The notes beneath the pieces were generated by a model. That model saw only the letters and a program-made list of their open reading frames with translations, was not told the DNA's origin and did no database searches. Shown piece by piece: positions 1 to 64,000 of a DNA stretch of 64,000 bases. The DNA lies in contig JAYVRX010000108.1 of assembly GCA_043775825.1 (NCBI GenBank), forward strand, positions 1,764-65,763, written 5' to 3'. How positions within the stretch are numbered: position 1 is the stretch's first letter; every line of letters begins with the position of its first letter. The translations under genes and the position numbers were made by a program. The DNA comes from Deinococcales bacterium. Its GTDB lineage: Bacteria; Deinococcota; Deinococci; Deinococcales; JAAFIG01.

Positions 1-837
1 CGCGGCGAACGGATTGCGGTGCTCGGACGGAACGGCGCAGGCAAATCGACGCTCGTCAAAACCATGCTCGGTATGATGGCATCCGATAACGCACGTGGGT
101 CACAACGTTTAGGCTCGAGGATCAAAGTGGGTTATTACGACCAGCAATTGCGCGGCGTTGACCCGAACAACACGCTGTTCAAAGAGGTCAAAGAATATTT
201 TGAATCCGATCAGCAAGTCCACGACATTCTGGGCGCGTACACTTTTCCTTATGACGCGCAGTATAAACTCGTCTCGAATTTAAGCGGTGGTGAACGTGCC
301 AGGCTCGCGCTTTTAAAGCTGTCCTTAGAGAAGAACAATTTGCTGGTGCTCGACGAACCGACCAATCACCTCGATATGGAAATGCTCGAGAGTCTCGAGA
401 GAGCACTGCTTAAATTTGAAGGCACGCTGATTATGGTCTCGCACGACAGGCGCTTTATCGAAAACCTGGCAAATCAAATCTGGTTGCTCGAGGAGGGCGA
501 ATTTTACAGCTACCCTGGTGGAGCGCAGTATTTTAAGGAAAAACACAAATCTAAAGTGATTGAAACAAACGAAGAAAAAGTGCTTGCACCCATCAAAGCA
601 CAACCCAAACGCGTGAACGCTTGGAAGTTAAACGCAGAAATCAAAGAACTCGAGAAACGAATTTTCCAACTCGAGACTGAACAAAGCAATATCACCACAG
701 AACTTGGTAATCCAACCGCGCAAACAAATTTTGCCGTGCTGGGCAAACGCGCCGATGAAATCGATGCGGAACTGCTCGAGATTATGGCGAAATGGGAAGA
801 AAACTCGAGTTTGTTGGAAGCGGCGGGGAGTAAGTAA
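1..837 (+). CDS. ABC-F family ATP-binding protein (Uup/YdiF-like), 5'-truncated by window edge
   Basis: Open frame from base 1 (RGERIAVLGRNGAGKST). Walker A, LSGGERAR signature, LLVLDEPTNHLD Walker B, SHDR switch and C-terminal coiled coil. Confidence 0.9.
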   Translation, partial: RGERIAVLGRNGAGKSTLVKTMLGMMASDNARGSQRLGSRIKVGYYDQQLRGVDPNNTLFKEVKEYFESDQQVHDILGAYTFPYDAQYKLVSNLSGGERARLALLKLSLEKNNLLVLDEPTNHLDMEMLESLERALLKFEGTLIMVSHDRRFIENLANQIWLLEEGEFYSYPGGAQYFKEKHKSKVIETNEEKVLAPIKAQPKRVNAWKLNAEIKELEKRIFQLETEQSNITTELGNPTAQTNFAVLGKRADEIDAELLEIMAKWEENSSLLEAAGSK

Positions 838-1022
838 GCGCAGAAAGCTTTACTGATTCAAAATGTCGCGTCATGAGCCAACCCTGATTGCTTTTAAGGT
901 AATTCTTAAGTGATTGACGGTTTGTTTTTAGATTTTAGGATACAGTTCTCAGATTTTATCGCGATTTTGATGTAAAAAACTCAATTTTCACTTTTTTCAC
1001 TCGAGAATTGTGATTATGCAAT

Positions 1023-2726
1023 TTAACGCAGTTGTGGTTGTGTGTTTGTTACACCCCATTCTTGGAGTGAACCTAGTATAAAAGGGTCAGCTTGACTATA
1101 GTCAACGACATAACCTAAATCTTGCATTCCTCCAACAGTTATTTTACTTATATTTTTAGAACCATAACCACCCATAAGGTCATAATATAATCTGCTATTA
1201 CTCCAAGAGCCTGGGCATGAACCATTTGGTAATGTGGGTGGATAATTAGGAGGTAAATTAAAAAAATCATATTGAAATTTAATATTTCCAAGACCACCAA
1301 GGGATTGATACTGACTTACAGCATTACTACCAATATATTCCGACCTTGGATTGCATAGATTTCCAGCTTGAATTTCACTAATTAAATTTTTTTTAATCCA
1401 ATTTACACCAAAACCCAGCACTCGAGCGATATCTCGGGTAATTCTAAGAGTTGCTTCACTCGCAGCAATATCGGCATCACTGGGGTTTGGATTTTGTAAC
1501 AAAGGAAGAATATCTGAAAAATCACTAATGTCATATTGCATAACTCCAATAGCAGGTAAAAAACTATCGACTCGAGTTAAACATGGCTCTATGCGAGACC
1601 TAAAACCACCTAGACCATCACTTTGCTCCTCTGGAATAAGATCAATAAAAATTTTTATATCATCAATGCCCGAAAATTTTGATTGATAATCGATTTTGCA
1701 ATCACCATTCATAGGGTCAAAAATACCGTGCATGTCTGGAATATCGCCTGTGATAATTTTTTGCCAACGATTTACTGCCGCATAAAAATATGGTCGGTAT
1801 TCAAGAGGAACATCTCGGTCAAAAACCAGGTTGATGGTATAATTGGTAGTTTCTTCGGGAAGTGAAAGACGATAATTATCAGCTTTGACATAACTAACGG
1901 TGTAACCTAAATCTGCCATTGATGCAATTGTTAAGCGACTTAACGGATTAAGCTGATAAGGATTTGTACTAGGTGTCAGGATTTCATCTTCAAACATTCC
2001 TTCTGCCCAATGTCCGCAAGTTCCACGTTCTTTTGATGCCGTTAGTGGAACGTTTCCAGTGCCACCTAAAAGTTCGTACTCGTGTTTGGCATTAAGTCCA
2101 GTAAATTCGGGATTTTCGCCACAACGTGTACCATCGGGGGTTGCAAGTTTTAATCCTAGATATAAATCCCAGATTGTTCCAAAACCAAAGGCATGAGCCA
2201 TTTCATGAAGTGTCACATCGGCTAGAAGGTTAAGCTGTTGCGAAGGCGTTGAAACATTTGGAAGATCGGCAGGATCGAATTCTATTTTTGAAATAATCGG
2301 TAAGTTTCTATTGTTCCCTTGGAGTCGCCATTTACAAAGATTAGCGACTGCGGCAGTTTTGCCTGGTCCATCTGACAAATTTTGTTCCTGCTGGTTAGGG
2401 TCAACAATTGTTGGCATTAAACCCACGTATAAAACAACATCATCTACATCTGTGACTGGGGGTAAAACATATGGTGGTGGGATTTGTTCACTGGTAAAGT
2501 GGCAATCTGTTGAATCAGTAATACCTGGAGCATCAACAATGTCGCCAATGATGATCTGTTCCCAAAAAAGCGCTTTTGATTGAACGAATGCTTTGGCTTG
2601 TGTTGGAAAACCAGGTAAAAAACGCAGTTCAATATTAAAACCTGAGGGTGGAGTTGGTGGTGTTGGTGGACAAGCTACCAGCAATAACATTAATACCAGT
2701 AAAAGCATTTGATTTACAAGTTTCAT
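1023..2726 (-). CDS. Lipoprotein with tandem leishmanolysin(M8)-like metalloprotease domains; second domain degenerate
   Basis: Lipobox LLVAC. Domain 1 has HEMAHAFGFG...CGHW...EILT...DLGY; domain 2 has RDIARVLGFG...DLMG...DLGY. Confidence 0.8.
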   Translation of the reverse strand: MKLVNQMLLLVLMLLLVACPPTPPTPPSGFNIELRFLPGFPTQAKAFVQSKALFWEQIIIGDIVDAPGITDSTDCHFTSEQIPPPYVLPPVTDVDDVVLYVGLMPTIVDPNQQEQNLSDGPGKTAAVANLCKWRLQGNNRNLPIISKIEFDPADLPNVSTPSQQLNLLADVTLHEMAHAFGFGTIWDLYLGLKLATPDGTRCGENPEFTGLNAKHEYELLGGTGNVPLTASKERGTCGHWAEGMFEDEILTPSTNPYQLNPLSRLTIASMADLGYTVSYVKADNYRLSLPEETTNYTINLVFDRDVPLEYRPYFYAAVNRWQKIITGDIPDMHGIFDPMNGDCKIDYQSKFSGIDDIKIFIDLIPEEQSDGLGGFRSRIEPCLTRVDSFLPAIGVMQYDISDFSDILPLLQNPNPSDADIAASEATLRITRDIARVLGFGVNWIKKNLISEIQAGNLCNPRSEYIGSNAVSQYQSLGGLGNIKFQYDFFNLPPNYPPTLPNGSCPGSWSNSRLYYDLMGGYGSKNISKITVGGMQDLGYVVDYSQADPFILGSLQEWGVTNTQPQLR

Positions 2727-2774
2727 ATTTTTCCCTTAATACGTTCAGTGGTATCTCGAGTGTCAAACCAACAA

Positions 2775-2796
2775 TGTAAGGTGTTTTAAGATTTTA
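2775..2796. promoter_or_regulatory. Putative regulator box TGTAAG-N6-TAAGATTTTA upstream of protease paralog 1
   Basis: Same motif occurs at 4651..4672, at near-identical distance (49 vs 50 bp) from the paralog start codon. Confidence 0.55.
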
Positions 2797-2909
2797 CAAG
2801 TACGAGACTGATAAAGTTGAACAAGTTATAACTAAATTTAAAACTCGAGAAATTTTATTTAAAACAAATTTAAGTACCTTAAAACTCATGTTTCGATAGA
2901 AAATGAGAC

Positions 2910-4601
2910 CTAGGTGCAACCAAATGGAAAGCAAGGATCAGTTGGTAACTGTGGTTGTAAATTAATTGGGTCAGCAAGAGAATAGTCAACTGTATAACCT
3001 AAGTCTTGCATTGCCCCGAATGTTACCTTACTTAGTGCACCTGAAAACCATCCAAACTGTGGATTTGTAGAATACGTTCCACCACCTCCCATAAGTTCAC
3101 CCAAATACCTCTGTCGCTCCCATAATTCAGGGCATTTTTCAGGTGGTGTGTTGGGTATGTAAAATATTTGCTGTCGAAAAATAATATTGCCAAGACCGCC
3201 AAGCAATTGAGCTTCACGTACCGCATTGCTTCCTGTATATTCCACGTTGGAACTGCATAAACCATTGCCAGTATAGCCACTGATAAAACCTTTTTTTATC
3301 CAGTTTGTTCCAAAACCAAGTGCTCGAGCGATACTTCTAGTAAAATTAAGAGTGGTGGCATTTGAAGGAGATTCTGGACTGTTAGAGGCATAAATGTGAG
3401 GAAGATACTCATTGCTGTATTGAATGACTGCAATTTCAGGTAGAAAACTTCCAGCCCGAGTTTTACATGGTTCGGCACGGTATTTTAGACCATTTGGTCC
3501 TGCGCTTTGGGCGGCAGGAATAATTCCAACATAAATAATAATGTCATCGACACCAGAAAACGGCGCTTCATCGGGAATATTGCAATCACCTGAGGCTGGT
3601 TTGAAAACACTATTCGAGTTTGGAATATCGGCGGTAATAATATTTTGCCAACGTGCTGCTGCTGCTTCAAAATGCGGTTTTAATTCATTTGGAAAGTCGT
3701 TAGAATAAAACCATTCAATGTCAAATCCTGTGTTAACGTCAGCAATAGGCAGTGAATAATTATCGGCAATACTGTAATCGACGGTGTAACCTAAATCTTG
3801 CATGGATGCGATTGTTAATCTGCTGACTGGATTATTTTGTCCTGGAATTGGTGGAGTTGCAGCTGGATTTGGAGCTGGGGTCATCATTTCTCGGTCAAAT
3901 AATTTTTCTGACCAGTGTCCACAAGTTCCATTTTCACTGCTTGCTTTAAGTGGAACGTTTCCTGTTCCTCCTAAAGTTGCATATTCGCGTTTGGCGTTGA
4001 ATCCCGTAAATTCGGGGTTGCTGCCACAAGGTGTGCTATCTGGGGTTTTAATGTAGAGACCTGGAAATTGATCCCAAACAGTTCCAAAGCCAAGCGCGTG
4101 ACCAACTTCGTGAATGGTAGCGTCTTTTAATAATTCGGGTTTATTTGTTGAATAATCGTCAAAGTAAGCTTTATTAAAAAATAATGTTGACATGAACGGT
4201 AAATTCTGATCTAAAGTTCCCAGACTTCGTACTAAACAAGGACCAGCATTGGCAATAATGCCATCTGTGGCATTTATGTCTTTGTTCATGCCTACATAAA
4301 GAATTAAATCATCTATATGTGGTCGGGTTTGAAGTGGATATGCTACTGCAACTTGTTCTGAGGTAAAGTTACAAATTGCTGGATCGGCTGGGTTGGTTGT
4401 GTTGTTAAAATCTGCGATGTCTGCAACAATAATTTTTTCCCAGTATTGTACAACTTGTTCCATAAATGGTTTAAATTGAGTTGGGAAATTATCGAGATAA
4501 ATAATTTCGATGTTGAATTGCGAATTAACAGGTGGTGTTTGTGGGCATGAAACAAGTGCTGCTAATAAAAGCAATAGAAACCCTCGAGCTACATTTTTCA
4601 C
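2910..4601 (-). CDS. Paralogous lipoprotein with tandem M8-like domains; second domain degenerate
   Basis: Lipobox LVSC. Domain 1 has HEVGHALGFG...CGHW...EMMT; domain 2 has RSIARALGFG...ELMG. Colinear with 1023..2726. Confidence 0.8.
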   Translation of the reverse strand: MKNVARGFLLLLLAALVSCPQTPPVNSQFNIEIIYLDNFPTQFKPFMEQVVQYWEKIIVADIADFNNTTNPADPAICNFTSEQVAVAYPLQTRPHIDDLILYVGMNKDINATDGIIANAGPCLVRSLGTLDQNLPFMSTLFFNKAYFDDYSTNKPELLKDATIHEVGHALGFGTVWDQFPGLYIKTPDSTPCGSNPEFTGFNAKREYATLGGTGNVPLKASSENGTCGHWSEKLFDREMMTPAPNPAATPPIPGQNNPVSRLTIASMQDLGYTVDYSIADNYSLPIADVNTGFDIEWFYSNDFPNELKPHFEAAAARWQNIITADIPNSNSVFKPASGDCNIPDEAPFSGVDDIIIYVGIIPAAQSAGPNGLKYRAEPCKTRAGSFLPEIAVIQYSNEYLPHIYASNSPESPSNATTLNFTRSIARALGFGTNWIKKGFISGYTGNGLCSSNVEYTGSNAVREAQLLGGLGNIIFRQQIFYIPNTPPEKCPELWERQRYLGELMGGGGTYSTNPQFGWFSGALSKVTFGAMQDLGYTVDYSLADPINLQPQLPTDPCFPFGCT

Positions 4602-4650
4602 ATATTCTCTTTAAAGATTTCTAATCTTATCTTTAGTCTTAAACTAAGAT

Positions 4651-4672
4651 TGTAAGTTAGCCTAAGATTTTA
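4651..4672. promoter_or_regulatory. Putative regulator box TGTAAG-N6-TAAGATTTTA upstream of protease paralog 2
   Basis: All 16 fixed positions identical to 2775..2796. Confidence 0.55.
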
Positions 4673-4783
4673 GTCGGAAAAAGTGTGGCAAAACCGAACA
4701 CGTTACAGCCAAATTTGAAGCTCGAGAATATGTTTAAGTGCTTGATTCACCACATTCTCGAGCAAAACTTTAACCCTAATTTA

Positions 4784-5119
4784 TTATTGGTCAAAACGAT
4801 TTTCAATTGGCAGGGTTTCACCATCATTCAAAGCTCGAGCCAGATTCAAAATCTTTGGAAAATCCAACCCGTAATACCAGGCTTCCTCGAGATTCCCAGA
4901 CTCGAGACTGTGGTAACAGGTGGCGTTTGGACCAAATTGGCACGCGCCCAAACAACCCGTTTCGGTCAATCGAACATGACCGCCAGAGTAATAAGCCAGT
5001 CGCTCACGCTCGAGGGTATTCCAGAGCGTTTGAAACAGACTTCTCGAGCCTTTGGCAGCGCATTTTTCGGAGGTGCAAACTAGCAGATGGGCGCGGGTTT
5101 TGAAAAAATTGGGTTTCAT
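4784..5119 (-). CDS. Thioredoxin-like (2Fe-2S) ferredoxin
   Basis: VCTSEKC...GCLGACQFGP Cys pattern; overlaps pabB stop by 4 nt. Confidence 0.8.
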   Translation of the reverse strand: MKPNFFKTRAHLLVCTSEKCAAKGSRSLFQTLWNTLERERLAYYSGGHVRLTETGCLGACQFGPNATCYHSLESGNLEEAWYYGLDFPKILNLARALNDGETLPIENRFDQ

Positions 5120-6516
5120 GAATTTTCCTTTTCAATAACGGTTCGTAATGCTAGCGTTTTGGCGTAAGTTTCCTCGAGTTCGGCTGTCGGGTTTGAATCT
5201 GCCACAATCGCGCCGCCAGCCTGAATTTGAATGCGATTCTTGGCAATAATGGCGCTGCGAATCACCACCGACAAATCAAAATCGCTGTTCAAATCAAAAT
5301 AACCGATTACACCCGAATAAACGCCGCGCCTGATTGGCTCGAGTTCTTCAATAATTTGCATGGCACGAACTTTGGGCGCTCCGGTCATCGAACCTGGCGG
5401 GAAGGTTGCACGGAGCACATCGACACTCGAGAATTCTGGTTTGAGTTCGGCGGTGATCGTGCTGACCATTTGCCATACCGCCCCATGAGGTTCGAGGTTG
5501 AACAATTCTGAAGCTCGAACAGACCCGAACTTGGCAACCCGCCCAAGATCATTGCGCATCAAATCGACAATCATTAGGTTCTCTGCACGGTCTTTTTCAC
5601 TTTGCTCGAGTTTAGATTTATTGGCTTGATCTTCTGCGGCTGTTTGCCCTCTAGTACGCGTGCCTTTGATTGGACGCGCCTCGAGAAAGCGTCTGGATTT
5701 TTTAAGGAATCGTTCTGGCGAGGCACTCACCACAGACAAGTCATCACCTGACAAAAACGCCGCGAAAGGCGCAGGATTTATCTGCATCAACGACTCGTAA
5801 AGCGCAAACGCATCGCCACAAAAATCTGCCTCGAGACGGTGGGTCAAATTGACTTGAAAAATATCGCCCGCTTGAATGTACTCGAGGCAGCGTTCAACAT
5901 CCTCGAGATACGTTTCTGGTTTTGTGATTGCTTCAAGTTTTGCTGTTTTAAACGAGGTTTTTGGTGACGTTCCGTTTTTGGCAAGCTCAAGAAGCTCAGT
6001 CCAAATTGGTTCACGGTTTGGGAAACCCTCGAGATTTGTTGTGCTCGAGTACCAAATTTGATTTTCGTGATCGAAAGCCAGAACAAAATCCATCAGATGA
6101 AGTCGTAAATCGGGTTGGTTGTCCTGCGAAGGGTGAACACAAGGTTCACCCCTACGAAAACCGTTGTAATTAATATTCTCGAGATACCGCACCAGGTCGT
6201 AACCCAAAAACCCGAGCCAACCACCAGCAAAATTCATGCCTTCGGGTCGTGATTGAGGCTCGAGTTTAAAACGGTTGAAAACTGTTTCGAGTGCTTCAAA
6301 CGGATTTTTCCAAGTCTCAAGAATTTTTCTATTCTCGAGCAACACGGTTTGGTTTTCGTGGGTTTCGAGCGTCAGTATTGGATCGCAGGCGATGTATGAC
6401 CAAGTGCTTAAACCTGGCATCAAACTGGCGCTCTCGAGCAGGCTAGCACCGACACGATGTTGGACACGGGCGAAGATTTCCCGAGGTTGACCATAAAGTT
6501 CGAGTTTAGAAATCAA
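5116..6516 (-). CDS. pabB: Aminodeoxychorismate synthase component I (chorismate-binding enzyme)
   Basis: GDIFQVNL, SASPERFL, PIKGT (PabB-type lysine), AENLMIVDLMRNDL, FPPGSMTGAPKVRAM. ORF track starts at 6540; TTG at 6516 is preferred because it lies 7 nt after a TAACGT -10 box and avoids overlapping the divergent gene. Confidence 0.85.
   Translation of the reverse strand: MISKLELYGQPREIFARVQHRVGASLLESASLMPGLSTWSYIACDPILTLETHENQTVLLENRKILETWKNPFEALETVFNRFKLEPQSRPEGMNFAGGWLGFLGYDLVRYLENINYNGFRRGEPCVHPSQDNQPDLRLHLMDFVLAFDHENQIWYSSTTNLEGFPNREPIWTELLELAKNGTSPKTSFKTAKLEAITKPETYLEDVERCLEYIQAGDIFQVNLTHRLEADFCGDAFALYESLMQINPAPFAAFLSGDDLSVVSASPERFLKKSRRFLEARPIKGTRTRGQTAAEDQANKSKLEQSEKDRAENLMIVDLMRNDLGRVAKFGSVRASELFNLEPHGAVWQMVSTITAELKPEFSSVDVLRATFPPGSMTGAPKVRAMQIIEELEPIRRGVYSGVIGYFDLNSDFDLSVVIRSAIIAKNRIQIQAGGAIVADSNPTAELEETYAKTLALRTVIEKENS
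6130..6156 (-). repeat. GTAG-type REP-like palindrome inside pabB coding sequence
   Basis: Minus strand CGTAG-GGGTGAAC-CTTGT-GTTCACCC-T: GTAG followed by an 8-bp perfect stem; translated in frame as RRGEPCVHP. Confidence 0.65.
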
Positions 6517-6538
6517 GTTAGACACGTTAAACTGCCCC
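6517..6538. promoter_or_regulatory. Overlapping divergent -10 boxes (bidirectional leaderless promoter)
   Basis: + strand TAAACT 6528..6533 lies 5 nt before ATG 6539; - strand TAACGT 6529..6524 lies 7 nt before TTG 6516. Confidence 0.5.
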
Positions 6539-7054
6539 ATGCTCGAGCGTGATTATTTTCCAAAAAAAGCTGGAAACCTGCTGAAATTGTTGTTGGCTCA
6601 AGACGGTTCAACCACCAAACTTTGCGAAGCAATCTCGGATTCTCGAGTTAGCTTAATGCTTCACTCGCAAGTCCGCGTTGAAACTGTACCAGAAGTGGTG
6701 ATGGACAAATTGGGTGGAACATCCTGGTTACAGCGCATCACAAGTTTGCATTCGGAATCTCGAGTGCTCATGGATAATCTGACGTTCACCCGACTTGACC
6801 GCGTTCCAAATTGGTTTGTAGCTGATCTCGAGCACGGTCTTGCCCCCGTGGGTTACTTGCTCGAGAAGCTTTTTGTGCGCCGTGAACGTATTAAATCAAC
6901 GTTTGATCTCGAGCAGGTTTTGTTTGAAACTGTGAGATTCCCAGATTCAGGCTCGAGCCGTGCCTACACGATCAACACCGAAGATGGTGCGGTCATGCTG
7001 GTCTTTGAAACCTACCGTGCAGGCTTTGCCAGGGTCTTCGAGGCTAATCGCTAA
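6539..7054 (+). CDS. Chorismate pyruvate-lyase-like (UbiC/DUF98) protein
   Basis: LLLAQDGSTTKL, R-x-x-x-L, PVGYLL, SRAYTI and VFETY match the chorismate lyase fold pattern; adjacent to pabB. Confidence 0.65.
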   Translation: MLERDYFPKKAGNLLKLLLAQDGSTTKLCEAISDSRVSLMLHSQVRVETVPEVVMDKLGGTSWLQRITSLHSESRVLMDNLTFTRLDRVPNWFVADLEHGLAPVGYLLEKLFVRRERIKSTFDLEQVLFETVRFPDSGSSRAYTINTEDGAVMLVFETYRAGFARVFEANR

Positions 7055-7064
7055 TTACTATTTG

Positions 7065-7940
7065 CTATTTGCTCAACTCAGGATGTAGCGCCACTGCCAA
7101 AGCCTTCAACGCCACGGGCAAGCGCGGTCCAGGACGAGATATCGCATCGTTGATTTCACCAGAGAAGTTGATCACGCGTTTGTTTTTAACGGCTTTGATC
7201 TTGTCCCAGGCTGGTCTGGTTAAAAGGTCTGCCAAGTCAGCACCCAAAATCACTTCAGGATCGCTCGAGATCACCAATTCTGGACTGATTTGCGGAAACG
7301 CCCCAAGTTTGGCTGGCACAATATTATTTCCACCCGCTTTGTCAATCATTGCGCCAATAAAACTTGAGCTTCCAGCAGCGTAAGGAGTTGGGTCAACTTC
7401 AAAGTACACGCTGACCCGAGGCAGTTTGGCGACGCTGGCTTGAATCGCGCTCAATTCGCTTCGTATGTTGGTAATGAGCTTAAGAGCATTTTTTTCGCGG
7501 TTGGTGATTTTGCCAATGACATTGATTTTCTCGAACACATCGTTATAGCTTTGTGCCACACCCGCATAAACCGTGATGCCCAGTTTCTCGAGGTTTTGCA
7601 CCAGTTTTGAGCCACTGCTTTCGTCGGTCAGCACCAAATCGGGTTTTAAAGCCGTGATTGCTTCAAGGTTTGGTACAAAACCATTGCCGGTTTTGGGTAG
7701 TTTGTCGGTCTCGAGTTTTGGGAAATTGCTGTACTCGTCAATGCCAATCAGGCTGTTCCCAGCACCGAGGGCAAACAAAGTTTCGGTGTGGCTCGGCATC
7801 ATCGAAACAATCCGTTTTGGTTGCACCATCAATTTGACGCTTCGTCCAAGATCGTCTTTCAAAACCAAAGGGTAAGAGGTCGCACCAACAAAACTCGAGA
7901 TTCCAAATGCCATTAATCCTGCCAGAATTATTTTTTTCAT
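7065..7940 (-). CDS. btuF: Cobalamin ABC transporter substrate-binding protein
   Basis: Signal peptide, PKRIVSMMPSHTETLFALG, KPDLV, SRPGPR; downstream of a cobalamin riboswitch operon. Confidence 0.8.
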   Translation of the reverse strand: MKKIILAGLMAFGISSFVGATSYPLVLKDDLGRSVKLMVQPKRIVSMMPSHTETLFALGAGNSLIGIDEYSNFPKLETDKLPKTGNGFVPNLEAITALKPDLVLTDESSGSKLVQNLEKLGITVYAGVAQSYNDVFEKINVIGKITNREKNALKLITNIRSELSAIQASVAKLPRVSVYFEVDPTPYAAGSSSFIGAMIDKAGGNNIVPAKLGAFPQISPELVISSDPEVILGADLADLLTRPAWDKIKAVKNKRVINFSGEINDAISRPGPRLPVALKALAVALHPELSK

Positions 7941-8044
7941 GCTTTCCTTTTTGAGACTCTTGGGTGTCTGAGTGATTTTTGAAAATGAACGAACGATATT
8001 TATTTCCTCATGTCAATCAAGTTTTTGGCGTTTAACCTCGAGCC

Positions 8045-8455
8045 ATGAAAACCCAATTTTTGATTGCTGCCGTGTTCATGACCAGTTTCATCGCCCAAGC
8101 GCAAATCGGTTTTGCGCCCACCGCCAGCCTGAACAAGCCTTTTATCCTGGCTTTGGGTACGCAAATATCCTTGAAGCCAAGCGGCGCAAAGCTGCTGTTT
8201 TTGCAAGTCACGAACGACTCGAGGTGTCCGATCAATGCCAAGTGCATCACGGCGGGCGATGCCCAAATGCAATTTTTGTACTGGTCGCCCAAAGCCACCA
8301 AATCCAAGATCATCAGCTTGCAAATGGTTGCGCCCAAAAACAAATTGCAACTCGACGGCACAATTTTGAAAGTCAGCGATCTTCAACCAGGTCGCACGGC
8401 TGGTAAAACCTTTGATATCAGCAAATATAAAGCCACATTGACTTTTATTAAGTGA
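8045..8455 (+). CDS. Hypothetical secreted protein (DSRCP-x4-C motif), antisense within btu cluster
   Basis: Signal peptide ending AQA; NDSRCPINAKCITAGDA motif; fills the btuD-btuF gap exactly. Confidence 0.65.
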   Translation: MKTQFLIAAVFMTSFIAQAQIGFAPTASLNKPFILALGTQISLKPSGAKLLFLQVTNDSRCPINAKCITAGDAQMQFLYWSPKATKSKIISLQMVAPKNKLQLDGTILKVSDLQPGRTAGKTFDISKYKATLTFIK

Positions 8456-8457
8456 GA

Positions 8458-9204
8458 TCATAAGCGCGGAATCACTACCACGCGACCATCACTGGATCGC
8501 AGCGTCTCGAGTTTGGTTTGGTAAACATCCTCGAGAATTTCGGGTTGCAAGACTTGCTCGGGCGTGCCCTCGGCAATCACAATGCCGCCCGAGATCAGCA
8601 CGCAACGGCTGGCGAGGGCAGCAAGGTTGAGGTCATGCACGACCATCACTACGGTTTGTAAAATGCTGCCCACGGCGTTGCGCAACAAGACCATCAATTC
8701 GGCTTGGTGTGCCAGATCAAGGTGGTTGGTAGGTTCGTCGAGCAGCAATACTTTGGGGTCTTGCGCCAGCGCCCTCGCCAGTGCCACCCGTTGACGTTCG
8801 CCGCCAGAAAGCGCCGCGATCTGGCGGTTCGAGAACGCCAGTGCGTCTGTGCTGCGCAGCGCACATTCAACCGCGCCCAGGTCGGCTTTGGTGATCCGTC
8901 CCCAAAACCCTTGAAACGGAATGCGCCCCAATTTGACCACCTCGAGTGCCGTAAACTCGAGCGGCAACGGTTCGGATTGCGCCAAATACGCGATGTGTCG
9001 GCTTTTTGGTTCTGGCGTTTGAATGCTGCCAAATTGAGGCTTTAAAAGTCCTGCAAGCAGTTTCAAGAGCGTGGTTTTGCCCGCACCATTGGGTCCAATC
9101 AGTGCCACAAATTCTCCAGCCTCAAACTCGAGGTTAAGCTTCTCGAGTACGGTGTTTTGACCGTAAGCAAAACCAAGATTTTTGACGGAAATTATTTTGG
9201 TCAC
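8458..9204 (-). CDS. btuD: Cobalamin/Fe-siderophore ABC transporter ATP-binding protein
   Basis: GPNGAGKTT, LSGGERQRV, LLLDEPTNHLD, VHDLN. Confidence 0.8.
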   Translation of the reverse strand: MTKIISVKNLGFAYGQNTVLEKLNLEFEAGEFVALIGPNGAGKTTLLKLLAGLLKPQFGSIQTPEPKSRHIAYLAQSEPLPLEFTALEVVKLGRIPFQGFWGRITKADLGAVECALRSTDALAFSNRQIAALSGGERQRVALARALAQDPKVLLLDEPTNHLDLAHQAELMVLLRNAVGSILQTVVMVVHDLNLAALASRCVLISGGIVIAEGTPEQVLQPEILEDVYQTKLETLRSSDGRVVVIPRL

Positions 9205-10250
9205 GGTTTTCTCCGCATCAAAACCAGAAAAAAGATGCCACCGATCAGGCTCGTCACCACACCCACAGGCAATTCTTGAGGACGGGTTAACACTCGAGCG
9301 CCCAAATCTGCCAGCACCAACAAAATTGCACCAGCAAGACTCGAGGCTGGAATTAACATACGGTGGTTTGCCACACCCAAACGCCGTATGGCGTGGGGTG
9401 CGACCAGCCCTATGAAACCAATAATGCCTGCGAAGGAAACGGCGGCAGCCGTCACCAAGCTGGCGGCAATCACAGTGAATAATTTGATGCGATCAACCTT
9501 TAGCCCCAGCGTGCTGGCGGTGTCCTCTCCCAATTGCAGTGCATCAAGCGCTCGAGCCAACAGCATGAGGGTGATCATTCCAAAAATGCTGTACGGCAGA
9601 ACGTTCAAAACCTCCTGCCAACCCGCCAAACTTAAATTTCCCAGCGTCCACGAAAAAACGGCTCGCAATCGGTCTGCGTCGCGCAACTGGATGTAGGTGC
9701 TGATTGACGTCAGAATGCCGCTCACAATCACGCCAGACAAGATCAATGCGTTTGCACCCCTAGCCAACCTCGAGAGTGCCAGCGTGAGCATTACAGCCCC
9801 AAGTGCGCCAACAAACGCCAAAACGGGCACAAGTTGGCTGCCGCTAGCGAACAAACCAGCGGCAAAACCCGCGCTGGCAGTACCAGTGGCAAACACGGCA
9901 ACCGTTGCACCCAAAGCCGCGCCAGACGCGCTGCCCATCAGGTACGGATCAGCCAAAGGATTGCGGAACAAACCCTGAAACGCCGCGCCGCAAGCCGCCA
10001 AACTCGCGCCGACCAAAGCCCCAAAAACAACCCTCGGAAGGCGTAAATTCCAGACGATCAATTCCAAACCCTCGAGTTTCGCCCCTGAAATTCCATTAAA
10101 AATCGCGGAAATCGTTGTCCCAGGCGTAATCTCGAGCGTGCCGTTTGAAATGGCAAAAATCAAAGTGACTGCCAGCAACAAGCCTGTACCGACTAGCACC
10201 CCAGTCGATCTCGAGCTGTGAGAAATTTGATTTGCAGTTTTGGTCAACAT
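9201..10250 (-). CDS. btuC: Cobalamin ABC transporter permease (FecCD/BtuC)
   Basis: LRLPRV, FRNPLADPY, FIGLVAPH, ELPVGVVT. Start at 10250 chosen from a GAGGA RBS (ORF extends to 10262). Confidence 0.8.
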   Translation of the reverse strand: MLTKTANQISHSSRSTGVLVGTGLLLAVTLIFAISNGTLEITPGTTISAIFNGISGAKLEGLELIVWNLRLPRVVFGALVGASLAACGAAFQGLFRNPLADPYLMGSASGAALGATVAVFATGTASAGFAAGLFASGSQLVPVLAFVGALGAVMLTLALSRLARGANALILSGVIVSGILTSISTYIQLRDADRLRAVFSWTLGNLSLAGWQEVLNVLPYSIFGMITLMLLARALDALQLGEDTASTLGLKVDRIKLFTVIAASLVTAAAVSFAGIIGFIGLVAPHAIRRLGVANHRMLIPASSLAGAILLVLADLGARVLTRPQELPVGVVTSLIGGIFFLVLMRRKP

Positions 10251-10271
10251 GAACATCCTCAAGAATTCAAT

Positions 10272-10299
10272 AAAAAATCCCGCCTTAAACTCAGGCGAG
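10272..10299 (-). terminator. Intrinsic terminator in riboswitch expression platform
   Basis: Minus strand CTCGCCT-GAGTTTA-AGGCGGG-ATTTTTT just upstream of btuC. Confidence 0.6.
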
Positions 10300-10371
10300 C
10301 ACCGTCAACATTCAAGTTAAATTCAAACCCACCAACCCCTTTCACTCGAGAGGCGCAACCCAGGCGGTTGC

Positions 10372-10495
10372 GAATCTGGCAGGCATTCGGACTTAAGGGC
10401 TTTTCGCGCCTCTTACCGTTGCGGTACAGTGCTGGAATCTCACCAGCTTCCCCACTTTAAACTCGAGCTACTCGCCTCGAGCACCAGACACCAGG
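10372..10495 (-). ncRNA. Cobalamin (B12) riboswitch
   Basis: Minus strand GGTG...GGGAA-GCTGG-TGAGATT-CCAGC-ACTGTACCGCAACGGTAA...AAGTCCGAATGCCTGCCAGA (B12 box); upstream of btuCD. Confidence 0.9.
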
Positions 10496-10610
10496 AGCGT
10501 ACACTAAGATTGCGAGTGTGGTCAAGAATAAATTTGTGGCATTTTATGGACTAAACTGCTGTTCAGCGTGAAAAATATCTTGATCTTAGGCAATGATTCC
10601 CGGAGTTATC

Positions 10611-11738
10611 ATGACCTCTAAAGGCATCACTCTCCGCCCCGATGCGCCACCCCTTGCGGCTCGAGGGGCACATCAAGTTGGCGTTAAAACCTTAGAACTG
10701 ACCGATCAGGCTCGAGCACGCAAATTGACGCTCGAGGTTTGGTATCCAGCCGCACTTGCCGCCAATCAAAGCGAGAACACTGTTTACAAGGCGGTTATTG
10801 GCAGTACCAAATTTGATCTGGCAGGTCGCGCCGCTCGAGATGCAAGTTGTGAACCAGGTCAATTTCCGCTCGTGATGCTTTCGCACGGTCAACCAGGCTC
10901 GAGGTACATGATGAGTTATCTGACCGAGCACTTGGCGTCTTGTGGTTTTGTGGTCGCAGCCATCGACCATACGGGCAGCACCTACGATGATGTGACCCAA
11001 GAATCTTACGTCTCGAGCCTGATTGATCGCCCGCTCGATATTCTGTTCTCGATGGGCGAGGTGGCTGTCATCATCACAAATGCCGATCAAAACAATGTTG
11101 GGCTGATGGGGTATTCATACGGCGGTTACTCGAGTTTGAATGCGGCGGGATTGGGTTTGGACAAAGAGAATCTCGAAGCTTACGCGCTAGCCTCCAACCT
11201 TGAGGGTCCGAGTTTTGTTCTGCCATTTTTTGATGATCTTGCTAAAATCCGAGGCAAAGATGTGATCAAACCCGACCCCCGAGTCAAAGCGGTTTTTGTG
11301 ATGGCTCCTTACGGCATTCCGTGGTTGTCACCAGCCCAACTTGCCAGCATGAAAATTCCGCTTTTTGTCGCCTGCGGACGCAATGATGATGTTGCACTGT
11401 ATGAACGCGACGCGGCAATGGCGTTCAAACTTTCGGGCGCGAAAACCAAGTATTTATTGACGCTCGAGTCGGCATTGCACAACCCGTTTACCAACAATCC
11501 GCCATTTGAGACTCGAGCCAATTTTAAGGATTTCGAGCGCTGGTTTGAACCCGTTTGGGACATGGAACGCCTGAACGACATTAACAAACATTTTGCTACG
11601 GCGTTCTTAAGTCAGAGCCTTTGTCAAGATGAAAGTGCCGCGCAATACTTGCAAAGCGATTTACACGGATTTTTGCCGCGCACCACGTTGGGCATCAAAC
11701 TCGAGGTTGGAAATGATCAGGCAAGTTTGATTTCGTAA
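10611..11738 (+). CDS. Alpha/beta hydrolase (predicted dienelactone hydrolase/PAF-AH-like)
   Basis: LSHG, GYSYGG nucleophile elbow, D..H triad candidates; GGAG RBS before ATG 10611. Confidence 0.8.
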   Translation: MTSKGITLRPDAPPLAARGAHQVGVKTLELTDQARARKLTLEVWYPAALAANQSENTVYKAVIGSTKFDLAGRAARDASCEPGQFPLVMLSHGQPGSRYMMSYLTEHLASCGFVVAAIDHTGSTYDDVTQESYVSSLIDRPLDILFSMGEVAVIITNADQNNVGLMGYSYGGYSSLNAAGLGLDKENLEAYALASNLEGPSFVLPFFDDLAKIRGKDVIKPDPRVKAVFVMAPYGIPWLSPAQLASMKIPLFVACGRNDDVALYERDAAMAFKLSGAKTKYLLTLESALHNPFTNNPPFETRANFKDFERWFEPVWDMERLNDINKHFATAFLSQSLCQDESAAQYLQSDLHGFLPRTTLGIKLEVGNDQASLIS

Positions 11739-12205
11739 CGACAAAGGGTGGTGTCGAGAAATTCGGCAGTGTCACGCAATTCAAAGCTTGTGTTTTCGTA
11801 CAGGGCACGAATTTTCGCATGGTCACGGCAATCAAGTCTCAAGTATTTGCGCTCTCGACGCCGTACCTCGAGTTTGGCATATTCGATCAACGCTTGCGAT
11901 ACACCTAGCCCTCGAGCATCCAAATTGACCGCAAGTTTGTGGATGAACAGACTTTCACCCATCGGAACATCAGACCAAAAGGCTTGATCCTCGAGTTGCA
12001 AGTACATCGTGCCAACAGCTTGTAGACCTCGAAATGCCAAATACAATTCGCCAGAATGAACCAATGGTTCGAGCAAGTCAAAACTGAACTGCTCTGGTTT
12101 CCAACGCATTTCCCCCGTTTGTGCCAGCCAGTTTGCAGCTTCGATCAATATTTTTGAGGCAGCATCAATGTCTTTAAGGATTGCGGGTCTGATCTCAAAC
12201 GCCAT
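11717..12205 (-). CDS. GNAT family N-acetyltransferase
   Basis: HKLAV...RGLGVS, LRLDC, LYE..F. Start MAFEIRP at 12205 lies 6 nt after TATAAT. Confidence 0.8.
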   Translation of the reverse strand: MAFEIRPAILKDIDAASKILIEAANWLAQTGEMRWKPEQFSFDLLEPLVHSGELYLAFRGLQAVGTMYLQLEDQAFWSDVPMGESLFIHKLAVNLDARGLGVSQALIEYAKLEVRRRERKYLRLDCRDHAKIRALYENTSFELRDTAEFLDTTLCRYEIKLA

Positions 12206-12227
12206 ATGACCATTATAAACTGGGGTC
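12206..12227. promoter_or_regulatory. Overlapping divergent -10 boxes (bidirectional leaderless promoter)
   Basis: + TAAACT 12216..12221 and - TATAAT 12217..12212 each lie 6 nt from an ATG; 22 bp between the start codons. Confidence 0.65.
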
Positions 12228-13103
12228 ATGTTAGAGATTCACACGCTCGATTTAAATTTAAGAGGCTCGAGTAACGCACTTGCGGCGCACGTCATCAAAA
12301 CTGAGCAGGGCAGCATTTTGGTAGACTGTGGACCTGAAAGTACCTTGCAAAATTTATATTCCGAACTCGAGCGAGTTGGTGTTCACAACCTCAAATATTT
12401 GCTCCTTACCCATATTCACCTCGACCATGCAGGCGCGGCAGGTCGGCTGGCAAGGGAATTGGGAGTGCAGGTTTTTGTTCATGCTCGAGGAGCAAAACAT
12501 CTGGTTGATCCGACCCGACTTCTCGCCAGTGCCAAACAAATTTTTGGTGATCGAATGACCGAAATCTGGGGCAACATCGAACCCGTCAAAAACCTCGAGA
12601 TTCTGAACGGAGGAGAGAACCTCGAACTGTGCAAGCTCGAGTTTAAAGCGCTGTATACGCCTGGTCATGCCGTGCATCATTTGGCATTTCAACTGGGCGA
12701 TGCGATTTTTGCTGGTGATGTCGCAGGGGTTCGGATCGGAAACCAAGCGCCAGTTCCGCCCACACCACCGCCAGACATCAACTTTGAGCATTGGCGAACC
12801 AGCATTGAGCTTCTAAAATCTCGAGCCGTGAAAACCTTGTACATCGCACACTTTGGACGCTTTGATGATGCCCAGTTTCACCTCGAGACACTGCTGGAAA
12901 ACCTCGAGAAATTTGCGGAAATTTCACTTTCGGGTTTGCAAACAGGGGAGACTCGAGCCGAGATTGCCACAAAATTACGCGCTTCAATTTCCATTCTCGA
13001 GGCAGACGAATTTAAGGGCGGCTACGTGCCAGCCAGTATTTCTGCGACAGATGTGGCAGGACTCGAGCGATACTGGCGAACGGTTCACCCTGAATTACTG
13101 TGA
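12228..13103 (+). CDS. MBL-fold metallo-hydrolase
   Basis: THIHLDHAG, TPGHA, AGD, AHFG. Confidence 0.85.
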   Translation: MLEIHTLDLNLRGSSNALAAHVIKTEQGSILVDCGPESTLQNLYSELERVGVHNLKYLLLTHIHLDHAGAAGRLARELGVQVFVHARGAKHLVDPTRLLASAKQIFGDRMTEIWGNIEPVKNLEILNGGENLELCKLEFKALYTPGHAVHHLAFQLGDAIFAGDVAGVRIGNQAPVPPTPPPDINFEHWRTSIELLKSRAVKTLYIAHFGRFDDAQFHLETLLENLEKFAEISLSGLQTGETRAEIATKLRASISILEADEFKGGYVPASISATDVAGLERYWRTVHPELL

Positions 13104-14057
13104 TTTTGCCTCGCCAGAATCCATGTTGACCATCAAACTCGAGGTGTCCACCACCTCAAAATCCGAACCTTTAACCTTGCTTAAACTTTGCAACACGTCA
13201 TTATCCCAGGCTTCATCTTGTGTGCCTGACATAAACCAATTCGAGCCGTTGTCTGCCAGAATCAAGCCATAAGTTTTTAGCGCCTCGAGAATCACTTGCA
13301 GATCTTTGGGATAACTGGCGGTGTTAAAACTGGCTTTCAAGCGAAAACGTGCGCCCATCGGCGGAACGTTTACGCTCGTGGTGCTGCCAGCTTGATGACG
13401 GGCGGGCCAGATAAATTCTTTGTGCGTGGTCACTGCGGTAAAACGAATTGCGTGACGAATTGCGCCAGCCATGACTTCATCATGGCGCACCAACCCTGGC
13501 AGAATTGGCAAACCAGCAGCATCCGCACTCGTCCAAGTTTTGGGACGCAAGGCATTCGAGTTCAAATCCCAAATTGCACCCGCACCAACCCGCCAAGAAC
13601 CATCAGTGTTCGGGTACGCATTGCCAACCTCGTAGAGCTTGCATTCGCCCTCACGCACGATTAAAATATGCCGATCACCGCTCGAGGTTGGACCGCCTTC
13701 AATTGGAGGGTTTTTTGGAATTGGGTACAAACCTTGGTCGCTTTCGTCGTTATACAAAAACTCGCTGATCGTTACACCAGGTTGATTGGCTGGCACAACC
13801 ACATACGGAATTCCAAACGGTTTTCCTTGGTACAACCCCGAACCAAAATCAGCCTTCAAACCCACCCCAGCCCCAATGCTCGAGATGTAATTGCTCGAGT
13901 TTTTTGTGTCCACGGGCAGGTTTGCGATGCTGGTGTTCCAAATGTTGTTTTTAGGGAATAATGCACAGCCACCCAGATTGGTGTTTGGTGGCTGCACAAC
14001 GATTGGACTTGCAGTGGCACAAGCTGTCAGAACCATCAAAGCCAAGAATCGTCGCAT
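13095..14057 (-). CDS. Uncharacterised secreted lipoprotein
   Basis: Lipobox LTAC; conserved-looking motifs GDRH, ADAAGLP, HAIRF, YGLILADNG; function not recognisable. Confidence 0.7.
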   Translation of the reverse strand: MRRFLALMVLTACATASPIVVQPPNTNLGGCALFPKNNIWNTSIANLPVDTKNSSNYISSIGAGVGLKADFGSGLYQGKPFGIPYVVVPANQPGVTISEFLYNDESDQGLYPIPKNPPIEGGPTSSGDRHILIVREGECKLYEVGNAYPNTDGSWRVGAGAIWDLNSNALRPKTWTSADAAGLPILPGLVRHDEVMAGAIRHAIRFTAVTTHKEFIWPARHQAGSTTSVNVPPMGARFRLKASFNTASYPKDLQVILEALKTYGLILADNGSNWFMSGTQDEAWDNDVLQSLSKVKGSDFEVVDTSSLMVNMDSGEAKSQ

Positions 14058-14097
14058 GATCTCGAGTTTAAACCTTAATTCTGAGATAGATTGAGTT

Positions 14098-15231
14098 GTG
14101 TTTTATGTCTTGATCCTTCCCCTGGTTTTGCTTGCCGTGTTCACCATCCTGAACTCAATTTTATTTCGCAGCCTGCGTCACTACCGCAACATCAAACTCG
14201 AGCATCAACCAAAAGTCTCGCTTTTGATTCCTGCCCGTAACGAAGAACAGAACCTCGAGTTGCTGCTGCCAACTCTTGTTACCCAAGACTATGCGAACCT
14301 CGAGATCATTGTTTTAAACGATCACAGCACCGATAAGACACTTGGGGTTGCTCAAAAATATGCGGCTCGAGATTCCAGATTGCACGTGATTGAAGGTACG
14401 GAATTGCAGAGCGGTTGGTTTGGGAAACCCAACGCCTGCCGTCAACTTGGTGAGGCTGCCAGCGGTGAAATTCTGGTCTTTACCGATGCCGATACGCTCT
14501 GGCAACCCGATGCGATCAGCCTGTGCGTCAAAGCCATGCACGCCACCAACGCGGATGCCATGTGTGCCTGGCCCGAGCAAATCTTGTCCGGTTGGTTCTC
14601 GAGCCTGGTTCAGCCCTGGATGACCTGGAGCGTGCTGGCGTTGCTGCCCGTGTGGCTGATTCCCGACCCAAAACACAAACTGATTGTCAGCGCCAACGGT
14701 CAAATGCTGGCATTTCGCAAAGACTGTTTCTCGAGCATCAACGGTTTTGAACCAGTCAAGCACAGTATTCTCGAGGATATGGGACTGGCAAGAAATGTCA
14801 AAGCTCAGAATTTAAGATTTGTGCTCTTAAACGGTTTGGGCAGCGTCAAATGCAAGATGTACTCGAGCACCTCGGACACTTTTGATGGTTTTGCCAAAGC
14901 CGCCTTTGTGGGTTTAGGCTCGAGCGTTCCAGCACTTTTTGTTAGCATTTTGTTTTTTGCTTGGTTGTTTCTCGCGCCGTGGATATGGTTGTTTGCCGCC
15001 TTGTTGTCAGGCTCGAGCCTTACCCTGCCGCTGGTTGCTGTGTTGCTTAGTTTACTCGGGCGGTTTGTTGCCGACCTCGAGTTTGGGTATCCGCTTTACT
15101 TATGGGTTCAGCAACCCTTGTCCATGATTGGTTGGGCAGTGATTGCGATTGCGTCTTGGCGGCGTTACCGCAAAGGGGAAACCAGTTGGAAGGGGCGGGT
15201 TTACGATCTAAAAAACGGTTCAAAAGGGTAA
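14098..15231 (+). CDS. Glycosyltransferase family 2 (membrane, carotenoid/lipid glucosyltransferase-like)
   Basis: IPARNEE, DHSTD, GKPNA, FTDAD, EDM, WKGR; N- and C-terminal TM helices. Confidence 0.8.
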   Translation: MFYVLILPLVLLAVFTILNSILFRSLRHYRNIKLEHQPKVSLLIPARNEEQNLELLLPTLVTQDYANLEIIVLNDHSTDKTLGVAQKYAARDSRLHVIEGTELQSGWFGKPNACRQLGEAASGEILVFTDADTLWQPDAISLCVKAMHATNADAMCAWPEQILSGWFSSLVQPWMTWSVLALLPVWLIPDPKHKLIVSANGQMLAFRKDCFSSINGFEPVKHSILEDMGLARNVKAQNLRFVLLNGLGSVKCKMYSSTSDTFDGFAKAAFVGLGSSVPALFVSILFFAWLFLAPWIWLFAALLSGSSLTLPLVAVLLSLLGRFVADLEFGYPLYLWVQQPLSMIGWAVIAIASWRRYRKGETSWKGRVYDLKNGSKG

Positions 15232-15263
15232 TTTTCCATTTCAAAGTTTAAACTCGAGAATGC

Positions 15264-16286
15264 TTACAACGGGCTTTTTGGTGCTTTTTCTGAAGCTCGC
15301 AGCAGTGCTGCACCGCCAATAAATGGTCCAATCAAAATGTAAAGATAATACGAAATAAAACGCCAGATTAAAGTCAAGAACGTCTTGGCGGCATCGGGCA
15401 CGCCAATCGCGGCAAAGACCTTGCCGAGTGCAATTTCAAAGTAACCGCTGCCCCCAGGCGTTGGCACAACCGAACTGAGACTGACGAGCAAGCTTTGGCA
15501 AGCCAGAATCGCCACGTGGTCAAAATTTGGAATTCCCAATCCCCAAGCCACGACATTGAACGCTCCAAAGTGGGTCAAGAATGCCAAGGCATTGACAAAA
15601 TGGAGCAGCAATTGCGTACCGAGTGGCATTTGTCGCAGTTGTGCCATGACATGACCGGTGCGGTGCACAAAGGCAAAAGCGGCAAATCGGCGGCGTTTCA
15701 AGAAACCTAGGCTGAAAATGTTAAACACCACCCGTGCGATCAAATCGGCGCTGAAGGTCACGGCAATGGCGGCGGCAATCAACAGGATGCTCGAGATGCC
15801 AATCAGAACACCCAGAACTGGAATGCCCAAATTGATGCCTTTAAATTGCAAGATAAAAAACGAGACTGGCATACTCCAGGCATAATAAACAAAGTCCAGC
15901 ACCAATCCAAAGACGGCAATGGCGGTAGCTTTTTTGACGTCAATAAACCTTGACAAGTACCAGCCTAAACCAAAGCTCGAGCCTGTGGCGGCGGGGGTCA
16001 CGAACGCACCGAAAAGGCTTAACAGCGCCGCACGAATTCCTCGAGACAGGCTGATGTGTTCGCCAACGTCCAGTGCTGTTGCCAAGATTTTGATGCGCAC
16101 GCCGAGCAAAATCCACCATGCCGCCAGAAACGGCACAACCAAGGCAAGCTTGGTCCAGTTAACATCGAGCAGTTTTTGGAAAGCGCTTGGGTCGAGTTTG
16201 TCGCCTGTTAAGAGCAGTAAAGCAATCGCACCACCTGAAATGAGTAGGGAAATCAAAATAATTCTGATGGCGTTTTTCACAGCCAC
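15264..16286 (-). CDS. Lysylphosphatidylglycerol synthase TM/flippase-like (UPF0104) protein
   Basis: Multi-TM; VTPAATG, PTPGGSGYFE, WRFISYY. Confidence 0.75.
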   Translation of the reverse strand: MAVKNAIRIILISLLISGGAIALLLLTGDKLDPSAFQKLLDVNWTKLALVVPFLAAWWILLGVRIKILATALDVGEHISLSRGIRAALLSLFGAFVTPAATGSSFGLGWYLSRFIDVKKATAIAVFGLVLDFVYYAWSMPVSFFILQFKGINLGIPVLGVLIGISSILLIAAAIAVTFSADLIARVVFNIFSLGFLKRRRFAAFAFVHRTGHVMAQLRQMPLGTQLLLHFVNALAFLTHFGAFNVVAWGLGIPNFDHVAILACQSLLVSLSSVVPTPGGSGYFEIALGKVFAAIGVPDAAKTFLTLIWRFISYYLYILIGPFIGGAALLRASEKAPKSPL

Positions 16287-17254
16287 CCCACGCTTTTATA
16301 CCAGTTCGCCGTCTCGAGGAATCCTGTCTCGAGCGTGGTTTTGGCAACAATACCAAGGTCATGTTCTATTGTGCTGACGTCGCAGACCCAGCCGATGGCA
16401 GTCAAATCTTTTTGTCGTGATCTGTTGATTAAGCCCACCCGACCAAAGGCGCGACCAGCCTCGCCCAACTGTGCTGCCATCTCGAGGGCGACATTTGGAA
16501 GTGACAGTGCGCGGTAGGGTTTTTTGTAAACCCGTGCCAGCGTCTCGAGAATTCCGTCCCAACTGACGGGTGTTGGGCTGCCCGTAAAATAGGTTTTGCC
16601 GCTCGAGTTTTGGTTTTCGCCGCAGGCGATGATCGCTTCGACCAGATCGTGGACTTGAACCAGCGTGTACGCCCGATTTGGGTCGCCGAGCACCGGAAAA
16701 AAACCGAATTTGGCGGCTTGGTGCGCAAACAAGAAATCTTTGTCGTTTGGACCGTAAACCCCTGGTGGTCGCAAAATGCACCACTCGAGGTTTGAAGTCT
16801 CGAGCACGCGGTATTCGCCCTCGAGCTTGCTGCGCCCATACGGCGTGATTGGTTCTGGAGGGTCGGATTCCTTGCGTGGCTGCTCAATCGTGCCTGGACC
16901 TGCCGCCGCAAGGCTCGAGATGTAAACCAGTTTCGCCCCCGCGTCTCTTGCGCCCACAGCCGCCGCCCGAGTGCCTTCGGCGTTCCCCCACATGAATTCA
17001 GCCTCAGAGTTGGCGCGGGTCGCCCCTGCCAGGTGGTAGACCACGCTGCACCCCTCGCTGGCACGGGCAACGTCCGCAGATTTTAAGTCTCCCGCCACTC
17101 GAATCAAATTTGGGTCGCTCGAGGGGCTGGACTTGCCCGATTTGGGACGAACCAAAACCCGAACCTGAAAACCCTGTTCGAGAAGCGCTTTGCTGAGGTG
17201 AGAGCCGATAAATCCACTCGCGCCCGTAATCAGAACTGTCTTTTGGTTAGCCAT
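16277..17254 (-). CDS. NAD-dependent epimerase/dehydratase (extended SDR)
   Basis: TGASGFIG, YGRSK, LRPPGVYGP. Confidence 0.85.
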   Translation of the reverse strand: MANQKTVLITGASGFIGSHLSKALLEQGFQVRVLVRPKSGKSSPSSDPNLIRVAGDLKSADVARASEGCSVVYHLAGATRANSEAEFMWGNAEGTRAAAVGARDAGAKLVYISSLAAAGPGTIEQPRKESDPPEPITPYGRSKLEGEYRVLETSNLEWCILRPPGVYGPNDKDFLFAHQAAKFGFFPVLGDPNRAYTLVQVHDLVEAIIACGENQNSSGKTYFTGSPTPVSWDGILETLARVYKKPYRALSLPNVALEMAAQLGEAGRAFGRVGLINRSRQKDLTAIGWVCDVSTIEHDLGIVAKTTLETGFLETANWYKSVGWL

Positions 17255-17324
17255 ACAATACAGACATCGTACAACGTCAAACCAAGACTCGCGTCCAGGC
17301 GATTGGAACAGTTAAGCTATAGCC

Positions 17325-17885
17325 GTGAGCATAAAAGCAGACCATTGGATTCGCGCCCGTGCACTCGAGGGCATGATTGAACCTTTCGCAGACCGTCAAG
17401 TACGTGCGGAGGGCGATGCCAAGATTATTTCTTACGGACTCTCGAGCTTTGGTTATGACCTGCGGGCTGCCAGGGAGTGGAAAATTTTTGTCAACGCGTT
17501 TCATACGGTGGTTGACCCCAAAGAGTTTGATCCAAAAGGGTTTGTTGACTTCGAGGGCGATGAGTGCATTATTCCGCCGAACAGTTTTGTGCTGGCTCGC
17601 AGCGTCGAATACATGCGAATTCCAGAGAATGTGATGGTCGTGGCAGTCGGAAAAAGCTCGTATGCACGCTGCGGGGTGGTGGCAAACGTAACGCCTTTAG
17701 AGCCAGGTTGGGAAGGGCATGTCACCCTCGAGTTTTCCAACACCACGCCATTGCCTGCGCGAATGTACGCCAACGAGGGCTGTGTTCAATTGTTGTTTTT
17801 TGAAGGCGAACGCCCCGATGTCACGTATGCAGACCGTAAGGGTAAGTATCAGGGGCAAACGGGTGTGACACTACCTAGGTTGTAA
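17325..17885 (+). CDS. dcd: dCTP deaminase
   Basis: [32 protein letters not shown]. Confidence 0.92.
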
Positions 17886-17901
17886 GCCTCGAGATGTGAG
17901 A

Positions 17902-17940
17902 TTGACATTCCCCAATAATGTGCTTACATTGTAATTACAA
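17902..17940 (+). promoter_or_regulatory. Sigma70 promoter with palindromic operator of mazEF-like TA
   Basis: TTGACA 17902..17907, 17-nt spacer, TACATT 17925..17930; perfect palindrome TTGTAATTACAA 17929..17940. Confidence 0.7.
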
Positions 17941-17951
17941 AAGGGGTTTCT

Positions 17952-18209
17952 GTGGCTGGAATAACATCACAACTGGTCAAAATAGGAAATTCGCAAGGCA
18001 TCCGAATTCCAAAAACAATCCTCGAGCAACTCGATTTCTCCAACGGCATCGAATTGTTGGTGCTGAACAAGCAATTGATTGTTCGTCCAAAACAAACGCC
18101 TCGGGCGGGTTGGAGTGAACAATTTCAACAAATGCGGCAACATCAAGATGATGTTTTGCTCGATCATGATAACGAAAATGCGTTTGACCAAGCAGAGTGG
18201 CACTGGTGA
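17952..18209 (+). CDS. mazE: AbrB/MazE family antitoxin
   Basis: KIGNSQGIRIPK swapped-hairpin motif; C-terminal EW(H)W; overlaps toxin start. Confidence 0.85.
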   Translation: MAGITSQLVKIGNSQGIRIPKTILEQLDFSNGIELLVLNKQLIVRPKQTPRAGWSEQFQQMRQHQDDVLLDHDNENAFDQAEWHW

Positions 18210-18520
18210 AGCGATTTGAAGTGTATCTGGTTAACCTCGAGCCGACGATTGGCGTGGAAATTCGTAAAATCCGTCCGTGTGTGATCGTTTCGCCAAACGA
18301 GATGAATGATTACATTCAAACCGTGATTATTGCGCCGTTGACCACAAAAACCCGCAGCTATCCGACTCGAGTTTCGTGCGAATTTGAAGGTAAACAAGCA
18401 TTTGTGGTTCTCGATCAACTTCGTACTGTGGACAAGGTACGGCTTTACAAGCATTTGGGCAAACTCGACGAAACCACTCAAATAGAAATTCTCGAGGTTC
18501 TTCAAGAAATGTTCGCGTAG
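18197..18520 (+). CDS. mazF: PemK/MazF family endoribonuclease toxin
   Basis: VNLEPTIGVEIRKIRPCVIVS, APLTT, DQLRTVDKVRL. Confidence 0.88.
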   Translation: MALVKRFEVYLVNLEPTIGVEIRKIRPCVIVSPNEMNDYIQTVIIAPLTTKTRSYPTRVSCEFEGKQAFVVLDQLRTVDKVRLYKHLGKLDETTQIEILEVLQEMFA

Positions 18521-18689
18521 CCAAGACTTAACTCGAGAAAAACCCGTTAACGTCATGTTGCACATCTTTTGAAGCAATCTCAAAAACCTAAATGTGTGGT
18601 AAAGCTCGAGTCGTGGTTTAAACAAATATTCAATCGCTTGTTGTGAAACGTACAGTTCAATCCTCAAATATGAGCGTAAGCTCCAAGTC

Positions 18690-19337
18690 ATGACAACTGT
18701 TTATTTTGACCCCTTGTGTCCGTTTGCTTGGCGTGGACTCGAATTGATGAATGCGTTAAAGCTCGAGTTTGATGGTCGAGCCTACAGTTTGCATCAGGGG
18801 AATCATGACGCAAACACAGTTTTGCCGCGCGGTGAACCTGTTTGGAAAATCGCTGAAGTTCCGCTTGAGCAACTGACAGATGCTCAACGTACCAGTTTAG
18901 ATTCGTTTATCGCTTTGGCGGCGGCAAAGCATCAAGGAACAGCCAAATACCATCATTTTGCGCTCGAGTTAACCCGTGCCAAGCATCAGGGAAAACTCGA
19001 GTTTAATGCCGAGACATTTGACATGGTGGCGCAAAAAGCAGGTTTAAACCTCGAGCAATTCAAAGCTGATATGGGTGATGTTGCAGCGCGTCGCCATGAA
19101 ATCGCCAAAGACCTTGATGCCGCTGACGAAATTGGTGTTTTTGGTACGCCAACAGTCGTGCTCGAGTCTGGAAATGCGGCGTATTTCAGATTTGCAAACC
19201 TGCCAGCAACGCCCGAGGAACAACAAAAACTTTGGGATGTTTACGTTTCGGTGCTCGAGAATCCAGCACAGATCCAAACCCTCAAACGACCTCGCAAGGT
19301 TGTGACACCAAACTCGGTTTACAAAGCTGCGAATTGA
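18690..19337 (+). CDS. DsbA/thioredoxin-fold protein (single-Cys, Rv2466c-like)
   Basis: YFDPLCPFAW and GVFGTPT cis-Pro loop. Confidence 0.75.
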   Translation: MTTVYFDPLCPFAWRGLELMNALKLEFDGRAYSLHQGNHDANTVLPRGEPVWKIAEVPLEQLTDAQRTSLDSFIALAAAKHQGTAKYHHFALELTRAKHQGKLEFNAETFDMVAQKAGLNLEQFKADMGDVAARRHEIAKDLDAADEIGVFGTPTVVLESGNAAYFRFANLPATPEEQQKLWDVYVSVLENPAQIQTLKRPRKVVTPNSVYKAAN

Positions 19338-19418
19338 AATCTGAAAGGGTTTTCAAAGTGCATAAGGGCTTAAACTAAAAGTCTCAACTCGAGCCGTTCG
19401 AGATTTTTAGGGGGAATT

Positions 19419-20705
19419 ATGCACAAATCAGTCAAAGTTGGTTTAGCACTGGTCGGCACTCTCGGTTTTACGGCATTGCTTGCGTCTCAGGCGCAAACTG
19501 GCAAGGTTTCGCTCACTTACTGGCAGTACGCTTTTGATTCCAAAGTCAAGATCATGGACACGATCATGGCGGATTTTAATAAGGCAAACCCTGATATCGA
19601 AGTCAAACAAGAGAATTTTCCATATGACGGTTACATTCAAAAAGTCGAAACTTCCTTGGCAGCAGGTCAAGGTCCTGATGTTGTGAATCTGTTTTACGGT
19701 TGGGTTCCGCAATTCGCGGGCAATGGTCTGATACCACTTCCAGAAGCAGATTTCTCGGCAAAGACGCTCGAGGCAAACGTTGGACCGTTGATGAAAGCCT
19801 CGAAGATCAATGGGAAATACTGGGCTGTACCAACGGCGGTACGAACGCTGGCAGTGTTTTACAACAAAGACTTGTTTAAAGCTGCCGGCATCACCAAACT
19901 TCCAAAAACTTGGGCAGAACTCTCGAGCGTCGCGCAAAAAATTCAAAAAACAGATGCCGGTAAAATCCAGATTGCGGGCTTGGCACTTGCGCCACAAGGA
20001 CAAGACCATCACTTGTTCCGCGAGGTTCTGGTGCGTCAATGGGGCGGCAAACCGTACACGGCTGACAATAAGAAAATCACCTACAATTCCGAAGCTGGAC
20101 TCGAGGCTTGGAAATTCTATTTGGGACTGGTGTCATCAAATGCGGCGGCTCGAGGTCTTGATTTGTTCCCAGCTTCGACCAATGCCTACCGTGATGCGTT
20201 TATTGCGGGTCGGGCTGGCATGATTGTTGATGGTTCGTTTGCGATTGGTTCAATTCGCGCTGGTGCAAAATTTAATTGGGGTGTGTTCGAGCTTCCAGTC
20301 AAACAAACTGGTGGACTTCGCAGTAACTTTGGTTCGTACTGGGTTCATGGTTTAACCCGTAATGCTACAGGTCCAAAGCTCGAGGCTGGTACGAAATTCT
20401 TGAAATACCTGACCAGCGAAAAAGTCCAGCGCGATTGGTTGGTTAAAGTTGGCGAGATTCCTGCCAATACCAAACTTGCCAGCGATCCGGCACTGCGTAA
20501 AGATGCTGTGTTTGGACCGTTTGTTGCCACAATTCCTTTCGCCCATGCGACCTTTTTTGCCAACGAAGCCGACCAACGCAAAGCCGTTTGGGATGCTGCC
20601 GACAGCGTTTGGTTAACCAAAGCCGACCCTGCCAAAGCCCTGGCGCAAGCCGCAGCAAGCGAACAGAAAGTTTACGACGATTATTTCGCCTCCATCAAAA
20701 AGTAA
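19419..20705 (+). CDS. Carbohydrate ABC transporter substrate-binding protein (SBP family 1)
   Basis: Signal peptide, GQGPDV, FYNKDLFKAAG, PKTWAEL. Confidence 0.85.
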   Translation: MHKSVKVGLALVGTLGFTALLASQAQTGKVSLTYWQYAFDSKVKIMDTIMADFNKANPDIEVKQENFPYDGYIQKVETSLAAGQGPDVVNLFYGWVPQFAGNGLIPLPEADFSAKTLEANVGPLMKASKINGKYWAVPTAVRTLAVFYNKDLFKAAGITKLPKTWAELSSVAQKIQKTDAGKIQIAGLALAPQGQDHHLFREVLVRQWGGKPYTADNKKITYNSEAGLEAWKFYLGLVSSNAAARGLDLFPASTNAYRDAFIAGRAGMIVDGSFAIGSIRAGAKFNWGVFELPVKQTGGLRSNFGSYWVHGLTRNATGPKLEAGTKFLKYLTSEKVQRDWLVKVGEIPANTKLASDPALRKDAVFGPFVATIPFAHATFFANEADQRKAVWDAADSVWLTKADPAKALAQAAASEQKVYDDYFASIKK

Positions 20706-20795
20706 GTTCATCTCACCTGCACCACCCTTGCCGCCCAAAGAGCCAAGCCCGAGTCTGATTGCGAGCCTTGGTGAAATTGTTTAACCTCGAGTAAT

Positions 20796-21704
20796 GTGAC
20801 TAAACCAACCCGAAAACCGTTAAGCCTCGCGCAACGCCAAGCACTGTGGGCGTATGTCTTTTTGCTTGTGCCGTTGGCGTTTTTTTTGCTGGTGCGCTTG
20901 TATCCAGCCTTCTCGAGTTTGCTGCTCAGTTTGCGCGACTACCGTCCGTCTCGAGAGATCAATCCTTTTATCGGGCTTGATAATTTTAGAAACATTGCCG
21001 GCGATACGCTGTTCTGGCGTGCGATGCTCAACACGCTCCTTTACACCCTCATTGGTGTACCAGCGCAGTTGGTCTTGGGGATTTTGGTCGCGCTGATGCT
21101 GCAAGGTATCAATAAAGCCAGGGGTTTGTTCAGAGCCATTTACTTTATGCCGTTTGTCACGCCTATCGTGGCGAGTGCTTGGGTTTGGCAGAGTTTCCTG
21201 AATCAAAATTTTGGTCCAGTCAATCAATTGCTGACCATTCTTGGCATTCCCAACCAACCGTTTTTCGCCTCACCGTATCAAGCCCTGCCGAGCGTGGCGG
21301 CGTTTGTCGTCTGGCAGCAACTCGGTTTTCAGATTGTGCTGTTTTTGGCGGGACTCGAAGCCGTACCGCGCACCTATCTCGAGGCAGCCAGTCTGGATGG
21401 CGCGAGTGGTTGGCAGGTGTTTCGTTACATCAAACTGCCGCTTTTAAACCCAACGATTGTCTTCAGTGTGGTCATTGGCACAACAGGGTTTTTGCAATTG
21501 TTTGCCCAGGTCGTCAACATTAACTTTGGTGATCAAGGTGGACCTTTAAACAGCACGCTGACGGTGGCAGTTTACATTTACAAGGTCGCCTTTCAAGATT
21601 TCAAAATGGGTCGGGCTTCGGCAATTACAGTCGTGCTGTTTGCGATCATTTTATTGATTACCATTTTTCAATTGCGTGTCTTGCGAAGGCGGGTGGATTA
21701 CTGA
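20796..21704 (+). CDS. Carbohydrate ABC transporter permease
   Basis: GLDNF, EAASLDGA loop, multi-TM. Confidence 0.88.
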   Translation: MTKPTRKPLSLAQRQALWAYVFLLVPLAFFLLVRLYPAFSSLLLSLRDYRPSREINPFIGLDNFRNIAGDTLFWRAMLNTLLYTLIGVPAQLVLGILVALMLQGINKARGLFRAIYFMPFVTPIVASAWVWQSFLNQNFGPVNQLLTILGIPNQPFFASPYQALPSVAAFVVWQQLGFQIVLFLAGLEAVPRTYLEAASLDGASGWQVFRYIKLPLLNPTIVFSVVIGTTGFLQLFAQVVNINFGDQGGPLNSTLTVAVYIYKVAFQDFKMGRASAITVVLFAIILLITIFQLRVLRRRVDY

Positions 21705-22540
21705 TGCAAGCCGTCAATCCTAAACCTCGAGTCTCGAGCCAGCAAACTTGGTTGTACGTGATTTTGACCTTGGGTAGTCTGCTGACGGCTTTCCCATTTT
21801 TTTGGATGCTTTCAACCAGCTTTAAAACCTATGCTGATGTTTTTCAACCAGGTTTTTTTCCACCTAACCCGACTTTAGACAATTACGCTGAAGTGATCGC
21901 CAGAACCAGTTTTTTGCGTTGGTTTCTGAATTCAATTTTGGTTGCGGCGGGCACGACAGTTTCGGTTTTGTTTTTTGATTCGCTGGTGGGTTACACGCTG
22001 GCAAAACTCAAATTCCCTGGCAAGGAAATCATTTTCGTGCTTATTCTTTCGACTTTAATGATTCCAACCGAAATGCTGGTGATTCCGTGGTTTGTTGGTG
22101 CGGTGCAGTTGCAGATTGCCGACTCGTATTTTGCGATAGCCCTGCCTGGTTTAATCTCGGCATTTGGTGTGTTTTTGATGCGCGGTTTTTTTGAGGGCAT
22201 TCCCGATGAACTTTTTGATGCCGCACGGATTGATGGCTTGAGCGAATTTGGTTTATTCTGGCGGGTTGGATTGCCGCTGGTTCGTCCGGCTTTAAGTGCG
22301 CTGGCAATCTTTACTTTTTTAGGGAATTACAACGCGTTTTTGTGGCCACTGATTATCATTCAAAGTGCTGGAATGCGCACGCTGCCCGTCGGCATTGCGC
22401 TTTTTTCTGGCGAAACTGGTGGGCAATGGCATTTGATTATGGCAGCCTCGAGCCTCGCCGTGATTCCAGTGCTGGCGGTGTTTGCGGTGTTTCAAAAGCA
22501 AATTATTGAAGGTGTGGTATTGACAGGTGTCAAAGGCTGA
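21704..22540 (+). CDS. Carbohydrate ABC transporter permease
   Basis: DAARIDGL loop, FLWPL, TLPVGI, GVKG end. Confidence 0.88.
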   Translation: MQAVNPKPRVSSQQTWLYVILTLGSLLTAFPFFWMLSTSFKTYADVFQPGFFPPNPTLDNYAEVIARTSFLRWFLNSILVAAGTTVSVLFFDSLVGYTLAKLKFPGKEIIFVLILSTLMIPTEMLVIPWFVGAVQLQIADSYFAIALPGLISAFGVFLMRGFFEGIPDELFDAARIDGLSEFGLFWRVGLPLVRPALSALAIFTFLGNYNAFLWPLIIIQSAGMRTLPVGIALFSGETGGQWHLIMAASSLAVIPVLAVFAVFQKQIIEGVVLTGVKG

Positions 22541-22559
22541 ACTCGAGTAAGATGGTTGC

Positions 22560-24032
22560 GTGAGCGATCCCAGGCGTTGGAGTGAAGATTACGTGGCGCA
22601 TGTCTTGCGTCCCAATTTCTCGCAAGCCAAACGTTATTTGTTTAAACCGCTTGTTATGGCAAACAAAGCCCACGCGGTCATGCTCGAGCGTTGTGGCTTG
22701 CTCGAGCCTCAACAGGCGCAAAAACTCTTGTCGGCTTTGCGCCAAATTGATGCGGCGGGTTCACGGTCTTTTGCCTATAGTGAGCGTTTTGAAGATTTGT
22801 ACTTCGCCGTCGAATCGCGCCTGATCGAACTGGCAGGGGTCGAAGCGGGTGGGAATTTACAAATTGCTCGCTCGAGAAACGATCTCGATGCTGCCATGAT
22901 TCGGATGGTCTTGCGTGAAACGATTCTGGGGATTCTCGAGGCGATGGCAGATTTACGGCGTGCACTGATTGATCGGGCGCTCGAGAATGTCGATTCGATC
23001 ATGCCTGGTTACACGCACAATCAACCCGCACAACCAACTACGCTGGCACACTATTTGGGTAGTGTTATTGCCATGCTCGAGCGTGATGCGCGGCGTTTTC
23101 ACATGGCTTTTGGGACGGTAAACCGCAGCCCTCTCGGGGCGGCTGCCATGACCACCACAGGCTTTCCGATTCGTCGTGACCTCAGCGCAGAATTGCTCGG
23201 TTTTGAAGGTTTGGTGGTCAATGGTATTGATGCGGTGGGCAGTTCAGATCACGCACTCGAGAGCGTTAACGCGGTATTGACTTGCGAATCGAACCTCTCG
23301 AGATTTAATTTTGATCTTTTAACCTGGTCAACCCGTGAAGTGAATTTCTTGCGCGTGCCAGATCATTTTGTGCAAATTTCTTCAATTATGCCGCAAAAGC
23401 GCAACCCAGTTGTGCTCGAGCATGTTCGTGCCAAACTTGCTCGGGCACACGGTGCGGCTTTGACGGTGCAAGGCTTGGCTCGCAATGTCCCCAACGGCGA
23501 CATCAACGATGTGGGCGAGCACATGATTAATCCAGTGTTGACAAGTTACACCGAACTCGATGAGGCGCTAAATTTACTCTCGAGCCTGATCGAAACTTGT
23601 GGTTTTAACACGCCTTTGATGTTCGAGCGGGCAGGTGAGCATTTCACCACCGCCACCGCACTGGCAGATTTTTTGGTTGCAGAATTAAAATTGCCGTTCC
23701 GTACCGCGCATCACATCACTTCAAAACTGGTGAATTTGGCATATGCCAGAAATCTTTCTTACCGCGAGGTCAATGCCGCATTGCTGATCGAAGCTGCCGA
23801 ACAACCGCTCGAGATTACCGACGCGCAAATCAGACTTGCACTTGACCCACAGGCATTTATTGCCGCACGGCGAATTTCTGGGGGTACGGCAAGGGAAGCC
23901 ATCTTGCCGTTTTTGTCCGATGCTCAAACCTCACTCGAGGCGGATGAGCGCTGGCGACGCAGTACCAACAGCAGTTTACGCCATGCCAAATCCCATCTCG
24001 AGGCTCAGGTTGATTCGATTCTCGAGGCGTAA
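22560..24032 (+). CDS. Argininosuccinate-lyase-like C-N lyase (fumarase/aspartase superfamily)
   Basis: ARSRND, MPGYTHNQPAQP, SSIMPQKRNP signature, PFRTAH; the N-terminus lacks the WGGRF motif of housekeeping ArgH. Confidence 0.8.
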   Translation: MSDPRRWSEDYVAHVLRPNFSQAKRYLFKPLVMANKAHAVMLERCGLLEPQQAQKLLSALRQIDAAGSRSFAYSERFEDLYFAVESRLIELAGVEAGGNLQIARSRNDLDAAMIRMVLRETILGILEAMADLRRALIDRALENVDSIMPGYTHNQPAQPTTLAHYLGSVIAMLERDARRFHMAFGTVNRSPLGAAAMTTTGFPIRRDLSAELLGFEGLVVNGIDAVGSSDHALESVNAVLTCESNLSRFNFDLLTWSTREVNFLRVPDHFVQISSIMPQKRNPVVLEHVRAKLARAHGAALTVQGLARNVPNGDINDVGEHMINPVLTSYTELDEALNLLSSLIETCGFNTPLMFERAGEHFTTATALADFLVAELKLPFRTAHHITSKLVNLAYARNLSYREVNAALLIEAAEQPLEITDAQIRLALDPQAFIAARRISGGTAREAILPFLSDAQTSLEADERWRRSTNSSLRHAKSHLEAQVDSILEA

Positions 24033-24033
24033 A

Positions 24034-24068
24034 AATCTCGAGCACCTAAAATTCAGGTGCTCGAGGTT
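24034..24068. terminator. Hairpin between convergent genes with CTCGAG in both arms
   Basis: CTCGAGCACCT-AAAATTC-AGGTGCTCGAG, 11-bp perfect stem, preceded by an A-run (U-tract on the minus strand). Confidence 0.7.
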
Positions 24069-24086
24069 GAAGATCGGCTTGGTGAT

Positions 24087-24971
24087 TTAGGATTCGGTAG
24101 GTTGACCGTTTAAGGTCCAATTTCCAGTTCCGCAACCCGTAATCTCGAGCTTTAAAAGATCCTTGCCCGAAGTTAACTCGAGCGTGCCAGAGTCGATCAA
24201 ATCGTCGCTCGAGCAGGCATCGCTGAGGTGCAAATCTTTGCCAGTGATACCAAAAGCTTCCTTGGCGGTATTTTCGGTCAAGCCCAACGAGGTCGAAAAG
24301 TTGACCGTGCCACCATTAAAGTCCTCAGAATCGCTGTCGGCATCGGGTTTGTAAGAAAGCTTGCTCGAGAAATCCAGGGCGTAAGTATCTTTGCCCGATT
24401 TTAAACCCAGGTTGTACTTTTCGCTGGCAGAGTACGAACCGTTGCTGTTGTTGTCGGTCACCGTCTCGAGGTTGAAAGTAATGGTCGAAGTCACGCCGTC
24501 TTTGGTCATGACCAGTTTGAAATTGCTAAATTTTAAGCTAAAGCCACTTTCTGGGTTGTTGTCGTCGCTGTCTTTAACCTCGAGTTTGCCGGTTAGGGTG
24601 TCACCGTTTTTGCTGCAATCAAAAGTGTAGCTTAGACTGGCTGGGTAGCCGTCCTGGTCGGCGTCGGTGCTGTCATTGGGCACGGTGCAGGCATCGGCTG
24701 CCATCAGGTTCACGGATTGGTCAAACAGGCGTCCTCGAGCGCTAACGCCACTCTGACGGCTTGCCAGGTTAAAGGCATCTTTGGCGGCTTGGAAGGCACT
24801 CGCGCCATTACCCTTGAAGACCCGCAGTGATTGCTGCATCAGGGTTGGAGACAGGCTTTTTAAGGATTTTGTGTTGCCAACATCAATACCGTCACTGACA
24901 GTGGTGTTGCAAGCGCCAAGCGTTGCGACCATCAGACCAATTGCCAGGGTTTGAACGAATAATGCTTTCAT
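24087..24971 (-). CDS. Hypothetical beta-rich lipoprotein
   Basis: True start MKALFVQ at 24971 (AAGGAGG RBS); lipobox LGAC; Ser/Thr/Asp-rich beta strands with Cys pairs. Confidence 0.75.
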   Translation of the reverse strand: MKALFVQTLAIGLMVATLGACNTTVSDGIDVGNTKSLKSLSPTLMQQSLRVFKGNGASAFQAAKDAFNLASRQSGVSARGRLFDQSVNLMAADACTVPNDSTDADQDGYPASLSYTFDCSKNGDTLTGKLEVKDSDDNNPESGFSLKFSNFKLVMTKDGVTSTITFNLETVTDNNSNGSYSASEKYNLGLKSGKDTYALDFSSKLSYKPDADSDSEDFNGGTVNFSTSLGLTENTAKEAFGITGKDLHLSDACSSDDLIDSGTLELTSGKDLLKLEITGCGTGNWTLNGQPTES

Positions 24972-25041
24972 AATAGCCTCCTTGAACTCTCGAGCAGCCT
25001 CGAGTCGAGAACGATTGCGCACCAAACCGATTGCTGGGGTT

Positions 25042-25434
25042 TTACTTTTTTTCCAAACGCAACGTGCCTGTGCCTTCGCTATCACGGATTGTGCCTTCCA
25101 TGATTTTTTGGGTGCTATCTGTTGTGCCACCAAATTCTGCGGCATCTTGGTTGCTGACTTTAATGACAAAACGGATCGTGTTTTGATCTCGAGTGCCGAC
25201 GATAGTGCCGACGTTTTGGCATTGTGAAAAATTTTCGTTGCATTCTTGATAGTTGCCACTCAGCTTGCCGTTACTTTCCTGAATGGCGTACCGCCCTGGA
25301 ACAATTTTGGTCTCAAACTGTGCTGTGCCTTGCCATGTGCCACTCAGACCACCGCCCGCTAAACCACTGCCTGGACAAGATGTAAACCCTAAAACTGCGA
25401 TCAGTGCTGTTGGTGCAAGAAATCGTTTTTTCAT
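25042..25434 (-). CDS. Hypothetical lipoprotein (LSGTWQG beta-barrel type)
   Basis: Start MKKRFL at 25434 (AAGGAG RBS); lipobox FTSC. Confidence 0.7.
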   Translation of the reverse strand: MKKRFLAPTALIAVLGFTSCPGSGLAGGGLSGTWQGTAQFETKIVPGRYAIQESNGKLSGNYQECNENFSQCQNVGTIVGTRDQNTIRFVIKVSNQDAAEFGGTTDSTQKIMEGTIRDSEGTGTLRLEKK

Positions 25435-25468
25435 GGTTGTGCTCCTTTTGATTTGAAACTCGAGAGAC

Positions 25469-25954
25469 TTAGAATCTGGCGCGTAAACCGAAAATGATGT
25501 ACAACTCGAATCCGACATCTGCTTGACCTTGCAGTGGAATGCTCAGACCAGGCATCAGATCAAGAAAAACACTGAGGTTTTTGATGACTCGAGCATCAAT
25601 GCCCAGGTACGCATGTGGTGTCAGGTACAGGCTGGGAACGACGAACATGGTCATGCCACCACCAACATTGAAGGTCATGACTTTCGAGGCATGGATGTGT
25701 GCATAAGCGTCAAGTCCAAAGTCGAGTCCAAACCCGCCCGAGAACAAGAGGTTTGTGGTGAAACGACCACCAAAGTTTGTCGAAAATAACGAATCTGAAC
25801 CGACTTGTAAATTGATACCCAGCAGTGCGTTACCGCCGATCACATCAATCACCAGTCCGCCACCTGCCAGTCCAGCTTGGGCATGGGCTGGCAGTGCAAA
25901 TCCGCCAAACACCATAAACAGCGCCGCGATCAAGGTTGTTATTCTCTGTTTCAT
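25469..25954 (-). CDS. Putative small outer-membrane beta-barrel protein
   Basis: Start MKQRI at 25954 (GGAGG RBS); signal peptide AHA; alternating hydrophobic strands; C-terminal Phe (GLRARF). Confidence 0.65.
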   Translation of the reverse strand: MKQRITTLIAALFMVFGGFALPAHAQAGLAGGGLVIDVIGGNALLGINLQVGSDSLFSTNFGGRFTTNLLFSGGFGLDFGLDAYAHIHASKVMTFNVGGGMTMFVVPSLYLTPHAYLGIDARVIKNLSVFLDLMPGLSIPLQGQADVGFELYIIFGLRARF

Positions 25955-26029
25955 AGATCCTCCATTCAGCCGCAAATCTTGCTTGGCTGAAAAAAGTCTA
26001 TGAAACAGATGTTTTGGTACTCTCTCAAG

Positions 26030-26065
26030 ATTTTGAGCCGAAGCTTTTGACCTTCGGCTCAAAAT
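26030..26065. promoter_or_regulatory. 14-bp perfect inverted repeat (operator or terminator)
   Basis: ATTTTGAGCCGAAG-CTTTTGAC-CTTCGGCTCAAAAT, located between the regulator and the downstream secreted-protein operon. Confidence 0.6.
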
Positions 26066-26111
26066 GGTTAAAAGCGTTCAGTACATTCAAATTACTGGCT
26101 TCCTCGAGTTT

Positions 26112-29100
26112 TTAAGTTAGTCTCAAGGGTTGCAGTACATCATTTTTTGTATTTGTCGAGGTTGCTCGAGTTCCTCGGGTCTCGAGGTTGACGCCGTTTG
26201 CTCGTAAGGCTGCCAGGTCGCGTTTGATGGTCGCAACGCTCGAGTCCAAGGCGCGTGCCAGGTCGTCTACCGTGGGCGCTGCGCCTTGTTCCAGGGCTTG
26301 GCTGCACAGTCGCTCGAGTTGATGTTGACGGCGTTTGGTTTTGTCCAGAATTTGATCGTCTTCTGGTGTGCGAACCGTCCAGGTGATCTGGCGGTATTCG
26401 TGCGCTTGCAAGCTTCTGCCAATGGGCGCGTCTCTGGAAGCCAGTTGAACAATGCTGTTTTGCTCAAGGAGCTGTTCGCAAAGTAGAATTATTTCGTTGA
26501 GCACAGGAATGGCTTTTCGCAAACCAGCCCGCTCAGAGACGGGGAAATTTTGAAATTCGATTTCAAGATTGCTGCGGGCTAAACTTAAGGCTTTCAAGGC
26601 TCGTGATTCGAGTCTCAAAGCGCTCAGAATCTTAAAGTGAAGCAGGTGGAAGGCATAAAATCCGTAAATGCGGACGCCTAAATGTTTACCAGATTCGGGT
26701 AGGCATTCCTCAATGATCTCGAGCGCCGATACAAAATTTTTGGTTTGATACTCGGTGGTTGCCAGAAGTCGTTTGAACTGTTGTTCTTCGTTTGGACATT
26801 GATGCTCGAGGGACGATTGCAAACCCAGTGTCGCCATTTCTCGAGCCTGGGGATATAAACCTTGCTGAATTTTTATTTCGATCAACCAAATTCTGGCATT
26901 CATTTCGCCGTGAATGTCTTTGATCTGTGCTCCTAGTTTGATCGCCTGTTCCAGATGATGTTGCGATTCTTCAAGCTCTCCAGACCAAAAATAAAGCAAG
27001 CCAAGCTGCGACAAAATAAAGCACTGCCTCGAGTGTGCATTCAGTTCGATCTGTATTTGCAAGGCTTTTTTGATTTGCTGGGCAGCCATGTTCGGATCTC
27101 GAGCCAGGTATTTATAGAGTGCTGTGACGGCTAAGATATGTCCTTCAAGTGATCTTGCGCCTATCGCAACGGCAAGCGCTAAAGCGCGTTCGTAATAATC
27201 AAAACCTCGTTCAAGGTTGCCAAGTTGAAACGACACCAATCCAAGGTTTGCCAAGTTAAGGACTTTTTCTTGACGCAATCCAATCAAATCGCAAAGCCTA
27301 ACCGCCCGTTCTAAAAACGGGATTGCTTCGCTAAAATAACTGTGCATCATGTATAAACTGGCAATTCTTCCCTGTAAAGAAGCCTCTTTAAAAGTATCGT
27401 TTGTTTGTTGGGCTATGGCGGTAGCAGATTGGAGTTCATGAAGTGCCTGTTCAAAACGTCCCAAATAAGTAAACGCCAAACCCAAGTTTCCTCGAGCCTC
27501 CGCTTCGAGCGACAAGCCAAATTCAACGCAGAGCCGTACAGCTTTTTCTAACGGGGCAAGTGCCACATCAAAAGGACCACCACCCGTTAGAAAAATACTG
27601 CCCTGAGCAATCAAGACTCGAGCCTGATCTATTGGTTCGGCTTCTCGAGCGATAGCGCTGGCATCTTCGATGAGTGCTAGGGCTTCCGAAGTTCGCCCAA
27701 TGGTGCTCAAAGCTCTTGCCCGACGGGTTAAAACTTCTAAACGTTTGAGTGGCTGATCTAATACTCGTTCCTCGAGTTCGTTCAGGTCTGTCAACATTCG
27801 TTCGGTATTGTTCTGAACGCCATCTGCTCGAATTCTTGTCTCGAGAAAACGAATCTGTTCAAGGCTGTCAAAATCGCTTTGTGCCAAATCACCAATGGCT
27901 TCCAAGTCAGCCAAGACTTGCTGGTAAGCGTGCAACTCGAGCGAACGTTCGGCGGATTTCAAGCGGTAGCGTTTGGCGAGCGCAGGTTGGTTGGCACGTT
28001 CGGCATGGGTTGCCAGTATCTCTGGTGCATCTGAACCTCGAGCCTTTAAGGTTTGGAGGATTCGGGCATGAAGTTGCAAACGCACCACTTCAGGCAATTG
28101 GGTGTAAACGGTTTGACGCAATTGATCGTGGGCAAAACCAAAACCTGGTTCAATCTCTTGCAGAAAACCAGTCCGTATCAGTGCGTCTAACGTGTCAAGC
28201 AACGCCAGGGTCGAAATCTGGGTCAGGTCTTGCAACAATTCAAAATCAAAACTTGTCCCAATTGCCGCCGCCAGTTGAATCACTTCAAGGGTTTGAGGTT
28301 CTAAACGTGAAAGCCGCGAAACCACCACCTCGCGTAAGCCAGTAGGCAAGGGCATGGTTTGAAAACGACTGATCCAATGCTGCTGGTCTTCGAGTGCCGC
28401 TCCAGTCTCGAGCAAGACCTTCAAGGTTTCGAGCACAAACAATGGGTTGCCTTGCGAGACCTGCTCGAAATGCGCCACCACTTCGGGCAATACGTTGATG
28501 CCCAAAGCTTTTTGGGCAAGTTGTTTGATCTTGTCTCTGGTGAATGCCTCGAGTTGAATGCGGATGGTAAAAGCATGGCGGTCTAGGCTTTCGATGCACT
28601 GCCAAACGTCTGGCTTTTCTCGAGCTTCAAGGCTTCTAAAACCAATGACCAGCGCCATCGGCATGGTCTCGAGGCTGCGTGCCAAGCTGACCAGCAACTC
28701 GAGGCTGGCATCGTCTGCCCATTGGATGTCGTCAATCACAATGACGATAGGTTGAATTTTGGCTAAGGTTTTGAGGATTTCGATCAGTGATTCGCGCAAC
28801 CGTTGCAGATCGTACAAGTCATCTAAAACCAACCTTGAGGTTTTTGCTGCCCCAAGTTTTGGAATGACCCGAGCCGCCTCTTGCAACCACATCTCGTCAA
28901 TTTGCGAACGCAGAGCCTCGAGCCTGAGCGAGCCAAGGTTATCGGTTAGCATTTCTTGGATGACCAGATACGGCTCGAGTTGCCGAAATTCTTGTGCCGT
29001 TGCCCGCAGCACGTTCTGACCGCGCCAAGTTGCATCATCGGTCAGGCTTTGCAGCAATCTGGTCTTGCCAATGCCTGGTTCGCCTTCGATCAAAATGATT

Positions 29101-29939
29101 CTGCCCGTACCCAGTTTGGCTTCAGACAGGGCTTTGAGGCAGCGTTCACGCTCTAAGCTTCGTCCGATCATCGGCAGCCCAAGACCAATTTCGAGCGAGG
29201 CTCTGGGGACAATATTTGACATTGATTGCCCGCTTTGAATGCGTTCTGCCAGAACCCGCATTTTGCCCGAAACCACCTCGCCAATGTCTTTTAAGGCTTG
29301 CTTGAAATGTTCAAAATGATCTCGAGCCTCAGAAGATCGTCCCAGCACCAAACATGTGCGAATCACGGCAGCATTGGCGCGTTCGTTTAACGGATCAAGT
29401 CTGATTTGCGCCCTCGCCAGTCGAATCACATCCTCAAATGCCCCTGCGTTTTCTGCCAGATGCTCGAGTTTGCGTAAACCAGCGGTCAGTTCGACTTGCC
29501 ACTGATCTCGAGCCTCAAAGACCCAATCGTCGGTAAACCCTTTTAATAACTCGAGTTGGCTGGCATTGATGATGAAATTGGCAATTTGGGAATCATGGTT
29601 TTCACCAATGCTGCTTAATGCTTGCCGAACCTCTGCCAGATCAAGCTGCGCCCCAGAAGGCTCGAGTTGCACCGTGTCCCGATCAGCCGCGAAAATATCT
29701 TGTCCAAGCGATTGCGAAACCCGCCACAGCAATTGACTGAGGTTTTTGCGCCCAGAGGCTCGAGATTCTACAGCCCAAAAAACACTTGCCAAATCATCAC
29801 GGTCATGCAGCGAATCATAAAAACTGCAATATGCCACAAGTTGACGCTCGAGTTTGGAATGAAATTTCACGGGCAAACCTGCGGTATTCACAACCGCCAA
29901 TTCGCCTAAAATGTTGATTTGGATCACTGCCTTCATCAA
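26112..29939 (-). CDS. SARP/BTAD-AAA(STAND)-TPR transcriptional regulator with C-terminal HTH
   Basis: N-terminal winged-helix/BTAD (DPLNERA), GEPGIGKTRL, IDDIQWAD, GNPLF, TPR array, C-terminal PTVDDLARALDSSVATIKRDL HTH. Confidence 0.8.
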   Translation of the reverse strand: MMKAVIQINILGELAVVNTAGLPVKFHSKLERQLVAYCSFYDSLHDRDDLASVFWAVESRASGRKNLSQLLWRVSQSLGQDIFAADRDTVQLEPSGAQLDLAEVRQALSSIGENHDSQIANFIINASQLELLKGFTDDWVFEARDQWQVELTAGLRKLEHLAENAGAFEDVIRLARAQIRLDPLNERANAAVIRTCLVLGRSSEARDHFEHFKQALKDIGEVVSGKMRVLAERIQSGQSMSNIVPRASLEIGLGLPMIGRSLERERCLKALSEAKLGTGRIILIEGEPGIGKTRLLQSLTDDATWRGQNVLRATAQEFRQLEPYLVIQEMLTDNLGSLRLEALRSQIDEMWLQEAARVIPKLGAAKTSRLVLDDLYDLQRLRESLIEILKTLAKIQPIVIVIDDIQWADDASLELLVSLARSLETMPMALVIGFRSLEAREKPDVWQCIESLDRHAFTIRIQLEAFTRDKIKQLAQKALGINVLPEVVAHFEQVSQGNPLFVLETLKVLLETGAALEDQQHWISRFQTMPLPTGLREVVVSRLSRLEPQTLEVIQLAAAIGTSFDFELLQDLTQISTLALLDTLDALIRTGFLQEIEPGFGFAHDQLRQTVYTQLPEVVRLQLHARILQTLKARGSDAPEILATHAERANQPALAKRYRLKSAERSLELHAYQQVLADLEAIGDLAQSDFDSLEQIRFLETRIRADGVQNNTERMLTDLNELEERVLDQPLKRLEVLTRRARALSTIGRTSEALALIEDASAIAREAEPIDQARVLIAQGSIFLTGGGPFDVALAPLEKAVRLCVEFGLSLEAEARGNLGLAFTYLGRFEQALHELQSATAIAQQTNDTFKEASLQGRIASLYMMHSYFSEAIPFLERAVRLCDLIGLRQEKVLNLANLGLVSFQLGNLERGFDYYERALALAVAIGARSLEGHILAVTALYKYLARDPNMAAQQIKKALQIQIELNAHSRQCFILSQLGLLYFWSGELEESQHHLEQAIKLGAQIKDIHGEMNARIWLIEIKIQQGLYPQAREMATLGLQSSLEHQCPNEEQQFKRLLATTEYQTKNFVSALEIIEECLPESGKHLGVRIYGFYAFHLLHFKILSALRLESRALKALSLARSNLEIEFQNFPVSERAGLRKAIPVLNEIILLCEQLLEQNSIVQLASRDAPIGRSLQAHEYRQITWTVRTPEDDQILDKTKRRQHQLERLCSQALEQGAAPTVDDLARALDSSVATIKRDLAALRANGVNLETRGTRATSTNTKNDVLQPLRLT

Positions 29940-29973
29940 CGCTCCCCATGTTTGAAGCTCGAGTTTAACAAGC

Positions 29974-30534
29974 TCAGTTTGGTTGGTGTTTCAGGGCTTG
30001 CCAATCGAGGTTCAGCATCGCGTATGCCGCATGATCTACCCGTTTGTCATGCAGTGTCCAAACTTCACGCAAGACACCCTCGAATGAAAATCCAAGCCGT
30101 TGTGCCACGGCTCGAGATTTTAGATTATCCACGTGTGCCTGCAACTCGAGCCTGTTCAGTTGAAGGTCGTCGAAGACAAAACCCAACATGGCTTGTACGG
30201 CTTTGGTCATGATGCCGCGCCCACTGGCTTCTTGCCCAAGCCAGTAACCGATCATGGTGCTGCTTGCATTCTTATCTACTGGAAAAAACAAAATCCCACC
30301 CACCATGCGATGCTCGAGCCAAATCCCAACCCAAGGCAGACCATCATCGCTATACCGTGTGATGCCACGTTTGATAAAATTTTGGGCTTGCTCGAGCGTC
30401 TGAATCGTATGACCCCACTCCAGCCAGATACCCAAATGCTCGCGGTTGCCGAGCACAAACTCTAAAAATTCTGCTGCGTGACGCAACTCGAGAAACCGCA
30501 AATCTGCACCGTCGCCAAGATCATGTTTGAACAT
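29974..30534 (-). CDS. RimJ/RimL-type GNAT acetyltransferase
   Basis: IGYWLG...GRGIMT, NLKSRAVAQRLGF.FEG. Confidence 0.85.
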   Translation of the reverse strand: MFKHDLGDGADLRFLELRHAAEFLEFVLGNREHLGIWLEWGHTIQTLEQAQNFIKRGITRYSDDGLPWVGIWLEHRMVGGILFFPVDKNASSTMIGYWLGQEASGRGIMTKAVQAMLGFVFDDLQLNRLELQAHVDNLKSRAVAQRLGFSFEGVLREVWTLHDKRVDHAAYAMLNLDWQALKHQPN

Positions 30535-30584
30535 GCACCATCAAACCATGTCTCGAGGCTCGAGTGTATTCTTCAAATGGCGTA

Positions 30585-31733
30585 TCACGTCCATTGGTAC
30601 GGATCAAACAAACGGCTGTACTCATCCATTGCAAAACGATCCGTCATGCCCGCCAGGTAATCACAGACCGCACGTTCAAGTCCAACCAGTTCAACCCGCA
30701 CTCGAGCACCGTCAGGCATCATGCTTGGGCGTTTGATAAAGGCATCGAACAACGCCGTGAGGATATGCTCGGCTTTGTGAACCTGGCGTTCTTTGCGGTA
30801 ATGTCGGTAGAGGTTGGCATACAAAAACGCCTTGAGTTCTTTTAGCTCAGCACTCACATCTTCCGAATGTCCCACGAGCGTCGTTTTGGCATGACGTACC
30901 TTCTCGAGACTCGAAATCTTTTGTTGCTCGAGCGCTGTATCGGTGGTGGTCACGATGTCGGTAATCACCCAACCCAACAATTCTCGAATCAATATACGGC
31001 GTTCAAATTCACTGACTTGTTTGGGATCAAAGCCAAGCTCTGAAGTAAAACGCTGCCAGACTTTCAACTCGAGCAGCATCTCGTCAACCAGTAAACCACT
31101 GCGCAAACCATCATCCAAATCATGAGTGTTGTACGCGGTTTCATCGGCAATGTTGGCAATTTGTGCCTCAAGCGACGCCCTCCAGCCAGGCTCGAAATCG
31201 TTGACATCGGTAATATCCGATTCGGTTTCATGCTTGACCATGCCCTCGAGTATTTCCCATGCCAGGTTTAAACCCTCCCAGTCTTCATAGCGCTTCTCGA
31301 GTTTGGTCACCACCCGAAAAGACTGCTTGTTGTGGTCAAAACCACCCGCGTTTTGCATCAATTCGTTCAAAATTCGTTCGCCCGCATGACCAAACGGCGG
31401 ATGACCAAGATCATGTGCCAATGCCACCGTTTCAGTTAAATCCTCGTTCACCCCGAGCGCCCGCGCTATCGTTTTCGCCACCTGTGCCACCTCGAGCGTG
31501 TGGGTTAAACGCGTGCGGTAATGATCGCCCTCGGTGTTGACGAACACCTGGGTTTTGTACTCGAGCCTTCTGAACGCGCCCGTGTGAATCACTCGGTCAC
31601 GGTCTTTTTGAAAAACCGTTCGGTAAGCACTTTCTTCTTCGGGGTGCAACCTCCCCTTGGATTCTGCGCTCAGAACCGCATACGGCGCTAAAGTTAGTCG
31701 TTCGTTTTGCTCGAGTTTCGCGCGGTTGAACAT
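30585..31733 (-). CDS. dgt: Deoxyguanosinetriphosphate triphosphohydrolase-like protein
   Basis: RRLEYKTQV, RTRLTHTLEV, HDLGHPPFGHAGE, DYLAGMTD; start at 31733 after a TACACT box. Confidence 0.9.
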   Translation of the reverse strand: MFNRAKLEQNERLTLAPYAVLSAESKGRLHPEEESAYRTVFQKDRDRVIHTGAFRRLEYKTQVFVNTEGDHYRTRLTHTLEVAQVAKTIARALGVNEDLTETVALAHDLGHPPFGHAGERILNELMQNAGGFDHNKQSFRVVTKLEKRYEDWEGLNLAWEILEGMVKHETESDITDVNDFEPGWRASLEAQIANIADETAYNTHDLDDGLRSGLLVDEMLLELKVWQRFTSELGFDPKQVSEFERRILIRELLGWVITDIVTTTDTALEQQKISSLEKVRHAKTTLVGHSEDVSAELKELKAFLYANLYRHYRKERQVHKAEHILTALFDAFIKRPSMMPDGARVRVELVGLERAVCDYLAGMTDRFAMDEYSRLFDPYQWT

Positions 31734-31913
31734 GACAGATAGTGTACAGGAACTCAGCAATAACGTGTTTTTGAGTTGTTAAAAACCCTATTTGATCCCT
31801 CGAGAATTCAACAAAGCTCCAAGGAGAGAAGGCGACCCCGCCCGCCAGGTGCACGTTTGGGGGCAAGAAGGTTGAGGATGAGAGGTGCACAAGATTGCTG
31901 CTTTTTCTGAAAT

Positions 31914-33776
31914 CTACCCAAGCAATCGGTTCAACCGCTTGACAAAATCCACCCGATCAGGAATTTCTGCCCCCTCGAGCAACAACGATTGAACCAACAG
32001 CACGTGCGCGGTGTCGTCTAAGGTTTCGTCCGTTGCATCTTTTAAACTCACGATCAACGGATGGTTCGGGTTTAATTCGAGAATCGGTTTGACGGCTGGC
32101 ATTTCCGATTCGCGTCCCATTTGGCGCAGCGTGGCTTGCATTTGGAATGTCGGGTCGGTGTCATCGGTGACCACACAAGCTGGAGACTCGAGCAGACGGC
32201 TTGAAGCTTTGACATCTTTGACCAGATCGGCAAGCGCGGTTTTAATGCGCTCAATTACGGGGGCGGCTTCTTTTGCGGCTTTTTCGTCCGTCTCAGATTT
32301 TAATTCATCGGCGACATCGCCACGGTTAACGGCTTTCAACTCGAAGTCCTTGTACTTGCCGTACCCTTGAATCACAATGTCATCAATCTCGTCATCGCAA
32401 ATCAAAACCTCAATGTCCTTTTTGCGGTACGCCTCGAGCAACGGACTGGCACGAAGCACGTGTTCAGTGCCACCCGTAATAAAGTAAATCGCTTTCTGAT
32501 CGGCTTGCATTCGCGCTTGGTACTCGGCAAAACCTGTTAATCCAGATTCTTTGCTTGACTTAAACCGCACCAATTCGGCTATCGCGTCACGGTTTTCAAA
32601 ATCCTGGTACAAACCCTCTTTTAATGGACGGTTAAACGCCGCAATGAACGTGTCCCAAGTGTCTTTCTTCTCAGAAGCAATCCTGGCGAATTCCGAGATC
32701 AATTTCTTGACTGTTGCCGTGCGAATGCTTTTCATGATCTTGTTTTGCTGCAATATTTCTCGAGAGACGTTTAACGGCAAATCCTCGGAGTCAATCACGC
32801 CCTGCACAAATCGCAACCAGGTCGGCAGCAATTCTTTATCGTCATCGGTGATAAACACGCGGCGCACGTACAATTTCACGCCAGGTTTGTAATTGGCGTG
32901 ATACAAATCAAACGGCGCGGTTTTGGGAACAAACAACAAACTGGTGTACTGAATCGTGCCTTCGGCTTTGTTGTGCAACCAAAAAAGCGGTTCATCCATG
33001 CCGTGGCTACCGGACTTGAAAAACTCGATGTAATCCTCGTCTTTCAGATCAGATTTCGCTCGAGACCAGATCGCGCTGGCGGAATTGATTTGTTCCACCG
33101 TTTGGGTTTTGGTGTTTTCAGCGCCATCCTGTCCGTATTCAGTTTTTTCAAAGTGCAAGAAAATCGGGAAGGCAATATGGTTCGAGTATTTTTTCACCAG
33201 TTGCTCGAGTTGCCAACGGTTGGCGTACTCGTTGCCTTCCTCGTTCAAATACAATTTAATCAGTGTGCCTTGAGTGTCTTTGGTTGCAGGCTCGAGATCA
33301 TACCCGCCCTTGCCGTCCGAACTCCATTTCCAGGCTTCAGCCTCACCCGCACGGCGCGAAGTCACCTCAACTTTATTTGCCACCATAAACGCCGAGTAAA
33401 ACCCGACGCCAAACTGCCCAATCAAATTGGAATCTTTTTTCGCATCACCCGAAAGCCCAGCCAGAAAGCTTTTCGTACCACTTTTGGCAATTGTTCCCAA
33501 ATGTTCGACCAGATCGGTTTGGTTCATGCCAATGCCGTTGTCCTCAATCTCGAGCGTGCGCTCTGAGGTTGTATCATCAAAACGCAAATCAATGCGCGGC
33601 GACCAAGTGACTTGCTTGAATTGATCGTCTGTGATGGTCGCGTACTTGAACTTGTCAATCGCGTCATTGGCATTCGAGATCAACTCGCGCAAAAAGATTT
33701 CCTTGTGGCTGTAAAGCGAATGAATGATGAGGTGTAAGAGTTGATTGACTTCGGTTTGAAATTCGTGTTTGGGCAT
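31914..33776 (-). CDS. htpG: Molecular chaperone HtpG (Hsp90)
   Basis: FLRELISNA, DNGIGM, IGQFGVGFYSAF, DLPLNVSRE, LELNPNHP. Confidence 0.95.
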   Translation of the reverse strand: MPKHEFQTEVNQLLHLIIHSLYSHKEIFLRELISNANDAIDKFKYATITDDQFKQVTWSPRIDLRFDDTTSERTLEIEDNGIGMNQTDLVEHLGTIAKSGTKSFLAGLSGDAKKDSNLIGQFGVGFYSAFMVANKVEVTSRRAGEAEAWKWSSDGKGGYDLEPATKDTQGTLIKLYLNEEGNEYANRWQLEQLVKKYSNHIAFPIFLHFEKTEYGQDGAENTKTQTVEQINSASAIWSRAKSDLKDEDYIEFFKSGSHGMDEPLFWLHNKAEGTIQYTSLLFVPKTAPFDLYHANYKPGVKLYVRRVFITDDDKELLPTWLRFVQGVIDSEDLPLNVSREILQQNKIMKSIRTATVKKLISEFARIASEKKDTWDTFIAAFNRPLKEGLYQDFENRDAIAELVRFKSSKESGLTGFAEYQARMQADQKAIYFITGGTEHVLRASPLLEAYRKKDIEVLICDDEIDDIVIQGYGKYKDFELKAVNRGDVADELKSETDEKAAKEAAPVIERIKTALADLVKDVKASSRLLESPACVVTDDTDPTFQMQATLRQMGRESEMPAVKPILELNPNHPLIVSLKDATDETLDDTAHVLLVQSLLLEGAEIPDRVDFVKRLNRLLG

Positions 33777-34002
33777 GATGGGTTTTCCCTCCAGAATCAG
33801 AACAAGCTACGTTCTCGACACGATTTTACCGTGCTCAGAATAATGTCGCAAGATCAAATTGACTTGAACTCGAGCAGTAGCCTGTCCGCCATAATTTGAT
33901 GGCTAGGATTTTTGTGCAGTACACGTTTTGAAACTCGAGATACCCACCATAATACTGAACGCGCCAGTAGGGTGCGCCATGTGCACCAAACGCATTCAGA
34001 GC

Positions 34003-35697
34003 TTATCTCGGAACAAACACAATCGCGTTCGGCACGGCTCGAGACGCACTGTTTGGCAGCATTCCTCCTGCCAGAAAAACTTGCGCACTGCCTCCAGAAT
34101 CCAACCGCATTGCCTCTTTTAAACCTGTCGCAACCAAGGCTCGAGCAAACTCTTCTGGCGTGCCAGACTCGAGGTACGCGACCACCCAATTGTTTTGCTG
34201 GTCAATGCCAATGGCAACCTGCTTGGTTTTGCGCCAGATTTCTTTGCTGGTGTCAAAGCCTTCACTTAAGGCATTCACGGCGTATACGCCATTGGTCACG
34301 AGCTTTGGTCCTGCGGCAAGAATATCTTGGGCGCTGGCGAACAGTGGGTCAGACCAAGTTGTGCTGATGATGAGGCTATCATTGATGTTTGCGGTGAATC
34401 CAGGAAATGCCAGTGGATTCAAACTAAACGTGATTTGACCAAGCATTGGCGTGAAATTTTCATCATGAATCTCGAGAATTTTAGCGTCCTGCACCACCAA
34501 GGTGATAAATCCTAAAGCGCCCGTTGGGGTAAAACCATCGCCAACAAAATACGTCAACCATTGCGGATGCGGCGCGGCTCGAGTGGTGTTAACGCCAAAC
34601 GTCTTGCCATTCAAACTCAAATTCAGCCGAACTTTTGGAGTGCCCCAGACGGCTCGAGTTCCAAAAAGATCGTCGGTCAGCAGCCCCAGGGTCGCACGGT
34701 TTCCCCTGGCATAACTGAGGATTTGATTGTTAATCACAACCAAATCGACACTTAAGCTTTGAGCGACATCGTAATAGCCACCATTTACCGCAACCACCGC
34801 GTTTGCATCTTCGGCGTACTCGAGCGCGGTTTTGCCGCCACCAAGACCTGCTGTGACCACTTGTGGTTTGAACTTTCCAGCCTCGAGCGTGACCAAATGC
34901 AATTGATTGGCAACCGAATAGTTGATGCCAGTCGGTGTTATTCCAGGTGTTGGCATCGGCGCGTCTGGAATCACCACATCTACCACCACACGGTCTGGAT
35001 TGGTCAGGCTGGAAAGTTGTACCGTCGCGTGTTTGGAAATTTCAAGCTCGAGAATTGCATTTAAACCATCAGGTACAAGCCGCGCCCTCGAGAGGGATTC
35101 ACCGCCGACAGGAATAAGTCTGCTTGCGCTTAAAAACGTATTCTCGAGATGGATTTTGATCCTATTGTTCGAGACTTGCTCCAAACTGGCAAGACTTGGT
35201 TTTGAAATGTCCACTGCAACTCTGCCGGCGCGACCTCTTGAAGCTCGAGCATCGAGAACTTGCACAAATCCACCCAAAGGCATAAATGGCGTGTCCTGAT
35301 CTGCCTCAAGGTTGATATTGGCATTGTTCAGATCACCCGGTGGCGTAAGGGTAAATCCGAGTTCGGTTAACGTTTGAACCTGCACAAACACTTGATTCTC
35401 GAGCGGCAACGGTGCTTGTAAATACGTGAGCAGCTCGTTTTGTGCCAACCAGCCCTTTAAGGGCACAAACTCGAGCGTCAAACCGCCACGTTTTAACCTC
35501 AACTGTGCAGACAAACCCGACTGCAAGACCGTCACGCCAAAACGTTCCAAACTCGAGATTGGAATCAAATCCAAACCAGGTTTCAGATCAACTCGAGATT
35601 CCAAAACTGGCAGCAGCGGTTCGCCAGCGAAAGTGACTGGCGCGGCGAGAGCACTCGAAACGGCAACAAAAACACTGAAAGCAACAAAACGAATCAC
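34003..35697 (-). CDS. Secreted phosphodiester glycosidase (NAGPA-family) protein
   Basis: Signal peptide, AMIN-like PDRVVVD, AVNGGYY, AGPKLV, RLDSGGS, RAVPNAI. Confidence 0.75.
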   Translation of the reverse strand: MIRFVAFSVFVAVSSALAAPVTFAGEPLLPVLESRVDLKPGLDLIPISSLERFGVTVLQSGLSAQLRLKRGGLTLEFVPLKGWLAQNELLTYLQAPLPLENQVFVQVQTLTELGFTLTPPGDLNNANINLEADQDTPFMPLGGFVQVLDARASRGRAGRVAVDISKPSLASLEQVSNNRIKIHLENTFLSASRLIPVGGESLSRARLVPDGLNAILELEISKHATVQLSSLTNPDRVVVDVVIPDAPMPTPGITPTGINYSVANQLHLVTLEAGKFKPQVVTAGLGGGKTALEYAEDANAVVAVNGGYYDVAQSLSVDLVVINNQILSYARGNRATLGLLTDDLFGTRAVWGTPKVRLNLSLNGKTFGVNTTRAAPHPQWLTYFVGDGFTPTGALGFITLVVQDAKILEIHDENFTPMLGQITFSLNPLAFPGFTANINDSLIISTTWSDPLFASAQDILAAGPKLVTNGVYAVNALSEGFDTSKEIWRKTKQVAIGIDQQNNWVVAYLESGTPEEFARALVATGLKEAMRLDSGGSAQVFLAGGMLPNSASRAVPNAIVFVPR

Positions 35698-35858
35698 AAC
35701 ACATGCTAACGATCAGTACACTCAAGAATCTGAGAAAAACCTCAATAGCTGCCCGTTTCAACCCTCACTTGATACATTTGCTTTTACTCAAACCTCATCA
35801 AAGCTGGCTGTGTGATTTTAAGCACTCGAGAAACCCTGTACCCTGCTATACTTTTCAC

Positions 35859-36356
35859 ATGATAGAGCCAAGTATTGCACTATACGGGGAAGCGTTTGCG
35901 AAAGTTACTGCTTCGCTCGATGAATTACTGACCAAAGCACATGTTCGTTACGCCATGCTGGTAGACCGTAAAGGCTTTGTTCTGGCGCACCGTGAGGCAC
36001 TCTGGGCACCTAAACCGCCGACGCTAGATTCCATCGCCACCCTGATTGCGGGCAACGCCGCCGCCACCAGTGCGCTGGCAAAACTCTTGGGCGAACGCCG
36101 CTTCAACGAACTGGTACACCAAGGCGAACGCATTGGTTTGTACGTCGAAGAAATCTCGGACGAGGGTTTGCTGGTCGTGATTTTTGACGAAACCGCTCCG
36201 ATTGGGCGCGTCAAACTGTTCGCCAAAAAATCCATCGAAGAAATCGGCGGCTTAATTGATTCACTCGGAAGTGTCGAAACCACCAATGCCAACCTCGGTA
36301 ACGACTTTGCCCTCGACGCAAGCGCCTTACTCGACGATTTGTTCAAGGGGATGTAA
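35859..36356 (+). CDS. mglB: Roadblock/LC7 protein MglB
   Basis: Start MIEPS at 35859 after an extended -10 TGCTATACT; [21 protein letters not shown]; coupled to mglA. Confidence 0.85.
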
Positions 36357-36946
36357 TGTCAACCATTAATTTCGCGGCTCGAGAGATCAATTGTAAAATC
36401 GTGTACTACGGACCCGGTGTTGCCGGCAAAACCACCAACCTCAAATGGATTTACAAACAAGTTGACGACAGCGTTAAAGGCGAAATGGTTTCGCTCGCCA
36501 CCGAAGACGAACGTACCCTGTTCTTTGACTTTTTGCCGATAGATTTGGGTACAGTTCAAGGTTTTAAAACCCGTTTTCACCTGTACACCGTTCCAGGACA
36601 AGTTTTTTACAACGCCAGCCGCAAACTGATTTTGCGCGGCGTGGACGGCATTATTTTTGTTGCCGACAGCGCCCCAAATCGTCTTCGCGCCAACGCCGAA
36701 TCCATGCGCAACCTGCGCGAGAATTTGCAAGAATACAACCTGTCACTCGACGAAATTCCCATGATTGTCCAATTCAACAAACGCGACCTGCCCGACGCCA
36801 TGCCGATTGACATGCTTCGCGCTGTCGTTGACCCTAAAGGACAATTTCCCTTTCAAGAGGGCGCTGCCGCAAGTGGCGGCGGCGTGTTTGAAACATTACG
36901 CGCCGTGTCAAAAATGGTACTCGAGCGACTGGCAAAAAGTAAGTAG
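36356..36946 (+). CDS. mglA: Small GTPase MglA
   Basis: [37 protein letters not shown]. Confidence 0.92.
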
Positions 36947-36954
36947 CAAATGGC

Positions 36955-36997
36955 AAAATCTCGAGTGTCCGATGGTTTGGACGCTCGAGATTTTTTT
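36955..36997 (+). terminator. Intrinsic terminator after mglA with CTCGAG in both arms
   Basis: AAAATCTCGAGTGTCC-GATGGTTT-GGACGCTCGAGATTTTTTT. Confidence 0.8.
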
Positions 36998-37061
36998 GGG
37001 ATTTGGCTCGAGGAAATGCAGCAAGTTGTCTCGAGAACGATGTAAGTTAGGTTTTGGCTCG

Positions 37062-38150
37062 CTATTTGCTCACTGCTAATTGCTTCGCTGTCCCCGCCAT
37101 ATTGTACGCCTGCTCGAGCATGACTTCGGTTTCTTCCCAACCCACGCACGCGTCGGTCACGCTGACACCGTACTCGAGTTTGGACTTGTCATGATCGGCA
37201 GGAATGCTTTGCTTTCCAGGGCGCAAGTTTGACTCGATCATCATGCCCACCAGATCGTGGCTGTTCTGCCCAAACTTTTGCTCGAGCGCGTCCGTCCAAG
37301 CGAGGCGCTGCTTGGTGTGGTCGTAAGAACTGTTGGCGTGAGAGCAGTCAATCATCACGGCGGCATTCAATTTTGCGCCACGCATTTTGTCGGCGGCATC
37401 GAGTACGTTACCAGCAGCAAAATTTGTGACATACTCCCTACCATTTCGTCCACCGCGCAAGATGACATGCCCGTCTGGGTTGCCGTTGGTTTGCACCACG
37501 CTCGCCAAACCCTCAGAGTTAATTCCCAGAAAAACCTGTGGGCTGCTCGAGGCAACAATGGCATCCACGGCGACTTGGGCGTTGCCTTCGGTACTGTTCT
37601 TAAAACCAATTGCCATAGAAAGCCCGCTCGCCATCGTGCGGTGCGTCTGCGATTCGGTGGTTCGTGCGCCAATCGCGCCCCAAGCCACCAAATCCGACAT
37701 AAACTGCGGCGCGAACGGATCGAGCATTTCGGTGGCGACACCCAAACCAAGTTCGTTGACTTTAATCATCAAATCACGGGTTTGCTTTAACCCTTCCAGA
37801 AAGTCATTGGTAAAGTTCATTTCTGGGTCATTCATGAAGCCGCGCCAACCAACCGTGGTGCGTGGTTTGTCCACGTAAACCCGCATCAAAATCAGCAACT
37901 TGTCCTCGTACTTTTTGGCAAGTGTTGCCAGTTTTTCGGCGTACTCGAGTGTCTGATGCGCGTCATGAACCGAGCAAGGACCAGCAATTACCACCAAGCG
38001 CGAATCGGTTTTGCGAATGATGTTCCGCACTCCAGCTCGAGCCTTCTCGACGGTGGCTCGAGCGGCTTCGGAGGTTGGGAGCAAAGCTTTGATTTCACCT
38101 GGAGTTGGCAAGGGCGTGAAACTGGCAATATTGACATTCTCGAGTGGCAT
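37062..38150 (-). CDS. 3-deoxy-7-phosphoheptulonate (DAHP) synthase, class I alpha (AroF/G/H type)
   Basis: GPCSVHD, KPRTTVGW, IGARTTESQTHR, GFKN, IDCSHANS, SVTDAC. Confidence 0.92.
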   Translation of the reverse strand: MPLENVNIASFTPLPTPGEIKALLPTSEAARATVEKARAGVRNIIRKTDSRLVVIAGPCSVHDAHQTLEYAEKLATLAKKYEDKLLILMRVYVDKPRTTVGWRGFMNDPEMNFTNDFLEGLKQTRDLMIKVNELGLGVATEMLDPFAPQFMSDLVAWGAIGARTTESQTHRTMASGLSMAIGFKNSTEGNAQVAVDAIVASSSPQVFLGINSEGLASVVQTNGNPDGHVILRGGRNGREYVTNFAAGNVLDAADKMRGAKLNAAVMIDCSHANSSYDHTKQRLAWTDALEQKFGQNSHDLVGMMIESNLRPGKQSIPADHDKSKLEYGVSVTDACVGWEETEVMLEQAYNMAGTAKQLAVSK

Positions 38151-38172
38151 GGTATTTCTCCTTATTTAGTCC

Positions 38173-38196
38173 AAAAAAAATCCCAGCGATGCTGGG
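38173..38196 (-). terminator. Attenuator terminator upstream of DAHP synthase
   Basis: Minus strand CCCAGC-ATC-GCTGGG-A-TTTTTTTT, 22 nt before the start codon. Confidence 0.8.
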
Positions 38197-38215
38197 CGGG
38201 TTTGATAAACTACAA

Positions 38216-38278
38216 TCAACGCCTGCCCGGTGGGAAACCGAACCAATACGCATAAAAATAGCTTGACGTGATTTGCAC
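38216..38278 (-). CDS. Leader peptide MQITSSYFYAYWFGFPPGRR (aromatic amino acid attenuator)
   Basis: GTG 38278 to TGA 38216; 3 Tyr, 3 Phe and 1 Trp within 9 codons; followed by the terminator; too short for the ORF track. Confidence 0.8.
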   Translation of the reverse strand: MQITSSYFYAYWFGFPPGRR

Positions 38279-38284
38279 GCGCTA

Positions 38285-38313
38285 AGCGTGACATGACAGA
38301 CAAAACTTGTCAA
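38285..38313 (-). promoter_or_regulatory. Sigma70 promoter driving leaderless leader peptide
   Basis: TTGACA (38313..38308), 17 nt ending in TG-N, CACGCT (38290..38285), 6 nt, then GTG. Confidence 0.7.
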
Positions 38314-38374
38314 CCCTGGCGCTCGAGCCACAAAAAATGACGAGGATTTCTCCTCGCCATGCACGGTTCAAAAC

Positions 38375-39754
38375 TTATTCCTGAGCTTCAATGCGGTTAA
38401 AGCCTTTTGGCGCTCCGACCTTATCCGCAATCACATTCTCGAGGTACTTCACCACGTTTTTTAATGGCACACGGTTCAGCACATCCTCGAGGAACGCCGT
38501 GACCAGCATTTTCTCGGCAATTGGCTTGGGAATGCCCCTCGAGCGCAAGTAAAAGAGTTCCTGCGCGTCCACAGGACCTGTGGTGCTGCCGTGAGAGCAC
38601 CGCACATCGTTGGCGTTGATCTCGAGTTGCGGCACGCTGTCGGTTCGCGCTTCATCGGACAGCAACAACGTGCGGTTTTTCTGGTACGCATCGGTTTTTT
38701 GGGCGTTCAATTCGACTTTAATCAAACCCGAAAACACAGCCCTTGCCTTGTCCGTCACAACACCCTTGAACAACAAATCTGAGTGTGCTCGAGGTTTGAG
38801 GTGATGCTGAAGCGTGTAATGGTCAAAATGCTGGTCTTTGTCGGCAAAGTACACCGCCAGCATTTCTGAATTCGAGTTTTCAGACAGTGCCGTCTGAACT
38901 TCCGAACGACTCAGCGTCGCGCCCATTGTGACGTACAAACTGTTCAGAGTCGCATCACGCTCGAGGTTCGATTTGATGCGTTGAATGTGCGTGAAACCGC
39001 GACCCCAGTTTTGAATCGCCACGTAACGCAAGTTTGCGCCCTTGCCCAAGAACAATTCGACCACGCCAAAGTTTGCGGCTTTCAAATCTGGGCTGTCCTG
39101 CTCGTCAATGTACGTGACTTTCGCGTTGTCCTCGAGCACCACCAACGTCCGAGAAGCCGTAAACGTTCCTTCCTGGTCGAGGTAACGGAAACCACCGAGC
39201 GGCAACTCGAGTTCGACATTTTTGGGCACGTACAAGAAAAAACCGTTGTCCCAAAGCGCGGCGTTCAGTGCCGTGAACTTGTCTTCGTCTAAATTAGGAA
39301 TCGCCTCGTAACGCTCGAGCGCCTGCGCGGTTGGGGCTGGGTACGCCGCGCCCACGACGCTGTACAAATACTTTTGCACCAATTCAGGATGTTTTTCGAT
39401 GGCTGTCTTTAAATCCGTGAAAATAACGCCTTTTGCCGCCAGTTCCGCAGGTACATCCTTAAAAATCACGCTTGAACCAGAAAGCACAATCCGTCCTGCT
39501 GCGTCCGTAGAGGAGAGACGATCACGAATTTTCGTGGGCAGTTCATCTAGGCTCGAGACTGCTGGTACGGGTTGGGCTGGACTGAAATTCTCGGGTTTGA
39601 ACCGTCGCAGGTTGGTGTACTTCCAAGATTCCACAGCCGTCGTTGGGATTTTACGGTCATGGTAAATCTCGAGGGCGGAAAGTCGGGCGGACTCGAGCCA
39701 TGCGGGTTCGTTGAGGCTCGAGATGGTGAAGGGGGATTGGGTTAATTGGGTCAT
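38375..39754 (-). CDS. sufD: Fe-S cluster assembly protein SufD
   Basis: ESWKYT, AVFSG.I, QKTDAYQ, PQLEI.ANDVRCSHG, FYLRSRGI. Confidence 0.9.
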   Translation of the reverse strand: MTQLTQSPFTISSLNEPAWLESARLSALEIYHDRKIPTTAVESWKYTNLRRFKPENFSPAQPVPAVSSLDELPTKIRDRLSSTDAAGRIVLSGSSVIFKDVPAELAAKGVIFTDLKTAIEKHPELVQKYLYSVVGAAYPAPTAQALERYEAIPNLDEDKFTALNAALWDNGFFLYVPKNVELELPLGGFRYLDQEGTFTASRTLVVLEDNAKVTYIDEQDSPDLKAANFGVVELFLGKGANLRYVAIQNWGRGFTHIQRIKSNLERDATLNSLYVTMGATLSRSEVQTALSENSNSEMLAVYFADKDQHFDHYTLQHHLKPRAHSDLLFKGVVTDKARAVFSGLIKVELNAQKTDAYQKNRTLLLSDEARTDSVPQLEINANDVRCSHGSTTGPVDAQELFYLRSRGIPKPIAEKMLVTAFLEDVLNRVPLKNVVKYLENVIADKVGAPKGFNRIEAQE

Positions 39755-39775
39755 ATTAGATTCCTTAAAACATGA

Positions 39776-40180
39776 TTATTTTTTTAATTTTTTTACAGCA
39801 AAATCGCCAAGTTTAACATCTTCGATTTCTCGATCAAAGGTTTCACCAGGCGTAGTTATTTCAGTTACTGGATTTTCACCGAGAAAATTGAACAAAGTTC
39901 CGCCTGAAGTCCTTTTAATCTCTCTTTTATCAGGTCTTTTGGAAATCTCAATTGATCTAATGGTTGTTATATTGTCTTGAATATGTACTGGAGAGGCTTG
40001 TCCTTTAAATATTTCAAGCTTTTCAAGCTCTTTATTAGTCTCAGGATCAATTATTATTTCACCTATTTCAATAATTGAAAATACATCTCCTTTTAAAACC
40101 CCATCTTTTGAACCCTGATTTATTACAAATTTAAATCCATCAATAACTTTAACAATTTTTGGACTATTTTCAGGTATCAT
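39776..40180 (-). CDS. Hypothetical protein, FlgT-C-terminal-like beta barrel, AT-rich
   Basis: VINQGSKDGVLKGDVF...IIDPETNKEL pattern; overlaps the upstream gene. Confidence 0.6.
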   Translation of the reverse strand: MIPENSPKIVKVIDGFKFVINQGSKDGVLKGDVFSIIEIGEIIIDPETNKELEKLEIFKGQASPVHIQDNITTIRSIEISKRPDKREIKRTSGGTLFNFLGENPVTEITTPGETFDREIEDVKLGDFAVKKLKK

Positions 40181-40676
40181 TTAAACCTACCTCCTCAAAC
40201 ATTTTAATCATTTCTAAGGTTATCGAATTTCTAAAAAATAACTTTTCTAAAGTTTTTGTATGATCTTTTTTTAAGTATTTTAATGGTTTTATCTGTAGAT
40301 AATCGCTTTGTGTCCACTGAACTGATCCAATAAAAACAGGAATTTCAAATTCTGAATCTTTTTCGTAGCAAACAGCTACAACGTTATTTGAAAATATTGG
40401 ATTTTTTCTAACAAGATACAGATTATATTTTTCTTCATACATAAAAGGGACTGCGTAGTCAAATATTTCACGAGTTTCATTTTTTTGTGTAAAAATATGA
40501 CTTAGGAGAACTGAGATAAGAATCAAAGAAAGAGTTGCCGAAAAAAGCAATATTTTCACTGGTATCTGAGAATTCACATCGACAAACATAGTCACAATAC
40601 TTGACATAAATCCTAAAACGCCAATAAGTATTGATAATCCGTTAATTGAGAAGGCAAATTTCGTAATTTTTGTCAT
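40170..40676 (-). CDS. Hypothetical membrane protein (2 N-terminal TM helices + beta domain), AT-rich
   Basis: 168-aa ORF in very AT-rich DNA; two hydrophobic helices at about residues 9-58. Confidence 0.65.
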   Translation of the reverse strand: MTKITKFAFSINGLSILIGVLGFMSSIVTMFVDVNSQIPVKILLFSATLSLILISVLLSHIFTQKNETREIFDYAVPFMYEEKYNLYLVRKNPIFSNNVVAVCYEKDSEFEIPVFIGSVQWTQSDYLQIKPLKYLKKDHTKTLEKLFFRNSITLEMIKMFEEVGLNDT

Positions 40677-40725
40677 GTTTACAATTCTTTATACTTAATG
40701 AATTTATATTTGAATTTCAACAGCT

Positions 40726-41018
40726 AAATTTGGTAATTACTCAACCCACCCCTCGTTATGAAACTATCGTGCTGCACGCGCTTGAAAATAGCCAAATTTT
40801 GCGAATTTATTCCCTCGAAATAAACCAAATTGAGTCTTCAATTTAATTTCGCCGTTCAGTACAGCATGGAACTAATTTTTATTGAAACCCTTGAGAATCA
40901 AGGAGTGATTTATTCTTAGATTTTCGATAAGGTGCGTTTAAAGTAAGAATCGTTTTGAGTACGCTATTTTTACTTAAATGCGAGTTGGAGTTATTCGGGT
41001 TGAGTAGTTACTAAATTT
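40726..41018. mobile_element. Putative MITE / IS remnant with imperfect terminal inverted repeats
   Basis: AAATTTGGTAATTACTCAACCC (40726..40747) vs GGGTTGAGTAGTTACTAAATTT (40997..41018): 20/22 inverted match; no ORF of 60 aa or more inside. Confidence 0.55.
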
Positions 41019-41086
41019 GAGTAGATTTACTAAAAAATGTAAAAATGTACTTTCTAATTTTTAGAGTCTGCAAAAAATCGAATTTT

Positions 41087-41299
41087 TTACTTAAACCAAG
41101 TTGTGCTGCCAAATTCTTTGGTTGTAGTTTTGCCATTTAAAATTTCAGTCAGTCCTTCTTGAATTGCTTTAGCTTCTTCAGCACTTAACTCTTCGTTTCC
41201 AGCAGGATGAACACTTAAAAGTAATTAGTACTCTTCGAGAGGCAATAAAATAAAGGTTCGCCCTATTTCATTGGTAATTTGTTGATGTGCTGCGATCAT
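41087..41299 (-). pseudogene. Pseudogenised paralog of antitoxin 41682..41939
   Basis: MIAAHQQITNEIGRTFILLPLEEY*LLLSVHPAGNEELSAEEA aligns with MIAG...IVLPLEEYQALLGIYPDDDEELTEEA; in-frame TAA at 41227..41225 replaces Gln; AGGAGG RBS retained. Confidence 0.75.
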
Positions 41300-41406
41300 T
41301 CTTACCTCCTAAAAATTTAATTCTCGAGATTACGCAAACTCGAGTTCTGCTGTTCTGCCTGGTGTTGGGTCTTGTGCAACTACAGCTTTCACCAATGCCT
41401 TGCGTC

Positions 41407-41685
41407 TTACTTTATCTTGTAAATATTTTTACGATGTCCAACTTTACGAACTTCCAACAAGTGTCCGTCTCGAACAAAAATGACCCGTAAATTCCCAAAA
41501 CTTAAACGGTAATGCCCCTTAAATTCACCCTGCATTTGTTTTATATCACCTCGAGCTTCCGCGCAAAGACTTAGAAGAGCATCCCAAACTTGTTCTTGTT
41601 CAAAGCGTTCGAGTTTACTAAATTCTTTTTCGGCGCGTTTCACAAATTGTAAGTAATAAGGTACATCTCGAGGGTTAATACTCAT
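41407..41685 (-). CDS. RelE/ParE family toxin
   Basis: KRAEKEFSKL, DIKQMQG, YRLSFGNLRVIF, VGHRKNIY. Confidence 0.85.
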   Translation of the reverse strand: MSINPRDVPYYLQFVKRAEKEFSKLERFEQEQVWDALLSLCAEARGDIKQMQGEFKGHYRLSFGNLRVIFVRDGHLLEVRKVGHRKNIYKIK

Positions 41686-41939
41686 GGTTTGATTGGGAAT
41701 TGTTGAGAGAGATTGAACTTAATTTGCATTTCTTCAGCGCTAACAACAGCATTACTGTTGCTTTCTTCGGTAGCAAGTCGTAAATCAAGTGCGGCTTCTT
41801 CGGTTAATTCTTCATCATCGTCTGGGTAAATGCCTAAAAGTGCTTGGTATTCCTCGAGCGGCAACACAATATGGGTTTTATTTCCTCGAGCATCACTGAG
41901 ATACTGGTGATTATCTTGTTCTTGAATACCTGCGATCAT
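41682..41939 (-). CDS. Acidic antitoxin (cognate of RelE-like toxin)
   Basis: YLSDARGNKTHIVLPLEEY motif, acidic tail, 4-nt overlap with the toxin. Confidence 0.7.
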   Translation of the reverse strand: MIAGIQEQDNHQYLSDARGNKTHIVLPLEEYQALLGIYPDDDEELTEEAALDLRLATEESNSNAVVSAEEMQIKFNLSQQFPIKP

Positions 41940-41981
41940 GTTTTGCTCCTTTCAATTATGCAAACTCGAGCTTTACTGCTC

Positions 41982-42161
41982 TTACAAATATTGAATGTTT
42001 TCCATAAAAGCAGCGCGTTCTTCTTCGGTACTGTCAGCTAATTCTCGAGCGAGTCGCTTCAGATTTTCTCGGCGGTGTTGCAAAAGAATTTGGTTGAGCC
42101 ATTCAAGTTCTGCTTCGCTCATTTTCTCAATTTTTTCGTGCAAATGTTCTTTGACACTCAT
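41982..42161 (-). CDS. 59-aa orphan paralog of antitoxin 42630..42896
   Basis: MSVKEHLHEKIEKMSEAELEWLNQILLQHRRENLKRLARELADSTEEERAAFMENIQYL; GAGGTG RBS; shares the N-terminal helix pattern and RENLK.LA...T.E...AF; below the ORF-track cutoff. Confidence 0.65.
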   Translation of the reverse strand: MSVKEHLHEKIEKMSEAELEWLNQILLQHRRENLKRLARELADSTEEERAAFMENIQYL

Positions 42162-42219
42162 GCTTCACCTCGCTTCGTTTAATTCAGCCCATTCAAGAAG
42201 TTTTCCAACATGCCTCGAG

Positions 42220-42633
42220 TTATCCTTGATTTCTTTCAATCCAATTCTCGAGTCGAATGTTCGGAACTCGAGCGAAATGCTTGGTGTTATCTGTCACCAG
42301 AATCGCACTTTGATTTATAGCTGTAGCGGCAATAAGTGTATCTGTATCCTCTAGTAATGTGCCTTGCTTTTTTAAGTGCTGGTAAATTAATACTGCTTGT
42401 TGTATTACGTTTCGATCTAATGGGTAAACAATAATATCTTCAAGCCAATCATGAAATCTCGAGTACTTCTTTTGATAATAGGGGAGTTCTAAACCGCGCT
42501 CAATCTCAAAATAAGTCATATTGCTAATGGTAAGAATGTGTCCGTCACTGTATTTTTGATCGAAAGTATCGGTAATGTTTTGATTTTCATTGACTATTTC
42601 GGAAATAACATTGGTGTCTAAAACGTATTTCAT
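42220..42633 (-). CDS. vapC: VapC family PIN-domain toxin
   Basis: YVLDTNVIS, E, DTLIAATA, LVTDNTKHFARV..L.LENW. Confidence 0.88.
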   Translation of the reverse strand: MKYVLDTNVISEIVNENQNITDTFDQKYSDGHILTISNMTYFEIERGLELPYYQKKYSRFHDWLEDIIVYPLDRNVIQQAVLIYQHLKKQGTLLEDTDTLIAATAINQSAILVTDNTKHFARVPNIRLENWIERNQG

Positions 42634-42896
42634 GGTTGAAATTCAATTGGTTTTCGGCGTAATGGACGACGTTTTACAGCTTCGTTAAACGCAGTTAAAT
42701 CTTCACCTGTTGGTTCGGCTAAGGCTTTCAAGTTTTCTCGAAACCGTTCTATTTCTTTTGGTGTGCGTTGTACTCGAACATCGGGTAAGTCTGGGTATTT
42801 AAATGCAGGGTCAGTGTCAATCACTTTTTTCAGTCGCTCGAGACTTGTTTTGGTCATGTGGTCTATTCGTTCAATGATTTCTTCTCGCATGGTCAT
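42630..42896 (-). CDS. Putative VapB-type antitoxin
   Basis: Start MTMREE at 42896 (GAGGAG RBS); 4-nt overlap with vapC. Confidence 0.65.
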   Translation of the reverse strand: MTMREEIIERIDHMTKTSLERLKKVIDTDPAFKYPDLPDVRVQRTPKEIERFRENLKALAEPTGEDLTAFNEAVKRRPLRRKPIEFQP

Positions 42897-42928
42897 GATT
42901 TCACTCCTCTCGAGCATTCTAAACGGCT

Positions 42929-44356
42929 TTAACCCACTGATCCTTCCATCTCGAGTTCAATCAAACGATTCAACTCCACCGCGTATTCGAGCGGTAATTC
43001 TTTGGCAATCGGTTCAATAAATCCGCGCACGATTAAACCTGTTGCGGCTTCTTCGCTTAACCCTCGAGACATCAGGTAGAACACTTGTTCGTCGTTAATT
43101 TTGCTAACTGTGGCTTCGTGTCCGACGCTGGCGGTTTTTTCTTCAATTTCAATGTACGGGTAGGTGTCAGTGCGGCTGTCGTCATTCAACAAGAGTGCAT
43201 CACATTCGACGTTGCTTTTGGCATTCGTTGCGCCATCATAAATTTTCACCAAACCACGGTAACTCGAGCGTCCAGAGTTTTTCGAGATTGATTTACTAAC
43301 AATGCTCGAGCTTGTGTTTGGTGCGAAATGCACGACTTTACCGCCTGCATCTTGGTGTTGTCCTGTGTTCGCCATTGCAATACTTAAAATTTCACCTCGA
43401 GCGTGTTCCTCGAGTAAGTATGTGGCTGGGTATTTCATGGTGACTTTGCTGCCCAGGTTGCCGTCCACCCATTCCATGTGCGCCCCTTGGTAGACGGCGG
43501 CGCGTTGGGTCACAAGGTTGTAAACGTTGTGTGACCAGTTTTGAATGGTGCTGTACCGCATCCGAGCGTCTTTTTTGACCACAATTTCGATCACGCCGCT
43601 GTGGAAGCTGTCGCTCGAGTAACTAGGTGCGGTGCAACCTTCAATGTAATGCGCGAATGCGCCCTCTTCAATCACGATCAGGGTACGTTCAAACTGCCCT
43701 GAGTTTTCGGCGTTGATGCGGAAGTAGGTTTGCAGTGGAATGTCCACTTTGACGCCTTTTGGCACGTAAACAAAGCTACCGCCTGACCAAACGGCGCTGT
43801 TCAAAGCTGCAAATTTGTTGTCCTCGGGTGGAATCACGGTTGCAAAATACTCGCGGAAGATGTCTGGATGCTCGCGCATTCCATCTTCAATCGACAAGAA
43901 GATTACTCCAAGCTTTTCCCATTCTTCCTTGAGGTTGTGATAGACCATTTCCGATTCGTACTGAGCGCCCACACCCGCCAGCATTCCGCGTTCGGCTTCG
44001 GGAATACCGAGTTTATCAAAGGTGCGTTTGATTTCGTCTGGCACATCGTCCCAGGTTCTAGCGTTTAGTTCGTCGGTTGGTTTGATGTAGTAGTAAATAT
44101 TCTCGAGGTCAAGTGCGCTTAAATCTGCGCCCCAAGTTGGAATTGGTTTGGAATTGTAAATATCAAGTGCCTTAAGCCTAAACTCGAGCATCCAGGCGGG
44201 TTCGTTTTTGGCGCTCGAGATCATTTTGACCACATCGGCGGATAAGCCTTTTGGGGCTTTGATCGTGTACTTTTCGGGCTGCGACCAGCCGTATTCGTAA
44301 CCGTCGTTGATTTTGGCGACTTCTGGGTTGGGTAGGTTGTCGGTGTATTGTGTCAT
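42929..44356 (-). CDS. sufB: Fe-S cluster assembly protein SufB
   Basis: [50 protein letters not shown]. Confidence 0.95.
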
Positions 44357-44377
44357 TGACGTGCCTCCTCGAGAGAT

Positions 44378-45154
44378 TTAATCTGCGGCGTTAAAGACTG
44401 GTTTTGGCAGGCTAGCGGCGTAATCTTTGACCCATTCGTAGCCCTGAGCCTCGAGTTTGGTGGCTAGGCTCTTATCGCCTGTTTGGACAATGCGTCCATC
44501 GACCATGATGTGTACTTTGTCGGGTTCGATCATGTCCAGAATTCGTTGGTAGTGCGTGACGATCAGCGCCGAGAAGTTTTCGCCGCGCATGGCATTCACG
44601 CCTTGGCAGACAACTTTTAAGGCATCAATGTCAAGCCCAGAATCGGTTTCGTCCATAATCGCAATGCTCGGCTCGAGCATCAGCATTTGTAAGATTTCGT
44701 TGCGTTTTTTCTCGCCACCAGAAAAGCCTTCGTTTAAATAGCGGTTGACCCAACTTTCGTCCCATTGCAGCAACGCCAAGGACTTCTGGAGTTTGGTGTA
44801 GAACGCCATAAATTGCACTTCTTCGCCGGTGCGGGCTTGAATCGCAAGGCGCAAAAAGTTGGCGACGGTCACACCAGGAATTTCGACTGGGTACTGAAAC
44901 GCCAAGAAAACGCCTTTGCGGGCGCGTTCATCGGCTTCCATGGTAAGGATATTCTCGCCGTCCAAGAGCACTTCGCCGCGTTCGACCACGTACTCGGGTG
45001 CGCCAGCAATGACTTTGGCGAGGGTGCTTTTACCGTTGCCGTTCGGTCCCATAATGGCGTGAATTTCGCCGCGTGGAATGGTTAAATTAACGCCATTCAG
45101 GATCATTTCTCCGTTGACGCTTGCCCATAAGTCTTTGATGATGAGTTCTTTCAT
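44378..45154 (-). CDS. sufC: Fe-S cluster assembly ATPase SufC
   Basis: [45 protein letters not shown]. Confidence 0.95.
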
Positions 45155-45361
45155 GTTTTCTCCTGAACAATCTCGAGTGATCGTGTCTGGCTCGAGGTTG
45201 ATTGATATGCTGGGTCATTCCGCAATTGAGAATGATTCCTAACTGACCCTAGATTACACCGATAAACAGGGATTCTCAAGTGCTTTAGTCAGGATTCAAA
45301 AGGCTATTGTTTTGTGATCTGCAACTGAACCCAAGATCGGTTTTGGGCGTATCTTTAACGT

Positions 45362-45910
45362 ATGAATAACGCTGAAAATTGGGAAGTGGCAACCTTTGGC
45401 GGGGGTTGCTTTTGGTGTCTCGAGCCACTGTTCGATAATTTTAAGGGTGTAACGGACGTGGTCAGTGGTTATGCGGGCGGGCATACCGTCAACCCAACAT
45501 ACCAACAGGTTTGTGCTGAAACCACTGGTCACGCCGAGGTTATTCAGGTTAAGTTCGATCCGAGCGTTGTGTCCTATCAAGAGTTGCTCGAGGTGTTTTT
45601 TACCATGCACGACCCGACCACGCTCAACCGTCAGGGCAACGATGTCGGAGAGTCTTACCGCTCGATCATTTTGGACCACAATGCCAAACAGCTCGAGACG
45701 GCAAAAACGGTGATTGCGAACTTTGAGCAACAAAAAGTTTGGGATCACAAATTTGTCACGCAACTTGCGCCGTACACGGTGTTTTATTTAGCCGAGGATT
45801 ACCATCAAGAATATTTTGCTCGCAATCCTGGTCAGGGTTACTGTCGAATCATTGTTGCGCCCAAGGTTGCAAAGTTTCGTAAGGTGTTTCTCGAGAAATT
45901 AAAGGTCTAA
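45362..45910 (+). CDS. msrA: Peptide-methionine (S)-S-oxide reductase
   Basis: GGGCFWC, TGHAEV, HDPTTLNRQGND, AEDYHQ. Confidence 0.95.
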   Translation: MNNAENWEVATFGGGCFWCLEPLFDNFKGVTDVVSGYAGGHTVNPTYQQVCAETTGHAEVIQVKFDPSVVSYQELLEVFFTMHDPTTLNRQGNDVGESYRSIILDHNAKQLETAKTVIANFEQQKVWDHKFVTQLAPYTVFYLAEDYHQEYFARNPGQGYCRIIVAPKVAKFRKVFLEKLKV

Positions 45911-45953
45911 CCAGATTCCTTTGTAACCTCTGGTTATTGATAGAATTCGTGGC

Positions 45954-46709
45954 ATGGGTTACATCACATCACTTTTCTCAAATGGACCACTCGGGATAAT
46001 TTACGGCGCTCTGATCTTGTACTGCTTATATCACGCCATCTCGAGGCGTTCTGAACCTTACTGGTTTTTCTTGATTTTATTTATTCCAGCCATCGGTGGA
46101 ATCGCTTATTTTGTCATGGAGGTTTTGCCAGATTTGCGCCGTGGCAACCTCAGCATTGATACCAGCGCGTTTCAAAGTTCTAACTCGAGAATCTTAAACA
46201 AAGAACGTGCGCTGGAGGAAATGGACACGCTCGATAACCGCATGAATTTGGCTCGAGAGTACAAGTTGGCGGGTCGGCTCGAGGATGCCAAGAGAATGCT
46301 CGAGTCCGTCTCGAGCATTCATCAACAAGACCCTTACGTGCGGTACGAACTGGCAGATTTATACTTTCGGGAAAACAATTTGCCAACCACCAAAGAAATT
46401 TTATTGGCGGTGCTCGAGAGCTGCCCTGAGGAGTTGCGCTACCGCGCGAAATTACTTCTTGCCCGAACGTTAGACGGTTTGGCTGAACTCGAGGCTGCCG
46501 AAAGGTATTACCGTGAAGCCACCACGTACTTTACTGGAGAGGAAGCCAGGGCGCGATTGGCACAGTTTTTGATCGCTCAAAACCGCAAAGATGAAGCCAA
46601 AAAGTCGCTCGAGGGCATTTTGCGCAATTACAAGCGCTCGGCGAGTGTTTATCAACGTCAGCAACGTGAATGGTTTGATTTGGCTGGAAAACTCTTGAAA
46701 GAGCTTTAA
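45954..46709 (+). CDS. Membrane-anchored TPR protein
   Basis: Two N-terminal TM helices (W...ILFIP..G...YF..EVLP) followed by TPR-like helices. Confidence 0.7.
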   Translation: MGYITSLFSNGPLGIIYGALILYCLYHAISRRSEPYWFFLILFIPAIGGIAYFVMEVLPDLRRGNLSIDTSAFQSSNSRILNKERALEEMDTLDNRMNLAREYKLAGRLEDAKRMLESVSSIHQQDPYVRYELADLYFRENNLPTTKEILLAVLESCPEELRYRAKLLLARTLDGLAELEAAERYYREATTYFTGEEARARLAQFLIAQNRKDEAKKSLEGILRNYKRSASVYQRQQREWFDLAGKLLKEL

Positions 46710-47662
46710 ACGATCCGTCTCGAGCGTTCGCTCCAAGCAATGCTCGAGAGCAATAAAAGACCAGCCAGTGCCGCAAAAATTCCAGTGATTTCACCTGGTT
46801 TGGTTGACCAACCGATACTGCGCCCTAAACCCTGATAAATGCTGTTGAGTTGCCCACTCGAGCGGGCTTCAAAATACTTGCCGCCCGTGGTGTCGGCAAT
46901 GGTCTTCAGAATTTCGGGGTCAAAACCGACCATCATGCCGCCGCCCTGAAAGTCAATTGAACCGGCGTCCGTACCAAGCCCGACTGTGTAAACCTTAACG
47001 TCTTTGTTACGCACCTCGGCGGCAATCTCGAGCGGTTCGGGTGGGCGGTTGTTGCGTCCATCGGTAAGCAACACGATTGCAGCGGGAGGTAAGCGTTGCC
47101 CACGCACGATTTTGGCTTTCTCGCCACGTTCGGGCAGGGCTTGGGTAGCAATTTGTAAACCTGCGCCAATAGCCGTTCCGCGTCCAAGTGAAAGTTGGTC
47201 TATCGCATCCAGGACTGTGCTGTGATCGCTGGTTGGTTCGACGTTGACGGCGGCATAACCACTAAAACTGACCAGTCCAATTTTTGTGCCTGCCGGAAGT
47301 TGCTTGATAAAAATTCGGGCGGCGTCTTGGGCAGCCTCGAACCTCGAGGGTTTGATGTCGTCGGCTCGCATCGACAAGGAAACGTCAATTGCCAGCATGA
47401 TCGTGGTTTTGTTGTCAGGTACGGGTAAGGCTGCCGTCGGACGGGCGAGCGCAAAAATGCCCAAACCCACTGCCAGCAAATACAAAATCGCGGGAATATC
47501 ACGGTTTCTCGAGAACGTTGGGGTGCTGACAGACTTCAAAAACTCGAGGTCAGGGTGAAAGACCACGCTTTCGGCTGGGAGTTTCTGGTCGCGCCAGTAC
47601 CACCACATCAAAAATGGCACGATCACCAAGAGCACAAGTTGAAAGGGCCAAAGAAAATTCAT
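46706..47662 (-). CDS. vWA domain protein (BatA-like)
   Basis: Start MNFLWP at 47662 (AAGGAG RBS); ALARP, MIDAS DVSLS, GTAIG, LLTDG, TGGKYF. Confidence 0.85.
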   Translation of the reverse strand: MNFLWPFQLVLLVIVPFLMWWYWRDQKLPAESVVFHPDLEFLKSVSTPTFSRNRDIPAILYLLAVGLGIFALARPTAALPVPDNKTTIMLAIDVSLSMRADDIKPSRFEAAQDAARIFIKQLPAGTKIGLVSFSGYAAVNVEPTSDHSTVLDAIDQLSLGRGTAIGAGLQIATQALPERGEKAKIVRGQRLPPAAIVLLTDGRNNRPPEPLEIAAEVRNKDVKVYTVGLGTDAGSIDFQGGGMMVGFDPEILKTIADTTGGKYFEARSSGQLNSIYQGLGRSIGWSTKPGEITGIFAALAGLLLLSSIAWSERSRRIV

Positions 47663-47673
47663 GACATGCTCCT

Positions 47674-48720
47674 TTAAGGAATCCTGCGTTGCCAGTGAAG
47701 GCTCAGTCCAGCGCCAGTCAGCATCAGCACCACCGCCAAGCCCGACAGAATCCCGCCAAGCTCGAGTTTGGTGGCTTCCCAAACGGTGACCGTGCCAAGT
47801 TCTTTATAGATTTTCTCGAGCGCCGCTTTTTCGGGTGGGAAAACAAATTTGCCTTCGGTCTCGAGCGCCATGCTTTCCAAAGTTTTTGGGGTGAACGGCA
47901 CGAAGTAATCTTTGCCGTCAATTTTCATGATCGCGCCGCCCTCTTTGCCGACAGCCACGGTATACAATTTGACTTTGTATTGTTTGGCAAATTTGGCTGC
48001 CAATTGCGGATCGGCTGAGACGTTACTTGTGCCGTCAGACAGCAATAAAATTGCGCCAGGAGGCAAAGTTGCAGGATCAACGGGTTTGATTGGCTGTCCG
48101 GTGCTTGGGTCTATTGTTTGAGGCTTGGGTTGATTGGCATTGGATTTCAGTCCCAGCAGTTCGCTTGGAATGTCCACATTTTTACGTCCCGGTAAACTCC
48201 TGACGCTGCCGACCACCGCATCGGCTAAGCTTGTGTTGGCGGCAACTTTAACGCCGTTCAGTTTCTCGAGCAGGGTAGTGCGGTCTGTGGTGGCAGGCAC
48301 GACAATCGCGGCGCTGTCTGAAAATGTTGCCAAGCCGATCATGGTGCTACTGGGCGCGAGTTTAATAAACTCTTTCACGATTGCTTTGGCAACCTCGAGC
48401 CTGCTGGGGTTAACATCGGTTGCCAACATGCTCTTGCTGGTGTCGAGCGCAATCATCACGGCGGCTTTGTTGACGGGCAACGGCGGCGCACCAACCGGAC
48501 GTGCTGCCGAAAACAACAGCAATGCCAGGGCAATCAATTGCAAATTCAGTGGCCATTTGGAGTGTGATTGTTTTGTATTTGAGAGGACATGGGGTAGAAG
48601 ATTTGCGTCCGCATAAGCGGTGGCGGTGCTAACCCGACCTTTGGCGCTGCGGCGCACAAACCAGATTGCCAGTGGCACAAACAGCATCAACAACAACAGC
48701 AGTGGCCAAGTAAAAGTCAT
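47674..48720 (-). CDS. vWA domain protein (BatA-like)
   Basis: MTFTWP, AARP, MIDAS DTSKS, LLSDG; C-terminal TM. Confidence 0.85.
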   Translation of the reverse strand: MTFTWPLLLLLMLFVPLAIWFVRRSAKGRVSTATAYADANLLPHVLSNTKQSHSKWPLNLQLIALALLLFSAARPVGAPPLPVNKAAVMIALDTSKSMLATDVNPSRLEVAKAIVKEFIKLAPSSTMIGLATFSDSAAIVVPATTDRTTLLEKLNGVKVAANTSLADAVVGSVRSLPGRKNVDIPSELLGLKSNANQPKPQTIDPSTGQPIKPVDPATLPPGAILLLSDGTSNVSADPQLAAKFAKQYKVKLYTVAVGKEGGAIMKIDGKDYFVPFTPKTLESMALETEGKFVFPPEKAALEKIYKELGTVTVWEATKLELGGILSGLAVVLMLTGAGLSLHWQRRIP

Positions 48721-48754
48721 GATGCCTGCTCCTCGAGTTGGCTTGAGAGTTTGT

Positions 48755-49699
48755 TCACCTTCGACCTCGGCGTTTGAGCGTGAATTTCATGATCGGGGCG
48801 ATTACCTCTAAATGGGTGCTTAACTCGAGCGCATCGACTCGAGCACCCCTAAAAGCTCGAGCGACGCGTTCATTGCGGTTTAGTACCATTTGAGCATGGG
48901 CGAGGCGAACCTTGGGATTGCTGGTGTCCACCCAGACTTCGCTGCCCGATTCTGGATCGCGGAAGCGCACGCCGCCAACATTGGGCAGCTCGCGTTCGGC
49001 AGGGTCAGAAACGCGCACAGCAATCACATCGTGACGTTGCGCGAGGCGTCCGAGCGGTTCAGCCCAGTTTGAATTTGCGTCCATAAAATCTGATACAACA
49101 AACAGCAAAACCCGACGCTTTAAGGTGCGTTCAACCCGCTCAAGTGCCGCTTCTAGATGACTGATGTTGCCAGGTGCAAAGTTTTCTGAGAGGTTGGAAA
49201 GTTGATGCAAAATATTCAGGGTTTGCGCCCGTCCGGTGCGCGGTGGCACAAATTTAATTCCAGCTTCGTTGACGCCCAAACAGCCAATCTTATCGCCGTG
49301 CCGCGTGATGATGCTCGAGAGTACACCTGCAAACTCGAGTGCCAAATCTCGTTTTAAGACTCGGCGTGTTCCAAAAGTCATGCTTTTTGAAAGGTCAACC
49401 ACCATCCAGGCGGTAATTTCGCGTTCTTCACGGTATTGGCGCACGTGCAGTTTGCCAGACCGCGCCGTGACATTCCAGTCCATGCGCCGTACCTCGTCGC
49501 CAGGTTGGTACTCGCGGATTTCGGCAAGGTCTAGGCTTGGACCGTAAAAAATACCTGAGTAATCGCCAAACAAAAACCCGTCTAAGCGCTTGATGATTTT
49601 AAGCTCGAGCCTGCGCAGCAAAGCTTCAGGCAATTCTGGGGCTTTGGGTTCGGGGCGCACCTCGAGCGGTTTGGGTTTTGGACGGGTTAGGGTCAACAT
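48755..49699 (-). CDS. DUF58 domain protein
   Basis: REYQPGDEVRRMDWNVTAR, DLSKSM, VVSDF. Confidence 0.88.
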   Translation of the reverse strand: MLTLTRPKPKPLEVRPEPKAPELPEALLRRLELKIIKRLDGFLFGDYSGIFYGPSLDLAEIREYQPGDEVRRMDWNVTARSGKLHVRQYREEREITAWMVVDLSKSMTFGTRRVLKRDLALEFAGVLSSIITRHGDKIGCLGVNEAGIKFVPPRTGRAQTLNILHQLSNLSENFAPGNISHLEAALERVERTLKRRVLLFVVSDFMDANSNWAEPLGRLAQRHDVIAVRVSDPAERELPNVGGVRFRDPESGSEVWVDTSNPKVRLAHAQMVLNRNERVARAFRGARVDALELSTHLEVIAPIMKFTLKRRGRR

Positions 49700-49747
49700 G
49701 TTTTGATTTTCTCGAGTTCTCAAAGATGGTCTACGAATGTCGAAGGT

Positions 49748-50812
49748 TTAAAGATTGACTTCCATGCCAGCAGCCTGATTGTTGGTCTGGGTTTTGTACG
49801 GATCACCCATGTGAACTTTTGGCAGTGGAATGGCTTTTAAGATCATGTCAATAAAGTCTTCCATTCTTTTCTCGTCCGCCAGTGCCTCGTAAGACGGCAT
49901 AATGCGGTGACGCAAAATTTCTGGGGCGAGGTCGCGGACATCTTCGGGCAGGGCGTATTCGCGTCCACGCAAGACCGCCAAGGCTTTCGCACCCAAAATC
50001 AAATTCACGCTGCCTCGAGGTGAAGAACCGTAGGCGATGTATTTTTTTAGTTCTGGCAGTTTGGCTTCACTTGGGTCACGCGTGGCACGCGCAAGCCTTA
50101 CGGCGTACTCGGTGACGTTTGGATGGACGTAAATTCGGTCTGCCATCTCTTGCAAACCGCGCAGTTCTTCTGAGGATATAACCTTATTAATTGCCTCGAA
50201 TTTGGTGCTAACCCTGTCCACCACGGTCATTTCCTCGTGGAAACCTGGGTAGCCGATAATCACTTTAAACATAAAACGATCCACCTGCGCCTCAGGCAGA
50301 AAGTAAGTGCCTTCGGACTCGATGGGGTTTTGCGTGGCGAGCACCAAAAATGGGTCAGGCAGCTTAAAGGTTTGCTGACCAATTGTCACCTGGCGTTCCT
50401 GCATCGCCTCCAAGAGCGCACTCTGAATTTTGGCTGGCGCACGGTTGATCTCGTCTGCGAGAACCAAATTTGCCATGATCGGACCAAGCTCAACCTCGAA
50501 TTTGGATTCTTTTTGATTGTAAATTCGTGTGCCAATCAAATCGGCTGGCACGAGGTCGGGCGTGAACTGAATGCGCCTAAATGTTGCCCCAATTGCATCG
50601 GCGGTGGTTTTGATCGCCAAGGTTTTGGCAAGCCCGGGCACGCCCTCGATCAGAATATGCCCCCTGGCAAGCAGTGCTACCAGCATTCGCTCGAGCATCA
50701 AATCTTGCCCGACAATCACCCGTTTGACTTCAAACAGTAAAGTGCGAAGTTTGGCGGCGGCTTCGACCACGGTATTTGGTTCGATTGCTGGTTTGGCGCT
50801 CATATCGTCCAT
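49748..50812 (-). CDS. moxR: MoxR family AAA+ ATPase
   Basis: EGVPGLAKT, RIQFTPDL.PAD, DEINRAPAK.QSALLEAM, ATQNPIE.EGTY.LPEAQ.DRF. Confidence 0.92.
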   Translation of the reverse strand: MDDMSAKPAIEPNTVVEAAAKLRTLLFEVKRVIVGQDLMLERMLVALLARGHILIEGVPGLAKTLAIKTTADAIGATFRRIQFTPDLVPADLIGTRIYNQKESKFEVELGPIMANLVLADEINRAPAKIQSALLEAMQERQVTIGQQTFKLPDPFLVLATQNPIESEGTYFLPEAQVDRFMFKVIIGYPGFHEEMTVVDRVSTKFEAINKVISSEELRGLQEMADRIYVHPNVTEYAVRLARATRDPSEAKLPELKKYIAYGSSPRGSVNLILGAKALAVLRGREYALPEDVRDLAPEILRHRIMPSYEALADEKRMEDFIDMILKAIPLPKVHMGDPYKTQTNNQAAGMEVNL

Positions 50813-50836
50813 GTGTTTTGCTCCCAATTTAAGAAT

Positions 50837-51439
50837 TTAGCTGCGGGTGTTTGGCAGTGTTGGCGCGAAGGGATTCAAAGGATTTTCTGGATCACTCGGG
50901 GTATTTGGTGTACTGGGCGTTGGTGTACTGGGTGTTGGTGTACTGGGTGTTGGTGTACTGGGTTGAATTGGCATAGCTCGAGGTTGGGCTGGCGTGTTTT
51001 GCGGCGTGCTTGGTCGAGGTGTATTACTCGGCGCGTTTGGCTGCAAAGGAACCAACTCTTGCGGCTGACCACCACGCCCAGGCTGATTGCCATTTTGCTG
51101 CCCTGGTTGTGGTTGCTGCCCTGGTTGCGGGAAGGTGTACAACTTTCCATCCTGATAAATCTGCACAGGGCAATCCTGCGGTTGCTGACCTTGCCCGGGT
51201 GGCGGTTGCTGTCCCTGACCGGGCTGCTGACCACCAGGATTTAACGGAATCAACTCTCGAGCGTCATTGTTTGGATTTGCAGGTGCTTGTTGGGTGTTTT
51301 GCACGCGAATCAAGCCAGGAATCGCTTGATTCACGGTAATTATTTCTTTAGGCGCACTCGAGCGACCAGCCATAAAACCACCAAAGGCGAGCAAACCTCC
51401 GACCAACACCAACGCAATTTGTTTAAACACCTCGAGCAC
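50837..51439 (-). CDS. Membrane-anchored Pro/Gln-rich protein heading the MoxR operon
   Basis: N-terminal TM; repeated (R/Q)EL(I/V)PL motif; QP-rich; PSTPT repeats. Confidence 0.7.
   Translation of the reverse strand: MLEVFKQIALVLVGGLLAFGGFMAGRSSAPKEIITVNQAIPGLIRVQNTQQAPANPNNDARELIPLNPGGQQPGQGQQPPPGQGQQPQDCPVQIYQDGKLYTFPQPGQQPQPGQQNGNQPGRGGQPQELVPLQPNAPSNTPRPSTPQNTPAQPRAMPIQPSTPTPSTPTPSTPTPSTPNTPSDPENPLNPFAPTLPNTRS
50906..50963. repeat. 15-bp tandem repeat (about 3.9 copies) encoding PSTPT
   Basis: TGGTGTACTGGGYGT units start at 50906, 50921, 50936 and 50951. Confidence 0.9.
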
Positions 51440-51589
51440 CTCCGTACCAGTAGTTTACTGAATAAACTGTGCGAGAACTGAGAATAAATACCACATGGAA
51501 ACCCTAAGAATTCGCATCACAGCAAATCTTGATTGACTCGTGTACACTAAGCAACCCAAGTCTAAACTTGGAATGTAGAGGAACTGTGA

Positions 51590-53020
51590 ATGCATAAAGT
51601 AGCCATTGTAGGACGCCCCAATGTGGGCAAATCAAGTTTGTTCAACCGCATGATCGGCAAACGCTCCGCCGTGGTCGCTGACGAACCAGGTGTGACACGC
51701 GATGTCAAAGAAGAATTCATGATGTACGAGAACCACCGCATTCTGCTGATGGATACTGGCGGACTGTGGAGCGGTGATGAGTGGGAAGCCAAAATTCTCG
51801 AGAAGGCAGAAATGGCAATTCATGACGCTCAAGTCGTGCTGTTTGCCGTCGATGCCCGCACCGAACTCTCGAGCGCCGACGAAGAGATTGCGATGTGGTT
51901 GCGCCGTTTGGGTAAACCAGTTATTTTGGTCGCCACCAAGATTGACTCTAATAAACAAGAAAGTCTGCTTTTAAACCTCTACCAACTCGGTTTTGGCGAC
52001 CCAATGCCGACCAGCGCCGAACACGCCAGGGGCTTGGATGACGTGATGGACAAGGTGCTCGAGATACTGCCCAAAGATGACGAGGAAATCACCGATGTTT
52101 CACCAATTCGGGTGGCATTGATCGGGCGACCCAACACGGGCAAATCGAGCATGTTGAACGCCATCACGGGTTCGGAACGCGTGATTGTTTCACCAATTGC
52201 TGGCACAACCAGGGACGCGATTGACATTGAATTTAATTACGCGGGTCAGCGCTTTATTTTGATTGACACCGCCGGTATTCGTCACCGCCCAAAAGACAAT
52301 ATTGAATTGTTTGCCCAACTGCGCAGTGAGCAAAGCATCAGAAATTCCGATGTCAATCTGTTGGTGATAGACCCATTTGAACTTGGCGATCACGAAATGA
52401 AACTGGCGAATATGGCGTATGACGCTGGTAAACCAGTCATCATCATCATTAACAAATGGGATCTGGTGCCAGAAGAAGACCTGAAAAAAGTCGAAAAAGA
52501 CATTAGTCAACGCCTTAACCACCTCGATTTTGCGCCTCGAGTTTATACGAGTGCGATTAACGAGTACGGCATTCACGAACTTCTCGCCGAATGTACCAAA
52601 CTTTACACGCTCTGGCAAACCAGGGTTTCAACGGGCGATTTGAACAGGTGGCTCGAGGTTTGGCAGATGCGTCAACAAATGCCGAACTTTAAGGGTAAGC
52701 CGTTAAAAATGTATTACATGACCCAAGCCGAAACCGCGCCGCCAACTTTTGTGATCTTTTGTAATCGGGCAGATTTTGTCACTCGAGCTTATGAAGGCTT
52801 CTTGCGCAACCGAATCCGCGAAGACCTCGAGCTTCCAGGCATTCCTGTCCGTATTGTCTGGCGCGAACGCGGTGCGGCATTCCAGAAGAAAGAAAAAACC
52901 TCGAGCAAGGCAGAAATTGCACGCGAAGAACACGCGCTCGAGGGTGAACGTGGTTCTAAACCGCCAAGTTCGCGCAGTGAGCGGCGCAAAGCGGCAGCCG
53001 ACAAAATTGACAAAAAGTAA
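51590..53020 (+). CDS. der: Ribosome biogenesis GTPase Der (EngA)
   Basis: Two G domains (GRPNVGKSS, GRPNTGKSS), GTTRD, DTAG, PPTF KH-like domain. Confidence 0.95.
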   Translation: MHKVAIVGRPNVGKSSLFNRMIGKRSAVVADEPGVTRDVKEEFMMYENHRILLMDTGGLWSGDEWEAKILEKAEMAIHDAQVVLFAVDARTELSSADEEIAMWLRRLGKPVILVATKIDSNKQESLLLNLYQLGFGDPMPTSAEHARGLDDVMDKVLEILPKDDEEITDVSPIRVALIGRPNTGKSSMLNAITGSERVIVSPIAGTTRDAIDIEFNYAGQRFILIDTAGIRHRPKDNIELFAQLRSEQSIRNSDVNLLVIDPFELGDHEMKLANMAYDAGKPVIIIINKWDLVPEEDLKKVEKDISQRLNHLDFAPRVYTSAINEYGIHELLAECTKLYTLWQTRVSTGDLNRWLEVWQMRQQMPNFKGKPLKMYYMTQAETAPPTFVIFCNRADFVTRAYEGFLRNRIREDLELPGIPVRIVWRERGAAFQKKEKTSSKAEIAREEHALEGERGSKPPSSRSERRKAAADKIDKK

Positions 53021-53036
53021 AACTCAAGATTATTGC

Positions 53037-53071
53037 TTTGGAGTCGTGATGAGCGACTCCGAATTCATTTT
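53037..53071 (+). terminator. Probable terminator after der
   Basis: TTTGGAGTCG-TGATGAG-CGACTCCGAA followed by TTCATTTT. Confidence 0.5.
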
Positions 53072-53105
53072 GGCTTCAGCATCTTTGTCTGGCGTATACT
53101 GAGCT

Positions 53106-53681
53106 ATGCCTCGAGTTTCGCCAGTCAAAACCGTTGCCACATTTGAAGATTACGTGCGTTTTGAGACGACTTCCGACGTGCGGCATGAGTTTGTAGATGG
53201 TAACTTATTCGTCATGGCAGGCGGATTAAAACGACATAATTTTGTGGCGAACCGCATTTTGATTCGATTGTTTGATGTGGCAATTGAACACGGTTGTTAC
53301 GCGTATAGCAGTGATGTCATCACTAAAATGCCAAGCGGCAAAGGTTATTACCCCGATGTGCTGGTGACTTGCGACTCGAGCCTCGATACAAACCGTGTTG
53401 TCTACCGCCCGAATATTTTAATTGAAGTGCTTTCAAACAGCACCGAAGCCATTGACCGAGGCGAAAAATGGGAGCAATATCAAACCATTCCGAGTCTCGA
53501 GCAATATGTGCTGCTTTCGCAGCACGAACCTGTGGCAGAGGTTTTCTCGAGGATCGATGGCAAATGGTTGTACGAGCGTTTTACAGACGATGCGAAACTC
53601 AGATTTGCCAGCCTCGAGTTGGAAATTGTGCTTTCAGATTTGTACCAGAATTTACCCGAAGCCGAACTTGAAGAATCTTAA
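53106..53681 (+). CDS. Uma2 family (PD-(D/E)XK) endonuclease-like protein
   Basis: HEFVDG, YYPDVLV, IEVLSNSTEAIDRGEK...Y. Confidence 0.85.
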   Translation: MPRVSPVKTVATFEDYVRFETTSDVRHEFVDGNLFVMAGGLKRHNFVANRILIRLFDVAIEHGCYAYSSDVITKMPSGKGYYPDVLVTCDSSLDTNRVVYRPNILIEVLSNSTEAIDRGEKWEQYQTIPSLEQYVLLSQHEPVAEVFSRIDGKWLYERFTDDAKLRFASLELEIVLSDLYQNLPEAELEES

Positions 53682-54163
53682 ATCTCTACAGAGCACCCAC
53701 ACTGAAGCTCAAAAACAGTGGGCGAAATGAATACTCGAGTTCCTGAAACCGTGTGATGCCAAATTTCTAAACTGCGCGGGTCAAAAACCAAAATATCTTT
53801 CACACCGTTCTCGAGGTAAAACTTTGGCGCGAGTTCTTTGTCTTTGATCTCGTAACCCACAGAAATGATTTCGATTACCGCTTCAGGAATCAATGTGATT
53901 GCCTCATCAAGCTCTATTGGCTCGGAACAAAAAATGCTGAGATCAGGACGTTTGATCGAATCGTCTGAAAACTTCACGTATACATCCGCAACATGGTGAC
54001 AACCACAATCACCAAGACGTTTGATCGATTGTTGAATACGAAATGATTCGCGTTGATGACGAAACGCGGGACTGGCTTCCCAAATTGGGATTCCATTCAT
54101 CATTTCAATCCGAATTCCTGCTTCATCTGCCCGCTCGAGCAGATCAGAAAAAGGTAAAGCCAT
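53678..54163 (-). CDS. Uma2 family endonuclease-like protein
   Basis: IEMMNG, KRPDLS, VIEIIS, FYLENGV, FDP. Confidence 0.8.
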   Translation of the reverse strand: MALPFSDLLERADEAGIRIEMMNGIPIWEASPAFRHQRESFRIQQSIKRLGDCGCHHVADVYVKFSDDSIKRPDLSIFCSEPIELDEAITLIPEAVIEIISVGYEIKDKELAPKFYLENGVKDILVFDPRSLEIWHHTVSGTRVFISPTVFELQCGCSVEI

Positions 54164-54254
54164 ACTGGTATTTTACGCTCGAATTGCCTCGTTTTCAAAC
54201 GGACTTGAAAATTATAAAGCTCTTTTCAAACTTCCTGTGTAGAATCAAGTCTCA

Positions 54255-55820
54255 ATGGCTGACAATTCATACTTCTTTTTCCAAGAAAAAATCGCTGAAA
54301 TGCTCGAGCGTCGCAAAACCGTGCAAAACGGTGGCGGCGTGGAGCGCATCAAAAAGCATCATGACGCGGGCAAACTCACGGCTCGAGAGCGGATTACTGA
54401 GCTTTTAGATGAAGGCAGCTTTGTCGAATTGGGCGCGTTTGTCGAACATCAAGAGACGGGTTTGATGGAGGGCATCCAAGCGCCAGGCGAGGGCGTGGTC
54501 ACGGGCTTTGGAATGGTGGAAGGGCGCAAAGTCTGTGTGTTTAGCCAGGATTTTACTGTTCTTGGCGGTAGCCTCGGCAAAATGCACGCCAGTAAAATCA
54601 GCAAGGTCATGGATTTGGCGGCAAAAGTTGGCTGTCCGATCATTGGCTTAAACGACAGCGCCGGTGCTCGGATTCAGGAGGGTGTAGACAGCCTTTCGGG
54701 CTACGGCGAGGTTTTTTACCGCAATGCAATTTACTCAGGGGTTGTGCCGCAAATCAGCGCGATTTTAGGACCTTGCGCGGGAGGTGCGGTCTACAGTCCA
54801 GCCCTGACCGATTTTATTTTTATGGCTCGAGGCTCGAGTTATATGTTCATCACCGGTCCTGAAGTGATTAAGAGCGTGACCCGTGAAGATGTCAGTTTTG
54901 AAGAATTGGGCGGCGCAGATGTTCACAACAAAAAATCTGGCGTGGCGCATTTTGAGTACGACAACGACAAAGCCGTGATCGCAGGCATCCGCGACCTTCT
55001 CAGTTACCTTCCCTCAAGCGCCAAAGAAAAACCAACCATCAAACCAACTGGAGATTCTAAAACCCGAACCACACCAGAATTGCTTGAAATCATTCACCCC
55101 GATCAACGTAAGCCTTACCCGATGATTGATGTGATCCGTGCAATTGTGGACGATCAAGAATTTCTCCAGGTGCAACCAGATTGGGCAAAAAACATGATTT
55201 GTGGTTTTGCCAGATTCGGTGGGCGCAGTGTTGGGATTGTGGCGAACAACCCGCGCCACATGGCGGGCGTACTCAATATTGATGCTTCTGACAAAGCCGC
55301 ACGGTTTATTCGGACTTGTGATTGCTATAACCTGCCAATTATTACACTGGTCGATGTGACAGGCTTTCTGCCAGGAGTTGCGCAAGAACATCAGGGCATT
55401 ATCCGTCACGGCGCAAAAATGCTTTACGCTTACGCTGAAGCAACAGTGCCTAAAATTACACTAATTACCCGAAAGTCTTATGGTGGCGCGTATCTTGCCA
55501 TGAACAGCCGTGACATGGGCGCAGATGTGGTACTTGCCTTCCCAACCGCAGCCGTTGCGGTCATGGGCGCGGACGGCGCGGCAAACATTATTTACCGCCG
55601 CGAAATCCAAAACTCGAGCAATCCAGATGCGACCCGAGCCAGTAAAATTGCCGATTACAAAACCGCGTTTGACAACCCGTATGTGGCGGCGGCTCGAGGG
55701 TATATTGATGATGTGATTCAACCAGAATACACCAGGGCGCAATTGATTTTGCACCTCGAGATGCTCCAGGAAAAACAAGAATCACGCCCATTCAAGAAGC
55801 ATGGGAATATTCCATTGTAA
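54255..55820 (+). CDS. pccB: Acyl-CoA (propionyl/methylmalonyl-CoA) carboxylase beta subunit
   Basis: GKLTARERI, DSAGARIQEG, GPCAGGAVYSPA, GIIRHGAK, KKHGNIPL. Confidence 0.88.
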   Translation: MADNSYFFFQEKIAEMLERRKTVQNGGGVERIKKHHDAGKLTARERITELLDEGSFVELGAFVEHQETGLMEGIQAPGEGVVTGFGMVEGRKVCVFSQDFTVLGGSLGKMHASKISKVMDLAAKVGCPIIGLNDSAGARIQEGVDSLSGYGEVFYRNAIYSGVVPQISAILGPCAGGAVYSPALTDFIFMARGSSYMFITGPEVIKSVTREDVSFEELGGADVHNKKSGVAHFEYDNDKAVIAGIRDLLSYLPSSAKEKPTIKPTGDSKTRTTPELLEIIHPDQRKPYPMIDVIRAIVDDQEFLQVQPDWAKNMICGFARFGGRSVGIVANNPRHMAGVLNIDASDKAARFIRTCDCYNLPIITLVDVTGFLPGVAQEHQGIIRHGAKMLYAYAEATVPKITLITRKSYGGAYLAMNSRDMGADVVLAFPTAAVAVMGADGAANIIYRREIQNSSNPDATRASKIADYKTAFDNPYVAAARGYIDDVIQPEYTRAQLILHLEMLQEKQESRPFKKHGNIPL

Positions 55821-55832
55821 AAATCTCCTCAG

Positions 55833-57488
55833 CTATTCAATCACAGCTTTTAACGCTTTTGGGATAAGCAATTCGTGTTGTCGCCATGCCAAAATCAGTG
55901 CGCCAGCACCCCAAGCTCCGCCCAGCAGCCACAATGAAACTGCCAGAACTGGAACGAGCAACGTCAAGGCATATAAGCCCAAACCGAGCAGGCTTCCGAC
56001 CCAAGGCTCGAGCTTGAGTTTGAGGCGTTTTAGAATTGAATGACCAAGTAAACTGCAACTTAAACCCATGCCTGTGGTCAGGGCAAAAATTGTGAAGCTC
56101 GAGATCAGTATGGCAAACGGCGCACCAACCAGACTCAGACCGCCCAGTGTCGCCAGCGGCAGTGTCAAGATGACCAGCAGCAAACCGATGCCCGTAGCAC
56201 GTCCAGCCTCGAGTTTAAAATGATGTTCGAGTTGTTTTTCCCATCTAAACAGTTGTAACGCGGCGGCACAGGCAGCAATTGCCAAAAGGTATACCCAATG
56301 CCAACTGCTCGAGCTGAAGAGGTTCTTGAACGGTTGCAAAGCACTGGCGGCACTTAAACCAGGAAGATTGGCGCTTTGGGCTGGGATGCTTTGGACGGCA
56401 TCACTGTGAAAGCGACCAAGCACAGCACTGACGCCGCCAACCTTGCGGGTGTCGGCAGGCAAGTTCACGTCGCCCAAAAAGGTCATGACTTTGCCCGTCA
56501 CGCTTGCCCTCGGCTCGAGTCTGACATTGCCACCAATACTGACCACGTCGCCGTTCACCGTTCCACTGACAGTAATATCACCGCCAAAACGCACGATGCT
56601 GGCGTTGTGAACCCCCGCGATTACGCTCGAGCCAAAAAATGGCGCGGCTTGGGGCAAGACCAGAGCGGCACAAATGCCAAAAGCAACGGTGCTGGCGAGC
56701 GCTCCGACGTTGCGCCTCGAGCCGCTGGCGAAGGCGGCAAGAAGGGTCACCACCAAAGCAGAGACGATCAAACTGGCGGGCAGCGCTTGAACCAAATCAA
56801 TCACGGCTCGAGCGGTCACGCTGGCGTAATTCCAAGAAAGCCCGATCAAGCCCAAACCCGCTCCAGCCAGCAGTGTAAACACAAAATAGAGCGGCGTGCG
56901 GTCAGGGTTTTCACGCTCGAGCGCGTCTTTGATGGCATCTGCCTCAATTTTGGCGGCAAGGTTTGCAGCCAGCGTTGCGGGGGCGTTGATGCGCGGTATC
57001 GCAGTCAGAACAGATTCGAGCGTGACCGCAGGCGGTTTGTTCAGTTCTGCATCGAGGGCAATACCCGCCGCGAGTTGCTGAGCAAAACCAACAGGGGCGG
57101 TCACTCGAGGAATCAGCGGAATCTTGGATTCAAACGCATTTTGGGCGATAGCTTGCGCCATTTGCGCCGCAAAACGATCCGGTGCGCTCACCCTGGGAAT
57201 AGTGGCAAGCATGGCATTTTGAGCAATTTCATCAGAGATTCGAGATGCAAAATGCTCAGGCACGACAACCCTAGCGAGCAACTCGAGTTGCCTGGTTAAA
57301 GCCGCGCCGCTCGAGATTTCAGTCGCCAAACCTTTGGCAAGATCGGGTGGCGCATGAATTCGTTCAAGTCCCTCGAGCAATTGACAACTCTCGAGTTCGG
57401 CACTCAAGGTTGCGGCAAACCCTAAAGGCGCGTTCACTCGAGGCAAGCTGTGAATGGTACGCTCGACAAAATCAAAATTGTTCGTCAC
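55833..57488 (-). CDS. Membrane anti-sigma factor candidate with six N-terminal repeats, bactofilin-like beta-helix and multi-TM C-terminus
   Basis: Overlaps the ECF sigma stop; repeats [IL]xR[VI]xAPxx[FL]A; GDITVSGTVNGDVVSIGGNV beta-helix segment. Confidence 0.65.
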   Translation of the reverse strand: MTNNFDFVERTIHSLPRVNAPLGFAATLSAELESCQLLEGLERIHAPPDLAKGLATEISSGAALTRQLELLARVVVPEHFASRISDEIAQNAMLATIPRVSAPDRFAAQMAQAIAQNAFESKIPLIPRVTAPVGFAQQLAAGIALDAELNKPPAVTLESVLTAIPRINAPATLAANLAAKIEADAIKDALERENPDRTPLYFVFTLLAGAGLGLIGLSWNYASVTARAVIDLVQALPASLIVSALVVTLLAAFASGSRRNVGALASTVAFGICAALVLPQAAPFFGSSVIAGVHNASIVRFGGDITVSGTVNGDVVSIGGNVRLEPRASVTGKVMTFLGDVNLPADTRKVGGVSAVLGRFHSDAVQSIPAQSANLPGLSAASALQPFKNLFSSSSWHWVYLLAIAACAAALQLFRWEKQLEHHFKLEAGRATGIGLLLVILTLPLATLGGLSLVGAPFAILISSFTIFALTTGMGLSCSLLGHSILKRLKLKLEPWVGSLLGLGLYALTLLVPVLAVSLWLLGGAWGAGALILAWRQHELLIPKALKAVIE

Positions 57489-58048
57489 TCGACCATCACC
57501 TTCCCCTCGAGCAGCCCCGCCAAGATTTCTTTACCGCGAAACACCCGCGATTTTGCCGTGCCGATGGCACAATTTTGTGTGATTGCAATTTCTTCGTAAC
57601 TCAGTTCGTCCATAAAACGCAAAATCACAGCCGAGCGGTATTCTTCGGGCAACTCGAGCAGTGCTGCACGAACCTTTTCGGCATTTTCGTTATATTCGGC
57701 GCTGGCTTGCGGACCATCGGTGAACGCCATCGGTTCAAAACCCGAATCGCCCGCTTCTTCAATCGAAAACTGGCTGTGTTGCTTGCGGCGGTGCTTTTCG
57801 ATCTGACAATTGCGGGCAATCGCGTACAACCAAGGCAGAAACTCTTCGCCAGGTTTGAAGGTTTTTATGCCCTTCCAAGCCCGAAAAAAGGTTTCCTGGG
57901 TTAAATCCAGCGCATCAGGGTAAGACCCCTCGAGGTGAAACAAATAATTGACCATGCGATCTTGATGCTCGAGAATCAAGGACTCCCAGCTTGTTTGATC
58001 GCCAGTTTTTAATTTCTCGAGGTTGACTGAATTCATCTCATAGCTCAT
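57485..58048 (-). CDS. ECF RNA polymerase sigma factor
   Basis: DLTQETF, WLYAIARN, LPEEYR, SYEEIA, GTAKSRVFRG; true start may be ATG 58036. Confidence 0.92.
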   Translation of the reverse strand: MSYEMNSVNLEKLKTGDQTSWESLILEHQDRMVNYLFHLEGSYPDALDLTQETFFRAWKGIKTFKPGEEFLPWLYAIARNCQIEKHRRKQHSQFSIEEAGDSGFEPMAFTDGPQASAEYNENAEKVRAALLELPEEYRSAVILRFMDELSYEEIAITQNCAIGTAKSRVFRGKEILAGLLEGKVMVE

Positions 58049-58073
58049 ACGTGAGTTTTATTGTAGAAGTTCC
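58048..58073 (-). promoter_or_regulatory. Putative autoregulatory ECF promoter GGAAC-N17-CGTA
   Basis: Minus strand GGAAC (58073..58069), 17 nt, CGTA (58051..58048); matches the general ECF AAC/CGT consensus. Confidence 0.6.
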
Positions 58074-58140
58074 CGAGCGGCTTGGATAGGGGAGGACAGT
58101 TGGGGTTGAGTAAAACTTGGTTACCTTCTCATAATCTCTC

Positions 58141-59124
58141 ATGCAGCGCCTCGAGAATGCTGGTGTGAAAAGTGTTGCTCGAGGTTTATTGGTTTTGGCT
58201 GCCGTTTTGGTTTTAGCGTATTTGATTTGGAATCCAGGTTCTAGCGTTACTTACGGTCAACACGATCTGGGACGCAACGGAATTTGGCTTGGACACGGTT
58301 GGCTTGGTGATGACGATTGGTTTAACGAAAACGCTCGAGATACAACAAAATTTCGATCTCGAGTCGCAATTCTCGCACTCAAAAACGAACTCGATTCGCA
58401 TGGAATTCGGGATGTGTTTGGGCATCTCACGCCAACGAATTTAGATGGCAAGATTCCAGAAGTAGATGCAAACCAAACCAAATTGTTTCTCGAGTTGCTT
58501 CCCAACAAGCGGGTCATGCCTTGGCTTGGTGGTGTGACTGGTAAAACAGTTTTCTTATCCTCGAGCCAATGGCGCAAAAACTTTGTCTCGAGCACCAAAA
58601 ACCTGCTCGAGCGATTCCCAGATTTTGCTGGAGTTCATCTCGATTTTGAACCGCTGCCCAATCAAGACCAAGGTTTTCTCGAGTTGCTGCTGGAGCTTCG
58701 AGTGGCAATCGGTACGAGCAAATTGATTTCTGTTGCCACACCAATTCCAAAAGTTGGATTTTGGGGTTGGGACAAAAGCATGTTTTTAAAAGTCTCGAGC
58801 AATACTGATCAAATCGTACCAATGCTTTATGACACGCATATCCCGCTCGAGAAACCTTATGTTGCATTGATGGCATTCTGGACTCGAGAAATTCTTGATT
58901 GGAGCAATGGCAAAGAAGTTTTACTGGGCGTTCCAGCCTGGGACGAACCCACAGCATCACACAAACCGAAAGTCGAAAATCTTAAAAATGCCCTGCGCGG
59001 AATTCATGCGGCGCTCGAGTCTGAAATACCAAAGAATTATGCTGGGATCGCGCTGTATGCGCACTTTACAATGAAAGCCTCGAGATGGAAGGTGCTCGAG
59101 ACCGAATTTAACCGCAAGCCGTAA
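58141..59124 (+). CDS. Membrane-anchored GH18-like TIM-barrel protein
   Basis: N-terminal TM, GVHLDFEP, DQIVPMLYD, LLGVPAW. Confidence 0.65.
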   Translation: MQRLENAGVKSVARGLLVLAAVLVLAYLIWNPGSSVTYGQHDLGRNGIWLGHGWLGDDDWFNENARDTTKFRSRVAILALKNELDSHGIRDVFGHLTPTNLDGKIPEVDANQTKLFLELLPNKRVMPWLGGVTGKTVFLSSSQWRKNFVSSTKNLLERFPDFAGVHLDFEPLPNQDQGFLELLLELRVAIGTSKLISVATPIPKVGFWGWDKSMFLKVSSNTDQIVPMLYDTHIPLEKPYVALMAFWTREILDWSNGKEVLLGVPAWDEPTASHKPKVENLKNALRGIHAALESEIPKNYAGIALYAHFTMKASRWKVLETEFNRKP

Positions 59125-59148
59125 TTTAGCGTTTTTTGGTCGCTCGAG
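59122..59148 (+). repeat. Direct repeat copy 1 flanking GH5 gene
   Basis: TAATTTAGCGTTTTTTGGTCGCTCGAG; 26/27 identical to 60758..60784. Confidence 0.8.
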
Positions 59149-59228
59149 TCTTTAAATTTGCCCTTCAAGAACCATGTATCACAAGCGAAGCCTCGAGCAC
59201 CACACGACACTGGCTTGGATGTAACAGT

Positions 59229-60650
59229 TCACTTAAATAACGTGTTCAACAAATTGGTACGCCACGCTTTGTTCACTGGATCGTACAAACCGGCGTTGTA
59301 ATGAAACTCCCAGTATGCCCAACTGATGCCTCGTTTTTCGGCTTCTTCGCGCACGAATTTTGTCCAACGAACTCGAGAAGCCATGTCCGCAAATTCAAAC
59401 GCACCAAATTCGCCCATAAAAATCGGACGCTTGTTGGCTTGTCCCCAAGCGGCAGCGGTGTTTAAAACATCACGAATCTGCCCTTCAGGATTCATAATTA
59501 AACTGGTTGTTCCATTTGTGCCAATCGCCTCGAGTTTTTGAAATGTAATTTTGGGGTTTTGGTCATAATAATTTTTTTGAACCCAGACATCTTGAAAGGC
59601 TGTACCATCGCCACAACTCGAGAGGGATACGTCTGTTGGAACGTTTGCCAAAGCCTGAACCCGAAAATACTTGGGTTGATTGTTGGTTGCACCATTTTTG
59701 ATGATGCAGCTTACGCCCAGTTCAACGTCACGGTTGGTTTGAATGCGCAAGCTCGAGTAACCACTCATTGGGCTATCGTTGTGTAGGTTCAATCCGCCGT
59801 TCTGCTCGAGGTATGTGACTTCTAGCCCAGATTGGCTCGGTGCAGTTTTCGCACCGAACGAGTAATCTTGCCAAGGTCGGTTAATCGAGATTTCTTGGGT
59901 GGGGAACAACACGCCTGTTGGTAATGCAGGAGTATACCAGGGTGCGCCCTGATGGGTGAACTCGACGGGTGCGTAATTGTGTACCGTAACGATCAAATTT
60001 TGGTCGTCTGGTAGACGTAAGTCTGCCAAACGGTTTGCACTGTTGTAACCAACCGAACCGATGATGACAGTACGATTCGGATTGGTTTTACGCACCACCG
60101 CTAGCGCCTCAGCCGCATATTGATTCCACAATGGCTCGAGTTTTTTTTCTGGTTCGTTATGCAATTCAAACAGAACGCTCGAGGGTTGAGACTTGTAACG
60201 TTCTGCGATTTGTGTCCAAAGTGCTAAAAAGCGTTCTTTATTGGCTTGGGGTTCGTCCATGAGTTCGTAGTAATGGTGAAAATCTACTATAATTGCCAAA
60301 CCACGCGAGGTTGCGGTCTGAACCGCCCAATCTACCCGTTCCATAAATGCTGGATCGAGCGTATAAGGTGCGGTTTTTGATGCGTGATTGCTAAATTTAA
60401 CAGGCAGGCGAATGGCTGTAAAGCCGGCAGTCTTGACCAGATCGAAGTACGTTTCCTCGAGCTTGGAAGCCCATTCGCCTTCGTTCGGAGCTTCGAGCGC
60501 ACTAAAATTGATGGTTTTTGCCAGGCGTTTGTTTGCCTCCAGTGCTGTGTTGTAGGCGATTTCGGAGGCGCTCAAGATTGGTGCGCCGTTTGAATTGCAG
60601 GCGAACACGAAGGTTGTGACAATGCAGACCGCTAGGTTTAATTTCCCCAT
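59229..60650 (-). CDS. Glycoside hydrolase family 5 lipoprotein with inserted beta domain
   Basis: Start MGKLN at 60650; lipobox FAC; IRLPV, HNEP acid/base, FTHQGAPW, MGEFG nucleophile, WAYWEF. Confidence 0.88.
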   Translation of the reverse strand: MGKLNLAVCIVTTFVFACNSNGAPILSASEIAYNTALEANKRLAKTINFSALEAPNEGEWASKLEETYFDLVKTAGFTAIRLPVKFSNHASKTAPYTLDPAFMERVDWAVQTATSRGLAIIVDFHHYYELMDEPQANKERFLALWTQIAERYKSQPSSVLFELHNEPEKKLEPLWNQYAAEALAVVRKTNPNRTVIIGSVGYNSANRLADLRLPDDQNLIVTVHNYAPVEFTHQGAPWYTPALPTGVLFPTQEISINRPWQDYSFGAKTAPSQSGLEVTYLEQNGGLNLHNDSPMSGYSSLRIQTNRDVELGVSCIIKNGATNNQPKYFRVQALANVPTDVSLSSCGDGTAFQDVWVQKNYYDQNPKITFQKLEAIGTNGTTSLIMNPEGQIRDVLNTAAAWGQANKRPIFMGEFGAFEFADMASRVRWTKFVREEAEKRGISWAYWEFHYNAGLYDPVNKAWRTNLLNTLFK

Positions 60651-60757
60651 ACTCGAGGTTAAAGTCTTTGAGTGAATCCAAACTGAGGTAAATATGAAAA
60701 TGCACTTTAGAAACTCATGAATGTCCGTTGCAGACATTTAGAGCATCCCGTAGGTAA

Positions 60758-60784
60758 TAATCTAGCGTTTTTTGGTCGCTCGAG
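60758..60784 (+). repeat. Direct repeat copy 2 flanking GH5 gene
   Basis: TAATCTAGCGTTTTTTGGTCGCTCGAG. Confidence 0.8.
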
Positions 60785-60943
60785 CCTTCAAAACTGTGGC
60801 ACAAGAAATCCCCGCGTGCTTGGCGACTTCTAAACTCGTGACGCGTCTGTCGCGTTCCATTTTCTTTTCAGACTTCCTGAATTTCAGCCGTTTGACTCCA
60901 ATTTAGTTCATTCTGACACTTGCAACCGCGTGAATGACAATCT

Positions 60944-62323
60944 TTAAACCGCAATCAGCTCGGCTTTTGATTTGCTGGCAATATTGGGAATCATGCTGCC
61001 ATGAGCGGTGAGCAAATCGTCAACCAGGTTGTGAATTTGATCCAAATCGAGTTCGGCTGCCGTGTGCGGGTCCATCATAGCGGCGTGATAAACGTGTTCG
61101 CGTTTGCCAGTCAGGGCAGCTTCGGCGGTCAGTTCTTGAACGTTCACGTTGGTTCGCATCATGGCGGCAAGTTGAGGGGGTAACATGCCAATTTTTGTTG
61201 GTTGAATACCGTTTTTGTCCACCAAGCATGGCACTTCAACGCAACAATCGGCGGGTAGATTGTCAATCAAACCCCTGTTTGGAACATTGCCGTAAATCAC
61301 CCTGGGTTGACCCGTTTCCAGGCTGTGAACAATCAAACTGCCGTATTCGGCGCTGCGTTTGACCTCGAGTTTTTTGTTTTCATCCTCGAGTTCAGCCCTT
61401 AAAGTTTCCCATTTGGCAATGTTCAGCTCGCAACGGCGGATGTATTCGTCAATCGGAATGTTGAAACGCTCGAGCAAATCTGGGCGGTTTCCTTTGATAA
61501 ACCACGGCGTGTACTCGGAAAAATGCTCAGACGATTCGGTGACAGAGTAACCAAAATGTTTTAAGACTTGATACCGCACGGCATCGGTCAACCCCCAAGG
61601 CATGTCGGCGGTCACACGGTGCGTGAACTTGCCGCGCTCGAGAAATTCGCGCAGTTTTGGGTACAGGTTTTCTTTTTTGCCGTCTTGGTGGTGACGCTCG
61701 AGGGTCAGATAAAACGCCATGTGGTTGATGCCCGCCACCAAATAATGGACTTCTTCTGGCGGAATGCCTAAATCTTGCGCCAGTTCTTTGGCGGTGTGCG
61801 GCACGCTGTGGCACAAGCCGACCAGTTTGATCTTGCTGGCTTTTGAAAGCGCCAAGCAATTGATTGCCATTGGGTTGACGTAATTCAGGTGCAGCACATC
61901 AGGGCAGACCCGTTCCATGATGCGGGTGTACTCGAGCAGCACGGGTATGGTGCGTAAGCCGCGCATGATACCGCCGATACCCAAAGTATCGGCAATGGTT
62001 TGTTGCAAACCGTGCTTTTTGGGAATCTCGAAATCGATCACGGTAGAGGGCTTGTAACCGCCGACTTGAATCATACTGATCGCATAATCAGCGCCGTCCA
62101 GTGCTTGAATTGGGTCGGTGGTGGCGACGATTTCGGGTTTGACCCCCAGGGCTTCTGAGATTTTTCGCGCCACGATCTGGGAGGTTTTCAAACGTTCAGG
62201 GTCAATGTCGAACAAAAAGATTCTCGAGTTTGAAAGTTCTGGGTAACTGAGAATGTCGCCCAGCAAATTCTTGGCAAAAACCGTGCTGCCCGCACCGATT
62301 AGGGTAATTTTGGCTTGTCTCAT
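60944..62323 (-). CDS. melA: GH4 alpha-galactosidase/alpha-glucosidase
   Basis: Start MRQAK at 62323 (AAGGAG RBS); IGAGS.VF, NYVNPM, GLCHSV, GINHMA, TESSEH. Confidence 0.88.
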   Translation of the reverse strand: MRQAKITLIGAGSTVFAKNLLGDILSYPELSNSRIFLFDIDPERLKTSQIVARKISEALGVKPEIVATTDPIQALDGADYAISMIQVGGYKPSTVIDFEIPKKHGLQQTIADTLGIGGIMRGLRTIPVLLEYTRIMERVCPDVLHLNYVNPMAINCLALSKASKIKLVGLCHSVPHTAKELAQDLGIPPEEVHYLVAGINHMAFYLTLERHHQDGKKENLYPKLREFLERGKFTHRVTADMPWGLTDAVRYQVLKHFGYSVTESSEHFSEYTPWFIKGNRPDLLERFNIPIDEYIRRCELNIAKWETLRAELEDENKKLEVKRSAEYGSLIVHSLETGQPRVIYGNVPNRGLIDNLPADCCVEVPCLVDKNGIQPTKIGMLPPQLAAMMRTNVNVQELTAEAALTGKREHVYHAAMMDPHTAAELDLDQIHNLVDDLLTAHGSMIPNIASKSKAELIAV

Positions 62324-62841
62324 AGGGTAAAACTCCTTTTTATAATGCTCAAAAAAACTCGAGAGACTGATTATCATTTTGGTTTGATCATTCTTGGGAA
62401 TGATCCTCGAGCTGCCAAGAAAAACCAGAAATTGGCTTTTTATAACTTCCCGATTTCAAGCTAATTCGGGTATTGTCACATCATTTCAGTTTGGCATGAC
62501 CTCACCGCACACAATCCCCGTACACTCCTTAAACCCAATCGGACACTTTCGACCCGTCAAATACATCTTCTCCAAACAACGCACAATCGCCTTTAAGCCC
62601 GTACTTGTACAAATCGTTACACCATTTTAACACCATGCCCGGTAACGCCCTCGTGACCTGCGGAAGGAAACTTGTGCTCAATCGGATTAAACCTCGAGCG
62701 GTACGGCGGATAATGCGTTGTCTGATTCTACTCACACGCAAGAAAAAAAACGAGTATACTACTGGTTCATTTCCAGCATTTTCAAGTTTGTTTGGGGCGG
62801 TCACTCGAGCAATAAACTTTTGGCATAGAGACGAGGCTTTG

Positions 62842-63135
62842 ATGTACGCACGAATCATTACCAGTCAATTGAAAATCGGAATGCTTCAACAAGCCATCAG
62901 CATCTGGCGGCAATCGATTGTGCCTAGCCTTAAAAACACCAAAGGTTTTCAAGGCGGTTACATGACCAGCGATCCAAACACGGGCAAGGGCATGGTCGTG
63001 ACCTTATGGGAAACCCAAGCCGATGCCAGCGCGATGGATTTGAGCGGGCTGTATCAACAGTCCATTGATTTGCTGGTCAATCTGTTGATCGCGCCGCCCA
63101 GCCGCGAACAACTCGAGGTGACCCTTAAAGTTTAA
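62842..63135 (+). CDS. ABM (dimeric alpha-beta barrel) family protein
   Basis: MYARI...GFQG...VTLWET pattern; GAGG RBS; 97 aa. Confidence 0.65.
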   Translation: MYARIITSQLKIGMLQQAISIWRQSIVPSLKNTKGFQGGYMTSDPNTGKGMVVTLWETQADASAMDLSGLYQQSIDLLVNLLIAPPSREQLEVTLKV

Positions 63136-63139
63136 GCAC

Positions 63140-64000
63140 TTAAATTTTGACCACGCCAGCCTGAACCACGCTGATTGGGTTGCTCGAGGCGACCCGATTT
63201 TTCCCATTGTTTTTTGCCTCGTACAAGGCAGTATCGGCGCGTTGCAAGAGTTTTGAAATACTTTCGTTGTTCTCGAGTTGTGCCACGCCCAAACTCAAGG
63301 TCACAGTTAAAGTTTCAGCCTCGAGTTTAAACGTGTGGTTAGCGATTTGCAGCCGAATTTTTTCGGCGACCACACTGGCTTCCTCGAGCGAGGCGTTTTT
63401 TAAAATCACCAAGAATTCTTCGCCGCCCCAACGCACCACCGTATCCACCGCCCGAACGGTACTTTTGGCGAGTGCGATGCCGTCCTTGAGCACCGTATCG
63501 CCGCCCGCATGACCGTAGGTGTCGTTGATGGTTTTAAAGTTGTCAAAATCGAATAAAACCAAGCTAAACGGGCGTCCATTTCGCAATGATTCCTTAAGGG
63601 CTTGCTCGAGCAGCGTCTCGCCGATGGAACGGGTTTGGGCTTCGGTTAGCGTGTCAACCGTGGCAAGTTTCTCGAGGCGTTTTTGGTACTGATTGATGGT
63701 TAAAAAACTCAAACCGAGCACCAATGCGGTGGCGAGCGTACCGACTGCCAGATTTAATAAAAATGAACGCAATAATGGCGCAAATGCTCCAGCCTCATCC
63801 TGTTCGATCAGCACAAACCAATCCAGTTCTGGAATGTACCTCGAATTGACCTGCACCACCGTGCTCGACTTTTGATACGAGGTACGCTGCGGGGTTTGGG
63901 TGTTGCCAAGAATCTGTGATGCGATGCTCGCCATGCCCTCGAGCTTGGCGATGTTGCCTTTTAACTGGAGTTGGCTGTTGTTTGCCAGCACGATATTGCC
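63140..64000 (-). CDS. Membrane sensor diguanylate cyclase, 5'-truncated by window edge
   Basis: Periplasmic segment, TM, DFDNFK.INDTYGH..GD, RWGGEEF, ADTALYEAK..GKNR. Confidence 0.9.
   Translation of the reverse strand, partial: GNIVLANNSQLQLKGNIAKLEGMASIASQILGNTQTPQRTSYQKSSTVVQVNSRYIPELDWFVLIEQDEAGAFAPLLRSFLLNLAVGTLATALVLGLSFLTINQYQKRLEKLATVDTLTEAQTRSIGETLLEQALKESLRNGRPFSLVLFDFDNFKTINDTYGHAGGDTVLKDGIALAKSTVRAVDTVVRWGGEEFLVILKNASLEEASVVAEKIRLQIANHTFKLEAETLTVTLSLGVAQLENNESISKLLQRADTALYEAKNNGKNRVASSNPISVVQAGVVKI

Follow-up and report, generated by a model that had tools for sequence, protein, structure and literature searches.

A variable cassette slot between sufB and sufD in an uncultured Deinococcales family, with trailing antitoxins as probable leftovers of dismantled toxin-antitoxin modules

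In the known three-gene toxin-antitoxin (TA) systems, such as toxin-antitoxin-chaperone, PaaR-PaaA-ParE and omega-epsilon-zeta, the third gene encodes a conserved and different protein, namely a chaperone or a regulator. Vibrio chromosomal integron arrays contain many small co-oriented cassettes, several TA pairs among them, and are hypervariable with short repeated borders. Defence islands and integration hotspots between core genes have conserved flanks and a content that differs in each genome. Antitoxin-toxin modules can be dismantled safely only when the toxin goes first. In the review PMC7354431, most orphan antitoxins of the Klebsiella pneumoniae complex are described as remnants of degraded systems.

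The array described here, which lies inside the suf operon, is similar to such degraded type II TA loci in that toxin-less antitoxins, one of them a plain pseudogene, are found beside intact VapBC and RelBE/ParDE modules. It differs in that the decay is seen in one compact array within an essential operon, and in that the identity of the lost toxins can be read from the corresponding position in relatives. As in three-gene TA systems, three adjacent small genes include a toxin and an antitoxin, but the third gene is probably a non-conserved leftover of the next module. It shares with the Vibrio integron arrays the many small co-oriented cassettes, several TA pairs among them, the hypervariability and the short repeated borders. 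Unlike those arrays, it resides on a contig without an integrase and is enclosed by two members of a single operon, and its borders appear to be gene-end relics rather than attC hairpins. It is like defence islands in that some of the relatives' cassettes match candidate defence families, whereas it is only 1.4-6.3 kb long in the 12 intervals compared, has all its genes running in the direction of the operon there, and separates sufB from sufD. From these sequence comparisons we hold it highly probable that the sufB-sufD gap is a cassette slot, and that the trailing antitoxins are leftovers of modules stripped of their toxins rather than components of a three-gene design.

Layout of the slot and its variation across relatives

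The window, i.e. the whole stretch of 64,000 nucleotides analysed, belongs to a 66-kb contig of a 4.54-Mb Deinococcales genome that is 79% complete. The sufC-sufB-...-sufD run is on the minus strand and starts with sufC (44378..45154), named from its translation and from tblastn matches of 68-100% beside sufB in relatives. The conserved left border of the slot is sufB (42929..44356, minus strand; Pfam SUFBD_core 5.6e-87), which is 66-100% identical in 30 of the 30 relatives searched, and the conserved right border is sufD (38375..39754, minus strand; SUFBD_core 4.4e-79). The gap between them measures 3,174 bases with all genes on the minus strand, in agreement with the preliminary description, which had placed about 3.2 kb of co-oriented genes there. 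Reading from sufB, the order is A1-VapC1, a 59-aa ORF (A1'), A2-RelE/ParE, a broken A2' and a low-GC two-gene island. A hairpin with a 10-pair stem followed by a T run, located 3' of sufD (38337..38360, minus strand), is the sole terminator-like site on the coding strand outside the suf coding regions, none being found between 39754 and 42929. A promoter consensus scan gave 8 sites versus 10.5 in shuffles, i.e. not above shuffled sequence. If the array were read through from the suf promoter, the dosage of toxin and defence genes would follow iron and oxidative stress.

All 12 sufB-sufD intervals examined in the Deinococcales family contain matches to the TA proteins of the window, with a different content in each genome, and the array splits sufB and sufD across at least five genera of this one uncultured family. 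The interval is 0.2-0.9 kb long in 3 outgroup genomes and lacks matches to these TA proteins, and in more distant relatives sufB and sufD are separated by ~60-110 bases. The slot is a hotspot between conserved core genes, of which the flanks are kept and the content changes; one of the two readings offered in the preliminary description, a hotspot at which cassettes were inserted serially and toxins were lost, is supported by this comparison. Antitoxin-type ORFs number 30 in the 12 intervals, and a toxin gene follows 17 of them and is absent after 13. The 13 orphans include an 80-aa ORF of relative G001 that precedes a retropepsin-like gene, and leave out the broken A2' of the window, which would add one. 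Every one of the 17 toxin genes has an upstream antitoxin, and there are no lone toxins, a distribution that fits toxin-first decay.

Only two types of antitoxin N-domain fill the arrays, and they are sorted by position in all but two of the 12 intervals (10/12, the exceptions being G001 and G014), with each A1-type gene closer to sufB than any A2-type gene. Antitoxin domain swapping is also seen in the slot, the same toxin-binding tail being found on two different N-domains. The matches of the relatives' cassettes to candidate defence families are to PDC-M52B (2e-30) and a DrmC-like PLD (2e-8), and one cassette carries a protease domain of the RT-protease/LmuA kind (1e-11). The dS values of A1' and A2' against their orthologs are saturated (1.3-2.4, whereas sufD gives 0.4-0.6 when identical genome pairs are compared), so that a recent change of selection would be invisible, and suggest that the cassettes either predate their host lineages or are foreign to them. 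Our literature search returned no paper on TA genes inside suf, as judged by title or abstract.

Variation is also present within a sample. In assembled contigs from two sediment runs of one study, loose ends fall exactly at the sufD start codon (39754/39755), and segment depths are 6.6, 10.9 and ~30, which fits co-occurring strains with different arrays. The contigs cover 41107-42045 with 0 differences; one of them runs through A2'-RelE-A2-A1' with no deviating base, and A1' is connected to VapC1 on a variant contig. A candidate joint of 41300 to 42172, placing A2' directly after VapC1, was dropped because it came from one contig at a depth of 2.9 with a 32-base side. Since every genome used is a metagenome bin and several strains share the region in the source-like sample, some array paths could be assembly chimeras.

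Intact modules and orphan antitoxins

A1 (42630..42917, minus strand) is more likely to start at 42896 (MTMREE...), where a preceding GAGGAG provides a better ribosome-binding site, giving 42630-42896. It has no family above cut-off in Pfam or NCBIfam scans, and its orthologs (47-88%) are located immediately 3' of sufB in same-genus genomes. VapC1 (42220..42633, minus strand) is an intact PIN-domain protein (Pfam PIN 8.2e-14, NCBIfam VapC models 1.2e-23), the acidic residues D6, E43, D96, D98 and D115 of which do not vary among 5 orthologs. A1 and VapC1 share a 4-nt overlap at 42630-42633, and the antitoxin-toxin pairing is kept in G001, G013, G014 and G018. A1-VapC1 is thus predicted to be an intact, translationally coupled type II VapBC module.

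A1' (41982..42161, minus strand; 59 aa), with GAGGTG preceding its ATG, gave nothing above cut-off in Pfam, NCBIfam and PADLOC scans. Its orthologs of 67 aa, 76-79% identical, are followed by a PIN gene (VapC2; Pfam PIN 4e-9 to 2e-13) in G004, G009, G016 and G017. Among 185,579 species genomes the A1' subfamily has only 4 close loci, all in Deinococcales metagenome-assembled genomes, with VapC2 next and sufD adjoining in 4 of 4; these look like the same four relatives and are counted once. When VapC2 was used as a query on the contig of the window, only VapC1 matched, at 39% identity, and VapC2 itself was not found. Since VapC2 adjoins the orthologs in four relatives and is absent here, A1' is predicted to be the orphan antitoxin of a lost VapBC2 module, i.e. 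the partner of a different PIN toxin that was deleted.

The preliminary description had presented this region as an antitoxin, VapC and a 59-aa paralog of that antitoxin. The order and positions stand, and the local paralogy does not, as BLASTP produced no alignment of A1 with A1' even at E<=100. Their relationship emerges through a bridging relative, a 71-aa antitoxin of which matches A1 at 4e-16 and A1' at 1.7e-10. With a kinship visible solely via intermediates, A1 and A1' are old members of one family and not a local duplicate. The predicted complex of VapC1 with A1' scored 0.00, under the mark, which weighs neither for nor against binding.

In the second module, A2 (41682..41939, minus strand), with a weak Pfam RelB-like match (E 0.002), overlaps the intact ORF of the predicted RelE/ParE toxin (41407..41685, minus strand) by 4 nt at 41682-41685. 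Orthologs of A2 (41-49%) precede orthologs of RelE (74-77%) in G014 and G018, and RelE/ParE paralogs within the same genome reach 7e-17. The toxin scores 22.7 bits against the ParE_toxin cut-off of 23; 85-aa toxins in the relatives' arrays score 38-45 bits and align to it at 26-28%. A2-RelE/ParE is accordingly read as an intact, translationally coupled predicted type II module, the family match of its toxin being just below the cut-off.

A2' (41070..41299, minus strand; ORF remnant 41087-41299) is a RelB-type antitoxin pseudogene. Earlier described as a paralog of A2 with one nonsense codon, it does match A2 significantly (E 0.004 pairwise and 1e-5 genome-wide, A2 being the sole other match) and carries TAA at codon 25 (41225-41227); DNA alignment with the orthologs of G001 and G005 (71 aa, intact) and of G002 (61 aa) additionally revealed a 2-base deletion (-2 frameshift) near 41118/41119. 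The TAA is present, with no alternative letter, in assembled contigs (not raw reads). These contigs possibly derive from the source sample of the window itself, and rare variants are lost in contig assembly. Pfam, NCBIfam and PADLOC scans assigned A2' to no family above cut-off. In G014, G012 and G017 an 85-aa ParE_toxin gene comes next to and behind the antitoxin of the A2' type, and toxin-less A2' orthologs are intact in G001 and G005 and near-intact in G002, with dN/dS values of 0.07-0.19. Given these intact toxin-less orthologs, orphan antitoxins may be retained by selection in the relatives.

The same may hold for A1', the intact ORF, good ribosome-binding site and low pairwise dN/dS (~0.07) of which make expression and usefulness possible; dS against its orthologs is saturated (1.9-2.4), so that a recent relaxation of selection would be undetectable. 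Compared with the 67-aa orthologs, A1' is 8 residues shorter at its C-terminus and has also lost a conserved Arg before the tail in the alignment. Three 71-aa members of the family end where A1' ends and are yet paired with VapC, so that the missing tail is no proof of function loss. One may suppose that A1' and the relatives' intact A2' orthologs are working orphan antitoxins rather than junk, neutralizing toxins of the same family that arrive or lie nearby (anti-addiction) or repressing the promoters of the array, with the hotspot history being equally true. The intact toxin-less A2' orthologs in 2-3 same-genus genomes and the large share of orphans (13/30) speak for this explanation, and an anti-addiction role has been proposed for orphan antitoxins according to PMC7354431, which nevertheless treats it as undemonstrated as a common use and most orphans as degraded in appearance. 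In the window, however, A2' is doubly broken, the C-terminal end of A1' is incomplete, VapC1 has only 39% identity to VapC2, and A1 and A1' have diverged too far for a BLASTP alignment. We therefore judge working orphans to be an improbable account of this locus.

Cassette ends and the order of genes

The preliminary description had also pointed to an upstream 16-mer shared by the A2 and A2' copies and ending in CTCGAG. The two 16-mers, ATTACGCAAACTCGAG and ATTATGCAAACTCGAG, are indeed 15/16 identical, with a match that does not extend on either side, whereas their CTCGAG ending means little, since the hexamer is hyper-abundant, with 441 copies in the window and 28,914 across the 4.54-Mb genome. 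The strict 15-mer has 4 copies in the genome, 2 of them in the slot, with ~1 expected by chance by our own arithmetic. The first 16-mer lies in relic 2 (41330..41410, minus strand), which keeps the final 26 codons of a 74-aa cassette gene together with their stop codon (…VAQDPTPGRTAELEFA-stop) and was matched by tblastn with the 74-aa genes of 7 relatives at 54-72% identity (E 1e-9 to 6e-7). The second lies in relic 1 (41956..41981, minus strand), the last ~8 codons (RAVKLEFA-stop) of such a gene; being short, this relic is inferred from its reading frame and from the full-length 74-aa genes in relatives, not statistically. On the contig C19 of the same genome, full-length 74-aa copies pair with a DUF4258-like gene. 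Across the 12 intervals, the LEFA-stop motif closes a genuine 74-aa gene in 9 cases, and in 8 others it is a stump without its gene at the border of a cassette. The shared 16-mer is accordingly best read as the end codons of a 74-aa gene left as two relics, and not as a signal. Its candidacy as a -10 box or operator was dropped when it proved to be a coding relic.

We propose that small co-oriented genes of TA or defence type gathered in the slot family-wide and were then exchanged, duplicated and deleted. The window slot contains two intact modules and the debris of at least three more, i.e. A1', two 74-aa stumps and A2'; the stumps are 3' ends of the 74-aa gene that partners the DUF4258-like gene in a further module. 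Toxin-first dismantling would let orphan antitoxins accumulate behind a neighbouring intact module, producing the antitoxin-toxin-antitoxin' (A-T-A') appearance. In this respect the slot would be a natural record of TA module death, in which the toxin is lost first and the antitoxin lingers. The shuffling most likely takes place by recombination between short conserved cassette ends, many with CTCGAG; the LEFA-stop end, the VapC end CTCGAGAATTGGAT and leader sequences are candidates. Ends of homology blocks are located within 6 nt of CTCGAG in 70 of 372 cases, vs 10% of random points (~2-fold), an enrichment that is confounded as block ends are noisy, non-independent and avoid CTCGAG-poor foreign DNA. 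These numbers hint weakly at CTCGAG as a recombination joint. Our literature search on CTCGAG as an overrepresented genomic palindrome found no related paper among the matches listed.

An integron-like alternative would have cassettes captured site-specifically by a dedicated recombinase next to sufD or sufB. Such a process would suit the co-oriented, promoter-less-looking cassettes and the short repeats at their borders. It would also suit the sufD ATG being the exact break point of population variants, and the presence in the G014 array of 99 nt copied from the 5' end of sufD; copies of flanking genes were not found in the window slot. It is nonetheless very unlikely, because the 66-kb contig contains no tyrosine recombinase, the 3 Phage_integrase matches of the 79% complete genome all being on other contigs, because the border repeats can be read as 3' ends of known cassette genes and not as a common hairpin site, and because other mobile genes are sporadic only (G017 has an RRXRR+HNH gene, G012 an IS3-like transposase end). 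The slot offers a compact system for studying integrase-free cassette exchange.

A more comprehensive reading joins a dedicated integrase-free slot, shuffling at CTCGAG ends, transcription guaranteed by suf and orphan immunity. The essential, stress-responsive Fe-S operon would secure transcription and prevent loss of the slot, and the orphan antitoxins would be a standing immunity against re-invading toxins. We regard this combination as possible but rather doubtful.

The preliminary description had further offered a tripartite design, in which an antitoxin and a toxin are joined by a trailing decoy or modulator antitoxin; this third gene would serve to tune the release of the toxin. Such a design would have been new, and it finds no support here. 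A1' follows none of the 4 A1-VapC1-like modules in relatives, which are succeeded in G018 by A2, in G013 by a relic and another VapBC, in G014 by an A2'-type gene that has a toxin of its own, and in G001 by a DUF5674 gene. Likewise, A2' follows neither of the 2 A2-RelE modules; the next gene is PLD-like in G018 and encodes 170 aa in G014. None of 12 other VapC or RelE loci in the genome has a downstream antitoxin paralog. As a third gene, A1' is intact and A2' is not, owing to its nonsense codon and frameshift. Although the A-T-A' order occurs twice running in the window, with each trailing gene sharing the antitoxin N-domain type of the preceding module, the tripartite design is scarcely credible, since the arrangement is conserved with neither module, A1' has its own toxin in relatives, A2' is a pseudogene, and two N-domain types sorted by position as described above would make same-type neighbours expected by position alone.

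The low-GC island beside sufD

The insertion at 39776..41069 (minus strand) has a GC content of 0.30 and ends 21 nt before the sufD ATG. It includes orf168 (40170-40676, minus strand), with a hydrophobic N-terminal part, and orf134 (39776-40180, minus strand); neither has a Pfam, NCBIfam or PADLOC match above cut-off, and their look-alikes in the ESM Atlas are unnamed clusters only. The TA part of the slot contains 8.7 CTCGAG per kb, vs 6.4 genome-wide, and the island contains zero, which implies that the former is a long resident and the latter recent. CTCGAG could thus serve as a clock by which long-established cassettes are told apart from newcomers. The island falls within the longest CTCGAG-free gap of the window, which spans 1,606 bases where ~10 sites are expected (P about 4e-5). 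By its composition and position, the island is a putative recent two-gene insertion abutting sufD; the depth of its contig is 6.6, vs ~30 on the flanks.

Gene map and the trailing antitoxin genes

In the window, sufB (42929-44356) and sufD (38375-39754), each encoding a SUFBD_core protein, are set apart by 3,174 bases whose genes all lie on the minus strand, in agreement with the preliminary description of about 3.2 kb of co-oriented genes. On the same strand, sufC (44378-45154) is located ahead of sufB, and a terminator-like hairpin at 38360-38337, the sole such site outside the suf coding regions, follows sufD. Module 1 consists of the antitoxin gene A1 (42630-42917, with a better start at 42896 that has GAGGAG in front) and VapC1 (42220-42633), a PIN protein (Pfam 8e-14; NCBIfam VapC 1e-23). 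Module 2 consists of A2 (41682-41939) and a RelE/ParE-type gene (41407-41685), which scores 22.7 bits for ParE_toxin against a cut-off of 23 and has orthologs at 74-77% in relatives. The two genes of each module overlap by 4 nt, and the modules are ordinary toxin-antitoxin (TA) systems of the VapBC and RelBE/ParDE types. Behind them lie the trailing genes A1' (41982-42161, 59 aa) and A2' (41087-41299, broken), and then orf168 (40170-40676) and orf134 (39776-40180). No curated family of Pfam or NCBIfam matched A1, A1' or A2'. Beyond the suf genes, on the plus strand, 35703-36946 holds two ORFs that by eye resemble an MglB/MglA (Roadblock and Ras-like GTPase) pair, one of 217 aa and one, GTPase-like, of 196 aa.

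A1' had been taken for a paralog of A1. BLASTP gives no alignment whatever between the two, and their kinship emerges only through intermediates in same-family relatives: in G001, a 71-aa antitoxin matches both A1 (4e-16) and A1' (1.7e-10), while A1' orthologs of 67 aa match A1 at 4e-7. The kinship holds and local duplication does not; A1 and A1' are old members of one family. The A1' orthologs (76-79% identical) are followed in G004, G009, G016 and G017 by a PIN gene, VapC2, which is 39% identical to VapC1. Among 185,579 species genomes, the A1' subfamily has only 4 close loci, evidently those of the same four genomes, each with VapC2 next and each beside sufD. By this neighborhood, A1' is the antitoxin of a distinct VapBC2 module, whose toxin is gone in the window. 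The window copy stops 8 residues short (…ENIQYL vs …ENIQRTPWSSRADP), and the stump (the 3' end) of another gene follows directly.

The relation of A2' to A2 is borne out by a pairwise E of 0.004 (19/40 identities) and by a whole-genome search in which A2 was the only other match (1e-5). The reported nonsense codon is present, as a TAA at codon 25, but it is not the only lesion: a 2-base deletion lies near 41118/41119, beyond which the sequence read in the intact orthologs (…AAQLGLS) runs on in another frame. A2'-type genes are found near the sufD end in nearly all arrays, and share a conserved N-terminal domain (MIAAHQQITDETG.TF.LLPLEEY) with varying C-terminal tails. The tail of the window type is homologous to A2 along its length (8e-16), and occurs in intact, toxin-less genes of 71 aa in G001 and G005 and of 61 aa in G002. 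'WHR'-tailed A2'-type genes have an 85-aa ParE_toxin gene directly downstream in G012, G014 and G017. This toxin-binding tail (…E.AWHR…) is joined to an A1-type N-domain in G002 (L034 3380-3580) and to an A2-type one in G012 (L048 473-658), G014 (L037 2544-2726) and G017 (L049 1604-1786), always with an 85-aa ParE-family toxin. One tail on two N-domain types amounts to domain swapping among the antitoxins of the arrays.

Cassette turnover between sufB and sufD

We searched for sufB in 30 relatives and compared the downstream DNA. Eighteen belong to the same family, and 11 of these have a complete sufB-sufD interval, giving 12 intervals together with the window; five were left out, their contigs breaking off at sufB or shortly past it (G003, G006, G008, G010, G015). 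In G012 and G017 other genes follow sufB, an ABC-transporter-like gene in both, and the array stands upstream of sufD on a different contig, so that the suf operon appears to be split there. All 12 intervals contain matches to the TA proteins of the window; their lengths range from 1.4 to 6.3 kb, and no two are alike in content. In three genomes of a neighboring family, which show no excess of CTCGAG, the sufB-sufD gap is 0.2-0.9 kb and matches none of the window's TA proteins; in two more distant genomes it is about 60-110 bases.

The cassettes of the relatives include VapBC and RelBE/ParDE pairs and three further genes that each come with a partner: a DUF5674 gene (partner of 109-115 aa), a DUF4258-like gene (74 aa) and a retropepsin-like gene (68-80 aa), which itself matches PADLOC PDC-M52B at 2e-30. 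Also present are a PLD-like nuclease whose tail is Cys-rich, a trypsin-like protease and a membrane-anchored 127-143-aa protein. The DUF5674 gene (Pfam 5.5e-31; e.g. L035 1979-2655 in G011) and its overlapping partner, of no known family, form the commonest non-TA cassette, often directly 3' of sufB and found whole or as fragments in G001, G002, G004, G005, G007, G011, G013 and G014; the window lacks it. The last gene ahead of sufD in G017 (L049 2381-3652) encodes a 423-aa RRXRR+HNH protein (Pfam 1e-65 and 4e-13), and the array contig of G012 starts (L048 1-120) with what by eye resembles the C-terminus of an IS3-type transposase.

A TA module can be safely dismantled only by losing the toxin first, and orphan antitoxins with no lone toxins would be expected from such loss. 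We classed by BLASTP the 30 antitoxin-type ORFs of the 12 intervals: 17 have a toxin gene next and 13 do not, the latter including an 80-aa ORF of G001 that precedes a retropepsin-like gene, and the broken A2' of the window, outside this list, would add one more. None of the 17 toxin genes is without an antitoxin in front. The A1 ortholog itself stands without VapC1 in three same-genus genomes (G002, G004, G005). Modules in the array would thus decay toxin first, leaving lone antitoxins behind intact modules. Serial cassette insertion with toxin loss at a hotspot, one of two readings offered in the preliminary description, is well supported by these counts and by the differing contents of the intervals.

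The other reading, a tripartite antitoxin-toxin-antitoxin' design, fares poorly. Modules like A1-VapC1 occur in four relatives and are never followed by A1': a DUF5674 gene comes next in G001, another VapBC behind a relic in G013, an A2'-type gene with its own toxin in G014, and A2-RelE in G018. The A2-RelE orthologs of G014 and G018 are followed by unrelated genes, in neither case by A2'. At 12 other VapC or RelE/ParE loci of the window's own genome no downstream ORF resembles the upstream antitoxin, the closest case being a 29-residue match with 21% identity and E 0.01; the triplets sought elsewhere are thus found at 0/12. Moreover, these arrays have only two types of antitoxin N-domain, and in 10/12 intervals (all except those of G001 and G014) every A1-type gene lies sufB-ward of every A2-type gene, so that a same-type orphan behind a module is expected from position alone. 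By the preliminary description's own criterion the tripartite design is refuted: neither trailing gene is conserved alongside its module, and one of the two is broken.

Turnover shows in other features too, the antitoxin domain swapping among them. The 6.3-kb array of G014 carries in its middle (L037 3458-3556), directly before an A1-type leader, a 99-nt stretch that copies, at 88% identity, the sufD 5' end of the same genome, and looks like two arrays joined end to end. Between same-genus genomes, dS is 1.3-2.4 for cassette orthologs vs 0.4-0.6 for sufD, which suggests exchange of cassettes between lineages, or old alleles.

Gene ends and a proposed recombination of cassettes

The window has 441 copies of CTCGAG, against 60 of the next palindromic hexamer, and the whole 4.54-Mb genome has 28,914 copies, one per 157 bases; therefore, a repeat merely ending in this word carries less weight. 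The two 16-mers reported upstream of A2 and A2' are indeed 15/16 identical. On the coding strand they read CTC GAG TTT GCA/GCG TAA, i.e. Leu-Glu-Phe-Ala-stop, and they seem to represent the conserved 3' end (…AELEFA-stop) of the 74-aa cassette gene. At 41330-41410, abutting the RelE stop, a 26-codon stump of this gene is matched in tblastn by seven relatives' copies (54-72%, E 1e-9 to 6e-7), and about 8 codons (RAVKLEFA-stop) are left in the gap between A1' and A2. Contig C19 of the same genome carries at 13612-15444 two tandem full-length pairs of the DUF4258-like gene and the 74-aa gene, the intact form of the module that leaves these stumps.

Of the LEFA-stop motifs in the 12 intervals, 9 close a real gene and 8 belong to gene-less stumps at the borders of cassettes. 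A second recurring stump, the VapC 3' end CTCGAGAATTGGAT… (LENWIE…), precedes several A2'-type genes. About 630 bases, holding a relic, A1' and VapC2, separate the stop of a 113-aa gene from the A2' leader in G004; in G005, the same two flanks join at a single CTCGAG. From these stumps and this junction we propose that cassettes are deleted and reshuffled by recombination between short repeated gene ends. A broader test lends this weak support: 70/372 ends of homology blocks lie within 6 nt of CTCGAG vs 10% of random points, where the ends are noisy and non-independent and foreign DNA poor in CTCGAG forms part of the null. A small perfect hairpin, GATGGGC-AAA-GCCCATC, also lies between cassettes in G013 (L038, near interval position 2250), G014 (L037, near 5744) and G017 (L049 1-40); the window's interval lacks it.

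Orphan antitoxins are well known, as are degraded TA loci, and hypervariable TA-rich cassette arrays are known from chromosomal integrons. Unlike those, the window's contig has no tyrosine recombinase, and the borders of the suf array are gene stumps. One review (PMC7354431) describes most orphan antitoxins as remnants and their anti-addiction role as proposed, not as shown to be common. Among titles or abstracts, no published account of TA genes within suf was found; the unusual feature is the place, a slot parting sufB from sufD throughout a family.

The low-GC island and possible strain variants

We used CTCGAG density as a residence marker, distinguishing resident from newly arrived DNA. 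The TA part (41300-42917; GC 0.40) has 8.7 CTCGAG/kb, implying long residence in the host lineage. At 39717-41323 (GC 0.30), the window's longest CTCGAG-free gap, there are zero copies where about 10 are expected (P ~4e-5), which makes the orf168/orf134 island a recent arrival. The island (39776-41069, GC 0.30) reaches to 21 nt before the sufD ATG; the N-terminal part of orf168 is hydrophobic, and neither ORF had a family match in Pfam, NCBIfam or PADLOC.

In a sediment study, two DNA runs contain 86% of the sampled words, and we compared their assembled contigs with the window. One contig spans 41107-42045, from A2' through the relic, RelE and A2 into the 3' part of A1', and shows 0 differences, so that the TAA of A2' stands, in a sample from which the window may itself derive. 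Another contig, a variant that differs 15 times, joins A1' to the VapC1 end, and loose ends of other contigs start exactly at the sufD start codon (39754/39755). Contig depth is 6.6 for the island, 10.9 for A2'-A2 and about 30-50 for A1/VapC1 and the suf flanks. These steps and loose ends fit several co-occurring strains with different arrays, and parts of any single assembled array could be a chimeric path. Given its low depth against flanks of about 30, the island seems to be limited to a sub-population.
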